Shown: piece after piece, positions 1-64,000 of the stretch
Numbering within the stretch: position 1 is the first letter of the stretch
How the letters are laid out: the number at the start of each line of letters is the position of its first letter
From: Acidobacteriaceae bacterium
Lineage (GTDB): Bacteria > Acidobacteriota > Terriglobia > Terriglobales > Acidobacteriaceae
Assembly (NCBI GenBank): GCA_003139995.1
Contig: PLIC01000085.1
Coordinates: forward strand, 3,739 to 67,738
Length of the DNA: 64,000 nt
Direction: 5' to 3'
Notes under the pieces: model-generated
What the model was told of the DNA's origin: nothing
The model's input: the letters and a program-made list of their open reading frames with translations, nothing else
Databases searched by the model: none
Translations under genes and position numbers: made by a program

Positions 1-238
1 GCGAGAGAGCGAAGTACCGCAGATATCGTTGTCTTACCCCTACCATTTTCTGCGTAAATAACGGCGTACCGCGAGAGCTGGATCTGCGGGATCGTCGATA
101 CTGATTCAAATAGACCGATGTTCCGCAAAAGCTGTAGACGATTGATCACTGGAGTTCCCTCTCCTAAATTAGAGAATTTTCAACGGTAGTGGTACCCAGG
201 ATGCTTTCCCATTTGCTGTTAGCCTCGCATTAGACAGT

Positions 239-298
239 CCCTCAGGGGCTAAAGCCCTCATTTCCATTGGTCCTGAACGGCACGGCTGAAGCCGTGCC
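239..298 (+). repeat. REP-like bipartite element, family A, copy 1
   Basis: A CCCTCAGGGGCTAAAGCCC hairpin is followed exactly 40 nt later by the perfect hairpin GGCACGGCTGAAGCCGTGCC. The same architecture recurs at 947, 8082, 21947 and 26110. Confidence 0.85.
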
Positions 299-358
299 CT
301 ACCACGAATCTCTATAACGACATTCCACCAATGAAAAAAGGCCATGGATTTCCCCATG

Positions 359-480
359 GCCCCCTCGGTCGGGATCATTATCTACCTGTTTCGACTAAAG
401 ATACATAGGACAGTTTGGTGCTGGGTGGGTTGGCGGGTGGGAACGGGATGGAAGAGTTCGAGGGGATTGCGGCGGAAGAG
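359..480 (+). repeat. Direct repeat of about 122 bp, copy 1
   Basis: GCCCCCTCGGTCGGGATCATTATCTACCTGT...GGTGCTGGGTGGGTTGGCGGGTGGGAA...GAGTTCGAGGGGAT.GCGGCGGAAGAG recurs at 793-915 with roughly 90% identity by eye. Confidence 0.85.
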
Positions 481-792
481 ACCCACGTCTCGAAAAGCGC
501 GAGACGTGGGGCACCCGCAGATCCCTCACTTCGTTCGGGATGACAAACTCCTTAAGAATGCGGCTAGAGAATATCCCGCGCCACAGTCTGACCTCAGCGG
601 CTCAAGGTGTCCGAATTTATCGGCCAAATCGCAGCGGTAAACCGCCGCGCCCCCCAAATGCAGAGCTGATGAGTTCATGGTAATCTCGGCCGTCCCTACG
701 GGACTTAATCGTGGGTTTGGCGTTACCCAGCGCTGAAGCGCTGGGCTAGTTTCGGACGCCCCTTCGGGGCTGGTGTCCAGCGGGTTTCCCAC

Positions 793-915
793 GCCCCCTC
801 GGTCGGGATCATTATCTACCTGTCTCGAATAAAGACACATAGGACAGTTTGGTGCTGGGTGGGTTGGCGGGTGGGAATGGGGATGAAAGAGTTCGAGGGG
901 ATCGCGGCGGAAGAG
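793..915 (+). repeat. Direct repeat of about 122 bp, copy 2
   Basis: Second copy of the 359-480 sequence, offset by 434 bp. It differs by a few substitutions and a 1-nt indel. Confidence 0.85.
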
Positions 916-946
916 GCTGCGGAAAAAGTTGAAATCGCAACGGCAG

Positions 947-1000
947 CCCCTAAAGGGGCGGTTGATTTCGAAGGACCTACGGCGCGGCTGAAGCCGCGCC
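947..1000 (+). repeat. REP-like element, family A, copy 2 (variant)
   Basis: CCCCTAAAGGGG hairpin plus GGCGCGGCTGAAGCCGCGCC hairpin 34 nt downstream. Confidence 0.7.
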
Positions 1001-1197
1001 CCTTCAAAACAAGGTCAAGGTCGGAGTTTTTCCGCAGCCTGGGAGGGCGCTGCCCCTCCCACCCTTCGCAAAGAACGCGAAGGATGGGGCACCCACGGCG
1101 CTCAAAATGTAGGGGTCCTTCCCCTTCGCTCCGCTCAGGGTCAGGATGACAACATGAATTTATGGCGCAGAATTTCGAGTGCTCGCTAAGCTAACAG

Positions 1198-3261
1198 TTA
1201 GTGGGCGTCGCGGACTACCAGGATCATTCCTGGGCGCAGGGCTGCGATGTTGCGGTTGTCGTGCTTTAGGGCGGTCACTGTGGTGTTGTACGAGTTGGCG
1301 ATGGAATACAGGGTTTCGCCGGGCTTGACTTTGTGGTGCTTCAGCGTGGCATGACTTACCGTGGTGTGATTCGTCGTGGGATGGGTCGCCGTGAAACGAT
1401 TCGCTGCGGAACGATTCGCCGTAGAACGATTCGCCCTAGAATGACCGGGTGCGCTGGCCGAGGCGGTTTCGGTTCCGGCTTGGTGGTGGGTTCGGCTTGA
1501 ATGCTTGGTGGCGACCTGGGTTTCGCCCGCTCCCCGAGTGACGGGAAGGTGGAGATACAAGACTTTTCTTCCGGCTAGGCTGCTGCCTTTCAGGTGGTTC
1601 CATCCGCGAAGCATTTTGGCGGAGACGCCGAAATTTTCGGCTACCGACTCGACCGTATCGCCTTTGCGCACCTTGTAGTGTGTGATGGCGTGGGCGTAGG
1701 TGCTGGTGTCGCTGTCTTTCTCTTTGCCCGGAGTGATCGGGATGATGAGACGGGTTTCGGGCGCGAGGGTATCGTCGTCCAGATTATTGGCTGCGGCGAT
1801 CGATTTCGAAGGTATGCGATAAGTGCGCGAGATCGAGGCTAGAGTTTCTCCGGCTTGCACCTTGTGATAGCGCCACGAGACGCGCTTGTCGGTGGGAATG
1901 GAGGCGACCGCAGTCTGAAATTTGCCGGCAGTTCCGGCGGGCAAGTGGAGTTCGAATTCCTGGTCCTTTCCAGTAACTCGTTCAGTAACTCGCGGAGTGG
2001 TTAGGCGGAGCAGGCTGGGGTTCAGGTCGAGCAAGTCGGAGGCGGTGGCATCCACGCACTCGGCGGCTAGGCGGAGGTCGATGGGATAGTCGATCTTGAC
2101 GGTGTCGTAGGGAACGGGCTTGTCCTTGACCACGGAATCGAGGCCGTATTGCGCGGGATTCTTGGCCATGATGGTGACGGCCAGGATGATGGGAACGTAG
2201 TTACGGGTTTCCTTGGGCAGTGCGTTGCGGCGGTAGAGTTCCCAGAAATCGGCGTAGCCGGTGCGCTTGACGGCGCTCTGGACGGTGCCGGGGCCGGAGT
2301 TGTAGGCGGCCATGGCCAGGTACCAGTCTCCGAACTGGTCGTAGAGGTCTTTCAAATGGCGAGCGGCGGCGCGGGTCGCCTTTTCGGGATCTTGGCGGTC
2401 ATCGACCCACCAACTGCGCTCGAGTCCGTAGCCTTTGGCGCGGCTGCCCATGAACTGCCACATGCCGCGAGCGCCGGCGCGGGAAACGGCGAGGAGATGA
2501 AATCCGGACTCAGCCTGGGCAAGATAGATGAGGTCCTGCGGCACGCCTTCTTCCTGCAGGGTGCGGCGAATCATGTCTTCGTAACGGCCGGAGCGGGCCA
2601 GAGCGCGCTCGACGGTGCCACGACCGCGGTTGGAAAAGTAATTGATGTAGCCGGCGACCTGGTCGGTCATCATCAGGGGCAGGTCAGAGTGGGTGGATTT
2701 AATCTCGGCTTCGGCTTTTGCCTTGACGTTTTCGTCGACGGTGGGCGTGAGTTCATTGGCTTCGTCGATCGGCGCTGGCTCGGACTTTTGCTCGGCAAAG
2801 CCGTCGCCTTGCTGCAAGGCGGCGAGTTCGAGTCCGTTGATGCCGTCGAGAATGCGGTCGAACTCACGCTGGAGACGGTCGTCGGAACGGAGATCGAATC
2901 CGCTGCCGAGCAGTTGGTTGAAAGCCGAGTCGAAATTCTGTTTCGCGGCTTCGAGATGTCCGGCGCGATAGTTATCCTGCCCTGACTGGTATTCTTTTTC
3001 GACGCGGGCGATCAGGTCGCCGATGGGATCGACTTGGAGCGCCGACGGCACCGGCGCCTTTGATTGCGGTTCAGCGGCGGCGGGCTTCTGCTGGTGCGGA
3101 TCAGGCGGCGTGCTGGCCGCGACCAAGGCTGGAGCTTGGGCCTGCGGCGGAGGCATGAAAGACGACGATTTCTGGGCGCTCTGGCAAGCGAGAGTGACCG
3201 CCAAAGTTGCCGATAATGCGGCGGAGAGAATGATCGCCAGATGCGAGTGAAAAAATCTCAT
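1198..3261 (-). CDS. mltD: Membrane-bound lytic murein transglycosylase D-like lipoprotein with C-terminal LysM repeats
   Basis: The signal peptide has a lipobox (LAVTLAC). The SLT catalytic region reads AQAESGFHLLAVSRAGARGMWQFM...AAYNSGPG. Three LysM-like modules are present (YKVQAGETLASISRTY, YKVRKGDTVESVAENFGV, HKVKPGETLYSIANSY). ATG at 3261. Confidence 0.85.
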   Translation of the reverse strand: MRFFHSHLAIILSAALSATLAVTLACQSAQKSSSFMPPPQAQAPALVAASTPPDPHQQKPAAAEPQSKAPVPSALQVDPIGDLIARVEKEYQSGQDNYRAGHLEAAKQNFDSAFNQLLGSGFDLRSDDRLQREFDRILDGINGLELAALQQGDGFAEQKSEPAPIDEANELTPTVDENVKAKAEAEIKSTHSDLPLMMTDQVAGYINYFSNRGRGTVERALARSGRYEDMIRRTLQEEGVPQDLIYLAQAESGFHLLAVSRAGARGMWQFMGSRAKGYGLERSWWVDDRQDPEKATRAAARHLKDLYDQFGDWYLAMAAYNSGPGTVQSAVKRTGYADFWELYRRNALPKETRNYVPIILAVTIMAKNPAQYGLDSVVKDKPVPYDTVKIDYPIDLRLAAECVDATASDLLDLNPSLLRLTTPRVTERVTGKDQEFELHLPAGTAGKFQTAVASIPTDKRVSWRYHKVQAGETLASISRTYRIPSKSIAAANNLDDDTLAPETRLIIPITPGKEKDSDTSTYAHAITHYKVRKGDTVESVAENFGVSAKMLRGWNHLKGSSLAGRKVLYLHLPVTRGAGETQVATKHSSRTHHQAGTETASASAPGHSRANRSTANRSAANRFTATHPTTNHTTVSHATLKHHKVKPGETLYSIANSYNTTVTALKHDNRNIAALRPGMILVVRDAH

Positions 3262-3521
3262 ATTTTCACAAACTTACCGCAACCGGTCACGAGCCCAACC
3301 CACATCTCCGATTAGATGGTACTATCGCAAAATTCGTTGGGTCAACGCTACTGAAGACACTTAAACCTCGTTACTTTGGGTACCGGCTGGGCATATTACC
3401 CGAACGTTGCAGGGATGGCAAATGGGGCAGTGGCGCTCGGACAGAAACGCCATCGGATCTTTGCAGAAAATGAAGTGCCGCCAGCGAGTCTTTCGCGGCT
3501 CCAGATTCATCGAAAGGAAAT

Positions 3522-4493
3522 ATGAAAGCCATACAGATAAAGCACACAGGTGGGCCGGAAGTGATGGAGCTGGTGGACTTGCCGGTTCCGCAGCCGAAAT
3601 CGAACGAAGCCGTGGTGAAGATCCAGGCGGCGGGCGTCAACTTCATCGATGTCTATAACCGGGAAGGGCGTTACAAGGCGGCGCTGCCGTTTGTGCTGGG
3701 ACAGGAAGCGGCGGGCGTGGTTTCGGCGGTCGGGCGCGAGGTGCGAGAGATTGCTGTCGGGGATCGTGTGGCTTACACATCGGCGCTCGGTAGCTATGCC
3801 GAGTATGCCGCGGTGCCGGCCGACCGTTTGGTGAAGATTCCGGCGGGAGTGGGAGAGCGCGAGGCTGCGGCCGCCATGTTGCAGGGGATGACGGCGCATT
3901 ACCTTGCTCATGACACTTATCCGCTGAAGAAAGGCAAGACGGCGCTGATTCATGCCGCTGCCGGCGGAGTGGGATTACTGCTGGTGCAGATGGCGCACAA
4001 CATTGGCGCACGCGTGATTGCGACGGTTTCGACCGAGGAAAAAGCCAAGCTGGCGCGAGCGGCGGGAGCGGACGAAGTCATCCTTTATACGCAGGCTGAT
4101 TTTGAGGCGGAGACGAAGCGGCTGACCGGCGGCAGAGGCGTGGATGTGGTGTACGACTCGGTGGGCAAGACGACGTTCGACAAGGGTCTGAATCTGTTGC
4201 GTCCGCGCGGAATGATGGTGCTTTATGGCGGGTCGAGCGGGGCGGTCGCGCCGATTGATCCGCTGGTGCTTACGCAGAAGGGATCGATCTTTTTGACGCG
4301 GCCGTCGCTGGGGAATTACGTTGCTACCGCTCAGGAGTTGCAACAGCGCGCCGGAGCGGTTTTCGGCATGATTCGCGATGGCAAACTTAAGTTACGGATC
4401 GAGCACGTGTATCCGCTGGCGGAAGTACAGCAGGCGCACCGCGACCTTGAAGGACGGAAGACCACGGGGAAGCTGCTGCTGCTGCCGGGGTGA
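3522..4493 (+). CDS. qor: NADPH:quinone oxidoreductase (zinc-type medium-chain dehydrogenase/reductase family)
   Basis: MKAIQI...GGPEVMELVD...AAGVNFIDVY.R.G.Y plus the Rossmann motif AAAGGVGLLLVQMA and a C-terminal ..GKLLLLP. RBS AAAGGA precedes the ATG. Confidence 0.85.
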   Translation: MKAIQIKHTGGPEVMELVDLPVPQPKSNEAVVKIQAAGVNFIDVYNREGRYKAALPFVLGQEAAGVVSAVGREVREIAVGDRVAYTSALGSYAEYAAVPADRLVKIPAGVGEREAAAAMLQGMTAHYLAHDTYPLKKGKTALIHAAAGGVGLLLVQMAHNIGARVIATVSTEEKAKLARAAGADEVILYTQADFEAETKRLTGGRGVDVVYDSVGKTTFDKGLNLLRPRGMMVLYGGSSGAVAPIDPLVLTQKGSIFLTRPSLGNYVATAQELQQRAGAVFGMIRDGKLKLRIEHVYPLAEVQQAHRDLEGRKTTGKLLLLPG

Positions 4494-4516
4494 GCGGAGC
4501 CGCGGGCGTTTACAGG

Positions 4517-5185
4517 CTAAGACTTTTTCTTGCGCGAGTAGTTCTTTAGGTATGCGGGCAGTTCCTGCTCGCAGCGGCCGTCGGGAATCGCGGCCCCGGC
4601 CGTCATCTCGAGCGGAATCACTCCTGCCCAGGTTGGGAACGAGTAATCTTCTTCTTCGTCCATGGGCGGGCCTACGCGGACTTTCGCTGAAAACTCGTTG
4701 ATCGGAAGACGCAGGACAGAGGTTGCCTTCAGCTCTTTTTCGTTGGGCTGGCGCGAGTCGTCCCAGCGATGCGGGATTATGTGCTCGCTGATCGCGCGCA
4801 GGGCCGCGAGTTTTTCCGCCGGATCGTCAACCAGGGTTGCCGTGCCGAGAATTACCACCGAGCGGTAGTTCATAGAGTGATTGGAAATCGCGCGGGCGAG
4901 CACTAACCCATCGACCAGCGTGACCGTGATGCAGACGGGGACGCCCTGTTCGAGATGGCGCAGCATGCGGCTGGCGGGCGAGCCGTGGATATAGAGCGTG
5001 TCTCCGTCGCGTCCGTAAGACATGGGGATGACGAAGGGCTGTGCGTCGGCGACGAAGCCGACGTGGCAGAGGAGTGCTTCGTTGAGAATCTGGTTGACGG
5101 CGTCGCGGTCGTAAACCCCCCGCTGCGGCAGGCGAACAACGCGGGTGCGTGGAGTTGGATTGCTGGACTCTAAACTGCTAGACAT
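4517..5185 (-). CDS. Pyridoxamine 5'-phosphate oxidase-family FMN-binding protein
   Basis: Family-typical pattern: RLPQRGVYDRDAVNQILNEALLCHVGF...PFVIPMSYGRDGDTLYIHGS. I prefer the ATG at 5185, because the ORF-track start at 5212 is a TTG. Confidence 0.6.
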   Translation of the reverse strand: MSSSLESSNPTPRTRVVRLPQRGVYDRDAVNQILNEALLCHVGFVADAQPFVIPMSYGRDGDTLYIHGSPASRMLRHLEQGVPVCITVTLVDGLVLARAISNHSMNYRSVVILGTATLVDDPAEKLAALRAISEHIIPHRWDDSRQPNEKELKATSVLRLPINEFSAKVRVGPPMDEEEDYSFPTWAGVIPLEMTAGAAIPDGRCEQELPAYLKNYSRKKKS

Positions 5186-5264
5186 GGAATTGACTTCCCA
5201 GGCAGGCGCCAAGAGTTGTAACGGAGAATTCTAGCAGGCCGGAGCGGGGAAGACGCGCTCGCCG

Positions 5265-5453
5265 CTACAGCAGTCCGCCGGTCTTTATCGCGAGGATGTT
5301 GAGCGCCATCTCCAGTTTCGTTATGGCCTCGCCGAGTTCTGGGTGATCCCCGACCTTCTGCTGCAGTTCCTTCAGAATCCGGTGAGCACTGGCAACATGC
5401 TCCGCCGCCTGGGTTGGATCTTGCTCGGGCTTGGGTTCGCTCGGTGTTGGCAT
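5265..5453 (-). CDS. Small hypothetical helical protein (62 aa)
   Basis: ATG preceded by AGAGGAG with about 7 nt spacing. No recognisable family. Confidence 0.45.
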   Translation of the reverse strand: MPTPSEPKPEQDPTQAAEHVASAHRILKELQQKVGDHPELGEAITKLEMALNILAIKTGGLL

Positions 5454-5591
5454 GGTTTCGCTCCTCTGTACAGTTGAATTCTATATGGGATCGGCGACGT
5501 TCCTGAAGGGGCATGGCATTCTTCCGCCCCGTAGAGAAGGGGCTTGCCGCGTTTCTACGGGAAATCAGACGTCCCCCGGTGCGCGATGCGT

Positions 5592-5639
5592 GGCCGAGCT
5601 ACGCTCGGCTTGGACGGGCGAGGGCGCCCGTCCCCACAC
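5592..5639 (+). repeat. REP-like hairpin pair, related to family B
   Basis: GGCCGAGCTACGCTCGGC hairpin plus GGACGGGCGAGGGCGCCCGTCC hairpin ending in CCACAC. It lies immediately downstream of the rnr stop. Confidence 0.6.
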
Positions 5640-5641
5640 GA

Positions 5642-8011
5642 TCACTTGCGCCGGCTTTTCCCTGACGGCTTGGGCTGCTCTTCGAGTATCGCGAACTGGA
5701 TTTTCTTTTCTACTGGATCGATGCGATCCACCAAGACGCGCACGCGATTGCCCAGGCTGTAGGTTTTGCGCGAACGCTGGCCGATGATCTGGCGTGTATC
5801 TTCGTGGTAGGTGTAGCGGTCGTCGGCGAGCGTGTTGAGTGGGACCAGGCCCTCGACGAAGAGGTCGGTGAGTTCCACGAAGAAGCCGAACTTGGTTACG
5901 CTGATGATTAGGCCGTCGAAATCTTCGCCGATGCGGCGCTCCATGAATTTTACTTTCTTCCATTCCATCAGGCCGCGTTCGGCTTCGTCGGCTCGGCGTT
6001 CAGACTGGCTGGATTCCTCGGCGATGTTGTGGAGTTCTTCGAGGGCGATGGGGCCGCCGAGAGGCGCGAGCGCGTGCTGATGCGCGGCGTGGTCGCGGCG
6101 CTTGGACCAGGGGGATGGGGGCGGCTCGTGTGGTGACGGGGTTTCGCCCCGTCCAAGCGGGGCCGAGCCCCGCTTCCACACGATGTCTGGGGATTGCGAC
6201 GTTCCTACCGGGACTTCTCTATCCATCTTTTCGGGCGAGTCGCGCAGCACTTCTTTCAGGATGCGGTGCACGATCAGGTCGGGATAGCGGCGGATGGGCG
6301 AGGTGAAATGGGTGTAGGTGGTGGCGGCTAGGGCGAAGTGTCCGCGATTTTCTTCGGAGTAGCGGGCCTGCTTCAGCGAGCGCAGCATCAGGAAACTCAA
6401 GATTCTTTCTTCCGGTTTGCCGGCGATTTTCTCCGTGAGTTTTTGATACATGCGCGGGGTGATGTGGATTTCTTTGGGGACTTCGATTTCGCGGACGCGC
6501 TTGCCGGTGCCGCGGGCGTCGCGGCGATCAGCTTTCAGTTGCACGCGCTGAATGGGCAGGGCGCCGACTCCCAGCGAGTATCCGAAAGTGGCGGCGATGA
6601 CTTCGAAGTCGTAGACACGTTTGGCGTCGGGCTTTTCGTGGATGCGGTAGAGCGAAGCGATGCGTTTATTTTCGAGATAGTGGGCGACGCACTCGTTGGC
6701 CGAGAGCATGAATTCTTCGATGAGGCGATGAGCGATGTTGCGCTCGGAGCGCGTGATGCTCTTCATCATGCCGAATTCGTCGAACTCAATGACAGGTTCG
6801 GGGAGATCGAAGTCGATCGATCCGCGGCGCTTGCGTTTGCGGTTCAGGATCATGGCGAGATCGCGCATGCGTTCGAAGTGCCCGATCTGACTGGCGTATT
6901 CATTGCGCGCGGCGGCGTCGCCTTCGATGACGGCATTGACGTCGGTGTAGGTCATTCTCGCAGCGGAGCGAATCACGCCTTCATTGATTTCGTAGCTGGC
7001 GATTTCGCCTTGGTGGTCGATTTCCATGGTGCAGGAGAGCACGAGGCGGTCGACTTGCGGGCGCAGGCTGCAAATGTCGGTCGAGAGCTCTAGCGGCAGC
7101 ATAGGAACGGCGCGGTCGGGGAAATAAACGCTGGTGCCGCGCAGACGGGCTTCCTGGTCGAGCGGCGAGTTAGGCGTTACGTATTGGGCGACGTCGGCGA
7201 TGTGGACTTGCAGTTCGTAGTTGCCGTTTTCGAGTTGGCGGACGTGGACGGCGTCGTCGAAATCGCGCGCGGTTTCTCCGTCGATGGTGACGATAGGAAG
7301 GCGGCGGTAGTCGCGGCGGTGACGCAAGGCGCCGGCGGGAATATCGGATTCGATCGCCTGCGCTTCTGCGATCGCTTCGGGCGGGAAGCGGTGCGGCAGG
7401 TGAAACTTGCGGATCATGATCTCGACGTCGACTCCGAAATCTTCTTCTTCGCCGAGAACTTCGATGACGCGGCCGCGCGGATTCTGCGTGGCGCTGGGCC
7501 AGTCGGTGATTTCGACATCGACCACCACGCCTTCGAGGTCTTGCCGGTTCGTGTAGACTGCGGCCTCGTCGCCTATTACACGGTCCCGGGATTTCTTTTG
7601 CTCTATCGTTTTTGATTGATTTGGAGAAACCCCAACCACAGGGGCCACAGAGGATTGCGGGTACTCCATCCCCGTCGGGATTACGATTTCCTGCGTTACT
7701 TTTTCGTCGATGGGAGCGACGTAGTTGTGGCGATGTCCGTAGTGGAAGATACCGACAACGGTTGGATGGGCGCGAGAGAGTGAGCGGATGATGCGGCCTT
7801 CGGCGCGGCCATCGGTGCGAACGGCGGAGACTTCGACCAGAACGCGGTCGCCGTGCATGGAGGATCCGGTGGCGTGCGGAGGAATGAAGACATCGCCGGC
7901 TAGGCGGGCCTTCAGACTGGCATCGAGCGAAGTGGCTTCGGGAATCACGAAGCCGAAGCCGTCGCGATGCATGGTCAGGCGGCCGATGAGCAGGTTGCGT
8001 CCTTTAGACAT
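5642..8011 (-). CDS. rnr: Ribonuclease R (3'-5' exoribonuclease, RNB family)
   Basis: Cold-shock-like N-terminus (HRDGFGFVIP) and RNB domain (TIDGETARDFDDAV...TSPIRRYPDLIVHR). C-terminal S1 domain (DFDGLIISVTKFGFFVEL) and a basic tail. ATG at 8011. Confidence 0.9.
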   Translation of the reverse strand: MSKGRNLLIGRLTMHRDGFGFVIPEATSLDASLKARLAGDVFIPPHATGSSMHGDRVLVEVSAVRTDGRAEGRIIRSLSRAHPTVVGIFHYGHRHNYVAPIDEKVTQEIVIPTGMEYPQSSVAPVVGVSPNQSKTIEQKKSRDRVIGDEAAVYTNRQDLEGVVVDVEITDWPSATQNPRGRVIEVLGEEEDFGVDVEIMIRKFHLPHRFPPEAIAEAQAIESDIPAGALRHRRDYRRLPIVTIDGETARDFDDAVHVRQLENGNYELQVHIADVAQYVTPNSPLDQEARLRGTSVYFPDRAVPMLPLELSTDICSLRPQVDRLVLSCTMEIDHQGEIASYEINEGVIRSAARMTYTDVNAVIEGDAAARNEYASQIGHFERMRDLAMILNRKRKRRGSIDFDLPEPVIEFDEFGMMKSITRSERNIAHRLIEEFMLSANECVAHYLENKRIASLYRIHEKPDAKRVYDFEVIAATFGYSLGVGALPIQRVQLKADRRDARGTGKRVREIEVPKEIHITPRMYQKLTEKIAGKPEERILSFLMLRSLKQARYSEENRGHFALAATTYTHFTSPIRRYPDLIVHRILKEVLRDSPEKMDREVPVGTSQSPDIVWKRGSAPLGRGETPSPHEPPPSPWSKRRDHAAHQHALAPLGGPIALEELHNIAEESSQSERRADEAERGLMEWKKVKFMERRIGEDFDGLIISVTKFGFFVELTDLFVEGLVPLNTLADDRYTYHEDTRQIIGQRSRKTYSLGNRVRVLVDRIDPVEKKIQFAILEEQPKPSGKSRRK
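6128..6181 (+). repeat. REP-like element, family B, copy inside the rnr coding sequence
   Basis: GTGTGGTGACGGGGTTTCGCCCCGTCCAAGCGGGGCCGAGCCCCGCTTCCACAC is near-identical in layout to the intergenic copy at 20883-20935. It is 54 nt (18 codons) long and is read in frame as VWKRGSAPLGRGETPSPH. Confidence 0.8.
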
Positions 8012-8081
8012 CAGTTCCCAGTTCTCGGTTCTCAGTCTCTAGTGGTTGTTTGATCAATACCATTCAGGTCGGAAGGCACGG

Positions 8082-8141
8082 CCCTCGGGGGCTAAAGCCC
8101 GCATTTTTCTTGGCCCTAAACGGCACGGCTGAAGCCGTGCC
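8082..8141 (+). repeat. REP-like element, family A, copy 3
   Basis: CCCTCGGGGGCTAAAGCCC plus GGCACGGCTGAAGCCGTGCC with a 40-nt offset, between the rnr start and the DinB gene end. Confidence 0.85.
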
Positions 8142-8220
8142 CTACCCAAACCCGATTTATGAAACCTGCCCTAAGTATTCAGTAGTCTTCAGTCTTTGAT
8201 CCAGTTACTGAGAACTAGAA

Positions 8221-8778
8221 TCAGCGCAAGTATTTCTCTTCGAGAATCTTTCGATGATGCAGTTCGTGTCCGGCGATGATGAAGGCTAGGGCGCGCACCG
8301 TCACCTCGTTCTTGCTGGCCACGCCGCGGCGGGTCCAGGCGGCCTCGTCTAGATTACGAAACAGCGAGATGGTGGCGCGGCGCACGGCGATGTAATCTTC
8401 GATCAGGTCCGCCAGCGGACGCCGCGCAAATGGGCCATTGCGGACGTAGTCGTCCTGCTCGAAGCCTTCGAGGGGAGTCGCGTCGCCGCGCGAAATGCGC
8501 AAGGCCCTGTAGCTCATGATGCGCTCAGTATCGCTGATGTGGCCAAGAACTTCCTTGAGGCTCCACTTCTCAGGCGCGTAGCGGAGGTCGCCGTCGGATT
8601 CGGTTCTTCCAGAGAGCAGCAGAAGCATCTGGCGGCGCTGGTCTTCTAAGGCGGCGAGCGCGGCAAGAACGTCGGTGCCCGGAACTAGAGAGATGTAGCG
8701 GTCGTAGTAGGGAGCGTATTCTCCGGGCTGGGGCCGGAGGGAGGCAGTCGCGGTCGAAGTCGTCACGGTTGAAGTCAT
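8221..8778 (-). CDS. DinB-family (metal-dependent four-helix bundle) protein
   Basis: DinB-like features: WSLKEVLGHISDTERI... and C-terminal AGHELHHRKILEEKY. ATG at 8778 is preceded by GAGGA. The ORF-track start at 8829 lacks an RBS. Confidence 0.7.
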   Translation of the reverse strand: MTSTVTTSTATASLRPQPGEYAPYYDRYISLVPGTDVLAALAALEDQRRQMLLLLSGRTESDGDLRYAPEKWSLKEVLGHISDTERIMSYRALRISRGDATPLEGFEQDDYVRNGPFARRPLADLIEDYIAVRRATISLFRNLDEAAWTRRGVASKNEVTVRALAFIIAGHELHHRKILEEKYLR

Positions 8779-9044
8779 GGATTCCTCGTTAGGGATTGCA
8801 CAGAGTCGGTTGTGCCCCCACGGCTCCATAGTATCGCGGAATTACCGCAGGCTGGGCAGGGCTTACACAGTCGGAGGCACGACCGATGGTGCGGTCGTTG
8901 GGGGAACCACGACGGGAACTATGAAAATCAATAAGGAAAGGTGGATTTCCACAGGGCAGGGCGTTTACTGAGGAGTACAATTCAATTTGGCCCCCGAAAT
9001 GCGGCGGTGATTCAGAATCCGTTAATAAAGAAAGGATTTCGACG

Positions 9045-9581
9045 ATGTGGAAGCCCACGAATCAACCTGCAACACCCGGCCGGCCGTCTGAGCCGGAGCG
9101 TCCGAGCACGTCCACGGCGACGACGGCACCGCTTGTGAGCGAGCCCGCTGCTGTGCCGCGGCCGGTTATCAGCACTACTTCGGACCAAGCCACGATTGGC
9201 AAGTCGTTGGTGATCAAAGGTGAAGTCACCGGTTCCGAGTCTTTATATATTGACGGCCGGGTGGAGGGATCGATCAACCTCTCCGGCAATCGCGTAACCA
9301 TCGGCCGCAACGGAGTGGTCGCGGCCAACATCAGCGCGCGGGAAATCGTGGTGCTCGGCAAGGTGCGGGGCAACCTGACGGCGAGCGACCGGGTAGATAT
9401 CCGCAGTGACGGTTCGCTGACCGGCGACGTGGTGGCGGCGCGCATCTCGATTGAAGACGGCGCCTTCTTCAAGGGCGGCATTGACATCCGCAAAGCGGGG
9501 AAGACAGACTCGAAGCCGGAAGAAGCGACGAAGAGTGTTTCGACTGCGTCGCCGGAACCGGCGATTGCGGTGCGGGCGTAG
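9045..9581 (+). CDS. Bactofilin (polymer-forming cytoskeletal protein) with Pro/Thr-rich N-terminus
   Basis: Bactofilin beta-helix repeat pattern: LVIKGEVTGSESLYIDGRVEGSINLSGNRVTIGRNGVVAANISAREIVVLGKVRGNLTASDRVDIRSDGSLTGDVVAARISIEDGAFFKGGIDI. Confidence 0.85.
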   Translation: MWKPTNQPATPGRPSEPERPSTSTATTAPLVSEPAAVPRPVISTTSDQATIGKSLVIKGEVTGSESLYIDGRVEGSINLSGNRVTIGRNGVVAANISAREIVVLGKVRGNLTASDRVDIRSDGSLTGDVVAARISIEDGAFFKGGIDIRKAGKTDSKPEEATKSVSTASPEPAIAVRA

Positions 9582-9583
9582 AA

Positions 9584-9633
9584 GCGCTGTTCGTGGTTCG
9601 CGTAAGACGCTATTCGTCGTTCGCTTTTCGCTG
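9584..9633 (+). repeat. TTCGC-rich short tandem array (left arm)
   Basis: GCGCTGTTCGTGGTTCGCGTAAGACGCTATTCGTCGTTCGCTTTTCGCTGG. The inverse-oriented array at 9764-9803 forms the partner arm. Confidence 0.7.
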
Positions 9634-9660
9634 GTTTTGCAGCGGCACAAGTAGGATCGT

Positions 9661-9692
9661 GGAACGGGCCTTCGTGGGCCCGTTTTCTTTTT
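9661..9692 (+). terminator. Rho-independent terminator downstream of the bactofilin gene
   Basis: AACGGGCC-TTCGTG-GGCCCGTT stem-loop followed by TTCTTTTT. Confidence 0.75.
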
Positions 9693-9763
9693 GGGCACGG
9701 CATCGAAGGTCTTGTGTTCTCAGCATTTCAGAGGGAAGCGAGGCGGGGAAACGCAGATGCAAA

Positions 9764-9803
9764 CGCGAACAGCGAACGATGAATGGCGAACGACGAATAG
9801 CGC
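9764..9803 (-). repeat. TTCGC-rich short tandem array (right arm, inverted)
   Basis: GCGAACAGCGAACGATGAATGGCGAACGACGAATAGCGC, immediately downstream of the murJ stop. Confidence 0.7.
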
Positions 9804-9805
9804 TC

Positions 9806-11425
9806 TCACGGCTCCTTGCCGGTCGCCGTTGTTTCCGCTGTTTGGGCTTCGACAAGGCTCGGGAATGAAGTCGATTTTTTTCTGCGAAGATCCGCTGGTA
9901 ATTCCGAACGCAGCAACCAGAGTCCTGCGGCGACGGCTGCAGCCCAGGTTAAGGAGCCGAGCGCGAGGGCGAGGAGATCGGCGCGGCGGCTGCCGTCGAG
10001 CGGTATGGTGCGCATGACTTCGTAACTCAATCCGCCGGAAACGGCGCCCACCAGCGCAGCCTTGCCTAATTCTTTCCAGTTCAAACCGGCCAGCGGCACC
10101 ATCCCACGAATTTGCAGAAGGAGGGCGATGGCGACTGCGTTGGCGGCGATGCCGAGGTCGGAGGCGATGGCCAGTCCGGTGACCGACAGGGTCCGAAACA
10201 ACAGCGAGTACACGGGCAGAGAAGCGAGAGTGATGATGCTGGTGGCGATCATCGGAGTCAGGGTGTTGCCGGAGGCGTAAAACGCGCGGGCATGAAGCGC
10301 CTGACTCGACCACAAAGCCAGTGAAAGCGAGAACCAGAAAAAGTAGAGGGCGGTGGATTCGGAATCCGCAAAGGTGAAGCGCCCGCGGCGATAGACGAGA
10401 TCGATGAGCGGGAAAGCCATGGCCATCATCCAGCCGGTCATTAGCAGAGAAGCAGCCGTGATGCGATAGACGGAAGCATTCACGGTAGCGGCGAATTCCT
10501 CGAACTTTTTTTCTCCGAACAGGCGCGAGAAAAACGGGAGCGACGCCTGGCCGGCAGCCTGTCCGAGAATGGCGATCGGAACGGCGAAGAGGCGCTTGGC
10601 ATAGTTGAGCCGCGCGATGTCGCCGATTCCCTTTGAGGCATAGTGCCGGAGAATCCAGTCGTCGGCGGTGACCAGCGAAACGCCGAGCATCAGCGGGATG
10701 GAGAGCCGCACCCACTCGCGGAAAGCGGGATTCTTTAGATCGAACGAGGGCCGGTATCCGGTGCCAATTTTGGCCGCTCCGATCGCGTTGAACAGAAATG
10801 GCCCGGCAACGCTGCCGGCGAGCGCGCCGAAGGCAAGGGAGGCAATCCCCATCTGGCGGCCGGCGACAACTCCGCCGGCGATGATGAACACGTTGTAGAT
10901 CAGCGGACCGAATGCAGGGAGCAGGAACAGGCGGTGCGAAAGCAACACCGCCGAAACGACTCCGCCAACATAAAAGAAGATCTGCGCGGGCAGGAGGATG
11001 CGGGTGAGATGAACACAAAGCTGCATCTCCTCCGGCTTGAAGCCACCGAACATCCAGCCGACGAACTGAGGCGTGAAGATCTCGGCCAGGATGGTGCCAG
11101 CGACCAGCACCGTGGCCATCACGGTAATGATGATTGAGAAAGTTTTCTGCGCGTCCCGCTCGCGCTTTTCGGCGAGGAACCGGGTGTAGATGGAGATGAA
11201 TGTGATCGAGGCGGTGCCGCCGGCGACGATGTAGTTGAGCCAGTCGGGGAGGGTGAAAGCGGCGACGTAGGCGTCGGTCAGCTTTCCGGCGCCAAAGGCA
11301 TAGGCGATGTAGGCCTCGCGAATGTATCCGATCACGCGCGAGAGCGTGATGGTCGTCATCATCAGCAGCGTCGCCGAAAACGCCGTGTGCTGATGTGACG
11401 GACGGAAGAAGCGGAGGAGACGCAT
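9806..11425 (-). CDS. murJ: Lipid II flippase MurJ (MviN family)
   Basis: Polytopic membrane protein with the MurJ N-terminus: TLLMMTTITLSRVIGYIREAYIAYAFGAGKLTDAYVAAFTLPDWL. ATG at 11425. Confidence 0.85.
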   Translation of the reverse strand: MRLLRFFRPSHQHTAFSATLLMMTTITLSRVIGYIREAYIAYAFGAGKLTDAYVAAFTLPDWLNYIVAGGTASITFISIYTRFLAEKRERDAQKTFSIIITVMATVLVAGTILAEIFTPQFVGWMFGGFKPEEMQLCVHLTRILLPAQIFFYVGGVVSAVLLSHRLFLLPAFGPLIYNVFIIAGGVVAGRQMGIASLAFGALAGSVAGPFLFNAIGAAKIGTGYRPSFDLKNPAFREWVRLSIPLMLGVSLVTADDWILRHYASKGIGDIARLNYAKRLFAVPIAILGQAAGQASLPFFSRLFGEKKFEEFAATVNASVYRITAASLLMTGWMMAMAFPLIDLVYRRGRFTFADSESTALYFFWFSLSLALWSSQALHARAFYASGNTLTPMIATSIITLASLPVYSLLFRTLSVTGLAIASDLGIAANAVAIALLLQIRGMVPLAGLNWKELGKAALVGAVSGGLSYEVMRTIPLDGSRRADLLALALGSLTWAAAVAAGLWLLRSELPADLRRKKSTSFPSLVEAQTAETTATGKEP

Positions 11426-11641
11426 CCTTCGCAGATTAACGCATCTGGCGGCCGGTGGGAGAGTTATTGGAAGGCTGGAATCGGGAATGGCAAGTGGGGG
11501 GCGTTAAGCCGCGGCCTGCACGCGGGCAGGATGGCCCGTGTCCACACGATTCCAGGTGAGACCATCCTGTAAATATTTGAAATATCTAGGCTTACCTGTT
11601 GATCCACGTTTTACCCGCGCTGCATTGTCATCCCAAGGCTT

Positions 11642-12400
11642 GTGCCGCATAGTGCCGCCATTACGGAGGCAATTGTGGCTACTTCACTGGCAGACTTTGC
11701 TGAGCAAATCAACCCCAAGACTTTGGCGGAGGCGCGCCTTGCCAACTTCCGGCAGGCGACTCGCGTGCACGGGAGTTTCCTGGCTGCCGCCGAGAAACGA
11801 GCGCTCGTCTGGATGGCCGAACGCATGCCGGCCCGGGTCAATTCCGACCATCTGACCGTGCTCGGCTTTGCCGCCCAGATCGCGACTGGCGTTTGCTATG
11901 CACTCGCCGTCCATGACCGGCGCATGCTGCTCGCCGCCATTGTGTGTCTCGCGGTGAACTGGTTCGGCGACAGCCTCGACGGAACCTTGGCGCGCGTGCG
12001 CCAGCAGCAGAGACCGCGCTACGGCTTCTACGTGGACCACATCATCGATTCAATCGGCGCGGTCGCGATGATGGGCGGACTGGCGCTTTCCGGCTACATG
12101 CATCCGGTGATTGCGATTGGATTGCTGATTGCGTTTCTGCTGCTTTCCATCCAGTCGTATCTGGCGACTTATACCCTCGGCGAGTTTCAGCTTTCGTTCT
12201 GGCACTTCGGCCCGACCGAGTTACGCGTTCTGCTGGTGGCCGGCAACCTGGCGCTGTTCCGTTGGGCGTGGGTGATTCACGGACGCTACCGGCTGTTTGA
12301 TATTGGCGGCGCGATTGGATTGGCCGGAATGCTGTTGATGCTGGTTGTCGTCAGCCTGAAGAACACGATCCGCCTTTACCGGGAAGAGAGAATTCGATGA
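11642..12400 (+). CDS. CDP-alcohol phosphatidyltransferase family protein
   Basis: Signature D-x2-DG-x2-AR...G-x3-D-x3-D, seen as GDSLDGTLARVRQQQRPRYGFYVDHIIDSIGA. Multiple TM helices. The GTG start at 11642 is uncertain. Confidence 0.7.
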   Translation: MPHSAAITEAIVATSLADFAEQINPKTLAEARLANFRQATRVHGSFLAAAEKRALVWMAERMPARVNSDHLTVLGFAAQIATGVCYALAVHDRRMLLAAIVCLAVNWFGDSLDGTLARVRQQQRPRYGFYVDHIIDSIGAVAMMGGLALSGYMHPVIAIGLLIAFLLLSIQSYLATYTLGEFQLSFWHFGPTELRVLLVAGNLALFRWAWVIHGRYRLFDIGGAIGLAGMLLMLVVVSLKNTIRLYREERIR

Positions 12401-12885
12401 AAGCGGATGCCTCCCAGTTGCCGATTCTCAGTTCCCGGTTCTCAGTTATTCATGGGGATCGGAATCGGACTTTTCTCCGTTGGATGAAGTTCAACACTGT
12501 GGGTGGAATCGGCATCGGCGTGCAATTGGCGGCGCTGGCCGTTTTTCGTTCCTGGCTAAAACTGGATTATCTGCTGGGTACGGGGCTGGCAGTCGAGATC
12601 GCGGTGATCCACAACTTCGTATGGCACGAGCGCTTCACCTGGGTGGACCGGCCGGTTGTGCGGCCAGTGCAGTCGCTGGTCCGGCTGGCCAAATTCAATG
12701 CCAGTAATGGAGCGGTTTCTCTTGTCGGGAACCTTGTGCTGATGCGGCTGCTGGTGGGCGAACTGAAATTGAACTATGTCGCGTCGAATGTAGTTGCGAT
12801 CATCTTGTGTTCGCTGGTGAATTTCCTGCTCGGCGATCGCTTTGTTTTCGATGCAAAGGCGGAGTCGGAAGCGATCCCGACCTAG
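12397..12885 (+). CDS. GtrA-family membrane protein
   Basis: GtrA-like pattern: KFNTVGGIGIGVQLAALAVF...AKFNASNGAVSLVGNLVLM. The 12397 start overlaps the upstream stop (ATGA). ATG 12484 (MKFNTVGG) is an alternative, because 12413-12451 carries a repeat motif that is otherwise intergenic. Confidence 0.7.
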   Translation: MKADASQLPILSSRFSVIHGDRNRTFLRWMKFNTVGGIGIGVQLAALAVFRSWLKLDYLLGTGLAVEIAVIHNFVWHERFTWVDRPVVRPVQSLVRLAKFNASNGAVSLVGNLVLMRLLVGELKLNYVASNVVAIILCSLVNFLLGDRFVFDAKAESEAIPT

Positions 12886-12943
12886 CGGTTTGCCGAACTG
12901 CGCGGTGAGGCAAGGCGACCTCTTGGGCGCGTCTTTTTGGGGG

Positions 12944-12972
12944 TTACGCTGCGATAGAACCGGGGATATAAT
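12944..12972 (+). promoter_or_regulatory. Candidate sigma70-type promoter (TTACGC-N17-TATAAT)
   Basis: The hexamers and their 17-nt spacing were read directly. The site lies about 290 nt upstream of the aminotransferase ATG, which would imply a long leader. Confidence 0.3.
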
Positions 12973-13130
12973 GCTTGCAGTTGCTATGCGCTTCAACGGC
13001 TACATTTCGCTTCTCCAGACGTGCTGGATCGAGGGACGCGCTTGTCCCCGCCGGTACCTTTCCGTTCTGCCTTCGCGCGTGCGCGCCAATCTCTTTGGCA
13101 GCGACTAATTTTCTTTCCTGTTGATTGCTC

Positions 13131-13170
13131 CGCTGATCGCTCTTCGCTATTCGCTATTCGCTTTTGGCTT
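13131..13170 (+). repeat. TTCGC-rich short tandem array
   Basis: CGCTGATCGCTCTTCGCTATTCGCTATTCGCTTTTGGCTT. Confidence 0.6.
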
Positions 13171-13262
13171 TTAGCCCATGCACCATCTCGGTGGACCCTG
13201 CCCGAACCGCGGGCTAAGAACCACTGAAAACCAAGAACTTACGAACCGATCTGGAGGATCTC

Positions 13263-14615
13263 ATGACCACCAAGACTTTGATTGCCGGCCCCAAGCTCAA
13301 GACCGCGATTCCCGGCCCCAATGCCCGGCGCATTCTCGCGGGCGATGACAAATACATTTCCCCTTCCTACACACGCTCCTATCCGATGGTGGCCAAGCGC
13401 GGCCGCGGCATTGTGGTCGAGGACGTGGATGGCAACGAGTTTTTCGATTTTTCCGCGGGCATTGCCGTGACCTCGACCGGCCATTGCCATCCGGAAGTGG
13501 TCGCCGCCATTCAGAAGCAGGCGGGTGAACTGATCCACATGTCGGGCACCGACTTTTATTACGAAGGCATGGTAACGCTGGCCGAGCGGCTGTCGAAGAT
13601 TGCGCCTATGCCGGGGCCGCACAGGATTTATTACGGAAATTCCGGAGCCGAAGCCATCGAGTGCGCTTTGAAACTGGCGCGCTATCACACCAAGCGGCAG
13701 CATATGATCGCGTTCTTTGGCGCTTTTCACGGAAGGACCATGGGCGCGCTCTCGCTGACGGCCTCGAAGCCACAGCAGAAGCGCCGCTTTGCGCCGCTCG
13801 TGCCGGGCGTAACTCACATCCGCTATCCCGATGTGTATCGGGGCTGCGCGGGCGGTCCGCAGGATGCCGAGAAATTCGCGCTCAGCTGCGCCCGCTACAT
13901 CGAAGACAAACTGTTTAAGACCGTGCTCGCGCCGGAAGAAGTCGCGGCTATTTTTGTCGAGCCGATCCAGGGCGAAGGCGGATACGTCATCGCGCCCATG
14001 ATCTTCATGCAGGAACTGCGCCGCATCTCGGACAAGCACGGCATCCTGCTGGTGGTGGACGAAGTGCAGAGCGGCATCGGCCGCACGGGCAAATGGTTTG
14101 CCGTCGAACACACTGGAGTGCATCCCGACATCGTTTGCATGGCGAAGGGGATCGCGTCCGGGATGCCGCTCGGCGTCACCATGAGCAAGGCCGAAGTCAT
14201 GGACTGGATACCCGGTTCGCATGCGTCGACGTTCGGTGGTAATCCCGTCTGCATTGCCGCAGCGCTTGCCACGCTGGATGTGATCGAGAAAGAAGGACTG
14301 CTCAGGAACTCGCAGGAGGTCGGCGACCACATGGTTAAGCGCATGGCGGACTGGCCGAAGAAGCACAAGATCGTCGGCGACGTCCGCGGACGCGGCCTCA
14401 TGATCGGCGTTGAGATCGTGAAAGACCAGACGACCCGCGAGCACGGCGCCAGTGATCGCGATCGCATCGTGCAGCAGGCGTTCGAGCGCGGCATTCTGTT
14501 TCTAGGCTGCGGTCCGAGCACGATTCGCATCGCGCCACCGCTTATCGTTACCAGGGACGAAGCCGACGTTGCCATGGATGCGCTGGAAGAGTCGATCATG
14601 ATCGTTGAAACTTAG
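13263..14615 (+). CDS. Class-III PLP-dependent aminotransferase (4-aminobutyrate / acetylornithine aminotransferase family)
   Basis: DVDGNEFFDFSAGIAVTSTGHCHP...LLVVDEVQSGIGRTGKWFAVEH...PDIVCMAKGIASGMPLG (PLP lysine context). RBS GGAGG. Confidence 0.85.
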   Translation: MTTKTLIAGPKLKTAIPGPNARRILAGDDKYISPSYTRSYPMVAKRGRGIVVEDVDGNEFFDFSAGIAVTSTGHCHPEVVAAIQKQAGELIHMSGTDFYYEGMVTLAERLSKIAPMPGPHRIYYGNSGAEAIECALKLARYHTKRQHMIAFFGAFHGRTMGALSLTASKPQQKRRFAPLVPGVTHIRYPDVYRGCAGGPQDAEKFALSCARYIEDKLFKTVLAPEEVAAIFVEPIQGEGGYVIAPMIFMQELRRISDKHGILLVVDEVQSGIGRTGKWFAVEHTGVHPDIVCMAKGIASGMPLGVTMSKAEVMDWIPGSHASTFGGNPVCIAAALATLDVIEKEGLLRNSQEVGDHMVKRMADWPKKHKIVGDVRGRGLMIGVEIVKDQTTREHGASDRDRIVQQAFERGILFLGCGPSTIRIAPPLIVTRDEADVAMDALEESIMIVET

Positions 14616-14658
14616 ATCGTTGAAACTGAAAAGAGCGCGTAATCGCGGGAGGTGCGTA

Positions 14659-15123
14659 ATGTGGAACGGAACTGTGGAATCGATTTATATCGCCTCCGCC
14701 GCGCAAGGGCCGATGCAAGCTCTGGCTCAGGTGGTGGCAATTCCGGGCGAGGGGCTTGAAGGCGACCGGTACGCGCTGAAGCTGGGCACCTTCTACAAGC
14801 CCAAGCCGGATTACGAACTCACGCTGATTGAGGCGGAGGCGATTGAGGCGCTGCGGCGGGATTATCAGGTCGAGCTTGCTGCGGGCGAAACCCGACGCAA
14901 CATCGTGACGCGCAACGTCCCGCTGAATCACTTGGTGGGGAGGGAGTTTGCCATCGGCGATGTGCGTATTCGGGGCATCCGCCTGTGCGAGCCTTGCGAT
15001 CACTTGCAGAAGTTAACGGGGAAGCCGGTGATCAAGGGCCTGCTTCACCGCGGGGGATTGCGCGCTCAGATTCTCACGCCAGGTACGATTCGCGCCGGGG
15101 ACGTGGTTAGCTTCATGCCGTAG
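14659..15123 (+). CDS. MOSC domain-containing protein
   Basis: GLEGDRY...ITLIEAEAIE...RRNIVTRNVPLNHLVGREFAIGDVRIRGIRLCEPCDHL. ATG 14659 is preceded by GGGAGG. Confidence 0.75.
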   Translation: MWNGTVESIYIASAAQGPMQALAQVVAIPGEGLEGDRYALKLGTFYKPKPDYELTLIEAEAIEALRRDYQVELAAGETRRNIVTRNVPLNHLVGREFAIGDVRIRGIRLCEPCDHLQKLTGKPVIKGLLHRGGLRAQILTPGTIRAGDVVSFMP

Positions 15124-15145
15124 AGCCGCGGCTAGCCGCGGCTCT
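15122..15145. terminator. Perfect 24-nt palindrome / hairpin after the MOSC gene
   Basis: AGAGCCGCGGCTAGCCGCGGCTCT. There is no U-tract, so terminator function is uncertain. Confidence 0.35.
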
Positions 15146-15392
15146 CACTTGCTCAGATCCGCAGCAGGTTGGAAAGCTCGGCTTGCGTGGCCCGGCCGGC
15201 CTCAGCGGCAAGGACCGTGACATCCGAAACAAGCAAGTCAGATGCTTCGACCGGTTTCCCATGAACTGAAGTCGCGGACAGCGGTCCGCCAGCGATCAGG
15301 AGAGCGCCGGCGGCGAATTGTACCGGACGCGCGGTGACCCGGATCACATAAGGCGCGGTGTGGTTCGAGCTAGGGTGAAGGTGGAGTTTTTC

Positions 15393-15869
15393 ATGTTCGC
15401 CGGACGCCTGACGCAAGCCACATTGCGCGCACTGGACTGGCTGGCAGCAAGAACGCTTCCGCCCGAGAACATGCCAGCGCACCAGCGTACCGGCCGGCGC
15501 GGCGAGGAGGACGCTTATTTTTACCTTCGCCGGCGCGGCTACACGATCATCGCGCGCAACTACCGCTCCCCCAATCATCGCGGCGAGCTCGATCTCGTCG
15601 GCTGGGATCGGGACGTCCTGAGTTTTATCGAGGTGAAAACTCGGACGAAGCGTGACCTCAAACCCGCCGAAACCGCCGTAGATCGCGATAAACAAAGGGA
15701 GCTGTCGCTGGTCGCCCGCGACTTCCTGCGCCAGATGCCCCCTTTGTCCGAGTGGCGATTCGACGTGCTCGCCGTATATTATGAACACGGACACAGCCGA
15801 CCCTCATTCGAGTTGTTTCAAAATGCGTTTCCCGTAGCGTACAATCGTGGGTTTGCGGATTCCTACTGA
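15393..15869 (+). CDS. yraN: YraN-family (UPF0102) endonuclease-like protein
   Basis: GRRGEEDAYFYLRRRGYTIIARNYRSPNHRGELDLVGWDRDVLSFIEVKTR is the family core. ATG 15393 follows GAAGGTGGAG. Confidence 0.75.
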   Translation: MFAGRLTQATLRALDWLAARTLPPENMPAHQRTGRRGEEDAYFYLRRRGYTIIARNYRSPNHRGELDLVGWDRDVLSFIEVKTRTKRDLKPAETAVDRDKQRELSLVARDFLRQMPPLSEWRFDVLAVYYEHGHSRPSFELFQNAFPVAYNRGFADSY

Positions 15870-15882
15870 AAGGATTTAGTCC

Positions 15883-16926
15883 GTGCCTGAACTGAGAAAA
15901 GACCCCATCGTTGGCCGGTGGGTGATTATTTCCACGGATCGCGCCAAGCGGCCTACCGACTTTGTGCGCGAAGCTGTGAAGATCAAGGGCGGATTCTGTC
16001 CCTTCTGTTATGGCAATGAAAGCAAGACTCCACCGGAGATCCTGGCGTATCGCCCAAGCAGCAACGGCAATCCTCCTCAGAAAGACAGTCCGGGCTGGAC
16101 GATCCGCGTGGTTCCGAACAAGTTTCCGGCGCTCGGCATCGAAGGCAATTTGAATAAGCAGGCCGAGGGTATGTTTGACAAGATGAATGGCATCGGCGCC
16201 CACGAAGTCGTCATCGAAACGCCCGACCACAACGCCAGCATGGCCACGCTTCCCGCGAAAAGAATCGAAGACGTTCTATGGGCCTTCCGCGATCGCATTC
16301 TCGATCTCAAGAAAGACCGGCGCTTCAAGTACATTCTGCTCTTCAAGAACCACGGAGAAGCAGCCGGCGCGTCGCTCGAGCACGCCCACTCGCAACTGAT
16401 CGCGCTGCCGATTCTGCCCATTTACGTGGTTGAGGAACTGCAGGGAGCCAAGCAGTATTACATCTACAAAGAGCGTTGCGTCTTCTGCGACGGCATTCGG
16501 CAGGAAACCGACAGCGGCATCCGAGTCGTGGCTGAGAACGAAGATTTTCTGACGCTCGCCCCGTATGCTCCGCGGTTTCCCTTTGAAACCTGGATCCTCC
16601 CCAAGCGCCACGAATCTGCCTTCGAGAACTCGTCGTCGCACATGTTCGAAAATCTCGCGAGAGCGCTCAAGCTGCTGCTGATGAAGGCGGACCGCGTGCT
16701 CGACAATCCACCGTACAACCTGGTGGTGCACTCGTCGCCGGTGCAGGATCCGACCAACGAGTATTACCACTGGCATATCGAATTCATGCCCAAACTGACC
16801 AAGACGGCGGGATTTGAGTGGGGAACCGGTTTCTACATCAACCCCACACCGCCCGAAGAGGCTGCGAGGTTTTTGCGCGAGGCGAGCGTGGAAGATGCGG
16901 CTCCCAGTGCGGTGGCTGCTCGCTGA
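15883..16926 (+). CDS. galT: Galactose-1-phosphate uridylyltransferase-like (GalT/HIT superfamily nucleotidyltransferase)
   Basis: N-terminal zinc motif CPFCYGNE and active-site H-x-H-x-Q (LEHAHSQLIALP). A second half-domain carries a HIT-like motif (YHWHIEFMP). GTG start. Confidence 0.75.
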   Translation: MPELRKDPIVGRWVIISTDRAKRPTDFVREAVKIKGGFCPFCYGNESKTPPEILAYRPSSNGNPPQKDSPGWTIRVVPNKFPALGIEGNLNKQAEGMFDKMNGIGAHEVVIETPDHNASMATLPAKRIEDVLWAFRDRILDLKKDRRFKYILLFKNHGEAAGASLEHAHSQLIALPILPIYVVEELQGAKQYYIYKERCVFCDGIRQETDSGIRVVAENEDFLTLAPYAPRFPFETWILPKRHESAFENSSSHMFENLARALKLLLMKADRVLDNPPYNLVVHSSPVQDPTNEYYHWHIEFMPKLTKTAGFEWGTGFYINPTPPEEAARFLREASVEDAAPSAVAAR

Positions 16927-16961
16927 GTTTTTGCGTTGCTGGAATCGGAGTCTGGAATTGG

Positions 16962-16994
16962 GGCAGAGGGGCGAACGCCGGCTCTGCCTTTTTC
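16962..16994 (+). terminator. Rho-independent terminator after galT
   Basis: GGCAGAG...CTCTGCC stem followed by TTTTTCTT. Confidence 0.6.
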
Positions 16995-17018
16995 TTATTG
17001 GGCTAACTGCTGAGTCTA

Positions 17019-17237
17019 TCAATGGGATCGGTCGCGAAACTCCGCATGCCACGCCATCTGGATCGCTTCCAGCTTGGCTTCGCTCGATTTCGTGGGGTCG
17101 TCTTTGAAGCCGGGGAGCGCGATCACATATTTGTGCAGGTCGGTGAAACGGACCGAGAGCGGTTCGAGTTCCGGATGGATTTCAGAGAGCAGAATCCCGA
17201 TGTCTTCAGAATCGCTCCAGGTGAGTTCTTTTGGCAT
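17019..17237 (-). CDS. iscX: Fe-S cluster assembly protein IscX
   Basis: LTWSDSEDIGILLSEIHPELEPLSVRFTDLHKYVIALPGFKDDP, the last gene of the isc operon. Confidence 0.85.
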   Translation of the reverse strand: MPKELTWSDSEDIGILLSEIHPELEPLSVRFTDLHKYVIALPGFKDDPTKSSEAKLEAIQMAWHAEFRDRSH

Positions 17238-17245
17238 GATAACCC

Positions 17246-17354
17246 CGCTATTCGTCCTTCGCTGTTCGCTATTCGCTTGGTCAACTTCACTTCACTTTCG
17301 TTCATTCGCGGAGCAGAGCCAACAGCGAACGACGAAAAGCGAACAACGAACAGC
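17246..17354. repeat. Inverted pair of TTCGC-rich arrays (imperfect long hairpin) in the fdx-iscX spacer
   Basis: Left arm CGCTATTCGTCCTTCGCTGTTCGCTATTCGC. Right arm CAGCGAACGACGAAAAGCGAACAACGAACAGC. Confidence 0.7.
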
Positions 17355-17360
17355 CGGTTC

Positions 17361-17774
17361 TCAATGCTCTTCCGAAACGTAATTCCGATTCCACGCGGGA
17401 ATTTCCACAACCACTTTGCCCGGTTTCTTGATCACGGTCTGGCATCCGAGGCGCGAGTTTAGCTGAAGATCGGCCGCCATGTCGAGCTTGTCGGCTTCGT
17501 CGTCTTCCATCTCCGAGATCAGGTCCGCGCCTTCTTTCACCCAGACGTGGCAGGTCGTGCAGGCGCAGTTTCCTCCACAGGCGTGATCGAGATGAATGCC
17601 GAAGTTCAGCGCTACATCGAGCAGCGACTCTTCCTTGCCATGGTCCTGATAAGGCAACTTGCCGTGTTCGAAGGTCACCGTCTTGCCTTCCGGCAGAAAC
17701 GTGACCTCAACGGTGTTTTCACTGGGAGCATCCACTGTGGTTACTCCGGTTCCCTGCGTTTTTTCTTCAGACAT
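17361..17774 (-). CDS. fdx: ISC-type [2Fe-2S] ferredoxin
   Basis: Cys ligand pattern CGGNCACTTCHV, plus its position between hscA and iscX. Confidence 0.85.
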   Translation of the reverse strand: MSEEKTQGTGVTTVDAPSENTVEVTFLPEGKTVTFEHGKLPYQDHGKEESLLDVALNFGIHLDHACGGNCACTTCHVWVKEGADLISEMEDDEADKLDMAADLQLNSRLGCQTVIKKPGKVVVEIPAWNRNYVSEEH

Positions 17775-17789
17775 GTATGAACGCCTGCC

Positions 17790-19700
17790 TTATTTAAATT
17801 CTGCCTTCGCCACCGGATGGCCGGCCTGCGGGCCTTCTTCGAGATCGGTGTCGTCCATGGCCTTTCCCTTGAGCGCGGTCGAGACGGCAGTATCCATCAT
17901 CAATTCCGCCAAACGCATCGTGGCCTCGTTCAGCGCGTCAATGCCCCCACGGATCGCGTGGTGGTCGTCGCCATCCTTCACCGCAACCAGAGCCTTCTCC
18001 AGCGTCTCGACGTTGCGGCGTTCGTCGTTTGTGAGCTCCTGCCAGGCCTGATTCTTCTTTCCCTTTGCAAGCGCCGTCAGGATCGTATCGGCTTCGCGGC
18101 GTGCTTCAATGACTTGCCGTTGCCGGAAATCCTCTTCCGCGTAGTCGAACGACGCGAGCAGCATGTTCTCGACCTGTTCATCGGTGAGGCCGTAAGTGGG
18201 CTGGACGTCGATTTCAGCTTCTTTTCCACTGCGCTGCTCGCGCGCCGAGACGCGCAAAATGCCGTTGGCGTCGATCAGAAACTTCACTTCAATGCGCGGC
18301 AGGCCGGCGGGCATGGGTGGAACGCCCTTGAGATCGAATCGCGCAAGCGAACGGCAATCCCGCGCCAGTTCGCGTTCGCCTTGCAGCACATGAATTGCGA
18401 CGTTGGTTTGGCCATCCACCTGGGTTGTGTAGTACTGCGTTGCCGAAGCCGGGATCGTCGAGTTGCGGAGGATGATTTTATCGGTCACGCCGCCCGCCAC
18501 TTCGATTCCCAGAGAAAGTGGGGTCACGTCGAGCAACAGCATCTCTTTCGTGATGTCGGAGCCGCCGCCTAGAATATTCGCCTGCACGGCCGCGCCGAGC
18601 GCAACCACTTCGTCCGGATTCAAATCCGTGTGCGGCACGCGTTGAAACAGATCCTGAACCAACCGCCGCACCTTGGGAATGCGCGTGGAGCCCCCTACCA
18701 GCACAATCTCGTCGATCTGTTCGGGCTTCAGACGTGCGTCTTTGAGGGCCTGCTTACAGGGGCCGACGGTGCGGTCAATGATCGGCTGTATCATCTGCTC
18801 GAAAACTTCGAGCGAAATCTCCCGCTGATATTTTTTTCCATCGGGCAAATCGACATCGAGCTTCGCCGTGGGCTGCGACGAAAGAACAATCTTGGCCTCG
18901 ATTACGGCCTGGCGGATGCGCGCCACCGCTTCGCCACTGCGCCGGACTTCATTCCCGAATTCGAGTCCGAGATCGCCGCGAATGTCGTCGAGCGCAATAG
19001 CGATCAGCAGATTGTCGATGTCGTCGCCGCCGAGATGGGTGTCGCCGTTGGTGGCAATAACCTCGAAAATTCCGTCGTGCAGCTTGAGAATTGAGATGTC
19101 GAACGTGCCGCCGCCCAGATCGTAAACCGCAACAATGCCGTTCTTTTTTTTGTCCAGGCCGTAAGCGAGCGATGCCGCCGTCGGCTCGTTCACCAGCCGC
19201 AAAACATTTAGCCCGGCGATGCGGCCGGCATCTTTTGTCGCCTGCCGCTGCGCGTCATTGAAGTATGCGGGGACGGTGATGACCGCCTTGGTTACAGGCC
19301 CTCCGAAAAACCGCTCGGCATTGCGTTTCAGTTGGCGCAGTATGAAGGCTGAGATTTCCGGTGGCGTGAATGTTTTTGCGCCCAGCTTGATGCGGATGAC
19401 TTCCCCCGATTGCAAGTCGTCCGCCAGGCGGAAAGGGAACAGCTTTAATTCTTCGAGGATGTCCTCGACGCCGCGCCCCATCAGACGCTTGACCGAGTAA
19501 ACCGCCCGCTCCGGCGTCTCGATCAGATACCGGCGCGCATCGTTGCCGACTATGACCTGGTTGTTTTCGTCGAGTGCCACCACCGAGGGCACAAGGTTCA
19601 GCCCGTCTTCTCCGGGGATGACGACGGGAGAATCCCCCTGCATGTAGGCTACGAGCGAGTTCGTGGTGCCGAGATCGATGCCGACTATTGGTTCAGCCAT
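17790..19700 (-). CDS. hscA: Fe-S protein assembly chaperone HscA (Hsp70 family)
   Basis: [14 protein letters not shown]...[12 protein letters not shown]...[11 protein letters not shown] prefer ATG 19700 ([11 protein letters not shown]) to the ORF-track start at 19721. Confidence 0.9.
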
Positions 19701-20080
19701 TTCTCGTCTTTCCAAACCCAACCTTGCGAATCAAAGTTGCCGATCACGTTGGCTCGTTCATCGCGGGCATCACTTGTAATACCCATGAAGTCCAATGCGG
19801 CTGCCAGATTCTCGATAACCTGTTTGCGCTTTTCTGGGCTGAGCAGCTCCCTTTCGAACGGCGCAGCCCAATGCGTTATGTACTTGGGGCGTAAAGTAAA
19901 CAGTGGATATCCCAGAGAGACCGCGTTCATAGTGTTGTCAAAACGTACGATACGATCACCCTCAAGATACTCAACGTAAATCTGAGGCGTGTTCCACCGG
20001 ACCGATACTTCAAATCCCCACGAGCTACGCACATGATTGGGGCCGATCTTCTCGAACACGTTAAGACTCCAATGCCTCAT
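19685..20080 (-). CDS. Hypothetical protein (131 aa) inserted between hscB and hscA
   Basis: The ORF exactly fills the hscB-hscA gap. Its ATG lies inside the last codons of hscB, and its TAG lies 16 nt inside hscA. No recognisable family. Confidence 0.6.
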
Positions 20081-20828
20081 TGACGTCCCGTACCAGGTTC
20101 CGGACGTAGTTCCTGCGGTTCAGCACATCGAGCATCCGGTCGAGGATCTTCCGCCGGTCGGATTTGGTTCCGTTGTCTTCGGATCTTTCTTCCACGGCCT
20201 TGTCCCACTTGCTCCACTCGGCCTTCAGCTCGTTCAACAGCGCGCCATTTTTTTCTTCCAGCGAAAGCTTGGCCTTGCCGATTTCCTCGAGCAAAGCAGG
20301 ATCGTCTTCGCCCATTTTTTTCTGCATTCGCAATTCTTCCAGATGCATATTGAGTTCGAAGACCTCCTCTAAAAGATCGGGAGGCACGGCCTGCTTCTTC
20401 AATTCCCCGGTTGCGCGAGCCTTTTCCGTCGCCTGTTTCGATTGCTCTTCCAGTTCTACGCCTTCCAGTCGCAACAGGTACTCGGTGCGTTTGATCGGAT
20501 CTTTCAGCGTGCGGTACGCGTCGTTGAGCATGGAACTTTGCTCCAGGCTCCAGGTGCGTTCTTGGGTTTCAGCTTGCCCAAACACATCGGGATGCAACCG
20601 GCGGCTCAGCGCGTAGAATTCCCTTTCCAGTTCAGCCGTGTCCAGGTTGAGCTTGCGCGGAAATCCAAAAAAAGTGAAGTAGTCCACCGGGACCGGCGGC
20701 TGCACTTTGCCGCACGAACTGCAGAAGTGCACCGCGCGCATGGTGCCGCACGACCAGCAACTTGGGGTTGCGTCTCCGGGCGCTTGTCCGGGCATGATCA
20801 AAGACGATTTGGATTCTATGTTTGCCAT
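20061..20828 (-). CDS. hscB: Fe-S assembly co-chaperone HscB (J-domain) with N-terminal Cys4 zinc-finger
   Basis: J-domain: DYFTFFGFPRKLNLDTAELEREFYALSRRLHPD. It is preceded by CWSC-x9-CSSC. Confidence 0.85.
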   Translation of the reverse strand: MANIESKSSLIMPGQAPGDATPSCWSCGTMRAVHFCSSCGKVQPPVPVDYFTFFGFPRKLNLDTAELEREFYALSRRLHPDVFGQAETQERTWSLEQSSMLNDAYRTLKDPIKRTEYLLRLEGVELEEQSKQATEKARATGELKKQAVPPDLLEEVFELNMHLEELRMQKKMGEDDPALLEEIGKAKLSLEEKNGALLNELKAEWSKWDKAVEERSEDNGTKSDRRKILDRMLDVLNRRNYVRNLVRDVNEALES

Positions 20829-20882
20829 ACAAGATTCAGGGCGAGCTCGCGGCCCGCCCTTTGGCCCTTTGACCGCTGGTTA

Positions 20883-20935
20883 TGTGGGGACGGGCTTCTG
20901 GCCCGTCCAAACGGGGCGGAGCCCCGTCTCCACAC
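20883..20935 (+). repeat. REP-like element, family B (iscA-hscB spacer)
   Basis: TGTGGGGACGGGCTTCTGGCCCGTCCAAACGGGGCGGAGCCCCGTCTCCACAC: two hairpins bracketed by TGTGGGGA/TCTCCACA. Confidence 0.8.
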
Positions 20936-20943
20936 CATCGCTA

Positions 20944-21375
20944 CTACGAGAAAGAACTCCCGCAGCCGCAGGACTTGGTTGAGTTCGGGTTCACGAACAC
21001 GAATCCTTGCTTCATCAGGGTCTCTTGGTAATCGAGAGTCATCCCGTGCAGATAGATGAAGGACTTCGGGTCCACAAAAATCCGCACATCTCCGAACTGA
21101 AATACACGGTCGCGCTCGCGCGGCTGCGTATCGAACCGTAGGTTGTAAGTCAGGCCCGAGCATCCGCCGCCCTGCACGCCCAAACGAAGCCCACCCTGCT
21201 CCGGCGAAACGCTTTCTTTCACCATCGCGGAGCGAATTTTCTTGAGCGCGTTTTCGGTCACCTGGATGCCCTTGGCCGGAGCCGTGGGCACGGCGGGTCT
21301 GAGTGCCTGATCTTCAGTGGTTCGATCCTTAGTGGTTCGATCTTTGACTGCTTCGTCTTTGACTGCTTGATCCAT
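20944..21375 (-). CDS. iscA: Fe-S cluster insertion protein IscA (HesB family) with repeat-containing N-terminal extension
   Basis: GGCSGLTYNLRFD... and C-terminal CGCGSSF. The N-terminal ~37 aa (DQAVKDEAVKDRTTKDRTTEDQ) are atypical. An internal GTG (..QVTENALKKI) could be the true start. Confidence 0.8.
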   Translation of the reverse strand: MDQAVKDEAVKDRTTKDRTTEDQALRPAVPTAPAKGIQVTENALKKIRSAMVKESVSPEQGGLRLGVQGGGCSGLTYNLRFDTQPRERDRVFQFGDVRIFVDPKSFIYLHGMTLDYQETLMKQGFVFVNPNSTKSCGCGSSFS

Positions 21376-21422
21376 GATTTGATTCTAGAAGCTTCGGGCC
21401 TCGGACTGCGAGCTGATTTCGC

Positions 21423-21483
21423 GTAGAGACGCTGCTTGCCGCGTCTCCCTTCGCAGCGGAGACGGGGCAAGCCCCGTCTCTAC
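21423..21483 (+). repeat. REP-like double hairpin, family B variant (iscU-iscA spacer)
   Basis: GAGACGC-TGCTTGCC-GCGTCTC plus GAGACGGGG-CAAG-CCCCGTCTC, bracketed by GTA...TAC. Confidence 0.75.
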
Positions 21484-21493
21484 GGGACCTGGT

Positions 21494-21910
21494 TTACTGC
21501 GCCGCCTGCACTTCTGCGGGTTTTGCGGCTTCTTGCTTCTTCTTCCAGTCGCCGATCGCGGCTCGGATCGCATCCTCGGCCAGCACCGAGCAGTGAATTT
21601 TCACCGGCGGCAAGGCCAGCTCCTTTACGATCTCAGTGTTCTTGATTTCGAGGGCTTGGTCAACGGTCTTGCCCTTGACCCACTCCGTCGCCAGTGAAGA
21701 CGACGCAATCGCCGAACCGCAGCCGAAGGTCTTGAACTTGGCGTCTTCAATGATGTTGGTCTGCGGATTCACCCTGATCTGCAGCTTCATCACGTCGCCG
21801 CACTCGGGCGCGCCGACCAGGCCGGTGCCCACATCGGCCCCCTTCTTGTCCATTGAGCCCACGTTGCGTGGACGGTTGTAGTGGTCGATCACTTTATCGC
21901 TGTATGACAT
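21494..21910 (-). CDS. iscU: Fe-S cluster assembly scaffold IscU
   Basis: MSYSDKVIDHYNRPRNVGS...GAPECGDVMKL...FGCGSAIASSS...HCSVLAEDA. ATG 21910 is preceded by AAGGAG. Confidence 0.92.
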   Translation of the reverse strand: MSYSDKVIDHYNRPRNVGSMDKKGADVGTGLVGAPECGDVMKLQIRVNPQTNIIEDAKFKTFGCGSAIASSSLATEWVKGKTVDQALEIKNTEIVKELALPPVKIHCSVLAEDAIRAAIGDWKKKQEAAKPAEVQAAQ

Positions 21911-21946
21911 CTGCAATCTCCTTGGGAACTCTAAACTTAAACGCGA

Positions 21947-22006
21947 CCCCTCAGGGGCTAAAGCCCCAGTTCATCCGGTTCGAAACGGCGCGGCTGAAGC
22001 CGCGCC
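21947..22006 (+). repeat. REP-like element, family A, copy 4 (iscS-iscU spacer)
   Basis: CCCCTCAGGGGCTAAAGCCCC plus GGCGCGGCTGAAGCCGCGCC with a 40-nt offset. Confidence 0.85.
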
Positions 22007-22016
22007 CCTTCAAAGC

Positions 22017-23315
22017 TTAATGCGCTTCCGCCGCCCACTTCACATTCTTCAAGTCCACACCCTCTTTCGCCATTTCGTAGAGTGGCGACAATTCGCGCAG
22101 ACGCAACACCGTCTCGACCACGCGGTCGGCCACGTAATCGATCTCGGCCTCGGTGTTGAAGCGCCCGATGCCGAAGCGGATCGAGCTGTGCGCCAGATCG
22201 TCACCCGTGCCGAGCGCTTTCAGAACATAGGATGGCTCCAGTGTCGCCGAGGTGCATGCCGATCCGCTCGAAACCGCGATATCGTTGATGCCCATCAGCA
22301 GCGACTCGCCTTCCACGTAGGCAAAACTGATATTCAGATTGCCGGGCAGGCGATGCTCCACCGAGCCATTGATATAGACCTCGTCAAGGCGGCTCATGAT
22401 GCTGTCTTTCAGCCGGTCTCGCAAACCAGCGATTTTGCAGGATTCCTGCGGCATCTCTTCCTGCGCGATGGCGCAAGCCTTGCCCAGGCCGGCGATGCCG
22501 GGAACGTTGAGGGTTCCGGAACGCATGCCACGCTCGTGGCCGCCGCCGTCAATCTGCGCCACCAACTGCACTCGCGGATTCTTGCGGCGCACGTAAAGCG
22601 CGCCCGCGCCTTTGGGCCCGTACAGTTTGTGCGCGGTGATGGAGGCGACATCGATGTTCATCTTGTTTACGTCGATCGGAATTTTGCCGATTGCCTGCAC
22701 CGCATCGGAATGGAAGATCACGCCGCGTTCGCGGCACAGTTTGCCGATCTCCGCGATCGGTTGCAGCACGCCGATTTCGTTGTTGGCCGCCATGATCGTG
22801 ACCAGAATTGTCTTGTCGCCGATGGCGCGCTTCAGGTCGTCGAGATCAACCAACCCATCCTTCTGCACGGGCAGATAGGTCACGCGAAAGCCGAGCTTCT
22901 CAAGATGCTTGCAGGTGTCGAGCACCGCCTTGTGCTCGGTGGTCGCAGTGATGATGTGGTTGCCCTTCTCGCGGTACATCTCCGCCACGCCCTTGATGGC
23001 GAGGTTGTCGCTTTCGGTGGCGCCCGAGGTGAAGATGATTTCTTTCGAAGTGGCGCCGATCAGCCTTGCGATGCGCTCACGCGACAACTCGACCGCTTCT
23101 TCCGCCACCCATCCAAATGGGTGATTGCGGCTGGCCGCGTTGCCGAACTTTTCCATGAAGTAGGGCAGCATTTCGTCGAGAACCCGAGGATCCATCGGCG
23201 TGGTCGCGTGGTTATCCATGTAAATCGGCAGCTTGATCCCATTGGGAACAGCGCGTTGTTCATTTTTATGTTCATCGTGATTGGTTAGGGTCGCCTTGTT
23301 GCCATTCGTGCTCAT
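22017..23315 (-). CDS. iscS: Cysteine desulfurase IscS
   Basis: [15 protein letters not shown]...[17 protein letters not shown]...SSGSACTS and C-terminal ..WAAEAH. Confidence 0.92.
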
Positions 23316-23339
23316 GATTGCTCTTCTCCTTACGGGTCC

Positions 23340-23807
23340 TTACAAAATCTTTACTAACTCCGCCGGCTTCCTGGTCTCCAGTTTGTCGACCTGGATGACT
23401 TCCGGCTCTTCCTTCATTTGCGAAATCATGATGTTCTTCAGCACCTGCTCGATGCTTTCGTTCACTTTCCGCAGCGGCTCGCGAATCGTGCAGCGATTGC
23501 TCTGCCCGCATTCGCCGCGCACGGTCACGCACGACGTAATGAACAGCGGACCATCAATGGCCTTGATCACCTCGAACGCGGAAATCATCTTCGGATCGCG
23601 CGTCAGCGTGTAACCTCCGTTCATGCCATGCTGCGACCGTATCAAGCCGATCTTCGCCAGCCGTTGCAGGATCTTCGCCAGCGCTTCCTGCGGAATGCCG
23701 TAAGCCTCGGCCACATCCTTTGCGCTGCAGGCGCCCTGGTCGGCGTGCTCGGCCAGATGCTTCATGGCCATGAGCCCGTAGTCCGCTTTTTTGGTGAGTT
23801 TGAGCAT
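23340..23807 (-). CDS. iscR: Rrf2-family Fe-S transcriptional regulator IscR
   Basis: MLKLTKKADYGLMAMKHLA...AKDVAEAYGIPQEALAKILQRL, with three clustered Cys (C..C-x5-C region TSCVTVRGECGQSNRC). First gene of the operon. Confidence 0.85.
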   Translation of the reverse strand: MLKLTKKADYGLMAMKHLAEHADQGACSAKDVAEAYGIPQEALAKILQRLAKIGLIRSQHGMNGGYTLTRDPKMISAFEVIKAIDGPLFITSCVTVRGECGQSNRCTIREPLRKVNESIEQVLKNIMISQMKEEPEVIQVDKLETRKPAELVKIL

Positions 23808-23844
23808 GGGGCCGAATGCCGACCTATATGATCGGATTAAACTC

Positions 23845-23859
23845 CGACTGTTTCAGTCG
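23845..23859. promoter_or_regulatory. Candidate IscR type-1-like operator (CGACTG-N3-CAGTCG)
   Basis: Palindrome located 38-52 nt upstream of the iscR ATG. Its core GACT-N5-AGTC matches the core of the E. coli type-1 IscR motif as I recall it (ATASYYGACTRWWWYAGTCRRSTAT). Confidence 0.4.
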
Positions 23860-23879
23860 CAATTTAATCTTAACCCCGG

Positions 23880-24240
23880 CGGCGGGTTCGCGCAAGAGCA
23901 ATCAGCCATTGGGCAGATTCTAGGGCCGAACGGTAAGTTTCAGCAGGCAAACGGCTTAGGGGTGCCCACCATAAGCGTGTGTATGAGAACTCGTTTTCGG
24001 GCAACCCGGTTAAGCGAAACCCGGGATAATCCAGCCCCGCACGGGAGAATCCAGTCCTGGAGGGACGACCGAGTTCCCTCGCACACACCATAAGCCCTAA
24101 CTTTAGTCCCCGTACTAGAAGTCGATGTTCGGCACGTGATGTCGAAGTGCGGCAGTCCCAGAGAGTGGCTTCCGGGTAGGCGACCATCCAACCGCAACGC
24201 GGGTCAATGTGCAACGCAACCTTCACGCAACGCTTCGCCG
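23880..24240. ncRNA. Candidate structured RNA of unknown class
   Basis: About 360 nt free of credible CDS between the methyltransferase stop and the iscR promoter. On the minus strand there are nested complementary pairs: GCCGAAC/GTTCGGC, TTAGGG/CCCTAA, GGTGTGTG.GAG/CTC.ACACAC. Local hairpins are also present: GAGGGA..TCCCTC and CCCGG..CCGGG. Confidence 0.3.
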
Positions 24241-24275
24241 GCCACCTTCCGGCACCGCGACTTCGTAGAAAGCCT

Positions 24276-25046
24276 TCAGCCTCGGGACTTGCGCGCCAGA
24301 TAAACTGTGCGGCAACCGGGACCGATCAACGGATTGTCCTTGAAGAAGGGAGCAGCATCCCATGCTCGTAGCTGGTCAAAGCCTGTCTCTTGGAAGACGC
24401 GACGGATCTCGCCAGGATCCCAGCAGACTTCTTCGACCCGTTCGTGACGCCGTCGCCAGCAACTTCCGTCCCGGATGAACCAATTGATGTCGCTCCAGGC
24501 CCGGTCGGCCTGGCGGTTATGGCCGGTCCGCATCACGACCACCACGCCCGGCTTCTCGATCCAGGAAGTGCCCGACCAGTATCGTTCAAATCCAAGCGAG
24601 TTGTTGACGTCGAAGAAGAAGTGGCCGCCGGGCCGCAGTGCTCGTAGTACGGCCTTTGCGACCAACCGCAGGTCGGCCCTACGCGGAACATGATTGAGCG
24701 CATCATATTCGCAGGTGACCAGATCGACTGATTCCGGGAGCCGGAAATGCCGCATGTCGGCCCCAAATACGCGTACAGGCAGGTAGGCGCGACCAGCCTT
24801 CTCCCGGACAAGCCGGCACATCAGCGGAGATAGATCCACAGCGTACATTTTGATGCCCTTGCGTGCCAGGGCAAGAGCAGTCGTTCCCGTGCCACACGCA
24901 ATATCGCAAGCGGTTTCAACTTGTGGCAATATCCGGCCGAGCACGCGCGCGCGCGCTGCATCTATCGGGAATCGAGAAGACGAAAAGATTTCGTCGTAAT
25001 ACTGCGCAAGCCATCGATAAGGTCGAATAACTGAAGTCCGAGGCAT
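24276..25046 (-). CDS. Class I SAM-dependent methyltransferase
   Basis: Motif I reads DIACGTGTTALALARKG, with post-I acidic YAVDLS. Substrate unknown. Confidence 0.75.
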   Translation of the reverse strand: MPRTSVIRPYRWLAQYYDEIFSSSRFPIDAARARVLGRILPQVETACDIACGTGTTALALARKGIKMYAVDLSPLMCRLVREKAGRAYLPVRVFGADMRHFRLPESVDLVTCEYDALNHVPRRADLRLVAKAVLRALRPGGHFFFDVNNSLGFERYWSGTSWIEKPGVVVVMRTGHNRQADRAWSDINWFIRDGSCWRRRHERVEEVCWDPGEIRRVFQETGFDQLRAWDAAPFFKDNPLIGPGCRTVYLARKSRG

Positions 25047-25365
25047 GTTTGTGCCACCGATTTCTGGATTTTACGCTGCCCGTTCACCAACCGATAGCCT
25101 CTGCGGAGCTACAGCACTGGGACGAGACAGAAACAACCTGCCGCGCAGTTCCCACCGTCGCCGCGACTCGCATGAAGCAAAAAACTCTTCAGTTCTCCGC
25201 TCTCATCCCCAAGGAACACCGCCACTGGGCTCCTATCGGACTCGCTCATGGATCGAGGGCGGTTGACGGGCACTTCGGAAGGAATTCTTCCGTAAGTTAG
25301 CAGCTAGAAAGTGCGGGCCTTTGGAATGCCGTGCAGCTCGCGGTGCGCTCCGGTGAGCCCAATTT

Positions 25366-26013
25366 TCAGTCCTGCGACTGGCGTTTCAGCCCCTGCAGCA
25401 CCAGTCCGCAAATTTCGTCGGCGAAGCTTTCGTCGAGCTTGTCGTGCCGGATCAGAAAGCGCATGTAGATCGGTCCGTAGAGCGAGTCAAGAATAAGGTC
25501 GAGGTCGCAGTCCTCGGGCAGTTCGCCGCGGTCGATGCCGCGCTGCAGAGTTTGATAGGCCTGCTTGCGTCTGGGCCACAGGAACCTGTCGCGAAAGGCT
25601 TCGATCAACTCTGGGTCCGATTGCCCTCCGGCGATCAGCGCCGCCACGACCTTGCCGCGCTTGGAGCGGAAGATACGAATCAGCTGCCTCATCTGAAGGC
25701 TCATGTCCTTTTGCACGGAGCCAGTGTTCGGGAAGCGAAGTTCGTCGTCGGCACTGGCGGAGAAAGCGTCGGCGACCAGGGCGGCCTTGGTCGGCCACCA
25801 ACGATAGACGGTTGTTTTGCCAACGTTGGCATCGGCGGCAATGGCCTCAATGCTTAGTTCCGGGAATCCACCTTGCTGTTTGAGCAGTTTCACGGTGCTG
25901 TGCAGGATCGACCGACGCGACTCCTCGCTGCGTGGCCGCCCGGGGGAACGTTTCTCGCCGGCCCCATTACTTCCGTTCCGGGTCGCGGCGCTCCGGATAT
26001 GATTTTGAGCCAT
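25366..26013 (-). CDS. TetR/AcrR-family transcriptional regulator
   Basis: N-terminal HTH reads SIEAIAADANVGKTTVYRWWPTKAALV. It is divergent from the RND transporter genes. Confidence 0.85.
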   Translation of the reverse strand: MAQNHIRSAATRNGSNGAGEKRSPGRPRSEESRRSILHSTVKLLKQQGGFPELSIEAIAADANVGKTTVYRWWPTKAALVADAFSASADDELRFPNTGSVQKDMSLQMRQLIRIFRSKRGKVVAALIAGGQSDPELIEAFRDRFLWPRRKQAYQTLQRGIDRGELPEDCDLDLILDSLYGPIYMRFLIRHDKLDESFADEICGLVLQGLKRQSQD

Positions 26014-26109
26014 GGCTGAAGTCTAATATAATTTAATTCCGAAACGTACTGTTTTGAATCTAACGTGAAGGATCGCCGGCGAAGGGATCTATCCAACCGG
26101 GCTGTCCGG

Positions 26110-26169
26110 CCCTCAGGGGCCAAAGCCCGCATGTTTTTCAGCCGATGGTGGCACGGCTGAAGCCGTGCC
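26110..26169 (+). repeat. REP-like element, family A, copy 5
   Basis: CCCTCAGGGGCCAAAGCCC plus GGCACGGCTGAAGCCGTGCC with a 40-nt offset, in the TetR/RND divergent region. Confidence 0.85.
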
Positions 26170-26235
26170 CTTCCCAAAGCCATTTATGGGGTCAGCTAGT
26201 ATCGAATTTCAGCGTCACGAGTTTTTGCCAGTCTT

Positions 26236-29200
26236 ATGTGGATTGTCGCATTAGCGCTTCGCCGTCCTTATACGTTTGTGGTGATGGCACTGCTCATCAT
26301 CATTCTTATGCCGATCGCCATCCTTCGCACTCCGGTCGACATTTTCCCCGAAATCAACATTCCCGTGGTCAGCGTGGTGTGGAGCTATGACGGTATGTCG
26401 CCGAGTGAGATGGCGAACCGGATCGTGACCAACTCCGAGCGCGGATTGACGGTCACGGTCAACGACATCGAACATCAGGAGTCGCAGTCGCTGAACGGAA
26501 AAGCTGTGATCAAGATCTTCTTCCGGCCTGGCGTCAACATTTCCATGGCGATGACGCAAGTGACGGCGATGTGCCAGACCGTGCTGCGCGGACTGCCCCC
26601 GGGCACGACTCCGCCGTTGGTCATTACGTACTCGGCATCCACGACGCCGGTTGTGCAACTGGGCTTGAGCAGCAAGACGCTTGAGGAGCAGCAGGTGTTC
26701 GATCTGGCGCAGAATTTCCTGCGCAACCAATTGGTTACGGTCCAGGGCGTGGCCACTCCCTATCCTTACGGCGGCAAGCCGCGCCAAATACAGGTGGACC
26801 TCGATTCCGCCAAGCTCCAGGCCTATGGTTTGGCGCCCATCGACATCGTCAATGCAGTGTCCGCGCAGAACTTGATTCTGCCGGCCGGGACGACGAAGAT
26901 CGGGCCGACCGAGTACTACATGGAGATGAACGGCACTCCGCAGACCATCGCCGAACTGAACGATCTGCCGGTGAAGACCTCCAATTCGTCCACGCTTTAC
27001 CTGCGCGACGTGGCGCACGTGCGCGACGGATTTGCGGTGCAAACCAACATTGTGCGCCAGGATGGCGTGCGCGGCGTACTGATGTCGATGTATAAGCTGG
27101 GCGGCTCTTCCACGCTGGCGGTTGTCGATGGCATAAAAGCGATGGTGCCGCAGGCGGCAAAGTCTCTGCCGCGCGATCTTAACATCAAGGCCTTGTTCGA
27201 TCAGTCTCTGTTCGTGCGGGCGTCGATTCAGGGAGTGTTGCGGGAAGGCCTGACCGCAGCCTGTCTTACCGCCATCATGATCCTGGTTTTTCTGGGTGAT
27301 TGGCGTCCGACCTTGATCATCGCGGTCTCGATTCCTTTGTCCATTTTCGTCTCGGTAATTCTGCTGAGCGCGCTCGGCGAGACCATCAACATCATGACCC
27401 TGGGAGGACTGGCGCTCGCCGTCGGAATCCTGGTCGACGATGCCACGGTGGAGATCGAAAACATCGAGCGCAATCTGGCCATGGGCAAGGAAATGAAGAA
27501 GGCCATCCTCGACGGCGCGCAACAGGTCGCTGTGCCCGCGTTCGTATCGACGCTGAGTATCTGCATTGTGTTTGTGCCGATGTTCTTTCTGACGGGAGTC
27601 GCGAAGTTTCTTTTCGTTCCGCTGGCGGAAGCGGTGAGCTTTGCCATGCTGGCGTCGTACCTGTTGTCGCGGACCCTGATCCCGACGCTGGTGATGTTTA
27701 TCATGCGCGGGCATGAGCATCGCGCCGCCGAGCCGACCTTTTTTTTGGCGAAATACCAGCGGAAATTCGAGCGCTGGTTTGAAAGGTTCCGCGGCAGCTA
27801 CCGGCAACTGCTGGAAACCACGATCGAACACCGGAAATTATTTTCCCTCGGTTTTGCCGCTTTCTGCTTCCTGTCGCTGGGGCTGGCGTTCTTTCTGGGG
27901 CGGGATTTTTTTCCGCAGGTGGATGCGGGCCTGATTCGCTTGCACGTCCGCGCCCGGCCCGGCCTGCGCGTGGAAGAGACGGCACGTCTGTGCGATGAAG
28001 TGGAGCGCGTGCTGCGCAGCGAGATTCCGAAGGAAGAGTTGGAAACGGTGCTGGACAATGTCGGCGTTCCGTACTCCAGCATGAATCTTTCCTATAGCAC
28101 CTCGGGTGTGATTGGGACGAGCGATGCGGAAATCCTGATTTCGCTGAATCCGGAACACCATCATCCGACGGCGCAATACGTGCGCCAGTTGCGCCGTGAC
28201 CTTCCATCGCGGTTTCCGGGCGTGGAGTTCTTCTTCCAGCCCGCCGATATCGTGTCGCAAATTCTCAATTTTGGATTGCCCGCGCCGGTCGATATTCAGG
28301 TAATGGGCGCCGATATGCGCGGGAACTACTACATCGCGCAGGGAATCGCAAATCGGCTGCGCCAGATTCCCGGCACGGCGGACGTGCACGTGCAACAGAT
28401 GATGAGCCTGCCCACGCTTTACCTCGGTATGGACCGCACGCGCATCAATCAGGTCGGACTGAATGCCCAAGAAGTCGCACAGAGCGTGCTGATCAGCTTG
28501 AGCGGAAGCTTCCAGACGGCCCCCAATTTCTGGCTTGATCCAAAGAATGGTGTTACCTATCCCATCGCCATACAGTCGCCGCAGTACCGCATGACATCGT
28601 TGCAGGACTTGATGAACACCCCGGTGAACGCCACGAGTGCCGAGGCCCCACAAGTGCTCGGCAATTTGGCGCAACTCACGCCGGTGGCGCGTCCCGCCGT
28701 GGTCAACCATTACAACGTGCAGCCGGTCATCGATGTATATGCCAGCACCCAGGGGCGCGATCTGGGCGGGGTTGCGACGGACATCATGAAGGCGCTCAAA
28801 CCAGTCCAGGACCATCTGCCGCGCGGAACGCAAATCGTGGTTCGCGGGCAGATTGAGACCATGCAGTCCTCGTTCTTCGGCCTGGGCGTTGGCCTTCTGG
28901 GCGCAATCGTGCTCGTCTATTTGCTGATCGTGGTCAACTTTCAGTCGTGGCTCGATCCCTTTATCATCATTACAGCGTTGCCGGGAGCGTTGGCGGGAAT
29001 CTGCTGGTTCCTGCTGATCACGCGCACCACGCTCAGTGTTCCGTCGCTGACGGGCGCGGTCATGTGCATGGGAGTGGCGACCTCGAATTCGATTCTGCTG
29101 GTTTCGTTTTCTCGCGACCGCATGAATGCGGGAGCGCCCGCACGGCAAGCGGCGCTCGAAGCGGGCCACACGCGCATACGGCCTGTCATCATGACGGCGC

Positions 29201-29391
29201 TCGCCATGATTATCGGCATGGTGCCGATGGCGTTGGGCTTCGGTGAGGGCGGCGAGCAGAACGCACCGTTAGGCCGCGCCGTAATTGGCGGCCTGCTCTT
29301 CGCAACCGTAGCCACATTATTTTTCGTGCCCAGCGTATTCACGATTATTCATGGCCGCCGTGAGGCACGGCTGCAGTCGGAACGGAAGTAG
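26236..29391 (+). CDS. RND efflux transporter, inner-membrane permease (AcrB/HAE family)
   Basis: 1051 aa with a 12-TM RND layout. N-terminus RRPYTFVVMALLIIILMPIAI, and conserved GGLALAVGILVDDATVEIENIERN. Confidence 0.9.
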   Translation: MWIVALALRRPYTFVVMALLIIILMPIAILRTPVDIFPEINIPVVSVVWSYDGMSPSEMANRIVTNSERGLTVTVNDIEHQESQSLNGKAVIKIFFRPGVNISMAMTQVTAMCQTVLRGLPPGTTPPLVITYSASTTPVVQLGLSSKTLEEQQVFDLAQNFLRNQLVTVQGVATPYPYGGKPRQIQVDLDSAKLQAYGLAPIDIVNAVSAQNLILPAGTTKIGPTEYYMEMNGTPQTIAELNDLPVKTSNSSTLYLRDVAHVRDGFAVQTNIVRQDGVRGVLMSMYKLGGSSTLAVVDGIKAMVPQAAKSLPRDLNIKALFDQSLFVRASIQGVLREGLTAACLTAIMILVFLGDWRPTLIIAVSIPLSIFVSVILLSALGETINIMTLGGLALAVGILVDDATVEIENIERNLAMGKEMKKAILDGAQQVAVPAFVSTLSICIVFVPMFFLTGVAKFLFVPLAEAVSFAMLASYLLSRTLIPTLVMFIMRGHEHRAAEPTFFLAKYQRKFERWFERFRGSYRQLLETTIEHRKLFSLGFAAFCFLSLGLAFFLGRDFFPQVDAGLIRLHVRARPGLRVEETARLCDEVERVLRSEIPKEELETVLDNVGVPYSSMNLSYSTSGVIGTSDAEILISLNPEHHHPTAQYVRQLRRDLPSRFPGVEFFFQPADIVSQILNFGLPAPVDIQVMGADMRGNYYIAQGIANRLRQIPGTADVHVQQMMSLPTLYLGMDRTRINQVGLNAQEVAQSVLISLSGSFQTAPNFWLDPKNGVTYPIAIQSPQYRMTSLQDLMNTPVNATSAEAPQVLGNLAQLTPVARPAVVNHYNVQPVIDVYASTQGRDLGGVATDIMKALKPVQDHLPRGTQIVVRGQIETMQSSFFGLGVGLLGAIVLVYLLIVVNFQSWLDPFIIITALPGALAGICWFLLITRTTLSVPSLTGAVMCMGVATSNSILLVSFSRDRMNAGAPARQAALEAGHTRIRPVIMTALAMIIGMVPMALGFGEGGEQNAPLGRAVIGGLLFATVATLFFVPSVFTIIHGRREARLQSERK

Positions 29392-29446
29392 ACCGCAGTA
29401 AAAGTAGAGAAGAACAGAAGCAGAGAATTTTTTGGAGACCGCAATT

Positions 29447-30685
29447 ATGCCAGTACAACCGCCGCCCGTGACGACCGAGCAGAACGAGACGGAGGCCGTG
29501 CGTGCAGACAACTATCAGCCTTCCGACTTGGGCCCTAATCCGGCAGGCCGGGCAAAGCTTCTGATTGGCGCCGCGCTGCTCGTTCTGATCACGGCGGGCG
29601 CAGTTACGTTTCTGAACCGGCACACCGAATCTAACGCGCTGGCCAAAGAAACCGAAGCCGTCTCGGTTCCAACCGTCGCAGTGGTGCAACCCGCATCCGA
29701 GCCCGGCAACGACGAGCTTGTGTTGCCCGGAAATTTGCTTGCTTTTGAAGAGTCGCCAATTTTTGCCCGAACCAACGGCTACCTCTTACGCTGGTACAAG
29801 GACATCGGAAGCAAGATTCAGAAGGGAGAACTGCTGGCGGCGATTGACACTCCGGAAATCGACCAGGAGCTCTCCCAGGCTCGAGCCAGCCGCGAGCAGA
29901 TCAAGGCGGCGTTGGACTTGGCGAAGATCTCCGCCGACCGTTGGGCGAATTTGCTCAAGACCGACTCGGTTTCGCAGCAGGAAGCCGACCAGGAGGCGAG
30001 CGGGTACCAGCAGGCGCTCGCCAATCTGGCAGCGGCGGACGCGAATGTTCGCCGCCTCGAAGAACTCGAGTCTTTCAAGAACGTGTACGCTCCTTTCTCC
30101 GGCGTGCTTACCAAGCGCAATGTCGATCCGGGCGCGCTCATCAATTCCGGGGCGCAAGCGACTGGCAAAGAGTTGTTCGATGTTGCGCGCGTCGATCCGC
30201 TTCGCGTTTACGTGAGTGTTCCGCAGGCGTATGCGCCGTCGATGAAGGTTGGGATGAAGGCCAACGTTACGCTGCAGGAATTTCCCAGCCAGAAATTCTT
30301 GGGAACGGTCGCTCGCACCGCCGATGCCATCGATCCCGCGACGCGCACCCTGAACACGGAAGTGGATGTTCCCAACAAAGATGGCAAGCTGTTGCCTGGT
30401 TCGTTCGGCCAGGTGCATTTTGCGACCGGGGCTTCCGTCCCGCGGATTACGATCCCGGTAAACGCCATGCTCTTTCGCGCCGAGGGTCCGCAGGTCGCGG
30501 TTGTCGATAAAGATAACAAGGTGCACTTGCGCCCGATCAGCATTGGGCGCGACTTCGGCGCCACGCTCGAAATTCTTGGCGGGCTCGACGTAAGCGATCG
30601 GATCGTCATCAACCCGTCCGACTCACTCGAGGAAGGGCAGCAAGTACACGTCGCTAAGCCGAGCGCAGGAGATGCTCACTCGTGA
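29447..30685 (+). CDS. RND efflux periplasmic adaptor (membrane fusion protein, HlyD family)
   Basis: Coiled-coil hairpin region (QELSQARASREQIKAALD...) and beta-barrel motifs (VYAPFSGVLTKRNVDPGALI). I prefer ATG 29447 to the TTG at 29432. Confidence 0.85.
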   Translation: MPVQPPPVTTEQNETEAVRADNYQPSDLGPNPAGRAKLLIGAALLVLITAGAVTFLNRHTESNALAKETEAVSVPTVAVVQPASEPGNDELVLPGNLLAFEESPIFARTNGYLLRWYKDIGSKIQKGELLAAIDTPEIDQELSQARASREQIKAALDLAKISADRWANLLKTDSVSQQEADQEASGYQQALANLAAADANVRRLEELESFKNVYAPFSGVLTKRNVDPGALINSGAQATGKELFDVARVDPLRVYVSVPQAYAPSMKVGMKANVTLQEFPSQKFLGTVARTADAIDPATRTLNTEVDVPNKDGKLLPGSFGQVHFATGASVPRITIPVNAMLFRAEGPQVAVVDKDNKVHLRPISIGRDFGATLEILGGLDVSDRIVINPSDSLEEGQQVHVAKPSAGDAHS

Positions 30686-32196
30686 AGCGATTGCCTCCAG
30701 TCATCAAGAACGCCTTGAAAGGCGACTTGAAACGTGCGTTGCTGGCCGTCGCATCGCTCGCGGTCTGTACCGTCGGTTGCACCGTCGGGCCGGGATACAA
30801 GCGCCCCACCGCGCAGGTTCCCGACGCGTGGAAAGGCCAAGGGCCGTGGCAAACGGCGGCTCCGAAGGACGCAATTCCCAAGGGCACGTGGTGGCAGATA
30901 TTTCATGACGCGGAACTCGACCGACTGGAACAAGAGCTGCTTCAGGCAAACCAGTCGCTGGATGCAGCGCGGGATCGCCTCTCGCAGGCTCGGTCGCAGG
31001 CGCGGATCGCATCGTCGGCATATTTTCCCGCGCTCAGCGCCGACCCCAGCGGTCAACGCCAGCGCCTCTCCGGCAACCGTCCGCTTGAGGGCGGCACGGT
31101 TCAGACCGTCAAGGTCGACACTGAGAACAATTTTACCGTTCCGTTTTCCATCAGCTACGAGCTTGATTTATTCGGACGCGTGCGCCGCAATCTCGAAGCG
31201 GCCAACGCTTCGCTGCAGGGGAGCGCTGCCGACCTGGAAAATGTGCGCCTGGTGTTGACCGCCGAACTTGCCGCCGACTATTTCAACCTGCGCGAACTTG
31301 ACCGCGAAGCTGGAGTGGTACGGGAGTCCGTCGAGATCCAACAAAGAGGACTGGACCTGGTCAACCATCGTCACGAAGGCGGGGTCGCGAATGGACTGGA
31401 AGTGGCGCAGCAAGCCGCGTTGCTGGATTCGACTGCGACGCAGCTTCAGCTCGTGCTGCAGCAGCGGGCGCAATACGAACATGCCATCGCCGCGCTGACA
31501 GGGAAGTCCGCGTCGGCTTTCAGCCTGGCTGAGGCGCCGTTCAACGCCACCCCTCCAGCGATTCCCACCGGAGTTCCATCTGAGATTTTGGAGCGTCGGC
31601 CTGACGTTGCTACGAACGAGCGCCAGATGGCGTTCGAAAATGCGCAAGTCGGTTTAGCGATGGCTGCGTTTTATCCGCATATTACGCTGGCCGGCAGCGG
31701 CGGTTATGAAAGCCGCGACATTGCCACGCTGGTGAACGCTCCCAGCGCTTTCTGGTCGCTGGGTGGCGATCTGCTGCAGCCGATTTTTAATGGCGGCCGC
31801 AATCGAGCCAACCTGGCGGCGAGCCGCGCTGCCTATGACGAATCGGTCGCCAATTATCGCGAATCCGTCCTGGAGGCATTTCAACAGGTGGAGGATGGGC
31901 TCTCTAGTCTGGCGCTGCTTAACCAGGCTGCGAAAACTCAGCAGGCAGCGGTCGCCGATTCGCGCCGCGCTCTCGACATCGCCAACGACCGTTATGTGGG
32001 CGGCGTCACAACTTACCTCGATGTCATTACCGCGCAATCCACGCTGCTAAGCAACGAACGCCTGGCAACGCAGTTGCTCGGCCAGCAAATGGTCACTTCC
32101 GTTTATCTGGTGAAGGCTCTGGGCGGCGCGTGGGACGCCTCTGAAATTCAGCGCGAGCAGGTGAGGCCAGCGCTGGTTCAGGCCGTGCAGCAATAA
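30682..32196 (+). CDS. Efflux outer-membrane factor lipoprotein (NodT/TolC family)
   Basis: Lipobox LAVCTVGC. WW..F.D..L and duplicated coiled-coil repeats. The GTG start overlaps the MFP stop (GTGA). Confidence 0.85.
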   Translation: MKRLPPVIKNALKGDLKRALLAVASLAVCTVGCTVGPGYKRPTAQVPDAWKGQGPWQTAAPKDAIPKGTWWQIFHDAELDRLEQELLQANQSLDAARDRLSQARSQARIASSAYFPALSADPSGQRQRLSGNRPLEGGTVQTVKVDTENNFTVPFSISYELDLFGRVRRNLEAANASLQGSAADLENVRLVLTAELAADYFNLRELDREAGVVRESVEIQQRGLDLVNHRHEGGVANGLEVAQQAALLDSTATQLQLVLQQRAQYEHAIAALTGKSASAFSLAEAPFNATPPAIPTGVPSEILERRPDVATNERQMAFENAQVGLAMAAFYPHITLAGSGGYESRDIATLVNAPSAFWSLGGDLLQPIFNGGRNRANLAASRAAYDESVANYRESVLEAFQQVEDGLSSLALLNQAAKTQQAAVADSRRALDIANDRYVGGVTTYLDVITAQSTLLSNERLATQLLGQQMVTSVYLVKALGGAWDASEIQREQVRPALVQAVQQ

Positions 32197-32334
32197 CTTC
32201 ACCGACCGCCTGCGGCTCTGGCTGGCGAGCGTTCGCACCCGAGCCCGATCGTCGGTCGGAGCGGGTCTAGCGCAGAGCCAGTAAGCACTTCCCAGCTCCC
32301 GGTAAAATTCCAGCCCGCGAACCCACGCCGGGAG

Positions 32335-32625
32335 CTACGCCGTGCGTCGGTCCTGCCTGCCGTAGCGCAAACGGATCTCGCGCTCCGCAAGCAGCCAATC
32401 TTGGTTCTCGTCGCCGCCCGCAGTCCCTCTGCGCTGCAGGTAGAGTTCGTAGGCGCGACGGCGAATCTCTTCTTCAAGATTGACAGGAACGAGGTTGGAA
32501 GGCTTCGTATTCTTGCGTACGTCCTTGCCAACTTCGGGTGCAACCTCCACAGCGGCAGGCGGAACGGAGGCTCCGGTTTTCTTGCTGCGATTGGTCGTAG
32601 TGTTTCCGTTTGTCTTGCGAGCCAT
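32335..32625 (-). CDS. DUF2934-like small protein
   Basis: EEEIRRRAYELYLQRRG...QDWLLAEREI pattern. ATG 32625 is preceded by AAGGAG. Confidence 0.55.
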   Translation of the reverse strand: MARKTNGNTTTNRSKKTGASVPPAAVEVAPEVGKDVRKNTKPSNLVPVNLEEEIRRRAYELYLQRRGTAGGDENQDWLLAEREIRLRYGRQDRRTA

Positions 32626-32920
32626 ACGATACTCCTTACAGATACCCAACTCCAAAAATGGTTTTACATAATGAATAAGCGACATACGCGTACCCCGCCA
32701 GCCGCTATCCGACTATTTGCGAAGAATTGTGTATTCAAATATAACGCGAATGCCTGTGGAAGTGTGCCGCAAGACAACGAAAATTCTTCCCTCTACAAAA
32801 GAAGACACCCTTTTGGATAGGGATATGCAGGAGCTGCGAAGCCGGCAAAAGTACTCTGGTAACTTGTCGAAAAGTTGCTGGCGCACGCAGGATGGATGGG
32901 TAAGGATTGTGGCCACAATT

Positions 32921-33484
32921 ATGTCATCGACTCGGAATCAAGGTTCTGCAGCCAAAGCCGTCAAGGCCAGCCTCAGCGAATTGGAGAGCATGCTTCCGGA
33001 ATCTCCGAGTTCGGATAGAGCTTGCGTGAAGCTGGCCCAGATCCTGCGGGTGCACCGCAGCGAAGTGGCGCTGCTCAGGTTAGAAAAGTGTAGTCTGCGG
33101 TTTATCTTTCCGCCCGAACTGCGGTCCGCGGGCGTACTGCCGCTTACGGGATCGGCGGTTGCGGCGCGGACAGCGGCGACTCGCACTCCACTTCTGTCGA
33201 ATACGTTCATGAGCGTAAAACATGTCAGCTTGTTTGAAGCGGTGAAGCTGGGAGCCGGGGAAGAAGATCGGAGCCAGGAGCAAATGCCGATTCAGAAAAT
33301 CATGTCTGTTCCTGTGACGCTCCCCGGAGGAAACGTGATGGGCGTGGTGCAGATTTCGCGTAAAGGGCTGGATGCTTCGCTCGCGGGCGCGGACTTCACC
33401 GGCGAAGACCTGAAGCAACTGGAGCAGGCCGCGCAAATTCTCGCCCGCATGCCGTTCATGCAGGAAGGCGCGGAGATTCAGTAA
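32921..33484 (+). CDS. GAF-domain-like protein
   Basis: GAF-like pattern GSAVAARTAATRTPLLSN...IMSVPVTLPGGNVMGVVQISRKG. The start is uncertain (ATG at 32825 or 32921). Confidence 0.5.
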   Translation: MSSTRNQGSAAKAVKASLSELESMLPESPSSDRACVKLAQILRVHRSEVALLRLEKCSLRFIFPPELRSAGVLPLTGSAVAARTAATRTPLLSNTFMSVKHVSLFEAVKLGAGEEDRSQEQMPIQKIMSVPVTLPGGNVMGVVQISRKGLDASLAGADFTGEDLKQLEQAAQILARMPFMQEGAEIQ

Positions 33485-33523
33485 CGGCCGCATCGAGTGG
33501 CCGCATTTGTTCGCGGGAAATCC

Positions 33524-34720
33524 TCACATCGCCTGTCCGGCGCAAAATCCGGACGCCCAGGCCCACTGGAAGTTGAAGCCTCCGAGCTGGCCGGTGACAT
33601 CGACCACTTCTCCGATGAAAAAGAGGCCAGGCACTTTATGGGATTCCATGGTCTTGGCGGAAAGTTCGTCGGTGTCGACGCCGCCCGCGGTGACTTCCGC
33701 TTTTCCGTATCCCTCCGTCCCTTCCGGCTGAACTTCCCACGCATGCAGTTGATGTTCGGCGTCAGCGAAGGCGCGATCGAAGTTGCCCGCTAGGGGATAA
33801 GTTTCGAGCCAGCGATCAGCGAAACGGCGAGGCCACACCTCTCTCAGCAGCGACTTCCAACTCGACTGGTCGCGATGGCCGCGCGTTTGCAATTCGGCGG
33901 TGAGATTGCGGTCTGGCGCAAGGTCGAGATAGATCGGCTGCTTGCCGTCCCAGTAAGAAGAGATCTGGAGAATCGCGGGCCCGCTGATACCGCGATGAGT
34001 AAAAAGCATGTTTTCGCGGAACGCTTGTTTCGTGTTGCGCTTCGTGCCGCGAGTGGAAGCAACCACCTCGGTGGAGACTCCTGCCAGATCGCACCAGCGC
34101 TTGCGGTCGCTTTTGCTGAAGACGAGAGGAACGAGGGCGGGGCGTGGGGGCACGATCTTCAGGCCGAATTGCCGGGCCAGATCGTAACCAAATGAGGTGG
34201 CGCCGATTTTTGCGATCGACAAACCTCCGGTCGCGACCACCAGGCGAGGCGCGCCGAAACTGGCGTCCTCGGCTTGCACGGTGAACTGGCCGTCTTCACG
34301 CACGTCGTTCTTACGCACGTTGCTCACTTTCGTGTTGCACCGGATTTCTACTCCGGCGTCGCGGCATTCCTGCTCGAGTATCGCCGTGATGTCGCTCGCC
34401 GCTCGATCGCAGAACAACTGGCCGAGCTTCTTCCCGTGGTAGGGGATGCGATGTCTTCCGACGAGGCGCACAAAAGCGTCCGGAGTGTAGCGGGCGAGCG
34501 CCGACTTGGCGAAGTGTGGATTGGCCGAAAGAAAATTCTCTGGGCTGGTGTGCAGATTGGTGAAATTGCAGCGCCCGCCGCCGGAGATCAGGATCTTCTT
34601 GCCGATTCGATCCGCGCGTTCGAGCATCAGGACGCGCCGGCTCCGCTTGCCGGCTTCCATGGCACACATTAGGCCGGCAGCACCGGCGCCGAGAATGATG
34701 ACGTCGTATTTCCGATTCAC
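33524..34720 (-). CDS. HI0933/BaiN-family FAD-dependent flavoprotein
   Basis: YDVIILGAGAAGLMCA...GGGRCNFTN...TGGLS...VTAGGV...GLFFIGEVVDVTGQLGGFNFQWAWASG. GTG start. Confidence 0.85.
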   Translation of the reverse strand: MNRKYDVIILGAGAAGLMCAMEAGKRSRRVLMLERADRIGKKILISGGGRCNFTNLHTSPENFLSANPHFAKSALARYTPDAFVRLVGRHRIPYHGKKLGQLFCDRAASDITAILEQECRDAGVEIRCNTKVSNVRKNDVREDGQFTVQAEDASFGAPRLVVATGGLSIAKIGATSFGYDLARQFGLKIVPPRPALVPLVFSKSDRKRWCDLAGVSTEVVASTRGTKRNTKQAFRENMLFTHRGISGPAILQISSYWDGKQPIYLDLAPDRNLTAELQTRGHRDQSSWKSLLREVWPRRFADRWLETYPLAGNFDRAFADAEHQLHAWEVQPEGTEGYGKAEVTAGGVDTDELSAKTMESHKVPGLFFIGEVVDVTGQLGGFNFQWAWASGFCAGQAM

Positions 34721-34804
34721 ACGGAAATGAGCTTATCAGGGCTGGCGATCTGTCGGCTGTACTTCTTCCCGCCAGCAAACTCGGGCCTTTCCTCGTGCCT
34801 CCGC

Positions 34805-35551
34805 CTAACGAAATCTTCGGACTAACAGGGTGTGTCGATCCGATCGATACAGGCCGAGCACGTAAAGCGTGGCTTTCCCTTTTGTCGAATAAATGACCTG
34901 ACGGATCCTGAGCAGCGGCTCATCGCGCGCCACTTGCAGAAGATGCGCTGTCGCGGGGGCGGCGGCGGTCGCATCCATTTCCTCGTCGGCATAAGCGAGC
35001 TGGATACCATAGCTGCCCTCCAAAATAGAAAACAGCGACCCACGTGCCACCGAGCTGCGCGTGAGCCCGGCGAACTCCTCAGCCGGCAGATAGCAGGTCT
35101 CAACCGCGAACGGTTCGTCAGCCGCGAGCCGGAGCCGTTCCACTTTGAGCAGGCGAGTGTTGGCCGCCAAGGCCAGACGGGCCGCGACTTCCGGCTCGTC
35201 ATCGACCACGCAGAACGAAAGAACTTTCGAGCAAGCGGGTAGACTTCGACCGGCCATCTGCTCGGTGAAACTGGTCAGCTTGTTGAAGTGGATCTTGGGC
35301 GGCGCGACAAAAGTTCCGGCACCACGCCTGCGATGAACCATGCCCTCCCGTTCGAGGGCGGTTAAGGCATGGCGCGCCGTCATCAGGCTCACCTGGTGAA
35401 TCTTTGCCAGTTCCCTTTCAGAATCGACTGCATCCCCCGGTTTCAACTGGCCGTTTTCAATGCGCTTCACGATTGTAGCTTGGATTTTCTTGTATGCGGG
35501 CATTCCATTTGGGCGGCTGTCTGGCATGAACTCCCCAATCATTCGGACCAC
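34805..35551 (-). CDS. GntR-family transcriptional regulator (HutC subfamily, UTRA effector domain)
   Basis: PAYKKIQATIVKRIENGQLKPGDAVDSERELAKIHQVSLMTARHALTALEREGMVHRRRGAGTFV. Several in-frame start candidates (35551/35542/35527/35503). Confidence 0.8.
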   Translation of the reverse strand: MVRMIGEFMPDSRPNGMPAYKKIQATIVKRIENGQLKPGDAVDSERELAKIHQVSLMTARHALTALEREGMVHRRRGAGTFVAPPKIHFNKLTSFTEQMAGRSLPACSKVLSFCVVDDEPEVAARLALAANTRLLKVERLRLAADEPFAVETCYLPAEEFAGLTRSSVARGSLFSILEGSYGIQLAYADEEMDATAAAPATAHLLQVARDEPLLRIRQVIYSTKGKATLYVLGLYRSDRHTLLVRRFR

Positions 35552-35974
35552 ATGCGCTGCTGTTTACTTCGCTGTGCGCCTATGCGAACGAAAAACCGAC
35601 GATATTGTACCTCTTCCTTCAATGTGCTATAGAGTAAATGAAATCAAGAACCAGTGTTCCAGACCGGTCCACGATGCGTTTTCCTTTGTCTTCCACGCTA
35701 TAGAGCTGTCGGCACAACACAATTCAATACCATATACCGCTGAAGACTCACACCTTAAACCCTCACCATGAAACTTGTAAAGAGCGGATTTCGGCCGTAG
35801 CTCCGAAATACTGCATTTCATAGCACGAAATTCCATTCTTTGTATAGTTTAAAAGTCGTCGTCTTCTGCAGGCTGCGGATCGACCCACCTCCGGGAGGCG
35901 ACAGGCTCCGGATAGTGCTATAGCTTAGTGCTCAGAAAAAAGAATTGGAAACTCAGCTTTTTTGTATTTTTCTC

Positions 35975-36004
35975 TTGACGGCCTCCACGCAAAAGTACTA
36001 TATA
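35975..36004 (+). promoter_or_regulatory. Candidate sigma70-type promoter for the TonB-dependent receptor (TTGACG-N17-CTATAT)
   Basis: The hexamers were read directly in a 35-38% GC stretch, about 75 nt upstream of ATG 36080. Confidence 0.4.
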
Positions 36005-36079
36005 GCATTATCCTAGTATTATTGCAGTATTTGTTGATTGGGTTGTGTTTCACCAAAGCGTCTTCACGGAGGGACTGCG

Positions 36080-39000
36080 ATGCGAAAGTCATTGGCGATG
36101 ATGATAGGGATTCTGCTACTGGCCGGACTGCTCGGCGCGTTGATGCCGGCGTGGGGCCAGGAGGTAACCGCGGCAATTGTCGGTACGGTGACCGATCCCA
36201 CAGGATCGGCCATCCAAGGGGCTGCGGTCACGGCCACGGACGTCGACCGCGGAACGGTGTGGACGGCGCAGACGAATGGGACGGGCGGCTACAGCATCCT
36301 GCGCTTGCCCGTGGGCAATTACACCGTCAAAATCACCAAGGACGGGTTCCAAACCACCGTGCAGCCAGCCTTCACGCTGGTCCTGAATCAAACCGCGCGC
36401 GTTGATGCGCAGATGAAAGTCGGCAAGGTCAGCGAGACGATGGAAGTCACCGCCCTCGCGCCGATCATGCAAACACAAAGCGTTGACGTCAGCACTGTGA
36501 TCGACGCCGCCACGAATGTCAGCATGCCGCTGGCTTCTCGCAATTATCTGCAACTCACGCTGCTCGCTCCGGGTGTAACCAATGTCGACCCGGATGGCAT
36601 GCGGCTGCCGCAAAGCATGCTCAACTCCGGACGTCCCTACATCAACGGCAACCGCGAGCAGGCGAACGAGTATCTGATCGACGGTATTCTCAACAGCGAA
36701 GACAAGAACAACGAGACCGGCTACACGCCGGGCATCGATGCTATTCAGGAATTCAACCTGATCACTCAAAACGCCTCCGCCGAATTCGGCAACTACCAGG
36801 GCGGGATCGTGAGCGTCAGCACCAAGTCGGGCACCAATAGCTTTCATGGCAGCGCCTATGAGTTTTTCCGCAACGATGCGCTGGACGCCAACTTAGCTTC
36901 TTCGGGATGGACCCAAGGCGTTGACAACGGTCTGCTTGGATTCAACGCCCAAGGTGTGGCAATCAAGCCGGAGCTGCGGTACAACCAATTCGGCGCGACC
37001 ATTGGCGGTCCGATCATTAAGAATAAACTGTTCTTCTTCGGCGACTATCAGGGCCAGCGTACGGTCAATGCTGGTACAACCGGAGCCCAAGTTTTAACCC
37101 AAAGTGCGCGCGGCGGAGATTTTGGGCAGCTGTGCACGGATTGGGGCGGATCGTTCAATAGCTCCGGGATATGTACTGGGGGAACGCCCCCAGCTGGCGT
37201 GCCGACCCAGCTTATATACCCAAACGGTCCAAACGTTGGCAATCCGATTCCAAATAACAATCTGGCGACTGCTGGGTACACCATCGACCCGGTGGCCTCG
37301 GCCCTGTTTGGCATGACCAATTACTATCCTGTGCCTGCGCTCGACAACCTCGAGGGGAACAACATTTTTTATAAGAGCGGATACGATCTGAACAACAACC
37401 AGTACGACGTGAAGATCGACTTCAACGCCTCTCAGAAAGACCATGTCTTCGGACGCTGGTCGCACATGGATCTCAAAGAGCCAACCTTCACGGGCTGCGT
37501 GTTCTGCAACAGCGGCGCCGCGGAGGGCAGCGACGAGCCCGTCCGGAATGCAGTTGTTAACTGGACCCATACGATCGGCCCGAATTTGCTGAACGAAGCT
37601 CGCTTCGGCTTCAATGCTGTCGGATTCACTCAGAGCATAACGCCAACCTCCTCGCTGGGCGATATCAGTCAGACACTCGGCATTACCGGCGGCAACGCTC
37701 AGGCATCGGGCTTGGTTGAACTCGATATCACGGGCAATAATGGAGGAGCAGCCAGTCTCGGACTTCGCAATCTGGTTCAAATATTCCACTCCACCCAAGG
37801 CCAGTTGGAAGACAACGTGATCTTTACTCATGGCCGCCACCAGATCAAGAGCGGTTTTGAGTACGTGCGCGAGCGCCAGGATTACATCTATCCGGGAAAT
37901 AATGGCGCGCTTGGCTATTTGGGTTTCACTACTGCAACGAACTCCGGCCTGGCCGACTTCTGGTTGGGCAGCGTTTCGGGGGGAGTCGCTTCGGAAAGGG
38001 ACACCGGCAGCCAGCTCAGTTCGCCCGCCAAGCTTAGGGGCAATGTTTTCGCCGCCTATGTGCAGGACGACTGGCGTGTGACTCCGACGCTCACCGTGAA
38101 CCTCGGCGTACGCTTCGAGGACCACACTCCGCTCTACGAAACGACCAACCGGGAGGTCAACTTCGGGCTGTACACGGGGACGATTTACACCGCGACCGGA
38201 GTGGACGGAACCGCGAAGTTTAGCAACCAAGCCCTCTACAATAATTACTTGGGAAGAGGCGATTTCATGCCGCGGATCGGGATTTCCTGGTCGCCAGCAG
38301 CCATGGGCGGCAAGACGGTAATTCGCGCGGGCTTCGGCATTTCCTCCTTCATGGAAGGCGGCGGCGGCAACGAAGAACTCACCCAGAACCTGCCGTTCGG
38401 TTTCCTCCAGCAAGAGGCTGCGGGCGGCATTGGAACGATGGCGCTTGGTTTCGGGGCTACTACGGCTGTCGCGTGCGGCGGCGTCATCGATCAAGCCTGC
38501 TATGCCGGCAACCGCATCCGGGTGTTCGATCAGAATTTCCGGCCAGCGACGATCAATCAATGGAACCTCACGTTACAGCAGCAATTGAACAACTCACTGA
38601 CCTTCCAGATTGGCTATGTCGGCCAGCGGGGCGCGCATTTACTCAACTTTGAGGACATTGCGCAATCCATCCCGTTGAACGCGGCCGGGAAGGTTGCGGG
38701 ACGCGGGGACCTCATCACCACCCTGGAACCTGGACCGTTCCTGGGAGGCAATACGCCCGGATCGCTCTATCTGGCGGATAACCCCCAATTCAACGCTGCG
38801 GGTTGTGGGACCGGCGCCAACCCCCCATGTGGCAAGGCAACCCTCGCCGGAACCAACATGTCGAACTCCGACCAGTCATACAACGCGCTCCAGGCTGTAC
38901 TGCAGAAGCGCATGAGCAACGGGCTGGAAGCTCAGGTTTCCTATACCTGGTCGAAGTGCATGAGTAACTCTCCCGGTTACTTTGGCACCGGCTGGGGCAG

Positions 39001-39739
39001 CACCGGCGCGACCAGTTCGGGCGGGCAGCCTGGCTGGGAGAACATCTATAACCCGCGTCTGGATTGGGGACCGTGCTATTACGATCAGACCCATATCCTG
39101 ACCAGTTATGTCACTTATCAACTGCCATTTGGCCGCGGTAAGCAGTTTGGCCACGACATGAACCCGGCACTCAGTGCTGTGCTCGGGAACTGGGAGATCG
39201 GCGGAATTGTCACCCTGCATACCGGAAACGCTCTGACTCTGAATAACTTTGGAGGATGGGCCGTGGGTGGTAACTCCGACAATACCAACGGCGTCGATCC
39301 CCAGACGCTGGCCGGACTGCCTGACTGCAGCGGTACAGTCCATATTCTCAACCAAACAGTGTACGCGGCGAATGGGGCGGCTGGGTATATTCAGTACATC
39401 GACCCCTCGCAGACCAACGTCAGTGTTCCGGTGCCGAACACGTTTGGGACCTGCGGCGTCGGCAACGTTCGCGGCCCGGGCTATGCCAATGTGGATTTGA
39501 GTCTGCACAAGGGCATCCCCTTCACAGAGAACAAGAGGCTGGAATTCCGCTTTGAGGCCCTGAATGCCTTCAACCATCCGGTGTGGACATTCAGCGGTGG
39601 GCCTGATGACGGCTCGTTTGATCCGGGTTCATGGTCGACTGGTCCTAACGGACCCGTCAGTACCAATACGAACTTCGGTAAAATCACCGGGTCACAGGGA
39701 GCACGAATACTTCAGCTTGCTTTGAAGTTCTACTTCTAA
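36080..39739 (+). CDS. TonB-dependent receptor with N-terminal carboxypeptidase-regulatory-like domain
   Basis: Signal peptide, then VTAAIVGTVTDPTGSAIQGAAVTATDVDRGT...YSILRLPVGNYTVKITKDGF (CarboxypepD_reg). Then a plug domain, a long beta-barrel and a terminal ..LALKFYF. ATG 36080 is preceded by GGAGGG. Confidence 0.85.
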   Translation: MRKSLAMMIGILLLAGLLGALMPAWGQEVTAAIVGTVTDPTGSAIQGAAVTATDVDRGTVWTAQTNGTGGYSILRLPVGNYTVKITKDGFQTTVQPAFTLVLNQTARVDAQMKVGKVSETMEVTALAPIMQTQSVDVSTVIDAATNVSMPLASRNYLQLTLLAPGVTNVDPDGMRLPQSMLNSGRPYINGNREQANEYLIDGILNSEDKNNETGYTPGIDAIQEFNLITQNASAEFGNYQGGIVSVSTKSGTNSFHGSAYEFFRNDALDANLASSGWTQGVDNGLLGFNAQGVAIKPELRYNQFGATIGGPIIKNKLFFFGDYQGQRTVNAGTTGAQVLTQSARGGDFGQLCTDWGGSFNSSGICTGGTPPAGVPTQLIYPNGPNVGNPIPNNNLATAGYTIDPVASALFGMTNYYPVPALDNLEGNNIFYKSGYDLNNNQYDVKIDFNASQKDHVFGRWSHMDLKEPTFTGCVFCNSGAAEGSDEPVRNAVVNWTHTIGPNLLNEARFGFNAVGFTQSITPTSSLGDISQTLGITGGNAQASGLVELDITGNNGGAASLGLRNLVQIFHSTQGQLEDNVIFTHGRHQIKSGFEYVRERQDYIYPGNNGALGYLGFTTATNSGLADFWLGSVSGGVASERDTGSQLSSPAKLRGNVFAAYVQDDWRVTPTLTVNLGVRFEDHTPLYETTNREVNFGLYTGTIYTATGVDGTAKFSNQALYNNYLGRGDFMPRIGISWSPAAMGGKTVIRAGFGISSFMEGGGGNEELTQNLPFGFLQQEAAGGIGTMALGFGATTAVACGGVIDQACYAGNRIRVFDQNFRPATINQWNLTLQQQLNNSLTFQIGYVGQRGAHLLNFEDIAQSIPLNAAGKVAGRGDLITTLEPGPFLGGNTPGSLYLADNPQFNAAGCGTGANPPCGKATLAGTNMSNSDQSYNALQAVLQKRMSNGLEAQVSYTWSKCMSNSPGYFGTGWGSTGATSSGGQPGWENIYNPRLDWGPCYYDQTHILTSYVTYQLPFGRGKQFGHDMNPALSAVLGNWEIGGIVTLHTGNALTLNNFGGWAVGGNSDNTNGVDPQTLAGLPDCSGTVHILNQTVYAANGAAGYIQYIDPSQTNVSVPVPNTFGTCGVGNVRGPGYANVDLSLHKGIPFTENKRLEFRFEALNAFNHPVWTFSGGPDDGSFDPGSWSTGPNGPVSTNTNFGKITGSQGARILQLALKFYF

Positions 39740-39777
39740 CCCAAACTGCCTTCGCGGTAGGATGGCAGCTAAGCCAA

Positions 39778-39811
39778 GGCAGGCGCTCTCCCGGCGCCTG
39801 CCGTTTCTTTT
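39778..39811 (+). terminator. Rho-independent terminator after the receptor gene
   Basis: GGCAGGCGC-TCTCCCG-GCGCCTGCC followed by GTTTCTTTT. Confidence 0.75.
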
Positions 39812-39876
39812 GTGAAGCGTGTGGCGGCAAACACTGCGAAATTCGGACAGCCGTGATTTCGGAATATAATAAGTCC

Positions 39877-40890
39877 ATGCGTGAGTCCTTCCGGCGAGCC
39901 GGGTTTTCTTTTGTACTCCTCCCTTGCCTGTCCTTGTTGGCGACGTTTTCCGTGGGTCAGGCTGCAAAGAAGAGTGCGACGCCCGGCGCGAGCGGAGAAG
40001 CGGAACGGGCCACGAATTTGGCGGAGAGTGGACATTGCGCGGAGGCGCTCCCGCTGCTCAGGCGCGCCATTCGGCAGACGGCGGATCGCGAACTCAAAAA
40101 GAGGGTCGGTCTGGACGGTCTGCACTGCGCGATGACGCACAGCAGTCCCTATGACTCGCTCGATTTTCTGGTTGTGCTCAGCCGGGAGTTTCCGCGCGAT
40201 CCCGAGGTGCTGTATGCGGCCACGCATGCGTACTCCGATCTTTCGATGCGAGCTTCGCAGGACTTGGCCCACGAGGCTCCCTTCTCGTTCCAGGTTCACG
40301 CGCTGAATGCGGAGGCACTGGAAATCCAGGGCAGATGGGATGAGGCGGCGGCGGAATACCGCAAGATTCTGGATATCAACCCGATGCTTCCTGGCATCCA
40401 CGCGCGACTGGGTCGCGCACTGCTATCGAAACCGCAGCCTTCGCCCGCGGAGGTAGAGCAAGCGAAGAAGAGTTTTGAGGAAGAGCTTGAGATCGACCCC
40501 CGGAATGCCGTGGCGGAATTTGTCCTAGGGCAGGTGGCCGCAGACGCGAAAGATTCGGCGGCGGCGATCCGGCATTTTACACGCGCAACAAAGTTAGACA
40601 CCGGCTTCATGGAGGCATACCTCGGACTCGGGACAGCGTTGAACTCGGCAAAGCAGTTCACCGAGGCCATTCCGCCGCTTGAGACCTACGAAAAAATGGC
40701 GCCCGACAGTCCGACAGGGCATTATCAACTTGCGGTCGCCTACGCTGGAGCAGGACGCCGGGAGGATTCCAACCGCGAGGCCGCGCTACAGCGGCAAACG
40801 TCGGAGGCACTGGAAGAGGTCAAGCGGAAGGCGGCCATCGCTCAGGAGAAGCAAACTTCTACCGATACGCAGCCACCGGAGCCGAAGTAG
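39877..40890 (+). CDS. Tetratricopeptide-repeat protein (secreted)
   Basis: Signal peptide plus TPR-like helices (AEYRKILDINPMLPGIHARLGRAL, AIRHFTRATKLDTGFMEAYLGLGTAL, PLETYEKMAPDSPTGHYQLAVAYA). Confidence 0.7.
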   Translation: MRESFRRAGFSFVLLPCLSLLATFSVGQAAKKSATPGASGEAERATNLAESGHCAEALPLLRRAIRQTADRELKKRVGLDGLHCAMTHSSPYDSLDFLVVLSREFPRDPEVLYAATHAYSDLSMRASQDLAHEAPFSFQVHALNAEALEIQGRWDEAAAEYRKILDINPMLPGIHARLGRALLSKPQPSPAEVEQAKKSFEEELEIDPRNAVAEFVLGQVAADAKDSAAAIRHFTRATKLDTGFMEAYLGLGTALNSAKQFTEAIPPLETYEKMAPDSPTGHYQLAVAYAGAGRREDSNREAALQRQTSEALEEVKRKAAIAQEKQTSTDTQPPEPK

Positions 40891-40892
40891 CG

Positions 40893-42611
40893 ATGCGCTT
40901 CGCCCCCGGGCTCGTTGGAAGGAGAGAGTTCCTGAGAGTTCTGGCGGGAACGCTCGCCTTCCCTGCTTTGGCGAGGATTGCAGCCGCCTCGGACTCTCCT
41001 TCTTATCCGTTTTCCGAAGTCCCATCCTCCGCCAGCGGCATCACCTGGAAACACACCGCAGGCCTCTCCCCTGAAAAATACTTACCCCAGTCGACCGGCG
41101 CCGGTTGCGCGTTCTTGGATTACGACAGCGACGGATGGATGGACATCTATCTTGTCAACAGCGGGAAATGCGACATTTTCACGCCAACGCAGCCTCTGCG
41201 CAATGCGCTCTACCGGAACAACCGCGACGGCACGTTTACCGACGTCACGGAGAGGGCGGGCGTTGCCGGCGGTGGCTACGGCATGGGTGTCGCGGTTGGC
41301 GACTACAACGCCGACGGCTTCCCCGATTTGTACGTAACTCAATACGGGCGGAGCATTCTGTATCGCAACAACGGCGACGGCACGTTCACGGATGTCACCG
41401 AGCACGCGGGCGTAGCGGCTCCAGGATGGGCATCGAGCGCGGTGTGGTTCGACTACGACAACGACGGACGGCTGGATCTTTTTGTCTGCCACTTCGTGGA
41501 CTTCGACAAATCAAAGCATCACAATTGCGGCGCGCCGAACATCCCCGCGATCAAGGGGCTGAATGAGTATTGTTATCCGCGGATCTATTCGCCGATGGCG
41601 AGCTGGCTGTTCCACAACAATGGGGACGGCACATTCACGGATGTCAGCCAGAAAATGGGAATTGCCGATAATCCGGGCAAGTCCTGGGGCGTAGTGGCGA
41701 CCGATGTCAACAATGACGGGTGGATGGACTTGTTTGTGTCCAACGACACGGTGGCCAACTTCCTATTCATGAACCGCGCTGGGCGACGTTTTGAAGAAAT
41801 CGGTTTCACGTCGGGAGTGGCCTTCGGTGAAGGTGGAATGGCGCGCTCGGGCATGGGCGTCGATTCCGCGGATCTTGACCAGGATGGGTGGATGGACCTG
41901 TTTGTGACCGACCTGAACCACGAGCTCGACGGCCTCTATCAGAACCGGCACGACGAAACATTTGACGACATCGCTGCTCCTTCCGGCATTGCGACCGCCA
42001 CCAGGCTCATGAGCGGCTGGGGACTAAAATTCCTGGACTACGATAACGACGGCAACCTCGATCTGATGATCGCCAATGGTCATCCCGACGACCTGATCGA
42101 AAAAATCTATGACAATGTGAGCTACCGCGAGCGGATCTTGCTGTTTCATAACAGTGGGAACGGCCTGAAAAACGTAACTGAGGAAAGTGGCCCCGCCTTT
42201 TCCCATCCTATTGCGGCTCGCGGTTTGGCCCTGGGCGACTTCGACAACGACGGAGGAGTCGACGTGCTCATTTCTTGCAATGACGAGGCGCCGGTTCTCT
42301 TGCACAACAACATTGGCAGCCAAAGCCACTGGCTGGGAATCAATCTCATCGGCAAGAAGGCGAATATCGACGCCGTTGGCGCCCGTGTTACCTATCAGGC
42401 GGGCGATCTGAAGCGCTACCGGATGAAAGTGGGTGGTGGGAGCTACTTATCGTCGCACGACCCCCGATTGGTCCTCGGACTTGGCCAAAGAACGAAGATC
42501 GATCTACTCGAAGTGAAATGGCCGCAACCCAGCAACTTGGTCGAACGCTTCACCGATCCTCCCGTCGATCGTTACATTACCATTGTGGAGGGTCAAGGTA
42601 AGTGGAAGTGA
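40893..42611 (+). CDS. CRTAC1-family protein (FG-GAP/VCBS repeats + ASPIC/UnbV C-terminal domain)
   Basis: Tat-like RREFLRVLAG. Repeated DYD.DGW.DL(Y/F)V.N motifs. The C-terminal GARVTY.AGD..RYRMKVGGGSYLSSHDPRLVLGLG is typical of UnbV_ASPIC. Confidence 0.8.
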   Translation: MRFAPGLVGRREFLRVLAGTLAFPALARIAAASDSPSYPFSEVPSSASGITWKHTAGLSPEKYLPQSTGAGCAFLDYDSDGWMDIYLVNSGKCDIFTPTQPLRNALYRNNRDGTFTDVTERAGVAGGGYGMGVAVGDYNADGFPDLYVTQYGRSILYRNNGDGTFTDVTEHAGVAAPGWASSAVWFDYDNDGRLDLFVCHFVDFDKSKHHNCGAPNIPAIKGLNEYCYPRIYSPMASWLFHNNGDGTFTDVSQKMGIADNPGKSWGVVATDVNNDGWMDLFVSNDTVANFLFMNRAGRRFEEIGFTSGVAFGEGGMARSGMGVDSADLDQDGWMDLFVTDLNHELDGLYQNRHDETFDDIAAPSGIATATRLMSGWGLKFLDYDNDGNLDLMIANGHPDDLIEKIYDNVSYRERILLFHNSGNGLKNVTEESGPAFSHPIAARGLALGDFDNDGGVDVLISCNDEAPVLLHNNIGSQSHWLGINLIGKKANIDAVGARVTYQAGDLKRYRMKVGGGSYLSSHDPRLVLGLGQRTKIDLLEVKWPQPSNLVERFTDPPVDRYITIVEGQGKWK

Positions 42612-42695
42612 CGGCGGAAGATCCTTGCCGGAGAATACCGGTCTCCGCAGAGCGGGAATGACGCCACCACGCAGGGGAGAACCTGGCGATTTGCT

Positions 42696-43343
42696 TCAGT
42701 TGATGCGGTTATGGCAGCCGCGGCTTTCGCGGGATTGTTGAGCGGCTTCGAGTATCAGAAGCGCCGTGAGGATGCCGTTGCGCAGGCCGATGATGGAATC
42801 GCCGACCTCGCACTTTTCGTAGAAACGCGCGATCTCGAGGTCGAGTTCGCGCAAGATCCGCATGGCCCGGTTCAGGCATCTCTTGCTTCGGATCAGGCCG
42901 ACATAATTCCACATCGTGTGCTGGATCGTCAGCCAATCTTGAGTGATGAGGACGGGGTCCGCCGGTTCATGTTCGTAGCGCCAATCCGCCACTTTGGGAA
43001 AGTAGAAATCGTCGCCTCGCGTGATGCCTTCGGCGGCATGCTCCCCGGCCCGCGTTCCCCAAACCAGGCATTCGAGCAGGGAAGTGCTGGCCAAGCGGTT
43101 GGCGCCGTGCAATCCGGTGCAGGCGACCTCGCCCGCCGCCAACCGAGAGGATGTCGGCAACAAGTTGTTCTGGGATTCCGATTGCGCGCGATAGATGATT
43201 CCGCCCTGCGCCCGATCAGTATTGCTTTCCTCAGGTTTTTCGGCGCGCGTCAGCAGAATGACTTGGCAGCCCCGTTTGGCGGCGTTCCAGGCGGCCGCCA
43301 GGCCAGCCAGGCCGAGGATATCGGTCTGTCAGGTGTCTTGCAT
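42696..43343 (-). pseudogene. nadB: L-aspartate oxidase remnant (in-frame TGA at codon 5 and ~300-codon internal deletion)
   Basis: Reads ATG CAA GAC ACC TGA, then in frame TDILGLAGLAAAWNAAKRGCQVILLTRAEKPEESNTDRAQGGIIY (FAD-binding N-terminus). This is joined directly to ..LAAGEVACTGLHGANRLASTSLLECLVWG... (the C-terminal ~150 aa). Confidence 0.75.
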
Positions 43344-43491
43344 CACGCGGGTTCAATCTCGAAGCTCAAGTCCACTGCCGGGGCGGAGTGGGTCAGCGCG
43401 CCGACCGAAATCCAGTCCACGCCGGTCTCCGCGAACTGCCTTATGTCGGCGAGCGTAATTCCGCCGGAGGCCTCGATGCGAATCTTTTTCG
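43343..43491 (-). pseudogene. nadC: Nicotinate-nucleotide pyrophosphorylase remnant (last ~45 codons only)
   Basis: [44 protein letters not shown] is the NadC C-terminus. Only 149 nt separate the nadA stop from the nadC stop. Confidence 0.7.
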
Positions 43492-44386
43492 TTAGATCGC
43501 GCGCCGGATCGCGCGCCAGAGCGTGCGCTTGTTCGCGTTGAGCGTCATGTGCGGGCATTCGCTGCACGAGCAGCCACCCTCGCCGGGAGCCGAAATGAAC
43601 TTTTTCTCGGGGGCAAGCCTTCTCCATCTGGTGGAGGATGCCGCTTTCGGTGGCGACAATGAACTCGGCCGCCGGGCTCTGTTCGGCGTATTTGAGAATT
43701 CCAGTTGTCGAGCCGACGTAATCCGCATGGCGCAGCACCGCTTCCGGGCACTCGGGATGCGCCAGTACCTTGGCTTGGCGATGGCGCTCCTTCAGTTGCA
43801 CCAGGCTGCGCTCGGAAAACATTTTGTGAACAATGCAGCTCCCCGGCCAAAGCCGCAGTTCCCGTCGCGTCTTCTTTATGAGGTAGCGGCCCAGATGCTG
43901 GTCGGGCGCGAACAAGATAGGCTGCGCCGGCGGAATCTGCCGGATGATCTTCTCCGCGTTGCTGGACGTGCAAATGATATCGCTGAGCGCTTTAACCTCG
44001 GCGCTGCAATTGATGTATGTGATCGCCACATGATCGAGGTAGCGCTTGCGAAACGCCTGGAACAAGTTCGCCGGACAGCCGTCGGCCAACGAACAACCTG
44101 CCTTCAGGTCGGGGAGCAGCACGGGCTTGGTGGGGTTGAGGATCTTAGCTGTCCCGGCCATGAAGAGCACGCCACAGAAAACGATCACATCCGCCGAGGT
44201 AGCCGCGGCTTTTTGCGAAAGTTGCAGGCTGTCCCCAACAAAATCGGCCAGGTCCTGAATTTCCGATTCCTGATAGTAGTGCGCCAGGATGACGGCATTC
44301 ATCTGGCGCTTGAGCCGCACGATTTCCTGCTCGAGATTGAGGCGCGCCAGGGGCTCGTGGTCCCCGGTCACTGTCGGAGCTATCAT
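43492..44386 (-). pseudogene. nadA: Quinolinate synthase with a +1 frameshift in a C5 run (G5 on the plus strand at 43609-43613)
   Basis: The upstream frame gives ..[10 protein letters not shown]...FMAGTAKIL...[12 protein letters not shown]...[15 protein letters not shown]. The conserved tail [23 protein letters not shown] is in the neighbouring frame (ORF 43492..43728). Removing one C restores [14 protein letters not shown]. Confidence 0.7.
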
Positions 44387-44545
44387 CGGACCTATCTAGT
44401 CTCATTATGGAGTAAGGCAATTTGCGATGCAAAAGCGCTCACCTTAAGGCTACGCCCGTTTCACCGCCATCGTAGGCTGACATCTGCATGAAGAACGGTC
44501 TGGCGAATCCGAAACCACCGCTCTGCAATCGGCAGGGTCTCCTCT

Positions 44546-46009
44546 GTGCTCCTCTGGGACCCCTGTTTCGAACTTTTCCCTCTTACCGCAACGCCCTCTG
44601 AAACACATCGCGAAGCCGGGCCAGCCCCGGACGGAACATTTCTGGCGCCACCAGCGTATCTGAACGCAGGTAACGAAATCGTCGTGCAAGAACTGCTTCA
44701 AGAATCGCTCTCTCTCTGGCGGCAGAACGGGGTCTGCCTCGCCCCGTTCGCCCGAACGTTCACGGCTGCCGAGCAAGCCGCCCGCGAAACTTACCTCGAC
44801 CGGTTTCTGCAGACAGTCGAAACGGAGTTGCGTGATCTGCCCAGCACCAGATCTGAACGCCGTTGCGCGCACGATCGCATCACCTCAGCCTTCACGAATT
44901 TTGCAAAAGCCTGTCTGGGCCTTGACGATAGTCATCTCGAACTCCTGCTAAACCACGGATTCTCAGCCATCGCCGCAGAACTCGCCCGGGAAGCCCGCCA
45001 TATCGATCCCGCCGTCAGCGCCGCTGACATTTTTCAAGCCAGTCGAAACGCGTGGACCGCGTGTGCTCTCCAAACTCTCATGGGACAACGCATGCGCCTC
45101 ACGCCCGCGATCTTCGCTTACAGCATGCTCTACCCCTACACCGATAATTATCTCGACGACCCGGCAATATCCCGCGACGCAAAGCTCGAATTCAGCGACC
45201 GGTTTCGCCGGCGTCTCGAGGGGTACGCGGCCGCTCCATTCAACGATCGGGAGGCCACCATCTGGCACCTTATTGGACTCATCGAAGAGCAGTACCGCCG
45301 CACCGACTGGCCCGAGGTCTATGCCAGCCTGTTGACGATCCACCGCGCACAGGAAAACAGCGTTCGCATGCTTCGTTTCGGCTCCTCCCCAGCTAACGTA
45401 GACGTTCTCAAACTCAGTTTCGAGAAGGGCGGCGCTTCCGTTGTGGCGGACGCCTGCTTGGTCGCAGGATCGCTCTCGCCCGATGAAGCTCGGGTCGCCT
45501 TTGGTTGGGGAGTGCTGCTGCAGTTGGTTGACGATCTCCAGGATATTCAGCAGGACCTTCGTGACGGGAACCTTACGGTTTTCACGGAATCTGCCGCATG
45601 CCTGCGTTCGGGTCCGCCTCCCGGCATGCCGCTCGATGATCTCACAACGCGCGCGCTGAATTTCGGCTACGGCGTCATGCGCCAAGTCGACCGCATGCCC
45701 TCAGATCACTCCGCGATCAAAGACGCAGCCCCGAAACACAAATCTCTAAAAGAAATGATTCGGATGAGTTCTTCGCTGCTGCTAATCTGGTCTGCCGGCG
45801 AGTCCGCCAAGCTCTATACCGGCAACTATCTTGCGGACCTTGAAACCCACTCGCCATTCCGCTTCGCCACTCTCGCCCAGAGACGCGGCAAGCTAAGCCG
45901 TTGGACCGGTCCCCTGGCCCGTATGTTCGAGTCGTTCCTCAAGGATAAGGATGAAGAGGACGGCGCCGCATCTCTCCTGCTCGCCAGCTTCTTCATGCCC
46001 CGCTTGTGA
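44546..46009 (+). CDS. Hypothetical protein with head-to-head isoprenoid-synthase-like (squalene/phytoene synthase fold) Asp-rich motifs
   Basis: Two DxxxD motifs sit 129 aa apart: YPYTDNYLDD (nt 45143-45160) and GVLLQLVDDLQDIQQDLRDGN (nt 45530-45565). The second resembles the A.QL.N..RD...D...GR motif of CrtB/SQS. The GTG start is uncertain. Confidence 0.4.
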   Translation: MLLWDPCFELFPLTATPSETHREAGPAPDGTFLAPPAYLNAGNEIVVQELLQESLSLWRQNGVCLAPFARTFTAAEQAARETYLDRFLQTVETELRDLPSTRSERRCAHDRITSAFTNFAKACLGLDDSHLELLLNHGFSAIAAELAREARHIDPAVSAADIFQASRNAWTACALQTLMGQRMRLTPAIFAYSMLYPYTDNYLDDPAISRDAKLEFSDRFRRRLEGYAAAPFNDREATIWHLIGLIEEQYRRTDWPEVYASLLTIHRAQENSVRMLRFGSSPANVDVLKLSFEKGGASVVADACLVAGSLSPDEARVAFGWGVLLQLVDDLQDIQQDLRDGNLTVFTESAACLRSGPPPGMPLDDLTTRALNFGYGVMRQVDRMPSDHSAIKDAAPKHKSLKEMIRMSSSLLLIWSAGESAKLYTGNYLADLETHSPFRFATLAQRRGKLSRWTGPLARMFESFLKDKDEEDGAASLLLASFFMPRL

Positions 46010-46082
46010 CCGAGCGAAAGGTCCGCAAGAGAACGTCCGCGGGAGAACATACGGACGTTCTCCTAATCTTGACACCTCAAGC

Positions 46083-49000
46083 CTACGGCGTGACCGTGAG
46101 CTCGAACGTTCTCGAAGCACCCAGGCTTCCATACGTGCCGGTGACGGTTAGGGTGGACTCTCCGGTTGCTGCCGAGCCGCTTACCGCCAGCGTTAACGTG
46201 CAGGTGGAAGTGGCCGGGTTGGGACTGAAGGACGCGGTCACCCCACTCGGCAGTCCACTCGCGCGCAGAGTGACACTCTGATCGAAGGTATTCGTCGGCG
46301 TGATGGTAATCGTGGCGGTTCCGCTGCTACCTTGAGCGACCTTCACGTCCCACGGAGAAACCCTATCCAGGTAGAAGTTCCCCAACGGATTCACCGTCAG
46401 CGTGATCGTTGTGGTTGCGCTCAGGCTGCCGGAAGTTCCAGTGATCGTTACCGTTGCCGTCCCCTCCGTCGCCGTGCTGCTTGCCGTCAGGGTCAGGACG
46501 CTGGTTGAAGTTGCCGGGTTCTTACTGAAAGAAGCGGTTACGCCCTCCGGCAGTCCGGAAGAGGCCAGTGTTACGTTGCCGGAAAATTCATTGGCCGGAG
46601 TGATAGTGATGGTGCTCTTGCCGCTGGCTCCGCCAGTCGCGATAGCAACTGTTTTCGTCGAGGCGGAGAGGCTGAAGCTCTGCTTCGTAGCACTCCCCGT
46701 GAGGCTGAGCATCGTGGTATTCGTCAACGTGCCCGACTTGCCCTTGATCGTCACCGTGACCGTTCCCGTAGCCGCTGTGGCGCTGGCCTTCAAGGTCAGC
46801 GTACTTGTCGTTGTGGCGGGATTGGGCGTGAAAGACGCCGTCACGCCGCTGGGCAAGCCCGACGCGGAAAGAGTGATGTTGCCACTGAAACCGTTGAGTG
46901 GAGTGATGGTGATCGTGCTCGTCCCGCTGGCGCCCGGCGTGATGGCCACGGTACTCGGCTTGGCTGAAAGCGTGAAATTCGGAGTGCCTCCCGGCCAGCT
47001 GTTCACCAGATTGGCGGCGTTCACCGTGCCGATTCCGGTCGCGAAGTCCCAGCCGGTTGTGGCGCGGTAAGCCGGCTGATACGAACTGTCCGAAGTGGAA
47101 AGCACACCGTATGCACCGGAGGGCCGGTAGCAGTTGTGAGTGCCGGTGCAATTCACGTCCATGTCGCCCTCGGTCACGTCATAGAAAATGCACGAGCTGC
47201 CAGCGGCATTTCCGAGGCTTGAATTGCAAGAACTGTCGCCGCTGCTGCCATACTCGCTGGCCGCCAAGCTGTAATAGACGGGATTCGGATTGCCTTGGCG
47301 TTGGCCGGTTTTCTGGTTCACCAGGGCTTGGATACCAGCCATGATCGGCGACGAGAACGACGTGCCACCCGCTCCCAGCCAATTTTCGGGCGGGAGGGAA
47401 CAGGTGCCCCCATAGGAAGGGTCGCTTAAGCAGAATGGATAATAGTGTCCCCAAACTCCGTTGGCGGCGAAGAGCGAGACGTCAGGAATATCGCGCACAC
47501 CGTCGCTGGGATTACCCACCAGCGATTGCCACGATGGCTTTGGCCAACCTGCGCATGTTCCACCCACTACGCCAGATTGGGATGGCGATCCCGTCGCGCA
47601 GCCGCTCGGTCCGCCGCTGCCTCCAACCGGATACAAGAAACTTTCTCCCTCGCTGCTATTGCAGAACCCACTCGTTCCGTAAGTCTGGCTAAAACCGTTG
47701 AACTCCGCGAGTGGCACGCTGGCGCAGGAATCGTTCCAGGGAATCTCGGGGACATAGGACTTGGCCGATCCATAGGTTGCGGTGTTAGTGGCATTCCAAT
47801 AAGTGCTGTTAGTGCCGGCAAAAATATCGCCGTAGTCGGTCCCACCCACGGCCACGTTATAAGGAGTGGATGCAAAACCGCTGACCCCAATACCATGCGT
47901 GGCATTAGCCTCGTCGGAGTCGCAGCCCGCCGCGTCCTCATCGCCAGCGGAAACGAAAACCGAAACACCTTCCGTGGCCGCCTGCTGATAGGCCGCGTTG
48001 TAAGCGGCATTGGCCGATGCGCGGTTCTCGGCTTCGCACTCGCCATAGCTGATGCTCACGAGAGCCGGCGGCATGCTGCTTTCGTTCAACAGGTTTTGCA
48101 GCGCAATCAGGCCGCCAAACGTTGCGTCTGTGTCGCTGCACGAAGCCAGTACGATGGCCGCGCTGGGCGCGGCCGCGCTGGAATATTCGGCATCAATGAT
48201 CGCTTCCTCGTCGTCACTGTTTACTCCCGGGTTTGTGCAGTTGTTGGAGCCACTCGGAGGAGCGGGATGAACCTCGGTGAACGAGCCGCTGGTGTACGAC
48301 GAAAGACCAAATGCCGAACGGAACCTAGTCCAATCGGCGGTGGTGTAGACGTTCGTGTCCTCGATCACCACAATCGTTTGGCCTTGTCCTGAAATGCCTG
48401 CGCTGAAAAGTGGATTTAGGTTGTATATCGTCGCCAGATCGGATGGAACGACTAAGTAATATGTTTGCCCGCCGGAAGTAACGGTGTAGTTTGCCCGCGG
48501 CCGGTACATGGCATGAGGCATGAAGTCGTGCAAAGACACTACCCCGGCTACTGCCGGCGCCAGAGCGGCCGGGATCTGCGGATCGCTCATGTTGGCGATG
48601 TGCTTCGCGCCCTTCACGTTCAATTGGTGAATCTCGGTATGGAAAGCCTCCCGTACTTGACCGGCAGTCCCCGAAAAGTCGATGAGCAGGCCGTTCTCGT
48701 AAACCACATTGACCTTGAGACCATGCGACTGCAGCCAACTCGTAATCGCGTCGAGGTCTTGTTTCGCCAGCCCGAATCTCTCTCCGAATTCCTTGGCAGT
48801 GAGCCAGTGATGAAAATTCCGCGAGGATGAGTCATTAAGTTCATCAATGAACTGTCGCAGCTCTTGCTCCTGCTCCGGAGACCGCTTCAACTGGAGCAGC
48901 ATGTGCTCCATCGAAAGAGTGTCAGCCACCAACCCGCGATCATATTTCGCCTTCGCCTCGGGCCGGGTGTTACCCCCAAGTGTGGTCAACTTCCCTTCAT

Positions 49001-49124
49001 CGATATTTTGTGTGATCAGAGCAGGGGGGCCGCTTTCGGCTTGCGCAGTGGGAACAACGACAAAAAGGCAGAGAGAAGCCAAAACAGCCAATAGACAGCA
49101 CGAAAGAGACACTTTACGACCCAT
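46083..49124 (-). CDS. Secreted S53 (sedolisin/kumamolisin-type) serine peptidase with three C-terminal Ig-like repeats
   Basis: Pro-kumamolisin activation domain (HMLLQLKRSPEQEQELRQFIDEL...HHWLTAKEFGERFG...ITSWLQSHGL). Catalytic region with ..GGTSFSSPIMAG. ATG 49124 follows AAAGGA and a signal peptide. Confidence 0.85.
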   Translation of the reverse strand: MGRKVSLSCCLLAVLASLCLFVVVPTAQAESGPPALITQNIDEGKLTTLGGNTRPEAKAKYDRGLVADTLSMEHMLLQLKRSPEQEQELRQFIDELNDSSSRNFHHWLTAKEFGERFGLAKQDLDAITSWLQSHGLKVNVVYENGLLIDFSGTAGQVREAFHTEIHQLNVKGAKHIANMSDPQIPAALAPAVAGVVSLHDFMPHAMYRPRANYTVTSGGQTYYLVVPSDLATIYNLNPLFSAGISGQGQTIVVIEDTNVYTTADWTRFRSAFGLSSYTSGSFTEVHPAPPSGSNNCTNPGVNSDDEEAIIDAEYSSAAAPSAAIVLASCSDTDATFGGLIALQNLLNESSMPPALVSISYGECEAENRASANAAYNAAYQQAATEGVSVFVSAGDEDAAGCDSDEANATHGIGVSGFASTPYNVAVGGTDYGDIFAGTNSTYWNATNTATYGSAKSYVPEIPWNDSCASVPLAEFNGFSQTYGTSGFCNSSEGESFLYPVGGSGGPSGCATGSPSQSGVVGGTCAGWPKPSWQSLVGNPSDGVRDIPDVSLFAANGVWGHYYPFCLSDPSYGGTCSLPPENWLGAGGTSFSSPIMAGIQALVNQKTGQRQGNPNPVYYSLAASEYGSSGDSSCNSSLGNAAGSSCIFYDVTEGDMDVNCTGTHNCYRPSGAYGVLSTSDSSYQPAYRATTGWDFATGIGTVNAANLVNSWPGGTPNFTLSAKPSTVAITPGASGTSTITITPLNGFSGNITLSASGLPSGVTASFTPNPATTTSTLTLKASATAATGTVTVTIKGKSGTLTNTTMLSLTGSATKQSFSLSASTKTVAIATGGASGKSTITITPANEFSGNVTLASSGLPEGVTASFSKNPATSTSVLTLTASSTATEGTATVTITGTSGSLSATTTITLTVNPLGNFYLDRVSPWDVKVAQGSSGTATITITPTNTFDQSVTLRASGLPSGVTASFSPNPATSTCTLTLAVSGSAATGESTLTVTGTYGSLGASRTFELTVTP
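46086..46982 (-). repeat. Three tandem ~100-codon coding repeats (Ig-like domains) in the S53 peptidase
   Basis: Shared pattern SG.STITITP.N.FSGN(I/V)TL.ASGLP.GVTASF..NPAT.TS.LTL.AS..A..GT.TVTI.G.SG, repeated three times. Confidence 0.8.
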
Positions 49125-49477
49125 GGGGGAATCCTTTCTGGGAGGGCGAGGTTTCGAGAAGAACGACCGATTGCATCTGAAAACGGGCCCAATCACGCGT
49201 GCAATTACTGTGCATTTCCGTGGGAGTATACACGAAAACAACACACAAGCAACGATGAAACTCCTGTAAATGAACTTCTGATTCTAAGCGCGGCTACGGA
49301 TGCTCGCACTGTGCAAAAATAAACTGCACTTGATGTGTTCTCGCTCGCATTTTTTTGCACATTACTTACTGTAGGGCATCGTTCGGACTGTCCGAGACTT
49401 GGTGACTCAGGCGTGGTGGCGGCTGCGGAGAAATTTCCTCTTTGCTCTACACCGGCCGAACGTCGCCCCTCGCTGAG

Positions 49478-50101
49478 CTACCTCGCGCGGCGAGTTGCAC
49501 GCGCCATCTCCCCCCGGAAGCTCAGGAACGCCTTCTGCCCGGCGAGTTTCGCCAGTTGTTCGCGCTCATTTTCCAGAGGCATGCCCGCACGCAGAAACTG
49601 TTTCCGAAGTTTTCCGATGTGCTCCACAAACGGTCCCCACTCCGGCGGGAATTGCCGCTCCAATTCCTTTCGCAGCCGTGCCGCCAAGGCAGGACTGTTT
49701 CCGCTTGTAGAGATCGCAATCTGCAGCGGCCCGCGACGCACCACGGCCGGATAAAAAAAGTCGCAGTGCTCGGGATCGTCCACTACATTGCAGAGCACGC
49801 GCCGGGCCCGGCAAGCGCGAAACACGGCGCCGTTGGATGCAGCGGAATCGGTGGCGGCGACCACCAGAAACGCGCCTCGCACATCGCGGGACAAAAATGC
49901 CCGGCTTCGCCATACGAGCTTGCCCGATCGCGCTTTCTCGCGAATCCAGGCGACGGCTTTCGGGGCGACGACAACGACCTCAGCCCCATGGCTCAGCAAG
50001 CCAGCCGCTTTCGCCGCCGCCACGCGCCCCGCGCCCACCACCAGGCATTTCCGGCCCTGCAGCCGGACCATGATGGGGAAAACGATGATAGGGAACGCCA
50101 T
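49478..50101 (-). CDS. sirC: Precorrin-2 dehydrogenase / sirohydrochlorin ferrochelatase (CysG N-terminal / SirC-Met8 type)
   Basis: FPIMVRLQGRKCLVVGAGRVAAAKAAGLLSHGAEVVVVAP...NVVDDPEHCDFFYPAVV. Divergent from dsrA. Confidence 0.8.
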   Translation of the reverse strand: MAFPIIVFPIMVRLQGRKCLVVGAGRVAAAKAAGLLSHGAEVVVVAPKAVAWIREKARSGKLVWRSRAFLSRDVRGAFLVVAATDSAASNGAVFRACRARRVLCNVVDDPEHCDFFYPAVVRRGPLQIAISTSGNSPALAARLRKELERQFPPEWGPFVEHIGKLRKQFLRAGMPLENEREQLAKLAGQKAFLSFRGEMARATRRAR

Positions 50102-50237
50102 GTAACCCCCGCATTTTCAATCGGGTCGGACCAGACCATGATACCCCAAACTGGGCACTCCGCACGCCATCTGCGGGGTCTCAGTTTTCATCCGCGGGTC
50201 ATTTTTCCGGCGATTCTTCGGCGCAGTCACCACGCCC

Positions 50238-50253
50238 TGTGATCGATGTCACA
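50238..50253. promoter_or_regulatory. Perfect CRP/FNR-family palindrome TGTGA-TCGATG-TCACA in the sirC/dsrA divergent region
   Basis: Read directly. It lies 116 nt upstream of the dsrA ATG. A -10-like TAGTAAT follows 19 nt downstream (50273-50279). Confidence 0.5.
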
Positions 50254-50368
50254 TACCGGCGACGGCTATTCCTAGTAATCTTATGGACAAGATGATGTTG
50301 TCCCCTCTTCGTCCCGTGGCCGCTTGCGACTCCAGGCCGATTCCCCCAAGAACCTAAGGAGATAGGTG

Positions 50369-51568
50369 ATGGCCAATGACAGCGGCGAGAAACCGGAAAC
50401 CAAGATGTTGGACGAACTGGAAAAAGGTCCATGGCCGAGCTTCGTGAAGGAGATCAAGTCGGCTGGCCAAACCAGCGCCAGCGCCCAGGATCTCCTTCGC
50501 CAGTTGGAGCTTTCCTACCAGGAGAAGAAAGGGCATTGGAAGCACGGCGGCTTAGTCGGCGTGCTCGGCTACGGCGGAGGCGTCATCGGGCGCTACAGCG
50601 ATGCCGGCGATCAGTTTCCCAAGGTCGCTCAGTTCCACACCCTACGCGTCAACCAGCCTGCGGGATGGTTCTACACCAGCGACGCGATTCGCACTCTCTG
50701 CGACATTTGGGAGCGCCACGGCTCCGGCCTCACTAACATGCACGGGTCCACCGGCGACCTCATTCTGCTGGGCACCGGCACGGCTGAACTGGAGCCCACA
50801 TTCCAAGAGCTGGCGCAGGCTGGGTTCGATCTGGGCGGCTCCGGATCCGCGTTTCGCACTCCTTCTTGCTGCGTCGGCATGGCCCGCTGCGAATGGGCGT
50901 GTTATGACGCGATGAAACTGTGTTACGACCTGACCATGGCGTACCAGGACGAAATGCATCGTCCACCCTTCCCTTACAAGTTCAAAGTCAAGTGCGCCGC
51001 CTGCCCGAACGATTGCGTGGCGGCCATTGCCCGCGCCGATCTTTCTATCATCGGCACCTGGAAGGACGAAATTCAGGTGGACGAGAGCGCCGTGAACGAG
51101 TACGCGTCCGCTGGCCTCAACCTCCAGAAGGACGTCTGCGATCTCTGCCCCAGCAAGTGCATGGCATGGGATGGCCACAAGCTCAGCATTGAAAACCACG
51201 AATGCGTGCGCTGCATGCACTGCATCAACGTCATGCCCAAAGCGCTGCGGCCCGGCAAAGAGCGCGGAGCGGTCATCATGATCGGAGGCAAGGCGCCCAT
51301 CATGCAAGGCGCTCTGCTTTCTTCCGTCCTCGTTCCTTTCGTGCCTGCGGAAGAACTCATGGACACTTTGAAGGAGTTGATCCGCCGCATCTGGGATTTC
51401 TGGGACGAATACGGCAACAATCGGGAGCGGGTTGGTGAACTGATCCAGCGCGTGGGGCTGCCCGTGTTCCTCGATGGTATTGGTCTCGACCCCGTTCCGG
51501 AAATGGTCTCCGCGCCCCGCGACAATCCTTACATTTACTTTCAGGTTGCGAAGGACGGTGAGAAATGA
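50369..51568 (+). CDS. dsrA: Dissimilatory sulfite reductase alpha subunit
   Basis: [19 protein letters not shown]-terminus. Sirohaem-[4Fe-4S] Cys cluster ([12 protein letters not shown] ... CAACPNDC) and ferredoxin insert ([12 protein letters not shown]). AAGGAG lies 7 nt before the ATG. Confidence 0.9.
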
Positions 51569-52647
51569 GCGCCACACCCCAACCTCGGCTCACCGACATC
51601 GGGCCGCCGCATTACGAAAAATATCTGCATCCTTTGATCAAGAAGAACTACGGCCAGTGGAAGTACCACGAGAATCTGGCCCCCGGAGTCTATTGCCATG
51701 TTGCGGAATCGGGTGACCGCATCTACACGGTGCGCGCGGGCACGCCGCGTCTGCTAAGTATCCACACGCTGCGGAAGTTTGCTGACTTGGCCGACAAATA
51801 TTCTGGCGGCTATCTACGCTTCACCAGCCGGAACAATCTCGAGTTTCTGCTCGACGATCCGGCCCGGATCGAGCCGCTGAAGCGGGAACTGATCGCCCTG
51901 GGATATCCGGTGGGCGGCACTAATAACGCCATCAGCAACATCGTCCATACCCAGGGATGGATCCATTGCCATTCCTCGGCAACCGACGCTTCGGGACTGG
52001 TCAAGTGCGTGATGGACGCTGTTTACGAACGCTTCACGCACGAGGACCTTCCGGCAAAATTGCGGATCGCGGTCGCCTGCTGCCTGAATATGTGTGGCGC
52101 GGTGCATTGTTCCGACATCGCCATCCTCGGCGTTCACCGCCTCCCCCCGAAAATCCAGCATGGCACGCTGCCCAAAGTATGCGAGGTGCCAACGCTGATC
52201 GCCGCCTGCCCGACCGGGGCGATTCGTCCGGCGATCGTGGACGGCAAGAATTCGGTCGCAGTGGTGGAGCAGCAGTGCATGTATTGCGGCAATTGCTACA
52301 CCGTATGCCCCGCCATGCCCATGAACGATGCGGAGAATGACGGTTTATCCATCTGGGTGGGCGGCAAGGTGAGCAATGCGCGGAGCGTGCCAAAGTTTTC
52401 CAAGCTGGCGATCCCGTTCCTCCCCAACCATCCTCCGCGCTGGCCCGAGGTGGTTGAGGCCGTGGTGAAGATTGTGAACGTTTATGCGAAACACGCGCGC
52501 AAATACGAACGGGTGGGCGAGTGGATCGAGCGCATCGGTTGGCCGCGCTTTTTCCAACTGACCGGGTTCGAGTTCACGCGTTATCACATTGACGACTTCA
52601 AACATGCGGCGCTGACCTACGCGCGGTCGGCGCACGTTCGCTATTGA
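51565..52647 (+). CDS. dsrB: Dissimilatory sulfite reductase beta subunit
   Basis: [27 protein letters not shown]...[10 protein letters not shown]...[16 protein letters not shown]...[16 protein letters not shown] overlap with dsrA. Confidence 0.9.
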
Positions 52648-52686
52648 AGTGCGTCTTCGGACCTCCCCCTACGAGGAAGCTGGTTG

Positions 52687-54348
52687 ATGGGGCTGTTCAA
52701 GGAAGTCGAGAAGCCGGTGATTCGAAGCGTGGCGGCGGCTGCCAGTGAGATCAGCCCGCTGCGTCCTCGCTTCGCGCCCAAAGCGCCGCCGTGCGCCTCG
52801 GGCTGCCCCAACGGCACCGAAATTCGCGAGCTGCTAGTGATCGTCGCGCAAGCCAAAGACTACGGCTTGACGCATGAACAAGCTTTCGACCGCGTTTGGA
52901 AAAGAATCGTGGAGCGCAACCCATTCCCCGCAGTCACGGGCCGAATCTGTCCGCACCCTTGCGAAACTGCGTGTAACCGCAGCGCCAAGGATGGAGCGGT
53001 GGCGTTCAATGCGATCGAACGCATGATCGGAGATTTTGGGATTGCCAACAAGCTGAGGCTCTCGCCGCTGACGACTCAGCCCCGCGCAGAAAAAGTTGCG
53101 GTCATTGGCGCGGGCCCGGCGGGGTTGTCCTGCGCCTATCAACTGGTTCGGCGAGGATACGCGGTCGCTGTTTTCGAAGCCTTGAACGAGCCGGGAGGTA
53201 TGTTGCGTTACGGTATTCCGGGATTCCGCTTGCCGCGTGAAGTTCTCGACGCGGAGATCGGCCGCATTCTCGATCTCGGAGTCGAGCTGCAGTGCAATTG
53301 CGCCGTGGGCAAGGATATTTCCCTGGAGCAACTCCGCCAGGAATATGCAGCCGTATTCGCCGGCATTGGCGCACAAAAAGGGATCAAGTTGAATTTGGCG
53401 GGCGAGGATGCGCCGAACGTGATCAGCGGGATCGAATTCCTCAATCTGGTCAACCGCGGAGAAAAAATCGGCGTCGGAAGCAAAGTGATCGTGATCGGCG
53501 GAGGCGACACCGCCATTGACGCCGCCCGCGTCAGCAAGCGGCTCGGCGCCGAGGTCACCGTCCTCTATCGCCGCACGCGCGCCGAAATGCCGGCCATCAA
53601 GTCCGAGATCGAAGGCGCGCTCGAAGAAAGTGTGAAGATCGAATACTTGGCCGCGCCGCTCGAAATCCTGCGGCAGAACAGACGCGCCGTAGGCATGCGC
53701 TCGATTCGCATGCAGCTTGGCGAACCGGATTCCTCGGGCCGTCCGCGCCCCGTGCCTCAGCCCGGCAGCGAATTTGAAATGGAGGCGTCCTGCGTCATCG
53801 CGGCGATCAGCCAGGCGCCCGATTTCCAGGGTCTGGAGACTCTGCCCAACGGCGACGGCTGGATCAAAATTGACGATTGGGGCGGGACCGCCGTTGACGG
53901 AATCTTCGCCGGCGGCGACGGCGCTGGACTCGGTATCGCCGCTGTTGCCATTGCCCAGGGCCGGTTGGCGGCCCAGGCCATCGACGCGCGTTTTCAGGGA
54001 CGCAAGTTGGAAAAGCCGCCCGCGTTGCCTGCCATCCCGATCGAGAAGCTGAGGCTTGACTGGTATCCGGCGGCGCCGCGGCGCGAAGCGCAGCGGGTTT
54101 CGGTCACGGAGCGCGAACTCGGCACCGAGGTCGCGTTCGGTTTAACTGAAGCTGAAGTGCTCGAAGAGGCCAAGCGCTGCATGTCTTGCGGCATGTGCAT
54201 GGATTGTGAAGCCTGCTGGATGTACTGCAGCAACAACTGTTTTGTCAGGCTGCCGAAAGGCGAACATTGCAAGATCAGGCTGGAAGTCTGCAACGGGTGC
54301 AAGAAGTGCGCCGACGCATGTCCGAGCGGATATATCGAACTGAGTTGA
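52687..54348 (+). CDS. dsrL: DsrL-like NAD(P)H oxidoreductase (GltD-like flavoprotein with C-terminal 2x[4Fe-4S] ferredoxin domain)
   Basis: GRICPHPCETACNR; two dinucleotide folds (VAVIGAGPAGLSCAY, VIVIGGGDTAIDAA); C-terminal CMSCGMCMDCEACWMYC...CNGCKKCADACP. It sits between dsrB and dsrC. Confidence 0.8.
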   Translation: MGLFKEVEKPVIRSVAAAASEISPLRPRFAPKAPPCASGCPNGTEIRELLVIVAQAKDYGLTHEQAFDRVWKRIVERNPFPAVTGRICPHPCETACNRSAKDGAVAFNAIERMIGDFGIANKLRLSPLTTQPRAEKVAVIGAGPAGLSCAYQLVRRGYAVAVFEALNEPGGMLRYGIPGFRLPREVLDAEIGRILDLGVELQCNCAVGKDISLEQLRQEYAAVFAGIGAQKGIKLNLAGEDAPNVISGIEFLNLVNRGEKIGVGSKVIVIGGGDTAIDAARVSKRLGAEVTVLYRRTRAEMPAIKSEIEGALEESVKIEYLAAPLEILRQNRRAVGMRSIRMQLGEPDSSGRPRPVPQPGSEFEMEASCVIAAISQAPDFQGLETLPNGDGWIKIDDWGGTAVDGIFAGGDGAGLGIAAVAIAQGRLAAQAIDARFQGRKLEKPPALPAIPIEKLRLDWYPAAPRREAQRVSVTERELGTEVAFGLTEAEVLEEAKRCMSCGMCMDCEACWMYCSNNCFVRLPKGEHCKIRLEVCNGCKKCADACPSGYIELS

Positions 54349-54366
54349 TAACTAAGGAGAGTAACT

Positions 54367-54684
54367 GTGCCGCTATTCGAAGTCGAGGGAAGAAGTTACG
54401 AAGTGGATGAAGACGGCTTCTTGCAGGAGCCGGAACGCTGGAACCGGGAGGTGGCCAAGGACTTCGCTGCTACTGAGGCCATCGCCGATCTGACCGAGGA
54501 ACACTGGAAGATCATTCACTACATCCGCAATTACTACCTGGAGTTCGGGATCGCGCCCATGATTCGCAAGCTCTGCAAGGAAACCGGGCACAAACTGAAC
54601 GAGATCTACAAGCTGTTCCCATCCGGGCCGGCGAAGGGCGCGTGCAAGCTGGCGGGGCTGCCGAAGCCCACAGGCTGCGTGTAG
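54367..54684 (+). CDS. dsrC: DsrC (TusE/DsrC/DsvC family) with both conserved C-terminal cysteines
   Basis: MPLFEVEGRSYEVDEDGFL...EHWKIIHYIRNYY and C-terminal ..GACKLAGLPKPTGCV. GTG start after AAGGAG. Confidence 0.9.
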   Translation: MPLFEVEGRSYEVDEDGFLQEPERWNREVAKDFAATEAIADLTEEHWKIIHYIRNYYLEFGIAPMIRKLCKETGHKLNEIYKLFPSGPAKGACKLAGLPKPTGCV

Positions 54685-54691
54685 AAATCAA

Positions 54692-55165
54692 ATGGACGCG
54701 AACGAGGCCATCCTCGAACAGTGGGTCGTGCGGACGGCGGAATCCTACCCGCATCACGCGGCGGCTCTTCTGAGCAAAGAGCGGGATCCCTTTCGCAATC
54801 CGGTTGGCGATACGCTGCGCCAGAGCCTGGCGCTGCTGCTGCGCGAGTTATTCGCCGAGATGGATGCAACGGCAATCGATTCCGCCCTCGACCCCATCAT
54901 CCGGCTCCAAGCGATTCAAGGGTTCTCTTCCGACGACGCCGTGCGATTCGTATCTCTGTTGAAACCCATTCTCCGTGAACTGGCGCCGGAACGAAACTCT
55001 GCAGTCCTTGATCGTCGGATCGATGATGACAGGATCAATCGGCTCGCGGTGATGGCTGCAGACAAGTGCACACAATGCCGCGAGCAACTGGCTCGAATCC
55101 GGGCGAACGAAGTTCAGCGCGCGAACCATGTGCAACAACGTATCCGCGCGAGGCGGCCCGCATGA
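54692..55165 (+). CDS. dsrT: DsrT-like protein (RsbRD N-terminal-type domain)
   Basis: Located directly upstream of dsrMKJOP, as in sulfate reducers and Chlorobi. The pattern ILEQWVVRTAESYP...DPFRNPVGDTLRQSL is what I recall for this family. Confidence 0.55.
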   Translation: MDANEAILEQWVVRTAESYPHHAAALLSKERDPFRNPVGDTLRQSLALLLRELFAEMDATAIDSALDPIIRLQAIQGFSSDDAVRFVSLLKPILRELAPERNSAVLDRRIDDDRINRLAVMAADKCTQCREQLARIRANEVQRANHVQQRIRARRPA

Positions 55166-56175
55166 AAGCCCTCTCTCCGCTGCTGGCCGTTCTCGCGATT
55201 GTTGGGTTCGCCGTCGTAGGCGGGCACACGCATGCTGGCCTTGTTTTTCTGGCTGTGTTCGTTCCCTATGCGGCCTTCGCGGTTTTCCTAGTTGGCTTCT
55301 GTTACCGTGTGGCGCGCTGGGCGTGGATCCCTGTACCGTTCCGCATTCCCACCACTTGCGGCCAGCAAAAGTCGCTGCCCTGGATCAAACCTGCATCGCT
55401 GGACAACCCCAGCACCGGCTGGGGCGCATTCCGCCGTATGGCGCTGGAAATCCTTCTGTTCCGTTCCCTGTTCCGCAACAATCGCGCGCGGCTGCACGAT
55501 CGGCGGCTTGTACTGGGCGAAGACAGATATCTATGGCTGGGCGCTCTTGCGTTTCATTGGTCGTTGCTGGTGATTCTGCTTCGGCACCTGCGTCTGTTTG
55601 TCCAGCCCGTTCCAGTTTTCGTAAGTGTGCTCTCGCGACTGGACGGCGCTTTTCAAGTGGGAACTCCTGCACTTTATATCTCTGACGTGGTCATTCTGGG
55701 CACGCTGGTGTACCTGACCGCACGGCGATTTCGCAACCCGCTGGCTCGCTACCTATCAATGCCGATCGATTACCTGGCCTTGTTTCTTCTGCTGGGAATC
55801 GTGACTTCCGGCCTGCTCATGCGCTTCGTAGTCCGAGTAGACGTGGCTGCGATCAAGCAGTTTGCGCTCGGATTGGCCGTCTTCCGCCCGGTAGTTACAA
55901 GCGCCATAACTCCGATATTTCTCGTCCACTTACTTTTGGTCAGCGCCCTGGCTGCATATTTCCCGTTCAGCAAGCTCATGCACATGGGCGGTGTCTTTCT
56001 CAGCCCCACGCGTAATCTGGCCAACAACAATCGCAGCAAGCGCCACGTCAACCCCTGGAATCATCCAGTGAAAACCCACTCCTATGCGGAGTGGGAGGAC
56101 GAGTTCCGAGACAAACTGAAAACCGCGAACCTTCCGCTTGAGGCTGAGGATGCCCGACAAATTACTGGCCATTGA
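55162..56175 (+). CDS. dsrM: DsrM (NarI-like dihaem b membrane subunit)
   Basis: Polytopic membrane protein with conserved His in TM helices. ATGA overlap with dsrT. Its position is typical for dsrM. Confidence 0.8.
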   Translation: MKALSPLLAVLAIVGFAVVGGHTHAGLVFLAVFVPYAAFAVFLVGFCYRVARWAWIPVPFRIPTTCGQQKSLPWIKPASLDNPSTGWGAFRRMALEILLFRSLFRNNRARLHDRRLVLGEDRYLWLGALAFHWSLLVILLRHLRLFVQPVPVFVSVLSRLDGAFQVGTPALYISDVVILGTLVYLTARRFRNPLARYLSMPIDYLALFLLLGIVTSGLLMRFVVRVDVAAIKQFALGLAVFRPVVTSAITPIFLVHLLLVSALAAYFPFSKLMHMGGVFLSPTRNLANNNRSKRHVNPWNHPVKTHSYAEWEDEFRDKLKTANLPLEAEDARQITGH

Positions 56176-57748
56176 ACAGAAACGTCCCGAAGGCGATTGG
56201 CGCGATGCTAAGGTCGAGTTTCGCAAAGGGACGATCTGTTACAGCGCGGCGCCGAAAAACATCACCTATCTCAGTCTGCCCAACCCCCGCGAGTGGCAGC
56301 CTTTCGACGCGGACTGGAAACTTCCGCCCAACTGGAAAGAAATCATTCTCAAAGGCATGAAAGAGCGATTGCGGAAGTACCGCTCTTTTCGCCTATTCAT
56401 GGAAATCTGCGTACGCTGCGGCGCCTGCGCCGACAAGTGTCATTTCTATGTCGGCTCCGGCGATCCCAAGAACATGCCAGTGCTGCGCGCCGAGTTGATG
56501 CGCTCGGTTTATCGCCGCTATTTCACCCTCACGGGGCGGCTTTTTAGGGCGCTCGTGGGCGCGCGCGAGCTGACTGAAGACGTCATCAAGGAATGGTTCT
56601 ACTACTTTTATCAGTGCACCGAGTGCCGGCGCTGTTCGGTTTTTTGTCCTTATGGGATCGACACGGCCGAGATCACTATGATGGGCCGCGAGTTACTCGA
56701 CCTGATCGGCTGCAACATCAATTGGGTCATGGAGCCTGCCGCAAACTGTTTCCGCACCGGCAATCATCTTGGAGTGCAGCCGCACGCTTTTCAGGACAGC
56801 ATTCAATTCGCCGCCGATGAAGCAAAGGAAATCACGGGCCTGCCCATCGAAGTTCCCATCAACCGCAAAGGCGCGGAGATTCTTTTCGTCATGCCCTCGG
56901 CCGATTATTTTGGCACCCCGCATTACTACACACTGCTCGGCTATCTGATGCTGTTTCACGAAATCGGGCTTGACTACACAGTTAGTGCCTTTGCTTCGGA
57001 GGGCGGCAACTTCGGCCTCTTTTCATCGCACGAACTAATGAAGCGGCTCAATGCCAAGATCTACGAAGAAGCGAAGCGGCTGCGCGTCAAATGGATTCTG
57101 GGCGGCGAGTGCGGCCACATGTGGCGCGTGTTCCATCAGTATATGGACACGATGAACGGGCCGGCCGATTTTCTGGAGCCGCCGGTTTCGCCCATTACCG
57201 GGACGCATTTCGAGAACGCCCGCTCCACGCGCGCCGTCCACATTTGCGAGTTCACCGCCGACCTGATTCATCACGGCAAACTTCGGCTCGACCCTCGCCG
57301 CAACGATCGTTGGAACGTTACTTACCACGACTCCTGTAATCCTTCGCGCGCCATGGGGTTGCTGGAAGAGCCGCGCTACATCCTGAAAAACGCTTGCCGG
57401 AATTTCCACGAGATGCCGGAGAACACGATCCGCGAACAAACCTTCTGCTGCGGCAGCGGCGCCGGACTCGGCACGGATGAGAACCTGGAGATGCGCCTGC
57501 GCGGCGGCTTTCCGCGCGCCAACGCCGTCAAGCACGTAAGGGAAAAACATGGCGTGAACTTGCTGGCTTGCATTTGCGCCATCGACAAGGCAACGCTGCC
57601 CACGCTGATGGAGTACTGGGTCCCTGGCGTCGAGGTCGCCGGCGTGCACGAGTTACTGGGGAATGCGCTGGTGATGACCGGAGAAAAAGAACGAACCACT
57701 GACTTGCGCGGCGAACCACTGGTACGGGAGGAGGCTACGCGTGAGTGA
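56150..57748 (+). CDS. dsrK: DsrK (HdrD-like Fe-S/CCG-domain catalytic subunit)
   Basis: CVRCGACADKCH, CTECRRCSVFCPYGID and the CCG motif region FCCGSGAG. Confidence 0.85.
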   Translation: MPDKLLAIEQKRPEGDWRDAKVEFRKGTICYSAAPKNITYLSLPNPREWQPFDADWKLPPNWKEIILKGMKERLRKYRSFRLFMEICVRCGACADKCHFYVGSGDPKNMPVLRAELMRSVYRRYFTLTGRLFRALVGARELTEDVIKEWFYYFYQCTECRRCSVFCPYGIDTAEITMMGRELLDLIGCNINWVMEPAANCFRTGNHLGVQPHAFQDSIQFAADEAKEITGLPIEVPINRKGAEILFVMPSADYFGTPHYYTLLGYLMLFHEIGLDYTVSAFASEGGNFGLFSSHELMKRLNAKIYEEAKRLRVKWILGGECGHMWRVFHQYMDTMNGPADFLEPPVSPITGTHFENARSTRAVHICEFTADLIHHGKLRLDPRRNDRWNVTYHDSCNPSRAMGLLEEPRYILKNACRNFHEMPENTIREQTFCCGSGAGLGTDENLEMRLRGGFPRANAVKHVREKHGVNLLACICAIDKATLPTLMEYWVPGVEVAGVHELLGNALVMTGEKERTTDLRGEPLVREEATRE

Positions 57749-58145
57749 TCGTCCACTTATTCTCGCGGGCCTGACTCTTTTCGTCGGACTGGTAACGACG
57801 CCGATCTGGCACGGCGCTCTCGATAGGAAGGCGGCCTTGACCGCTCCGCCGATCCAGCTTCCTGCGCAGGAAAAGCAGTGCGTAGCACCCGCGAGTTACA
57901 TGCGCAGTTCGCACATGCAGTTGCTGGAACATTGGAGAGATGAGGCGGCGCGCGATGGGCGGAGGCAGTTCGTCGCATTCAACGGGAAGATTTACGACAA
58001 GAATCCCACCCGCACCTGCGTCACGCAATGCCACACCGACCGCAAGGAATTTTGCGAACGGTGCCATGACTATGCCGGTGTTTCCGATCCAGATTGTTGG
58101 AATTGCCACAACGATTCCCAGCGAACTTCGAGGAGTGCGCCATGA
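57741..58145 (+). CDS. dsrJ: DsrJ (trihaem cytochrome c, membrane anchored)
   Basis: N-terminal TM helix and three haem motifs: CVTQCH (CX3CH), CERCH, CWNCH. GTG start overlaps dsrK by 8 nt. Confidence 0.8.
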   Translation: MSDRPLILAGLTLFVGLVTTPIWHGALDRKAALTAPPIQLPAQEKQCVAPASYMRSSHMQLLEHWRDEAARDGRRQFVAFNGKIYDKNPTRTCVTQCHTDRKEFCERCHDYAGVSDPDCWNCHNDSQRTSRSAP

Positions 58146-58921
58146 AGATTACGCGAAAAGATTTTCTTCGGATTTCGGGCCTGGGCTTGCTGGCTGTGGC
58201 AGGAAGGAAAGCTGTCCGCGCAGTGGCCGAACGAACGTCCGAGCGAGCGTCCGAGCAAACGTCCGCGCCGTTCGCGAAACAGGTCCGCTGGGGCATGGCG
58301 ATTGATCTGCAGAAATGCCGTCAAAAAGACGGCTGCGACCGCTGCATCAAGGCGTGCCACTCGACGCACAACGTGCCGCAATTCTCCGACCGCGCGCACG
58401 AGGTCAAGTGGATATGGAAGGAGCCGTTCAAGAATGTATTTCCCGCCGCGCAGACCGGCTACACACGCGAGTTTTTCGGAAACCTTCCCGTGTTGCTGGT
58501 GTGCAACCACTGCGACGATCCTCCCTGCCAGGACGTTTGCCCGGTCAAGGCAACCTGGAAACGAGAGGACGGCGTGGTCACCATCGACTTTCATCGCTGC
58601 ATCGGCTGCCGCTATTGCATGGCTGCCTGCCCGTATGGTGCGCGCAGCTTTAACTGGCTGGATCCCCGGCCAGCCATCGCAACTGTGAACCTGGATTTCC
58701 CGACCCGCACCAAAGGTGTGGTGGAGAAGTGCAATTTCTGCGAAGAACGGCTGGCGAAAGGGCTGGGACCGGCTTGCGCCGAGAGCTGCGAGGAGAAAGC
58801 CATCGTGTTCGGCGATCTCGAAAAGCCAGACTCCGAGGTGCGCCGACTGCTGCGATCGCGCTTTGCGGTGCAGCGCCAACCGGAATTGGGCACTGGCCCT
58901 GCTGTGTATTACATCGTCTGA
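58142..58921 (+). CDS. dsrO: DsrO (periplasmic 4Fe-4S ferredoxin-type subunit, Tat-like signal)
   Basis: MKITRKDFLRISGLGLLAVAG, then CIGCRYCMAACPYGA and CNFCEERL..G..PACAESC. ATGA overlap with dsrJ. Confidence 0.85.
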   Translation: MKITRKDFLRISGLGLLAVAGRKAVRAVAERTSERASEQTSAPFAKQVRWGMAIDLQKCRQKDGCDRCIKACHSTHNVPQFSDRAHEVKWIWKEPFKNVFPAAQTGYTREFFGNLPVLLVCNHCDDPPCQDVCPVKATWKREDGVVTIDFHRCIGCRYCMAACPYGARSFNWLDPRPAIATVNLDFPTRTKGVVEKCNFCEERLAKGLGPACAESCEEKAIVFGDLEKPDSEVRRLLRSRFAVQRQPELGTGPAVYYIV

Positions 58922-58929
58922 GTGTGCTT

Positions 58930-60087
58930 ATGTTCATGTTTGAAAAAGCGCTCACGGGAGGCCGCAAATACTGGCTCTGGATAACCTCACTCTTCTTGTT
59001 AGTTCTGGCAGGTTCTCTTTGTTATGTCTTACAACTGACGCACGGGCTGGCCGTCACCGGACTCAGCCGCGATGTAAGTTGGGGCCTCTACATTGCGCAA
59101 TTCACCTTCTTTGTGGGTGTCGCCGCTTCCGCGGTCATGGTAGTTCTGCCCTACTATCTGCACGATTACCAACAATTTGGCCGCATCACCATCCTTGGCG
59201 AACTTCTGGCGGTCACGGCGGTTACGATGTGCATTCTTTTCATCTTCGTCGACTTGGGCCAGCCTACGCGGATTGTCAACATCGTGCTTCATCCCCAGCC
59301 GAAGTCGGTGATGTTTTGGGACATGATTGCGCTCGGCGGTTATCTACTGATGAACGCGGCGATCGCCGTGGTCACACTGACCGCGCAACGCGAACAAGTA
59401 CCGGCTCCCGGCTGGATCAAGCCCGTGATTATCCTCTCGATTCCATGGGCAATCGGCATTCATACGGTCACCGCATTTCTCTATAGCGGATTGCCCGGCC
59501 GATCTTACTGGCTGACGGCGATTCTGGCGCCGCGTTTCCTGGCTTCGGCTTTTGCTTCGGGGCCGGCCTTGTTGATCCTTCTGTGTCTGGCCTTGCGGAA
59601 GTTGTCCGGCTTTGATGCGGGGCGGGAAGCCATCCAGAAGCTCGCGGTCATCGTGACCTACGCCCTCGCCATCAATATGTTTCTCATCCTGGCAGAGGTC
59701 TTTACCGCTTTCTACAGCGAGATTCCGGCGCACGAAGAGCACTTCGAGTATCTCTTCATCGGCCTCAACGGCGATCGGCACCTGGTGCTCTGGATGTGGC
59801 TCTCGACGCTGCTTTCCGGGGTTGCATTGGCATTGCTGCTGGTTCCAAAGTGGCGAAACAACATCCGTCTGCTGGTGGTGGCATGCGTGTGTGTTTTCGT
59901 TTCGATCTGGCTGGACAAGGGACTCGGACTGATTGTTGGTGGCATGGCGCCTTCACCACTCGGAGCGGTCACGCGGTATGTTCCCACGCTACCCGAATCG
60001 GCTATCGTTCTCGGGATTTGGGCCAGCGGCGCCTTGATGATCACGGTTTTCTACAAGATCACGCTCTCGGTTTGGGAGGATAACTAA
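58930..60087 (+). CDS. dsrP: DsrP (NrfD/PsrC-type integral membrane quinone-interacting subunit)
   Basis: 385-aa polytopic membrane protein following dsrO. ATG 58930 (MFMFEKALTGGRKYWLW). Confidence 0.8.
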   Translation: MFMFEKALTGGRKYWLWITSLFLLVLAGSLCYVLQLTHGLAVTGLSRDVSWGLYIAQFTFFVGVAASAVMVVLPYYLHDYQQFGRITILGELLAVTAVTMCILFIFVDLGQPTRIVNIVLHPQPKSVMFWDMIALGGYLLMNAAIAVVTLTAQREQVPAPGWIKPVIILSIPWAIGIHTVTAFLYSGLPGRSYWLTAILAPRFLASAFASGPALLILLCLALRKLSGFDAGREAIQKLAVIVTYALAINMFLILAEVFTAFYSEIPAHEEHFEYLFIGLNGDRHLVLWMWLSTLLSGVALALLLVPKWRNNIRLLVVACVCVFVSIWLDKGLGLIVGGMAPSPLGAVTRYVPTLPESAIVLGIWASGALMITVFYKITLSVWEDN

Positions 60088-60175
60088 CAACAGAACTAAT
60101 AAGGATGACTCGTTCTATGGTTTGCGATTGAGGCACGACGATGATTTTGAAAGAGAGAATTGAAAGAGAGCATTC

Positions 60176-61072
60176 ATGACGAACATTGGCAAAGTATATT
60201 TGGTGGGCGCAGGACCGGGACATCCTGATCTTCTTACGATCCGGGCGGCCGAAATTCTCAAGACCGCTGAAGTGATCGTGTACGACCGGCTGATCCAGGA
60301 TGAGGTCCTGGCGCTGGCCAAGCCTTCTGCCGAAAAGATCTTCATGGGCAAGCCGTTGGGCAGGCATGCTTCGCGACAGAACGAGATCCACGATCTGCTG
60401 GTCCGCAAGGCCCGCGAAGGCAGAATGGTGGTGCGCCTCAAGGGCGGCGATCCGTTTTTGTTCGGTCGCGGCGGCGAGGAAGCCGAGTATCTTGCGGAGC
60501 ATGGGGTTACCTTCGAAGTAGTTCCGGGAGTTTCTTCCTGCCTGTCCGCGCCGCTGAGCGCCGGAATCGCAGTTACTCACCGCGACCGGGCCTCGTCCGT
60601 CGCTATTGTTACCGGCCATCAGGCGGCGGAGCATGAGGATCGGGTGGATTGGCAAGCGCTGAGCAAAGTCGACACTCTGGTCGTTCTCATGGGCATCCAC
60701 AATATCGACCACATCACCAGGAAGTTGATGGCGGCCGGCCTCGCTCCCGATACTCCAGCCGCGATCGTTCAGATGGCCTTCTGGGAAAGTGAGCGAGTTA
60801 TCGCTTCAACGCTGGGCACGATTACAGAAGACGCTCGTCGCGCAGCTATCGAGCCTCCGGCGACTCTCGTGATTGGGGAGGCGGTGCGCCTGCGCGAGAA
60901 ATTGAAACATCATCAACAACACATCGGACAGCACTCCGGCCGCGATCCCTTGATTCACGTTGTTCCTATCCCTGACCGGTCCTCGGGCGACACGCTAAGT
61001 CTAGACACGCTAAGTCTGGAAGAGGAGAGTTGCGTGGTGCCTGCATCGTGCGAGAAAGAGGTTCTCCAATGA
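60176..61072 (+). CDS. cobA: Uroporphyrinogen-III C-methyltransferase (SUMT) with ~45-aa C-terminal extension
   Basis: VYLVGAGPGHPDLLTIRAAEILKTAEVIVYDRL...VVRLKGGDPFLFGRGGEE...VPGVSS. The tail contains the direct repeat DTLSLDTLSL. Confidence 0.85.
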   Translation: MTNIGKVYLVGAGPGHPDLLTIRAAEILKTAEVIVYDRLIQDEVLALAKPSAEKIFMGKPLGRHASRQNEIHDLLVRKAREGRMVVRLKGGDPFLFGRGGEEAEYLAEHGVTFEVVPGVSSCLSAPLSAGIAVTHRDRASSVAIVTGHQAAEHEDRVDWQALSKVDTLVVLMGIHNIDHITRKLMAAGLAPDTPAAIVQMAFWESERVIASTLGTITEDARRAAIEPPATLVIGEAVRLREKLKHHQQHIGQHSGRDPLIHVVPIPDRSSGDTLSLDTLSLEEESCVVPASCEKEVLQ

Positions 61073-61323
61073 CGGATACGACATCGGTCCCTATCGAGAT
61101 TCTGGCGGAAGAAATGTACCAGCTGGTTGCGGACTGCGCCGGGAAGAAGAACTTGAAACCCGGCGATCTGACTAAAGAGATGATCGCCAAACACGGCCCA
61201 GCTTGCAGCAAAGACGACTGCAAGAAGGCCCTGCGAATCTTGATCGACTCAAGCCGCTGCGTCTACAGCTATCTCGGAGGCACTTACATTCAACTTCCGC
61301 CTAAGCCTGGCAGTGAAATATGA
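61069..61323 (+). CDS. dsrD: DsrD-like small winged-helix protein
   Basis: 84 aa. KKNLKPGDLTKEMI...DCKKALRILIDSSRCVYSYLGGTYIQLPP parallels the ..EVKKILTALVNDEVLEYWSSGSTTMYGLK region I recall from Desulfovibrio DsrD. ATGA overlaps on both sides. Confidence 0.5.
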   Translation: MTDTTSVPIEILAEEMYQLVADCAGKKNLKPGDLTKEMIAKHGPACSKDDCKKALRILIDSSRCVYSYLGGTYIQLPPKPGSEI

Positions 61324-62744
61324 CGGATTCTCGGCCCATGCCGCGCCTGCTGATTGGCGGTATGTCCGGCGGTTCGGGCAAGACACTGGTTTCGCTCGCG
61401 CTGCTGCTGGCCCTGCGCCGGGCCGGATTCCAGGTCCGCGCATTCAAGAAGGGTCCCGACTATATCGACGCTGCTTGGCTAAGTTGGGCAGCATCTTACC
61501 CCGCTCGCAATCTCGACACTTACTTGATGGGCCGAGACACCGTTCGCTCGTCGTTTGTGCGTGCTGGGATCACGGATGGCGTCAACCTCATCGAAGGCAA
61601 TCGGGGAATATTCGACGGATTCGACGCCGCTGGCACGCACAGTAGTGCCGCCCTCAGCCACTGCCTCGCCGCGTCAGTGGTGCTCGTGATCAACGTCGCC
61701 AAAGTCACGCGCACCGCAGCGGCTTTTGTCGCAGGATGCCGGGCACTTGATCGGGAGCTTCCGATTCGCGGCATCATTCTGAACAACGTGAATGGCCAGC
61801 GGCATGAGGAGGTCTTGCGTGCGGCGATTGAGTCTGCATGTGCGATCCCTATAGTTGGCACAATTCGTAAGGCCGCGGTCAACCCGCTGCCCGAGCGCTA
61901 TCTCGGATTGGTTCCTCCGCAAGAACACGCCGGAACGGCGCAAATCCAGGAGAATTTATTGAAACTGGCGGACGGGTTCGATTTAGACGCCATCGTCTCA
62001 ATCGCGCGGAGTGCGCCTTCGCTGGAGACCGATCCCACGGAGGTTGCGGTATCAGCCGTGAAGGACATCAAGGTTGGCTATCTGCGCGACTCGGCGTTTA
62101 GTTTCTATTACCCGGAAAATTTGGAGCAGTTGGAGCATGGGGGTGCCGAACCCATCCCAGTTTCCGCGCTTCAGAGCAGCGCTCTGCCAGAAGGGCTATG
62201 CGCGTTATACATCGGAGGCGGCTTTCCAGAAAAACACGCGGAAGTGCTGTCGTCGAACCGGAGTTTCCTGGAGTCGGTCCGGGAAGCAGCGCTCGGAGGT
62301 CTGCCAATTTACGCCGAATGCGGAGGTCTAATGCTGCTGGCCCAAACGCTGCGCTGGGAGGGCAGAACGTATCCGATGGCCGGAGTTTTCCCATTCGATG
62401 TGGAAGGCTTCAACACGCCACAAGGCCACGGTTACAGCGAGTTGCGCGTCGACCGGCCGAACCCGTTTTTTCCTGCTGGGCTCGTTCTTCGCGGCCATGA
62501 GTTCCATTACTCACGCATTTTGCTTGGGGATGAACCGGTTCCGACCGCTTGCGCAGTAATTCGCGGCGTGGGATGCTTTCAGAAACGCGACCTTGTTATC
62601 ACGAGAAATGTAATGGCAGGTTATACCCACTTACATGCCCTGGCCACTCCCGAATGGGCGAAAGGCTTTCTGGATGCGGCGCGCCGCTTCGAGCCTCGTG
62701 CCGCGCACCGAAACATTTCACATACTGTTGAAGCGATGGGCTAA
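61320..62744 (+). CDS. dsrN: DsrN (cobyrinic acid a,c-diamide synthase family; sirohaem amidase)
   Basis: PRLLIGGMSGGSGKTLVSLALLLALRRAGFQVRAFKKGPDYID, plus a C-terminal glutamine amidotransferase part (YAECGGLMLL...GHEFHYS). Confidence 0.8.
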   Translation: MTDSRPMPRLLIGGMSGGSGKTLVSLALLLALRRAGFQVRAFKKGPDYIDAAWLSWAASYPARNLDTYLMGRDTVRSSFVRAGITDGVNLIEGNRGIFDGFDAAGTHSSAALSHCLAASVVLVINVAKVTRTAAAFVAGCRALDRELPIRGIILNNVNGQRHEEVLRAAIESACAIPIVGTIRKAAVNPLPERYLGLVPPQEHAGTAQIQENLLKLADGFDLDAIVSIARSAPSLETDPTEVAVSAVKDIKVGYLRDSAFSFYYPENLEQLEHGGAEPIPVSALQSSALPEGLCALYIGGGFPEKHAEVLSSNRSFLESVREAALGGLPIYAECGGLMLLAQTLRWEGRTYPMAGVFPFDVEGFNTPQGHGYSELRVDRPNPFFPAGLVLRGHEFHYSRILLGDEPVPTACAVIRGVGCFQKRDLVITRNVMAGYTHLHALATPEWAKGFLDAARRFEPRAAHRNISHTVEAMG

Positions 62745-62758
62745 GCTGGTTCGCCGCG

Positions 62759-63997
62759 CTACGCCGTCATCCCGATGGGTTGTCGAGTCGTAGTCAGCAC
62801 TAACTCGCGCTCCGGCTTCCGAACGCGCTCGCGCGCCCAGTTGGAGATTTCGGAGACGGCATGGATCGCGGCGGCCACTTCCGCCTCGGTATTGAATGCG
62901 CCCACCGCGAAACGCACGCCGCCGTGTGTTTCCACAGTGCCCAATTGCGTGTGCACGAGCGGCGCGCAATGCAGCCCGGTGCGGGTCGCGATGTTATGGT
63001 CCACGTCAAGCATGATTCCGACATCGCCCGGATCGGCGCCTTCTATGTTCATCAAGACAGTCGAGAGGTGGTTCTCGAGTTGGTCGCAACAGTACAAGCG
63101 CACGCCATCGATCTTGCGCAAGCCTTCCACCAACTGTCTGGCGAGCTTCATCTCGTGGGCGTACACCTTTTCGATTCCGTTTTCGTCAAGCCAGTCCTGG
63201 CCCGCCCAAAGGGCCGCCACTCCCACCATGTTCGGAGTGCCGAACTCGAGGCGCCACGGATATTCCTCCAGATGATAGGGCTCGACCGAGCGCACTCCGG
63301 TGCCGCCGCTGCGTACCTGTGCGATTTCAACATGCTTACGGATACAAAGACCGCCGATGCCCATGCTGCCCATCAGCGCCTTGTGCCCTGTGAACGCGAC
63401 CACATCAATATTCATTTCTTTCATGTTGATCGGGATCACGCCTGCGGTTTGCGCCGTGTCTACGAGGAAGATTATGCCGTGCTCCCGGCAAAGACGCCCC
63501 ATTTCGCGAAGGGGCTGCACGGTGCCAATGACGTTTGAGCCGTGATTAACAATCAGTACTTTCGTGTTCGGACGAATGGCCCGCTTGACGTCGCCGGGTT
63601 CGATGAATCCCGAGGAGTTGAAAGGGAGATAGGTCGCCTCCGCTCCACAATCGCGAACCAGGTGGTTGACCGGCCGGATCACGGAGTTATGTTCCAGGTT
63701 GGTCGTGATCACGTGGTCGCCCTTGCCGATCAGCCCCGGAATCACCAGGTTCAGCGCATCCGTGACGTTGTAGCTGAAGACGAGCCGCTCCGGCGTATCT
63801 TCGTCGCCGCCAAAAAACTTGGTCAAACGCTTGCGCAGGTTCGTCAGCAAGGAACCCGCTTCAATCGCCAGGTCGTAACCGCTTCGGCCGGGGTTGACGC
63901 CATGCGTGCGGTAGAACTGATCCATGAACTTGTAAACACTCTCCGGCTTGGGCCAAACGGTCGCCGCATTATCAAAATAGATCAAGCGTTTTTCCAT
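62759..63997 (-). CDS. Class-V aminotransferase-fold cysteine desulfurase-like enzyme
   Basis: IYFDNAATVWP...FTGHKALMGSMGIGGLCI (PLP Lys context)...RTGLHCAP. Convergent with dsrN, 14 nt apart. Confidence 0.75.
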   Translation of the reverse strand: MEKRLIYFDNAATVWPKPESVYKFMDQFYRTHGVNPGRSGYDLAIEAGSLLTNLRKRLTKFFGGDEDTPERLVFSYNVTDALNLVIPGLIGKGDHVITTNLEHNSVIRPVNHLVRDCGAEATYLPFNSSGFIEPGDVKRAIRPNTKVLIVNHGSNVIGTVQPLREMGRLCREHGIIFLVDTAQTAGVIPINMKEMNIDVVAFTGHKALMGSMGIGGLCIRKHVEIAQVRSGGTGVRSVEPYHLEEYPWRLEFGTPNMVGVAALWAGQDWLDENGIEKVYAHEMKLARQLVEGLRKIDGVRLYCCDQLENHLSTVLMNIEGADPGDVGIMLDVDHNIATRTGLHCAPLVHTQLGTVETHGGVRFAVGAFNTEAEVAAAIHAVSEISNWARERVRKPERELVLTTTRQPIGMTA

Positions 63998-64000
63998 GTT

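Follow-up and report, generated by a model that had tools for sequence, protein, structure and literature searches.

Dissimilatory sulfite reductase (Dsr) gene clusters of peatland Acidobacteria have been described with a dsrL-dsrC duo following dsrAB, with dsrD-dsrN pairs that are displaced from dsrAB, and in MAGs assigned to sulfite only (Hausmann 2018, ISME J, PMC6018796). Among the proteins encoded in such clusters, DsrL-1 has been found only in oxidisers and lacks a YRR motif, whereas DsrL-2 carries YRR, is specific for NADP(H), and is the sole DsrL type found with reductive DsrAB (Löffler 2020, PMC7596348); a group termed DsrL-2C was defined by Diao 2023 (PMC10591310). DsrD is an allosteric activator of DsrAB (Ferreira 2022, PMC8794893), and acidobacterial proteins were aligned with DsrD of Desulfovibrio vulgaris by Hausmann 2018 (PMC6018796). 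DsrT is an RsbRD paralogue that is syntenic with dsrMK(JOP) (PMC8477390). Surveys use dsrL, dsrD, dsrT, and dsrEFH to call organisms as makers or consumers of sulfide.

Here, a 64,000-nucleotide stretch of an Acidobacteriaceae assembly (GCA_003139995.1, contig PLIC01000085.1), hereafter the window, is examined. A first-pass annotation had placed dsrL between dsrB and dsrC at 52687-54348, in a cluster that also carries dsrD and dsrT, and had taken the combination for a mixture of oxidative and reductive markers. The placement is exact, and the cluster does hold dsrT and a DsrD-family open reading frame (ORF). The arrangement is already known, in that a sulfite-respiration cluster has been published for peat and soil Acidobacteria, and the window very probably carries the standard Dsr island of dsrAB-carrying Terriglobia (Acidobacteriota), used for sulfite reduction, in which the mixed markers are normal for the lineage.

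Gene content of the island and the genome

With sirC divergent from the other genes, the island reads dsrA-B-L-C-T-M-K-J-O-P-cobA-(84-aa ORF)-dsrN, and all of the dsrA-to-dsrN genes named in the first-pass annotation were found, on the plus strand:

49478..50101, minus strand: sirC/dsrV-like precorrin-2 dehydrogenase (sirohaem supply), divergent from dsrA; Pfam NAD_binding_7 115 bits, Sirohm_synth_M 56 bits
50366..51568, plus strand: dsrA, dissimilatory sulfite reductase alpha subunit; TIGR02064 574 bits (cut-off 393)
51565..52647, plus strand: dsrB, beta subunit; TIGR02066 513 bits (cut-off 341.5)
52687..54348, plus strand: dsrL, type 2 (YRR), Fe-S flavoprotein, putative NADPH:DsrAB oxidoreductase; from domains, motif, trees, and insertion lengths
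54367..54684, plus strand: dsrC; PF04358 136 bits, both C-terminal cysteines (C93, C104)
54692..55165, plus strand: dsrT, RsbRD_N-domain protein directly before dsrM; PF14361, E 9.4e-15
55162..56175, plus strand: dsrM; NF038037 461 bits; probable ATG at 55162 in an ATGA overlap with the dsrT stop, maximal ORF from 55066
56150..57748, plus strand: dsrK; NF045796 730 bits; probable ATG at 56150, maximal ORF from 56138
57741..58145, plus strand: dsrJ; NF038038 134 bits
58142..58921, plus strand: dsrO; NF045797 298 bits; probable ATG at 58142 in an ATGA overlap with the dsrJ stop
58924..60087, plus strand: dsrP; NF045798 452 bits, match from residue 70 of the maximal ORF; start at 58924-58936, maximal ORF from 58729
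60176..61072, plus strand: cobA/dsrWa-like uroporphyrinogen-III C-methyltransferase; PF00590 184 bits, NF004790 305 bits
61069..61323, plus strand: putative divergent DsrD-family winged-helix protein, 84 aa, away from dsrB and paired with dsrN; from fold, synteny, co-occurrence, and a weak hhalign match
61320..62744, plus strand: dsrN, CobB-like a,c-diamide synthase, putative sirohaem amidase; PF07685, PF01656, NF002204 388 bits

The best PDB matches of DsrA are the reductive enzymes of Archaeoglobus fulgidus and Desulfovibrio, the PDB holding no oxidative one for comparison. The DsrC translation ends in GACKLAGLPKPTGCV, with the two conserved cysteines of the C-terminal arm in the pattern C-x10-CV, and each of the DsrMKJOP proteins scores above its NCBIfam equivalog cut-off. 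The protein encoded at 54692..55165 is both RsbRD-like and syntenic with dsrMK(JOP), as described for DsrT, and a homologue lies immediately 5' of dsrM in 35 of the loci fetched for comparison. Most of the fetched loci have a dsrN homologue following either dsrD or dsrL. Upstream of dsrA, a plus-strand ORF at 49442-50242 was rejected as a gene; it has no family match, and the region is instead taken up by sirC, encoded on the minus strand.

The assembly searched (Terriglobia, 5.49 Mb, 92.8% complete) encodes a single copy of dsrAB. Database relatives bear the names Terriglobales, Terracidiphilus, Bryobacterales, and Acidobacteriaceae. The absence of dsrEFH noted in the first-pass annotation holds for the window and extends to the 92.8%-complete assembly, in which DsrH (PF04077) had no match and the DsrE family (PF02635) is represented by one isolated ORF on contig C10; in a positive control for this search, three ORFs of an oxidiser-type locus (L084) scored 96-108 bits. 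Neither aprA nor aprB was found in the same assembly, and the one sat ORF is unusually long (618 aa) and is read as a putative fused, assimilatory-type gene. With no aprAB and this lone sat ORF, the likely substrate is sulfite (organosulfonates or thiosulfate being possible sources) rather than sulfate.

Types of DsrL and DsrAB

DsrL is a GltD-like protein of 553 aa (NF009410, 573 bits). Its domains are Fer4_20 (residues 33-121), Pyr_redox_2 (137-426), and Pyr_redox (267-317), followed at residues 498-554 by a region that matches ferredoxin-like PDB chains (5c4i_B, 6cfw_N) and contains a cysteine-rich stretch (498-518) and the motif C535xxC538xxC541xxxC545P. The architecture expected of DsrL is thus complete, from an Fe-S region at the N terminus through FAD and NAD(P) folds to a 2x[4Fe-4S] ferredoxin domain at the C terminus, and the domain description in the first-pass annotation was accurate. 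A YRR motif is present in the NAD(P)-binding domain (VTVLYRRTRAEMPA / EVTVLYRRTRAEMPA). In the alignment, this column reads SLF in two DsrL-1A-type references, L084 and L085, whose cluster is the canonical dsrABEFHCMK-L-JOPN. In the window protein the NAD(P) domain and the linker comprise 140 and 91 residues, versus 168 and 142 in L084/L085, such that the DsrL-1A insertion and the extended linker are both absent. It should be noted that YRR is also carried by non-dsr outgroup sequences; the motif therefore excludes DsrL-1 and does not alone define DsrL-2. A 1033-aa second DsrL match in locus L066 was rejected as a DsrL-1 anchor (236 bits, wrong context).

The window DsrL falls inside a clade of 59 rows (support 95 in one quick tree and 90 in the other), apart from the two DsrL-1A-type sequences and from oxidiser-associated DsrL-2 anchors, in trees sampled without DsrL-1B and without the Desulfurella amilsii protein. 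Loci of this clade read dsrAB-dsrD-(dsrN)-dsrL, and a DsrD-like gene is present in 48 of its 52 dsrB-containing loci versus none of the 11 loci of the sister clade. The latter includes Desulforhopalus IMCC35007 and Nitrospirae RBG_19FT_COMBO_42_15, both of which were reported to combine DsrL-2 with an oxidative rDsrA (Löffler 2020, PMC7596348). The DsrAB tree shows the same split. Its oxidative clade comprises nine rows (support 100, branch length 0.79) and takes in the rDsrA anchors of Löffler 2020, while the window DsrAB lies outside it, in a Terriglobia clade of nine rows (support 100), in a tree built without canonical sulfate-reducer DsrAB. By this position the window DsrAB is likely of the reductive type.

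The window DsrL is encoded next to DsrAB outside the oxidative clade, in a cluster with a DsrD-family gene, and in a genome with a single dsrAB. As judged from sequence, it is very probably a DsrL-2 of group 2C (Diao 2023), and from the YRR motif we infer specificity for NADPH. The supposition that dsrL marks oxidation and is at odds with dsrD and dsrT follows a superseded use of the markers, types 1 and 2 having been told apart since 2018-2020, and is not supported for this protein, given its YRR motif, its lack of DsrL-1A insertions, and its dsrD-associated clade. DsrL-2 normally accompanies reductive sulfite reductases, and the marker mix is therefore ordinary. The direct coupling of NAD(P)H to DsrAB that had been considered conceivable agrees with the published biochemistry of DsrL-2 (PMC7596348). 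In surveys, both DsrL (type 1 or 2) and DsrAB should be typed before a cluster is labelled as mixed.

The 84-residue ORF and the dsrD-dsrN pair

The first-pass annotation had named the 84-aa ORF as dsrD. The profile check of that name failed, which is formally the outcome by which the first-pass reading would be refuted: there was no match to Pfam DsrD (PF08679) at E<=10 and none to NCBIfam models at E<=1, the crystallised DsrD was not matched among PDB sequences, and a PF08679 search of the whole genome found nothing real. Matches of the ORF to ribosomal proteins in Pfam, NCBIfam, and PDB sequence and profile searches were at chance level and were discarded. Failure of the Pfam model is attributable to its narrow reach, since none of 10 dsrB-adjacent orthologues reached its cut-off either (best 17.6 bits versus 24.2). 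An HMM built solely from Desulfovibrio DsrD found 1 of 49 dsrB-adjacent ORFs (15.9 bits). In the absence of a model match, the DsrD identity rests on fold class, weak profile-profile similarity, position of the orthologues, and co-occurrence with dsrA.

The AF2 model of the protein (pLDDT 84, pTM 0.72) predicts helices at residues 9-23, 31-45, and 48-60 and strands at 65-67 and 73-75 (H-H-H-E-E), which is a small winged-helix fold. Foldseek against the PDB returned only generic winged-helix proteins as top matches (best E 8.6e-3), with DsrD itself (1UCR) outside the top 50. In hhalign, a profile of the wider family (A2) gave a weak match to Desulfovibrio DsrD (probability 47%, E 2e-4, 62 colinear columns), and the narrow family profile (A1) gave none. 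Of 49 loci, which represent more than ten phyla, 46 have the family member immediately 3' of dsrB, with no more than about 150 nt between the dsrB stop and its start, and the L028 member is fused to DsrB. Within the class, the family occurs in 10 of 10 dsrA-positive genomes and in 1 of 191 dsrA-negative genomes, and it is found in none of 11 oxidative-type loci. Judged on these lines together, the ORF is very probably a divergent DsrD of the kind already named in the literature; position, co-occurrence, and fold class support the original name where the Pfam check did not. All 499 database relatives of the ORF are unnamed as to product. Neither Pfam nor NCBIfam recognises DsrD from Acidobacteriota or from many further phyla; the genes are entered as "hypothetical protein", and automated pipelines will count dsrD as missing.

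The gene lies ~8.4 kb downstream of dsrB, paired with dsrN after cobA. The first-pass annotation was right that it is away from dsrB. The description of the organisation as atypical was not borne out: the closest fetched locus, from an Acidobacteriaceae MAG (L010), has the same gene order with dsrD-dsrN after cobA, three genomes of the same family have dsrA-to-ORF spacings of 9-11.5 kb (displacement being judged here by spacing only), and the displaced pair was described by Hausmann 2018. Across the compared genomes, a displaced dsrD with dsrN after cobA is accordingly a trait of the lineage.

Cysteines C23, C51, and C64 are invariant and C46 nearly so in the close acidobacterial family, and C46, C51, and C64 occur in 60-74% of sequences across phyla. 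A cysteine-bearing DsrD could conceivably be a thiol- or redox-sensitive activator of DsrAB by which these facultative aerobes shut down sulfite reduction when oxygen is present, and a cobA-dsrD-dsrN unit might link to sirohaem maturation; this is a speculation to which little probability is given.

Proposed pathway, alternatives, and described systems

Drawing on published biochemistry of homologues rather than of this organism, sulfite would be reduced by the reductive-type DsrAB together with DsrC, and DsrMKJOP would recycle the DsrC trisulfide against the quinone pool. DsrL of type 2 (YRR), encoded next to DsrAB, would pass electrons from NADPH to DsrAB, and the small winged-helix protein, as a divergent DsrD of non-Desulfobacterota phyla, may activate DsrAB. 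Sirohaem would be made and amidated by SirC, CobA, and DsrN.

This scheme depends on the identities of DsrL and of the 84-aa protein, for both of which a more generic reading can be weighed. The DsrL-like gene could be an ordinary GltD/NfnB-type oxidoreductase present in the cluster by chance, a grouping that the first-pass annotation had itself named as a possible outcome; the best curated matches, to NF009410 ("NAD(P)-binding protein") and to PDB chains of GltD/NfnB type, are indeed generic, and YRR occurs in the non-dsr outgroup too. That reading is effectively refuted by the position of the gene, in a slot 37 nt from dsrB and 18 nt from dsrC, with the same protein adjoining dsrAB in about 60 loci; by the DsrL tree, in which all 70 dsr-linked sequences form one clade (support 99) apart from 8 non-dsr GltD-like relatives; and by the additional ferredoxin domain at the C terminus, a described feature of DsrL. 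Somewhat more room is left for the 84-aa protein being an ordinary winged-helix DNA-binding regulator of the sirohaem and dsrN genes instead of an activator of DsrAB. Consistent with a regulator are the missing Pfam, NCBIfam, and PDB sequence matches to DsrD, the Foldseek matches to Fur, MarR, Z-alpha, and MCM winged-helix domains, the want of the YWSSGSTT segment and the possession of four cysteines, unlike DsrD of Desulfobacterota, and the fact that members of the wider family touch MCM4_WHD (13) and TBPIP (13) as often as PF08679 (12 of 47, best E 5e-6). Yet the family holds the canonical dsrD slot after dsrB, with a DsrB fusion among its members, tracks dsrA among genomes while avoiding oxidative-type loci, and aligns end-to-end and colinearly with DsrD in hhalign, where SY-GGSY is set on YWSSGSTT; acidobacterial proteins were, moreover, aligned with D. 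vulgaris DsrD by Hausmann 2018. A mere regulator is thus quite improbable.

Even with both identities accepted, the direction of the pathway is not readable from sequence, and the growth mode of organisms with DsrL-2 cannot be assigned from sequence alone (Löffler 2020, PMC7596348). The same genes might work in reverse or in disproportionation, with DsrAB oxidising DsrC-bound sulfur to sulfite and DsrL-2 delivering electrons to NADP+. Hausmann 2018 (PMC6018796) and Löffler 2020 (PMC7596348) both left this open, such operation has been suggested for certain organisms whose gene set is of the reductive type, DsrL-2 enzymes work both ways in vitro, and sulfur oxidation in two green sulfur bacteria involves DsrL-2 (Löffler 2020, PMC7596348). 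For the window, such operation is considered unlikely, if less so than a regulatory role of the 84-aa protein: its DsrAB is placed apart from the oxidative clade, the cluster includes a DsrD-family gene, oxidisers with rDsrAB are not known to carry dsrD (Ferreira 2022, PMC8794893), and the 92.8%-complete assembly has neither dsrEFH/dsrH nor aprAB to take sulfite to sulfate. Acidobacterial dsrAB are transcribed under anoxia, and in a related acidobacterial MAG dsrAB transcripts appeared almost only under anoxic, sulfate-reducing conditions (Dyksma and Pester 2023). Sulfite reduction is therefore the preferred reading, and the window leaves current understanding of the pathway unchanged.

Compared with DsrD of D. 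vulgaris (PDB 1UCR) and A. fulgidus, the 84-aa protein shares a length of ~80 aa, three helices with a beta-hairpin wing, a lysine-rich stretch after helix 1, a glycine-containing wing turn, and a strict tie to dsrAB outside the oxidative clade. It differs in having no significant direct sequence match, with SYLGGTYI in place of YWSSGSTT, and in its four conserved cysteines, of which Desulfobacterota DsrD has none; its gene follows cobA in this lineage, whereas canonical dsrD follows dsrB.

With DsrL-2 of D. amilsii and DsrL-2C (PMC7596348, PMC10591310), the window DsrL has in common YRR, a short NAD(P) domain and linker, a length of ~550-560 aa, a DsrAB neighbour outside the oxidative clade, and dsrD in the genome; relative to the D. 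amilsii enzyme, its NADPH specificity is read from the motif. DsrL-1A of Allochromatium vinosum-type oxidisers belongs to the same family and has the same domain order, from N-terminal Fe-S region to C-terminal ferredoxin, but in the DsrL-1A-type references the gene follows dsrK, SLF replaces YRR, and the NAD(P) domain and linker are longer by 28 and 51 residues. Oxidoreductases resembling the NfnB/GltD small subunit, which provide the best PDB matches, share the core Fe-S, FAD, and NADPH fold and YRR; these enzymes have no dsr context, and the dsr-linked clade excludes the non-dsr relatives in the tree.

The closest described systems are MAGs SbA1-7 of the same phylum (PMC6018796), likened here by gene set rather than by sequence alignment. 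They carry the same set of dsrAB, dsrL-dsrC, dsrT-MKJOP, dsrD-dsrN, and DsrV/DsrWa-like sirohaem genes, without dsrEFH. Several of the SbA MAGs also lack sat/aprBA/qmo and were read as sulfite reducers, and between them and the window there is no difference in kind.

Gene content of the dsr cluster

Thirteen co-directional genes occupy 50.4-62.7 kb of the window on the + strand, and curated models name nearly all of them. These genes and the two that flank them are as follows:

dsrA, + strand, TIGR02064 (574 bits)
dsrB, + strand, TIGR02066 (513 bits)
52687-54348, + strand, dsrL, 553 aa, with a Fer4_20 N-terminal Fe-S region and FAD and NAD(P) Rossmann folds
dsrC, + strand, PF04358
dsrT, + strand, between dsrC and dsrM, encoding an RsbRD_N domain
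dsrM, dsrK, dsrJ, dsrO and dsrP, + strand, each above its own NCBIfam equivalog cut-off
cobA, + strand, uroporphyrinogen-III C-methyltransferase
61069-61323, + strand, an 84-aa open reading frame (ORF), the dsrD candidate, between cobA and dsrN
dsrN, + strand, CobB-like diamide synthase
sirC-like gene, - strand, divergent, upstream of dsrA
62759-63997, - strand, member of the cysteine desulfurase family (TIGR01977, 412 bits), at the cluster end, convergent with dsrN

The DsrC C-terminus reads C-x10-C-V and thus retains both functional cysteines. An RsbRD_N protein preceding dsrM is DsrT by the literature definition, and a homolog occupies the same slot directly before dsrM in 35 fetched loci. 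The cysteine desulfurase might be connected with the supply of Fe-S or sulfur.

Type of DsrL and of DsrAB

The first-pass annotation placed dsrL between dsrB and dsrC and described its domains accurately, as domain and model matches confirm; the C-terminal ferredoxin-like domain combines a classical CxxCxxCxxxCP motif with another stretch rich in cysteines. In the scheme of Löffler et al. (2020; PMC7596348), DsrL-1 is restricted to oxidizers and lacks a YRR motif; in subtype DsrL-1A, the NAD(P) domain contains an insertion and the linker is longer. In that scheme, the NADP(H)-specific DsrL-2 carries YRR, and no other type was found alongside reductive DsrAB. A subgroup termed DsrL-2C accompanies reductive DsrAB and DsrD (Diao et al., 2023; PMC10591310). 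The window DsrL reads VTVLYRRTRAEMPA at this motif. It should be noted that YRR also occurs in non-dsr GltD-like relatives, and thus its presence excludes DsrL-1 but is insufficient alone to define DsrL-2.

A total of 80 loci encoding DsrL relatives were collected from named genomes and annotated by homology to the window genes, and trees were built. The DsrL tree separated 70 dsr-linked sequences from the non-dsr GltD-like relatives (branch support 99). One clade of 11 sequences has the order dsrA-dsrB-dsrL without a dsrD-like gene and includes Desulforhopalus sp. IMCC35007 and Nitrospirae RBG_19FT_COMBO_42_15, both reported to pair DsrL-2 with oxidative rDsrA (Löffler et al., 2020). The window sequence belongs to the other clade, which has 59 sequences (support 95, and 90 in a second tree), and lies inside a Terriglobia group of nine (support 100). 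As DsrL-1 anchors, the genomes behind two Chromatiaceae loci were searched, yielding a canonical dsrA-B-E-F-H-C-M-K-L-J-O-P-N cluster with dsrEFH identified by Pfam (96-108 bits). The DsrL-1A-type protein encoded there has 657 aa, SLF at the YRR column, an NAD(P) domain of 168 residues and a linker of 142, whereas the window DsrL has 553 aa, YRR, and corresponding lengths of 140 and 91; in a tree that had no DsrL-1B reference, a long branch separates the former from the clade of the window sequence. Because of the YRR motif, the shorter NAD(P) domain and linker, and the tree placement, the window protein is, judged by its sequence, DsrL-2 and not DsrL-1A.

Several variants were observed among the other loci. 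A Chromatiaceae MAG (G202) holds two dsr clusters, one (L066) with the order dsrB-dsrL-dsrC-dsrM-dsrK and a 624-aa YRR-type DsrL, and the other (L084) a canonical dsrABEFHCMK-L-JOPN cluster whose 657-aa DsrL lacks YRR; both DsrL types thus occur in one sulfur oxidizer. In Gammaproteobacteria and Magnetococcales (L053, L055, L057, L059, L066, L070, L071), the YRR-type DsrL carries an acidic insertion of ~53 residues, giving an NAD(P) domain of 193 versus 140 residues, at the site of the DsrL-1A insertion, yet it is a different insertion. DsrL-like proteins of SAR324/Lambdaproteobacteria (L062, L067, L068) fall inside the dsrD-associated clade with CRE at the YRR column, and no dsrAB was found within 10 kb of their genes. 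In two Myxococcales loci (L073, L074), dsrL follows dsrAB-dsrD, shows an alignment gap at the YRR column and lies on a long branch (1.05).

A tree of concatenated DsrAB from 52 loci contained an oxidative clade of nine (support 100, branch length 0.79), made up of the very loci without a dsrD-like gene. The window DsrAB lies outside it, sister to that of an Acidobacteriaceae MAG with identical gene order (L010); in PDB it best matches the reductive A. fulgidus and Desulfovibrio enzymes. According to Dyksma and Pester (2023), every dsrAB-bearing member of the Acidobacteriota known to date has the reductive type. The window's assembly (5.49 Mb, 313 contigs, 92.8% complete) encodes a single copy of dsrAB; neither DsrH nor aprA and aprB were found in it, and the DsrE family is represented by one isolated ORF (142 aa; C10:15367-15714, - strand) on a different contig, far from the dsr cluster. 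The sole sat homolog (C54:10438-11577, - strand) lies within an unusually long open frame of 618 aa, read as a fused, assimilatory-type gene. This gene content matches that of the 'sulfite-only' MAGs of Hausmann et al. (2018; PMC6018796).

The 84-aa ORF as a candidate DsrD

The ORF at 61069-61323 had been called DsrD, a call that failed in Pfam and NCBIfam model searches and gained support from synteny and co-occurrence with dsrA. Pfam, even at E<=10, and NCBIfam gave no match, D. vulgaris DsrD as deposited in PDB gave none either, and PF08679 matched nothing in the window's genome; by curated models, the ORF is not DsrD. With 499 database relatives in Terriglobales, Terracidiphilus and other Acidobacteriota, all named 'hypothetical protein', and 159 relatives found with a profile among 1.8 billion representatives, it is evidently a real, conserved gene. 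Its AlphaFold model is confident (pLDDT 84) and has three helices and a beta-hairpin; Foldseek matches were confined to winged-helix domains (Fur, MarR, Z-alpha of ADAR1, MCM), none significant or specific, and 1UCR was absent from the top 50. The D. vulgaris DsrD sequence was confirmed against PDB 1UCR and a Desulfovibrionaceae DsrD profile was built, to which hhalign aligned the wider family of the ORF over 62 columns, colinear from end to end (E 2e-4, probability 47%), with the SY-GGSY wing falling on the canonical YWSSGSTT. Within this wider family, 12 of 47 members touch PF08679 (best E 5e-6) and 13 of 47 touch MCM4_WHD. From sequence alone, a DsrD identity is suggestive at best.

Genomic context decides the matter. 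With a family HMM, the 80 DsrL loci yielded 49 ORFs. The canonical dsrD position, with a start no more than ~150 nt from the end of dsrB, is taken by 46 of them; another appears to be fused to DsrB, and that of L010 is displaced as in the window. The family was absent from all 11 oxidative-type loci. In a sample of 201 genomes belonging to the window's class, it was present in 10 of 10 with dsrA, which span five families and include related, non-independent genomes, versus 1 of 191 without. None of ten dsrB-adjacent orthologs reached the Pfam cut-off; the Pfam model, by this measure, simply does not cover this putative DsrD branch. Acidobacterial proteins of this kind have been called DsrD, with dsrD and dsrN in pairs (Hausmann et al., 2018). 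Given the dsrB adjacency and dsrA co-occurrence of its family, the ORF is, with high confidence, a divergent DsrD. The position after cobA is common to the window and L010 and, judged by a dsrA-to-ORF distance of 9-11.5 kb, to three more genomes from the same family, within which a different genus retains the order dsrABD.

The apparent DsrB fusion is a 465-aa ORF of a Deltaproteobacteria MAG (L028:6977-8374, + strand) with a C-terminal DsrD-like domain, and no separate dsrB ORF was found in that locus. The sole match without dsrA is weak (E 1.2e-13; C9:8114-8329, - strand) and comes from an 86% complete genome (G046). The non-Desulfobacterota family (window 61069-61323; ORFs of L004-L077) often bears cysteines, unlike canonical Desulfobacterota DsrD, which has none: those at window positions 46, 51 and 64 occur in 30, 33 and 37 of 50 aligned sequences (60-74%), and that at position 23 in just 5 of 50. 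The CxxxxC pair sits at the turn between helices 2 and 3. Every database name in the family is 'hypothetical protein', and PF08679 and NCBIfam are blind to the branch; in pipelines relying on Pfam or NCBIfam, Acidobacteriota, Ignavibacteria, Gemmatimonadota, Zixibacteria and others will appear to lack dsrD. This annotation gap and the conserved cysteines are of minor residual interest.

Direction of the pathway and published counterparts

Gene content, protein types and synteny were observed directly, while the steps of the mechanism follow published homologs. Sulfite would be reduced by DsrAB and DsrC, and the DsrC trisulfide by DsrMKJOP. NADPH would pass electrons via DsrL-2 to DsrAB (Löffler et al., 2020), whose activity would be raised by DsrD (Ferreira et al., 2022; PMC8794893), with amidated sirohaem supplied by SirC, CobA and DsrN. 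The direct NAD(P)H coupling to DsrAB proposed earlier agrees with published electron donation by DsrL-2. The same gene set might instead run in a reverse or disproportionating mode, and Löffler et al. (2020) state explicitly that sequence leaves the mode open. Against this, the DsrAB type, the presence of the putative DsrD, the absence of dsrEFH and aprAB, and the transcription of acidobacterial dsrAB under anoxia (Dyksma and Pester, 2023) disfavor either of these modes, and sulfite reduction is preferred.

The exact pattern, with dsrL between dsrAB and dsrC, together with dsrD, dsrN, dsrT and dsrMKJOP and without dsrEFH, was reported as a surprise in Acidobacteria (Hausmann et al., 2018) and explained in 2020-2023 (Löffler et al., 2020; Ferreira et al., 2022; Diao et al., 2023; Dyksma and Pester, 2023). 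The window is another instance of this already published pattern.
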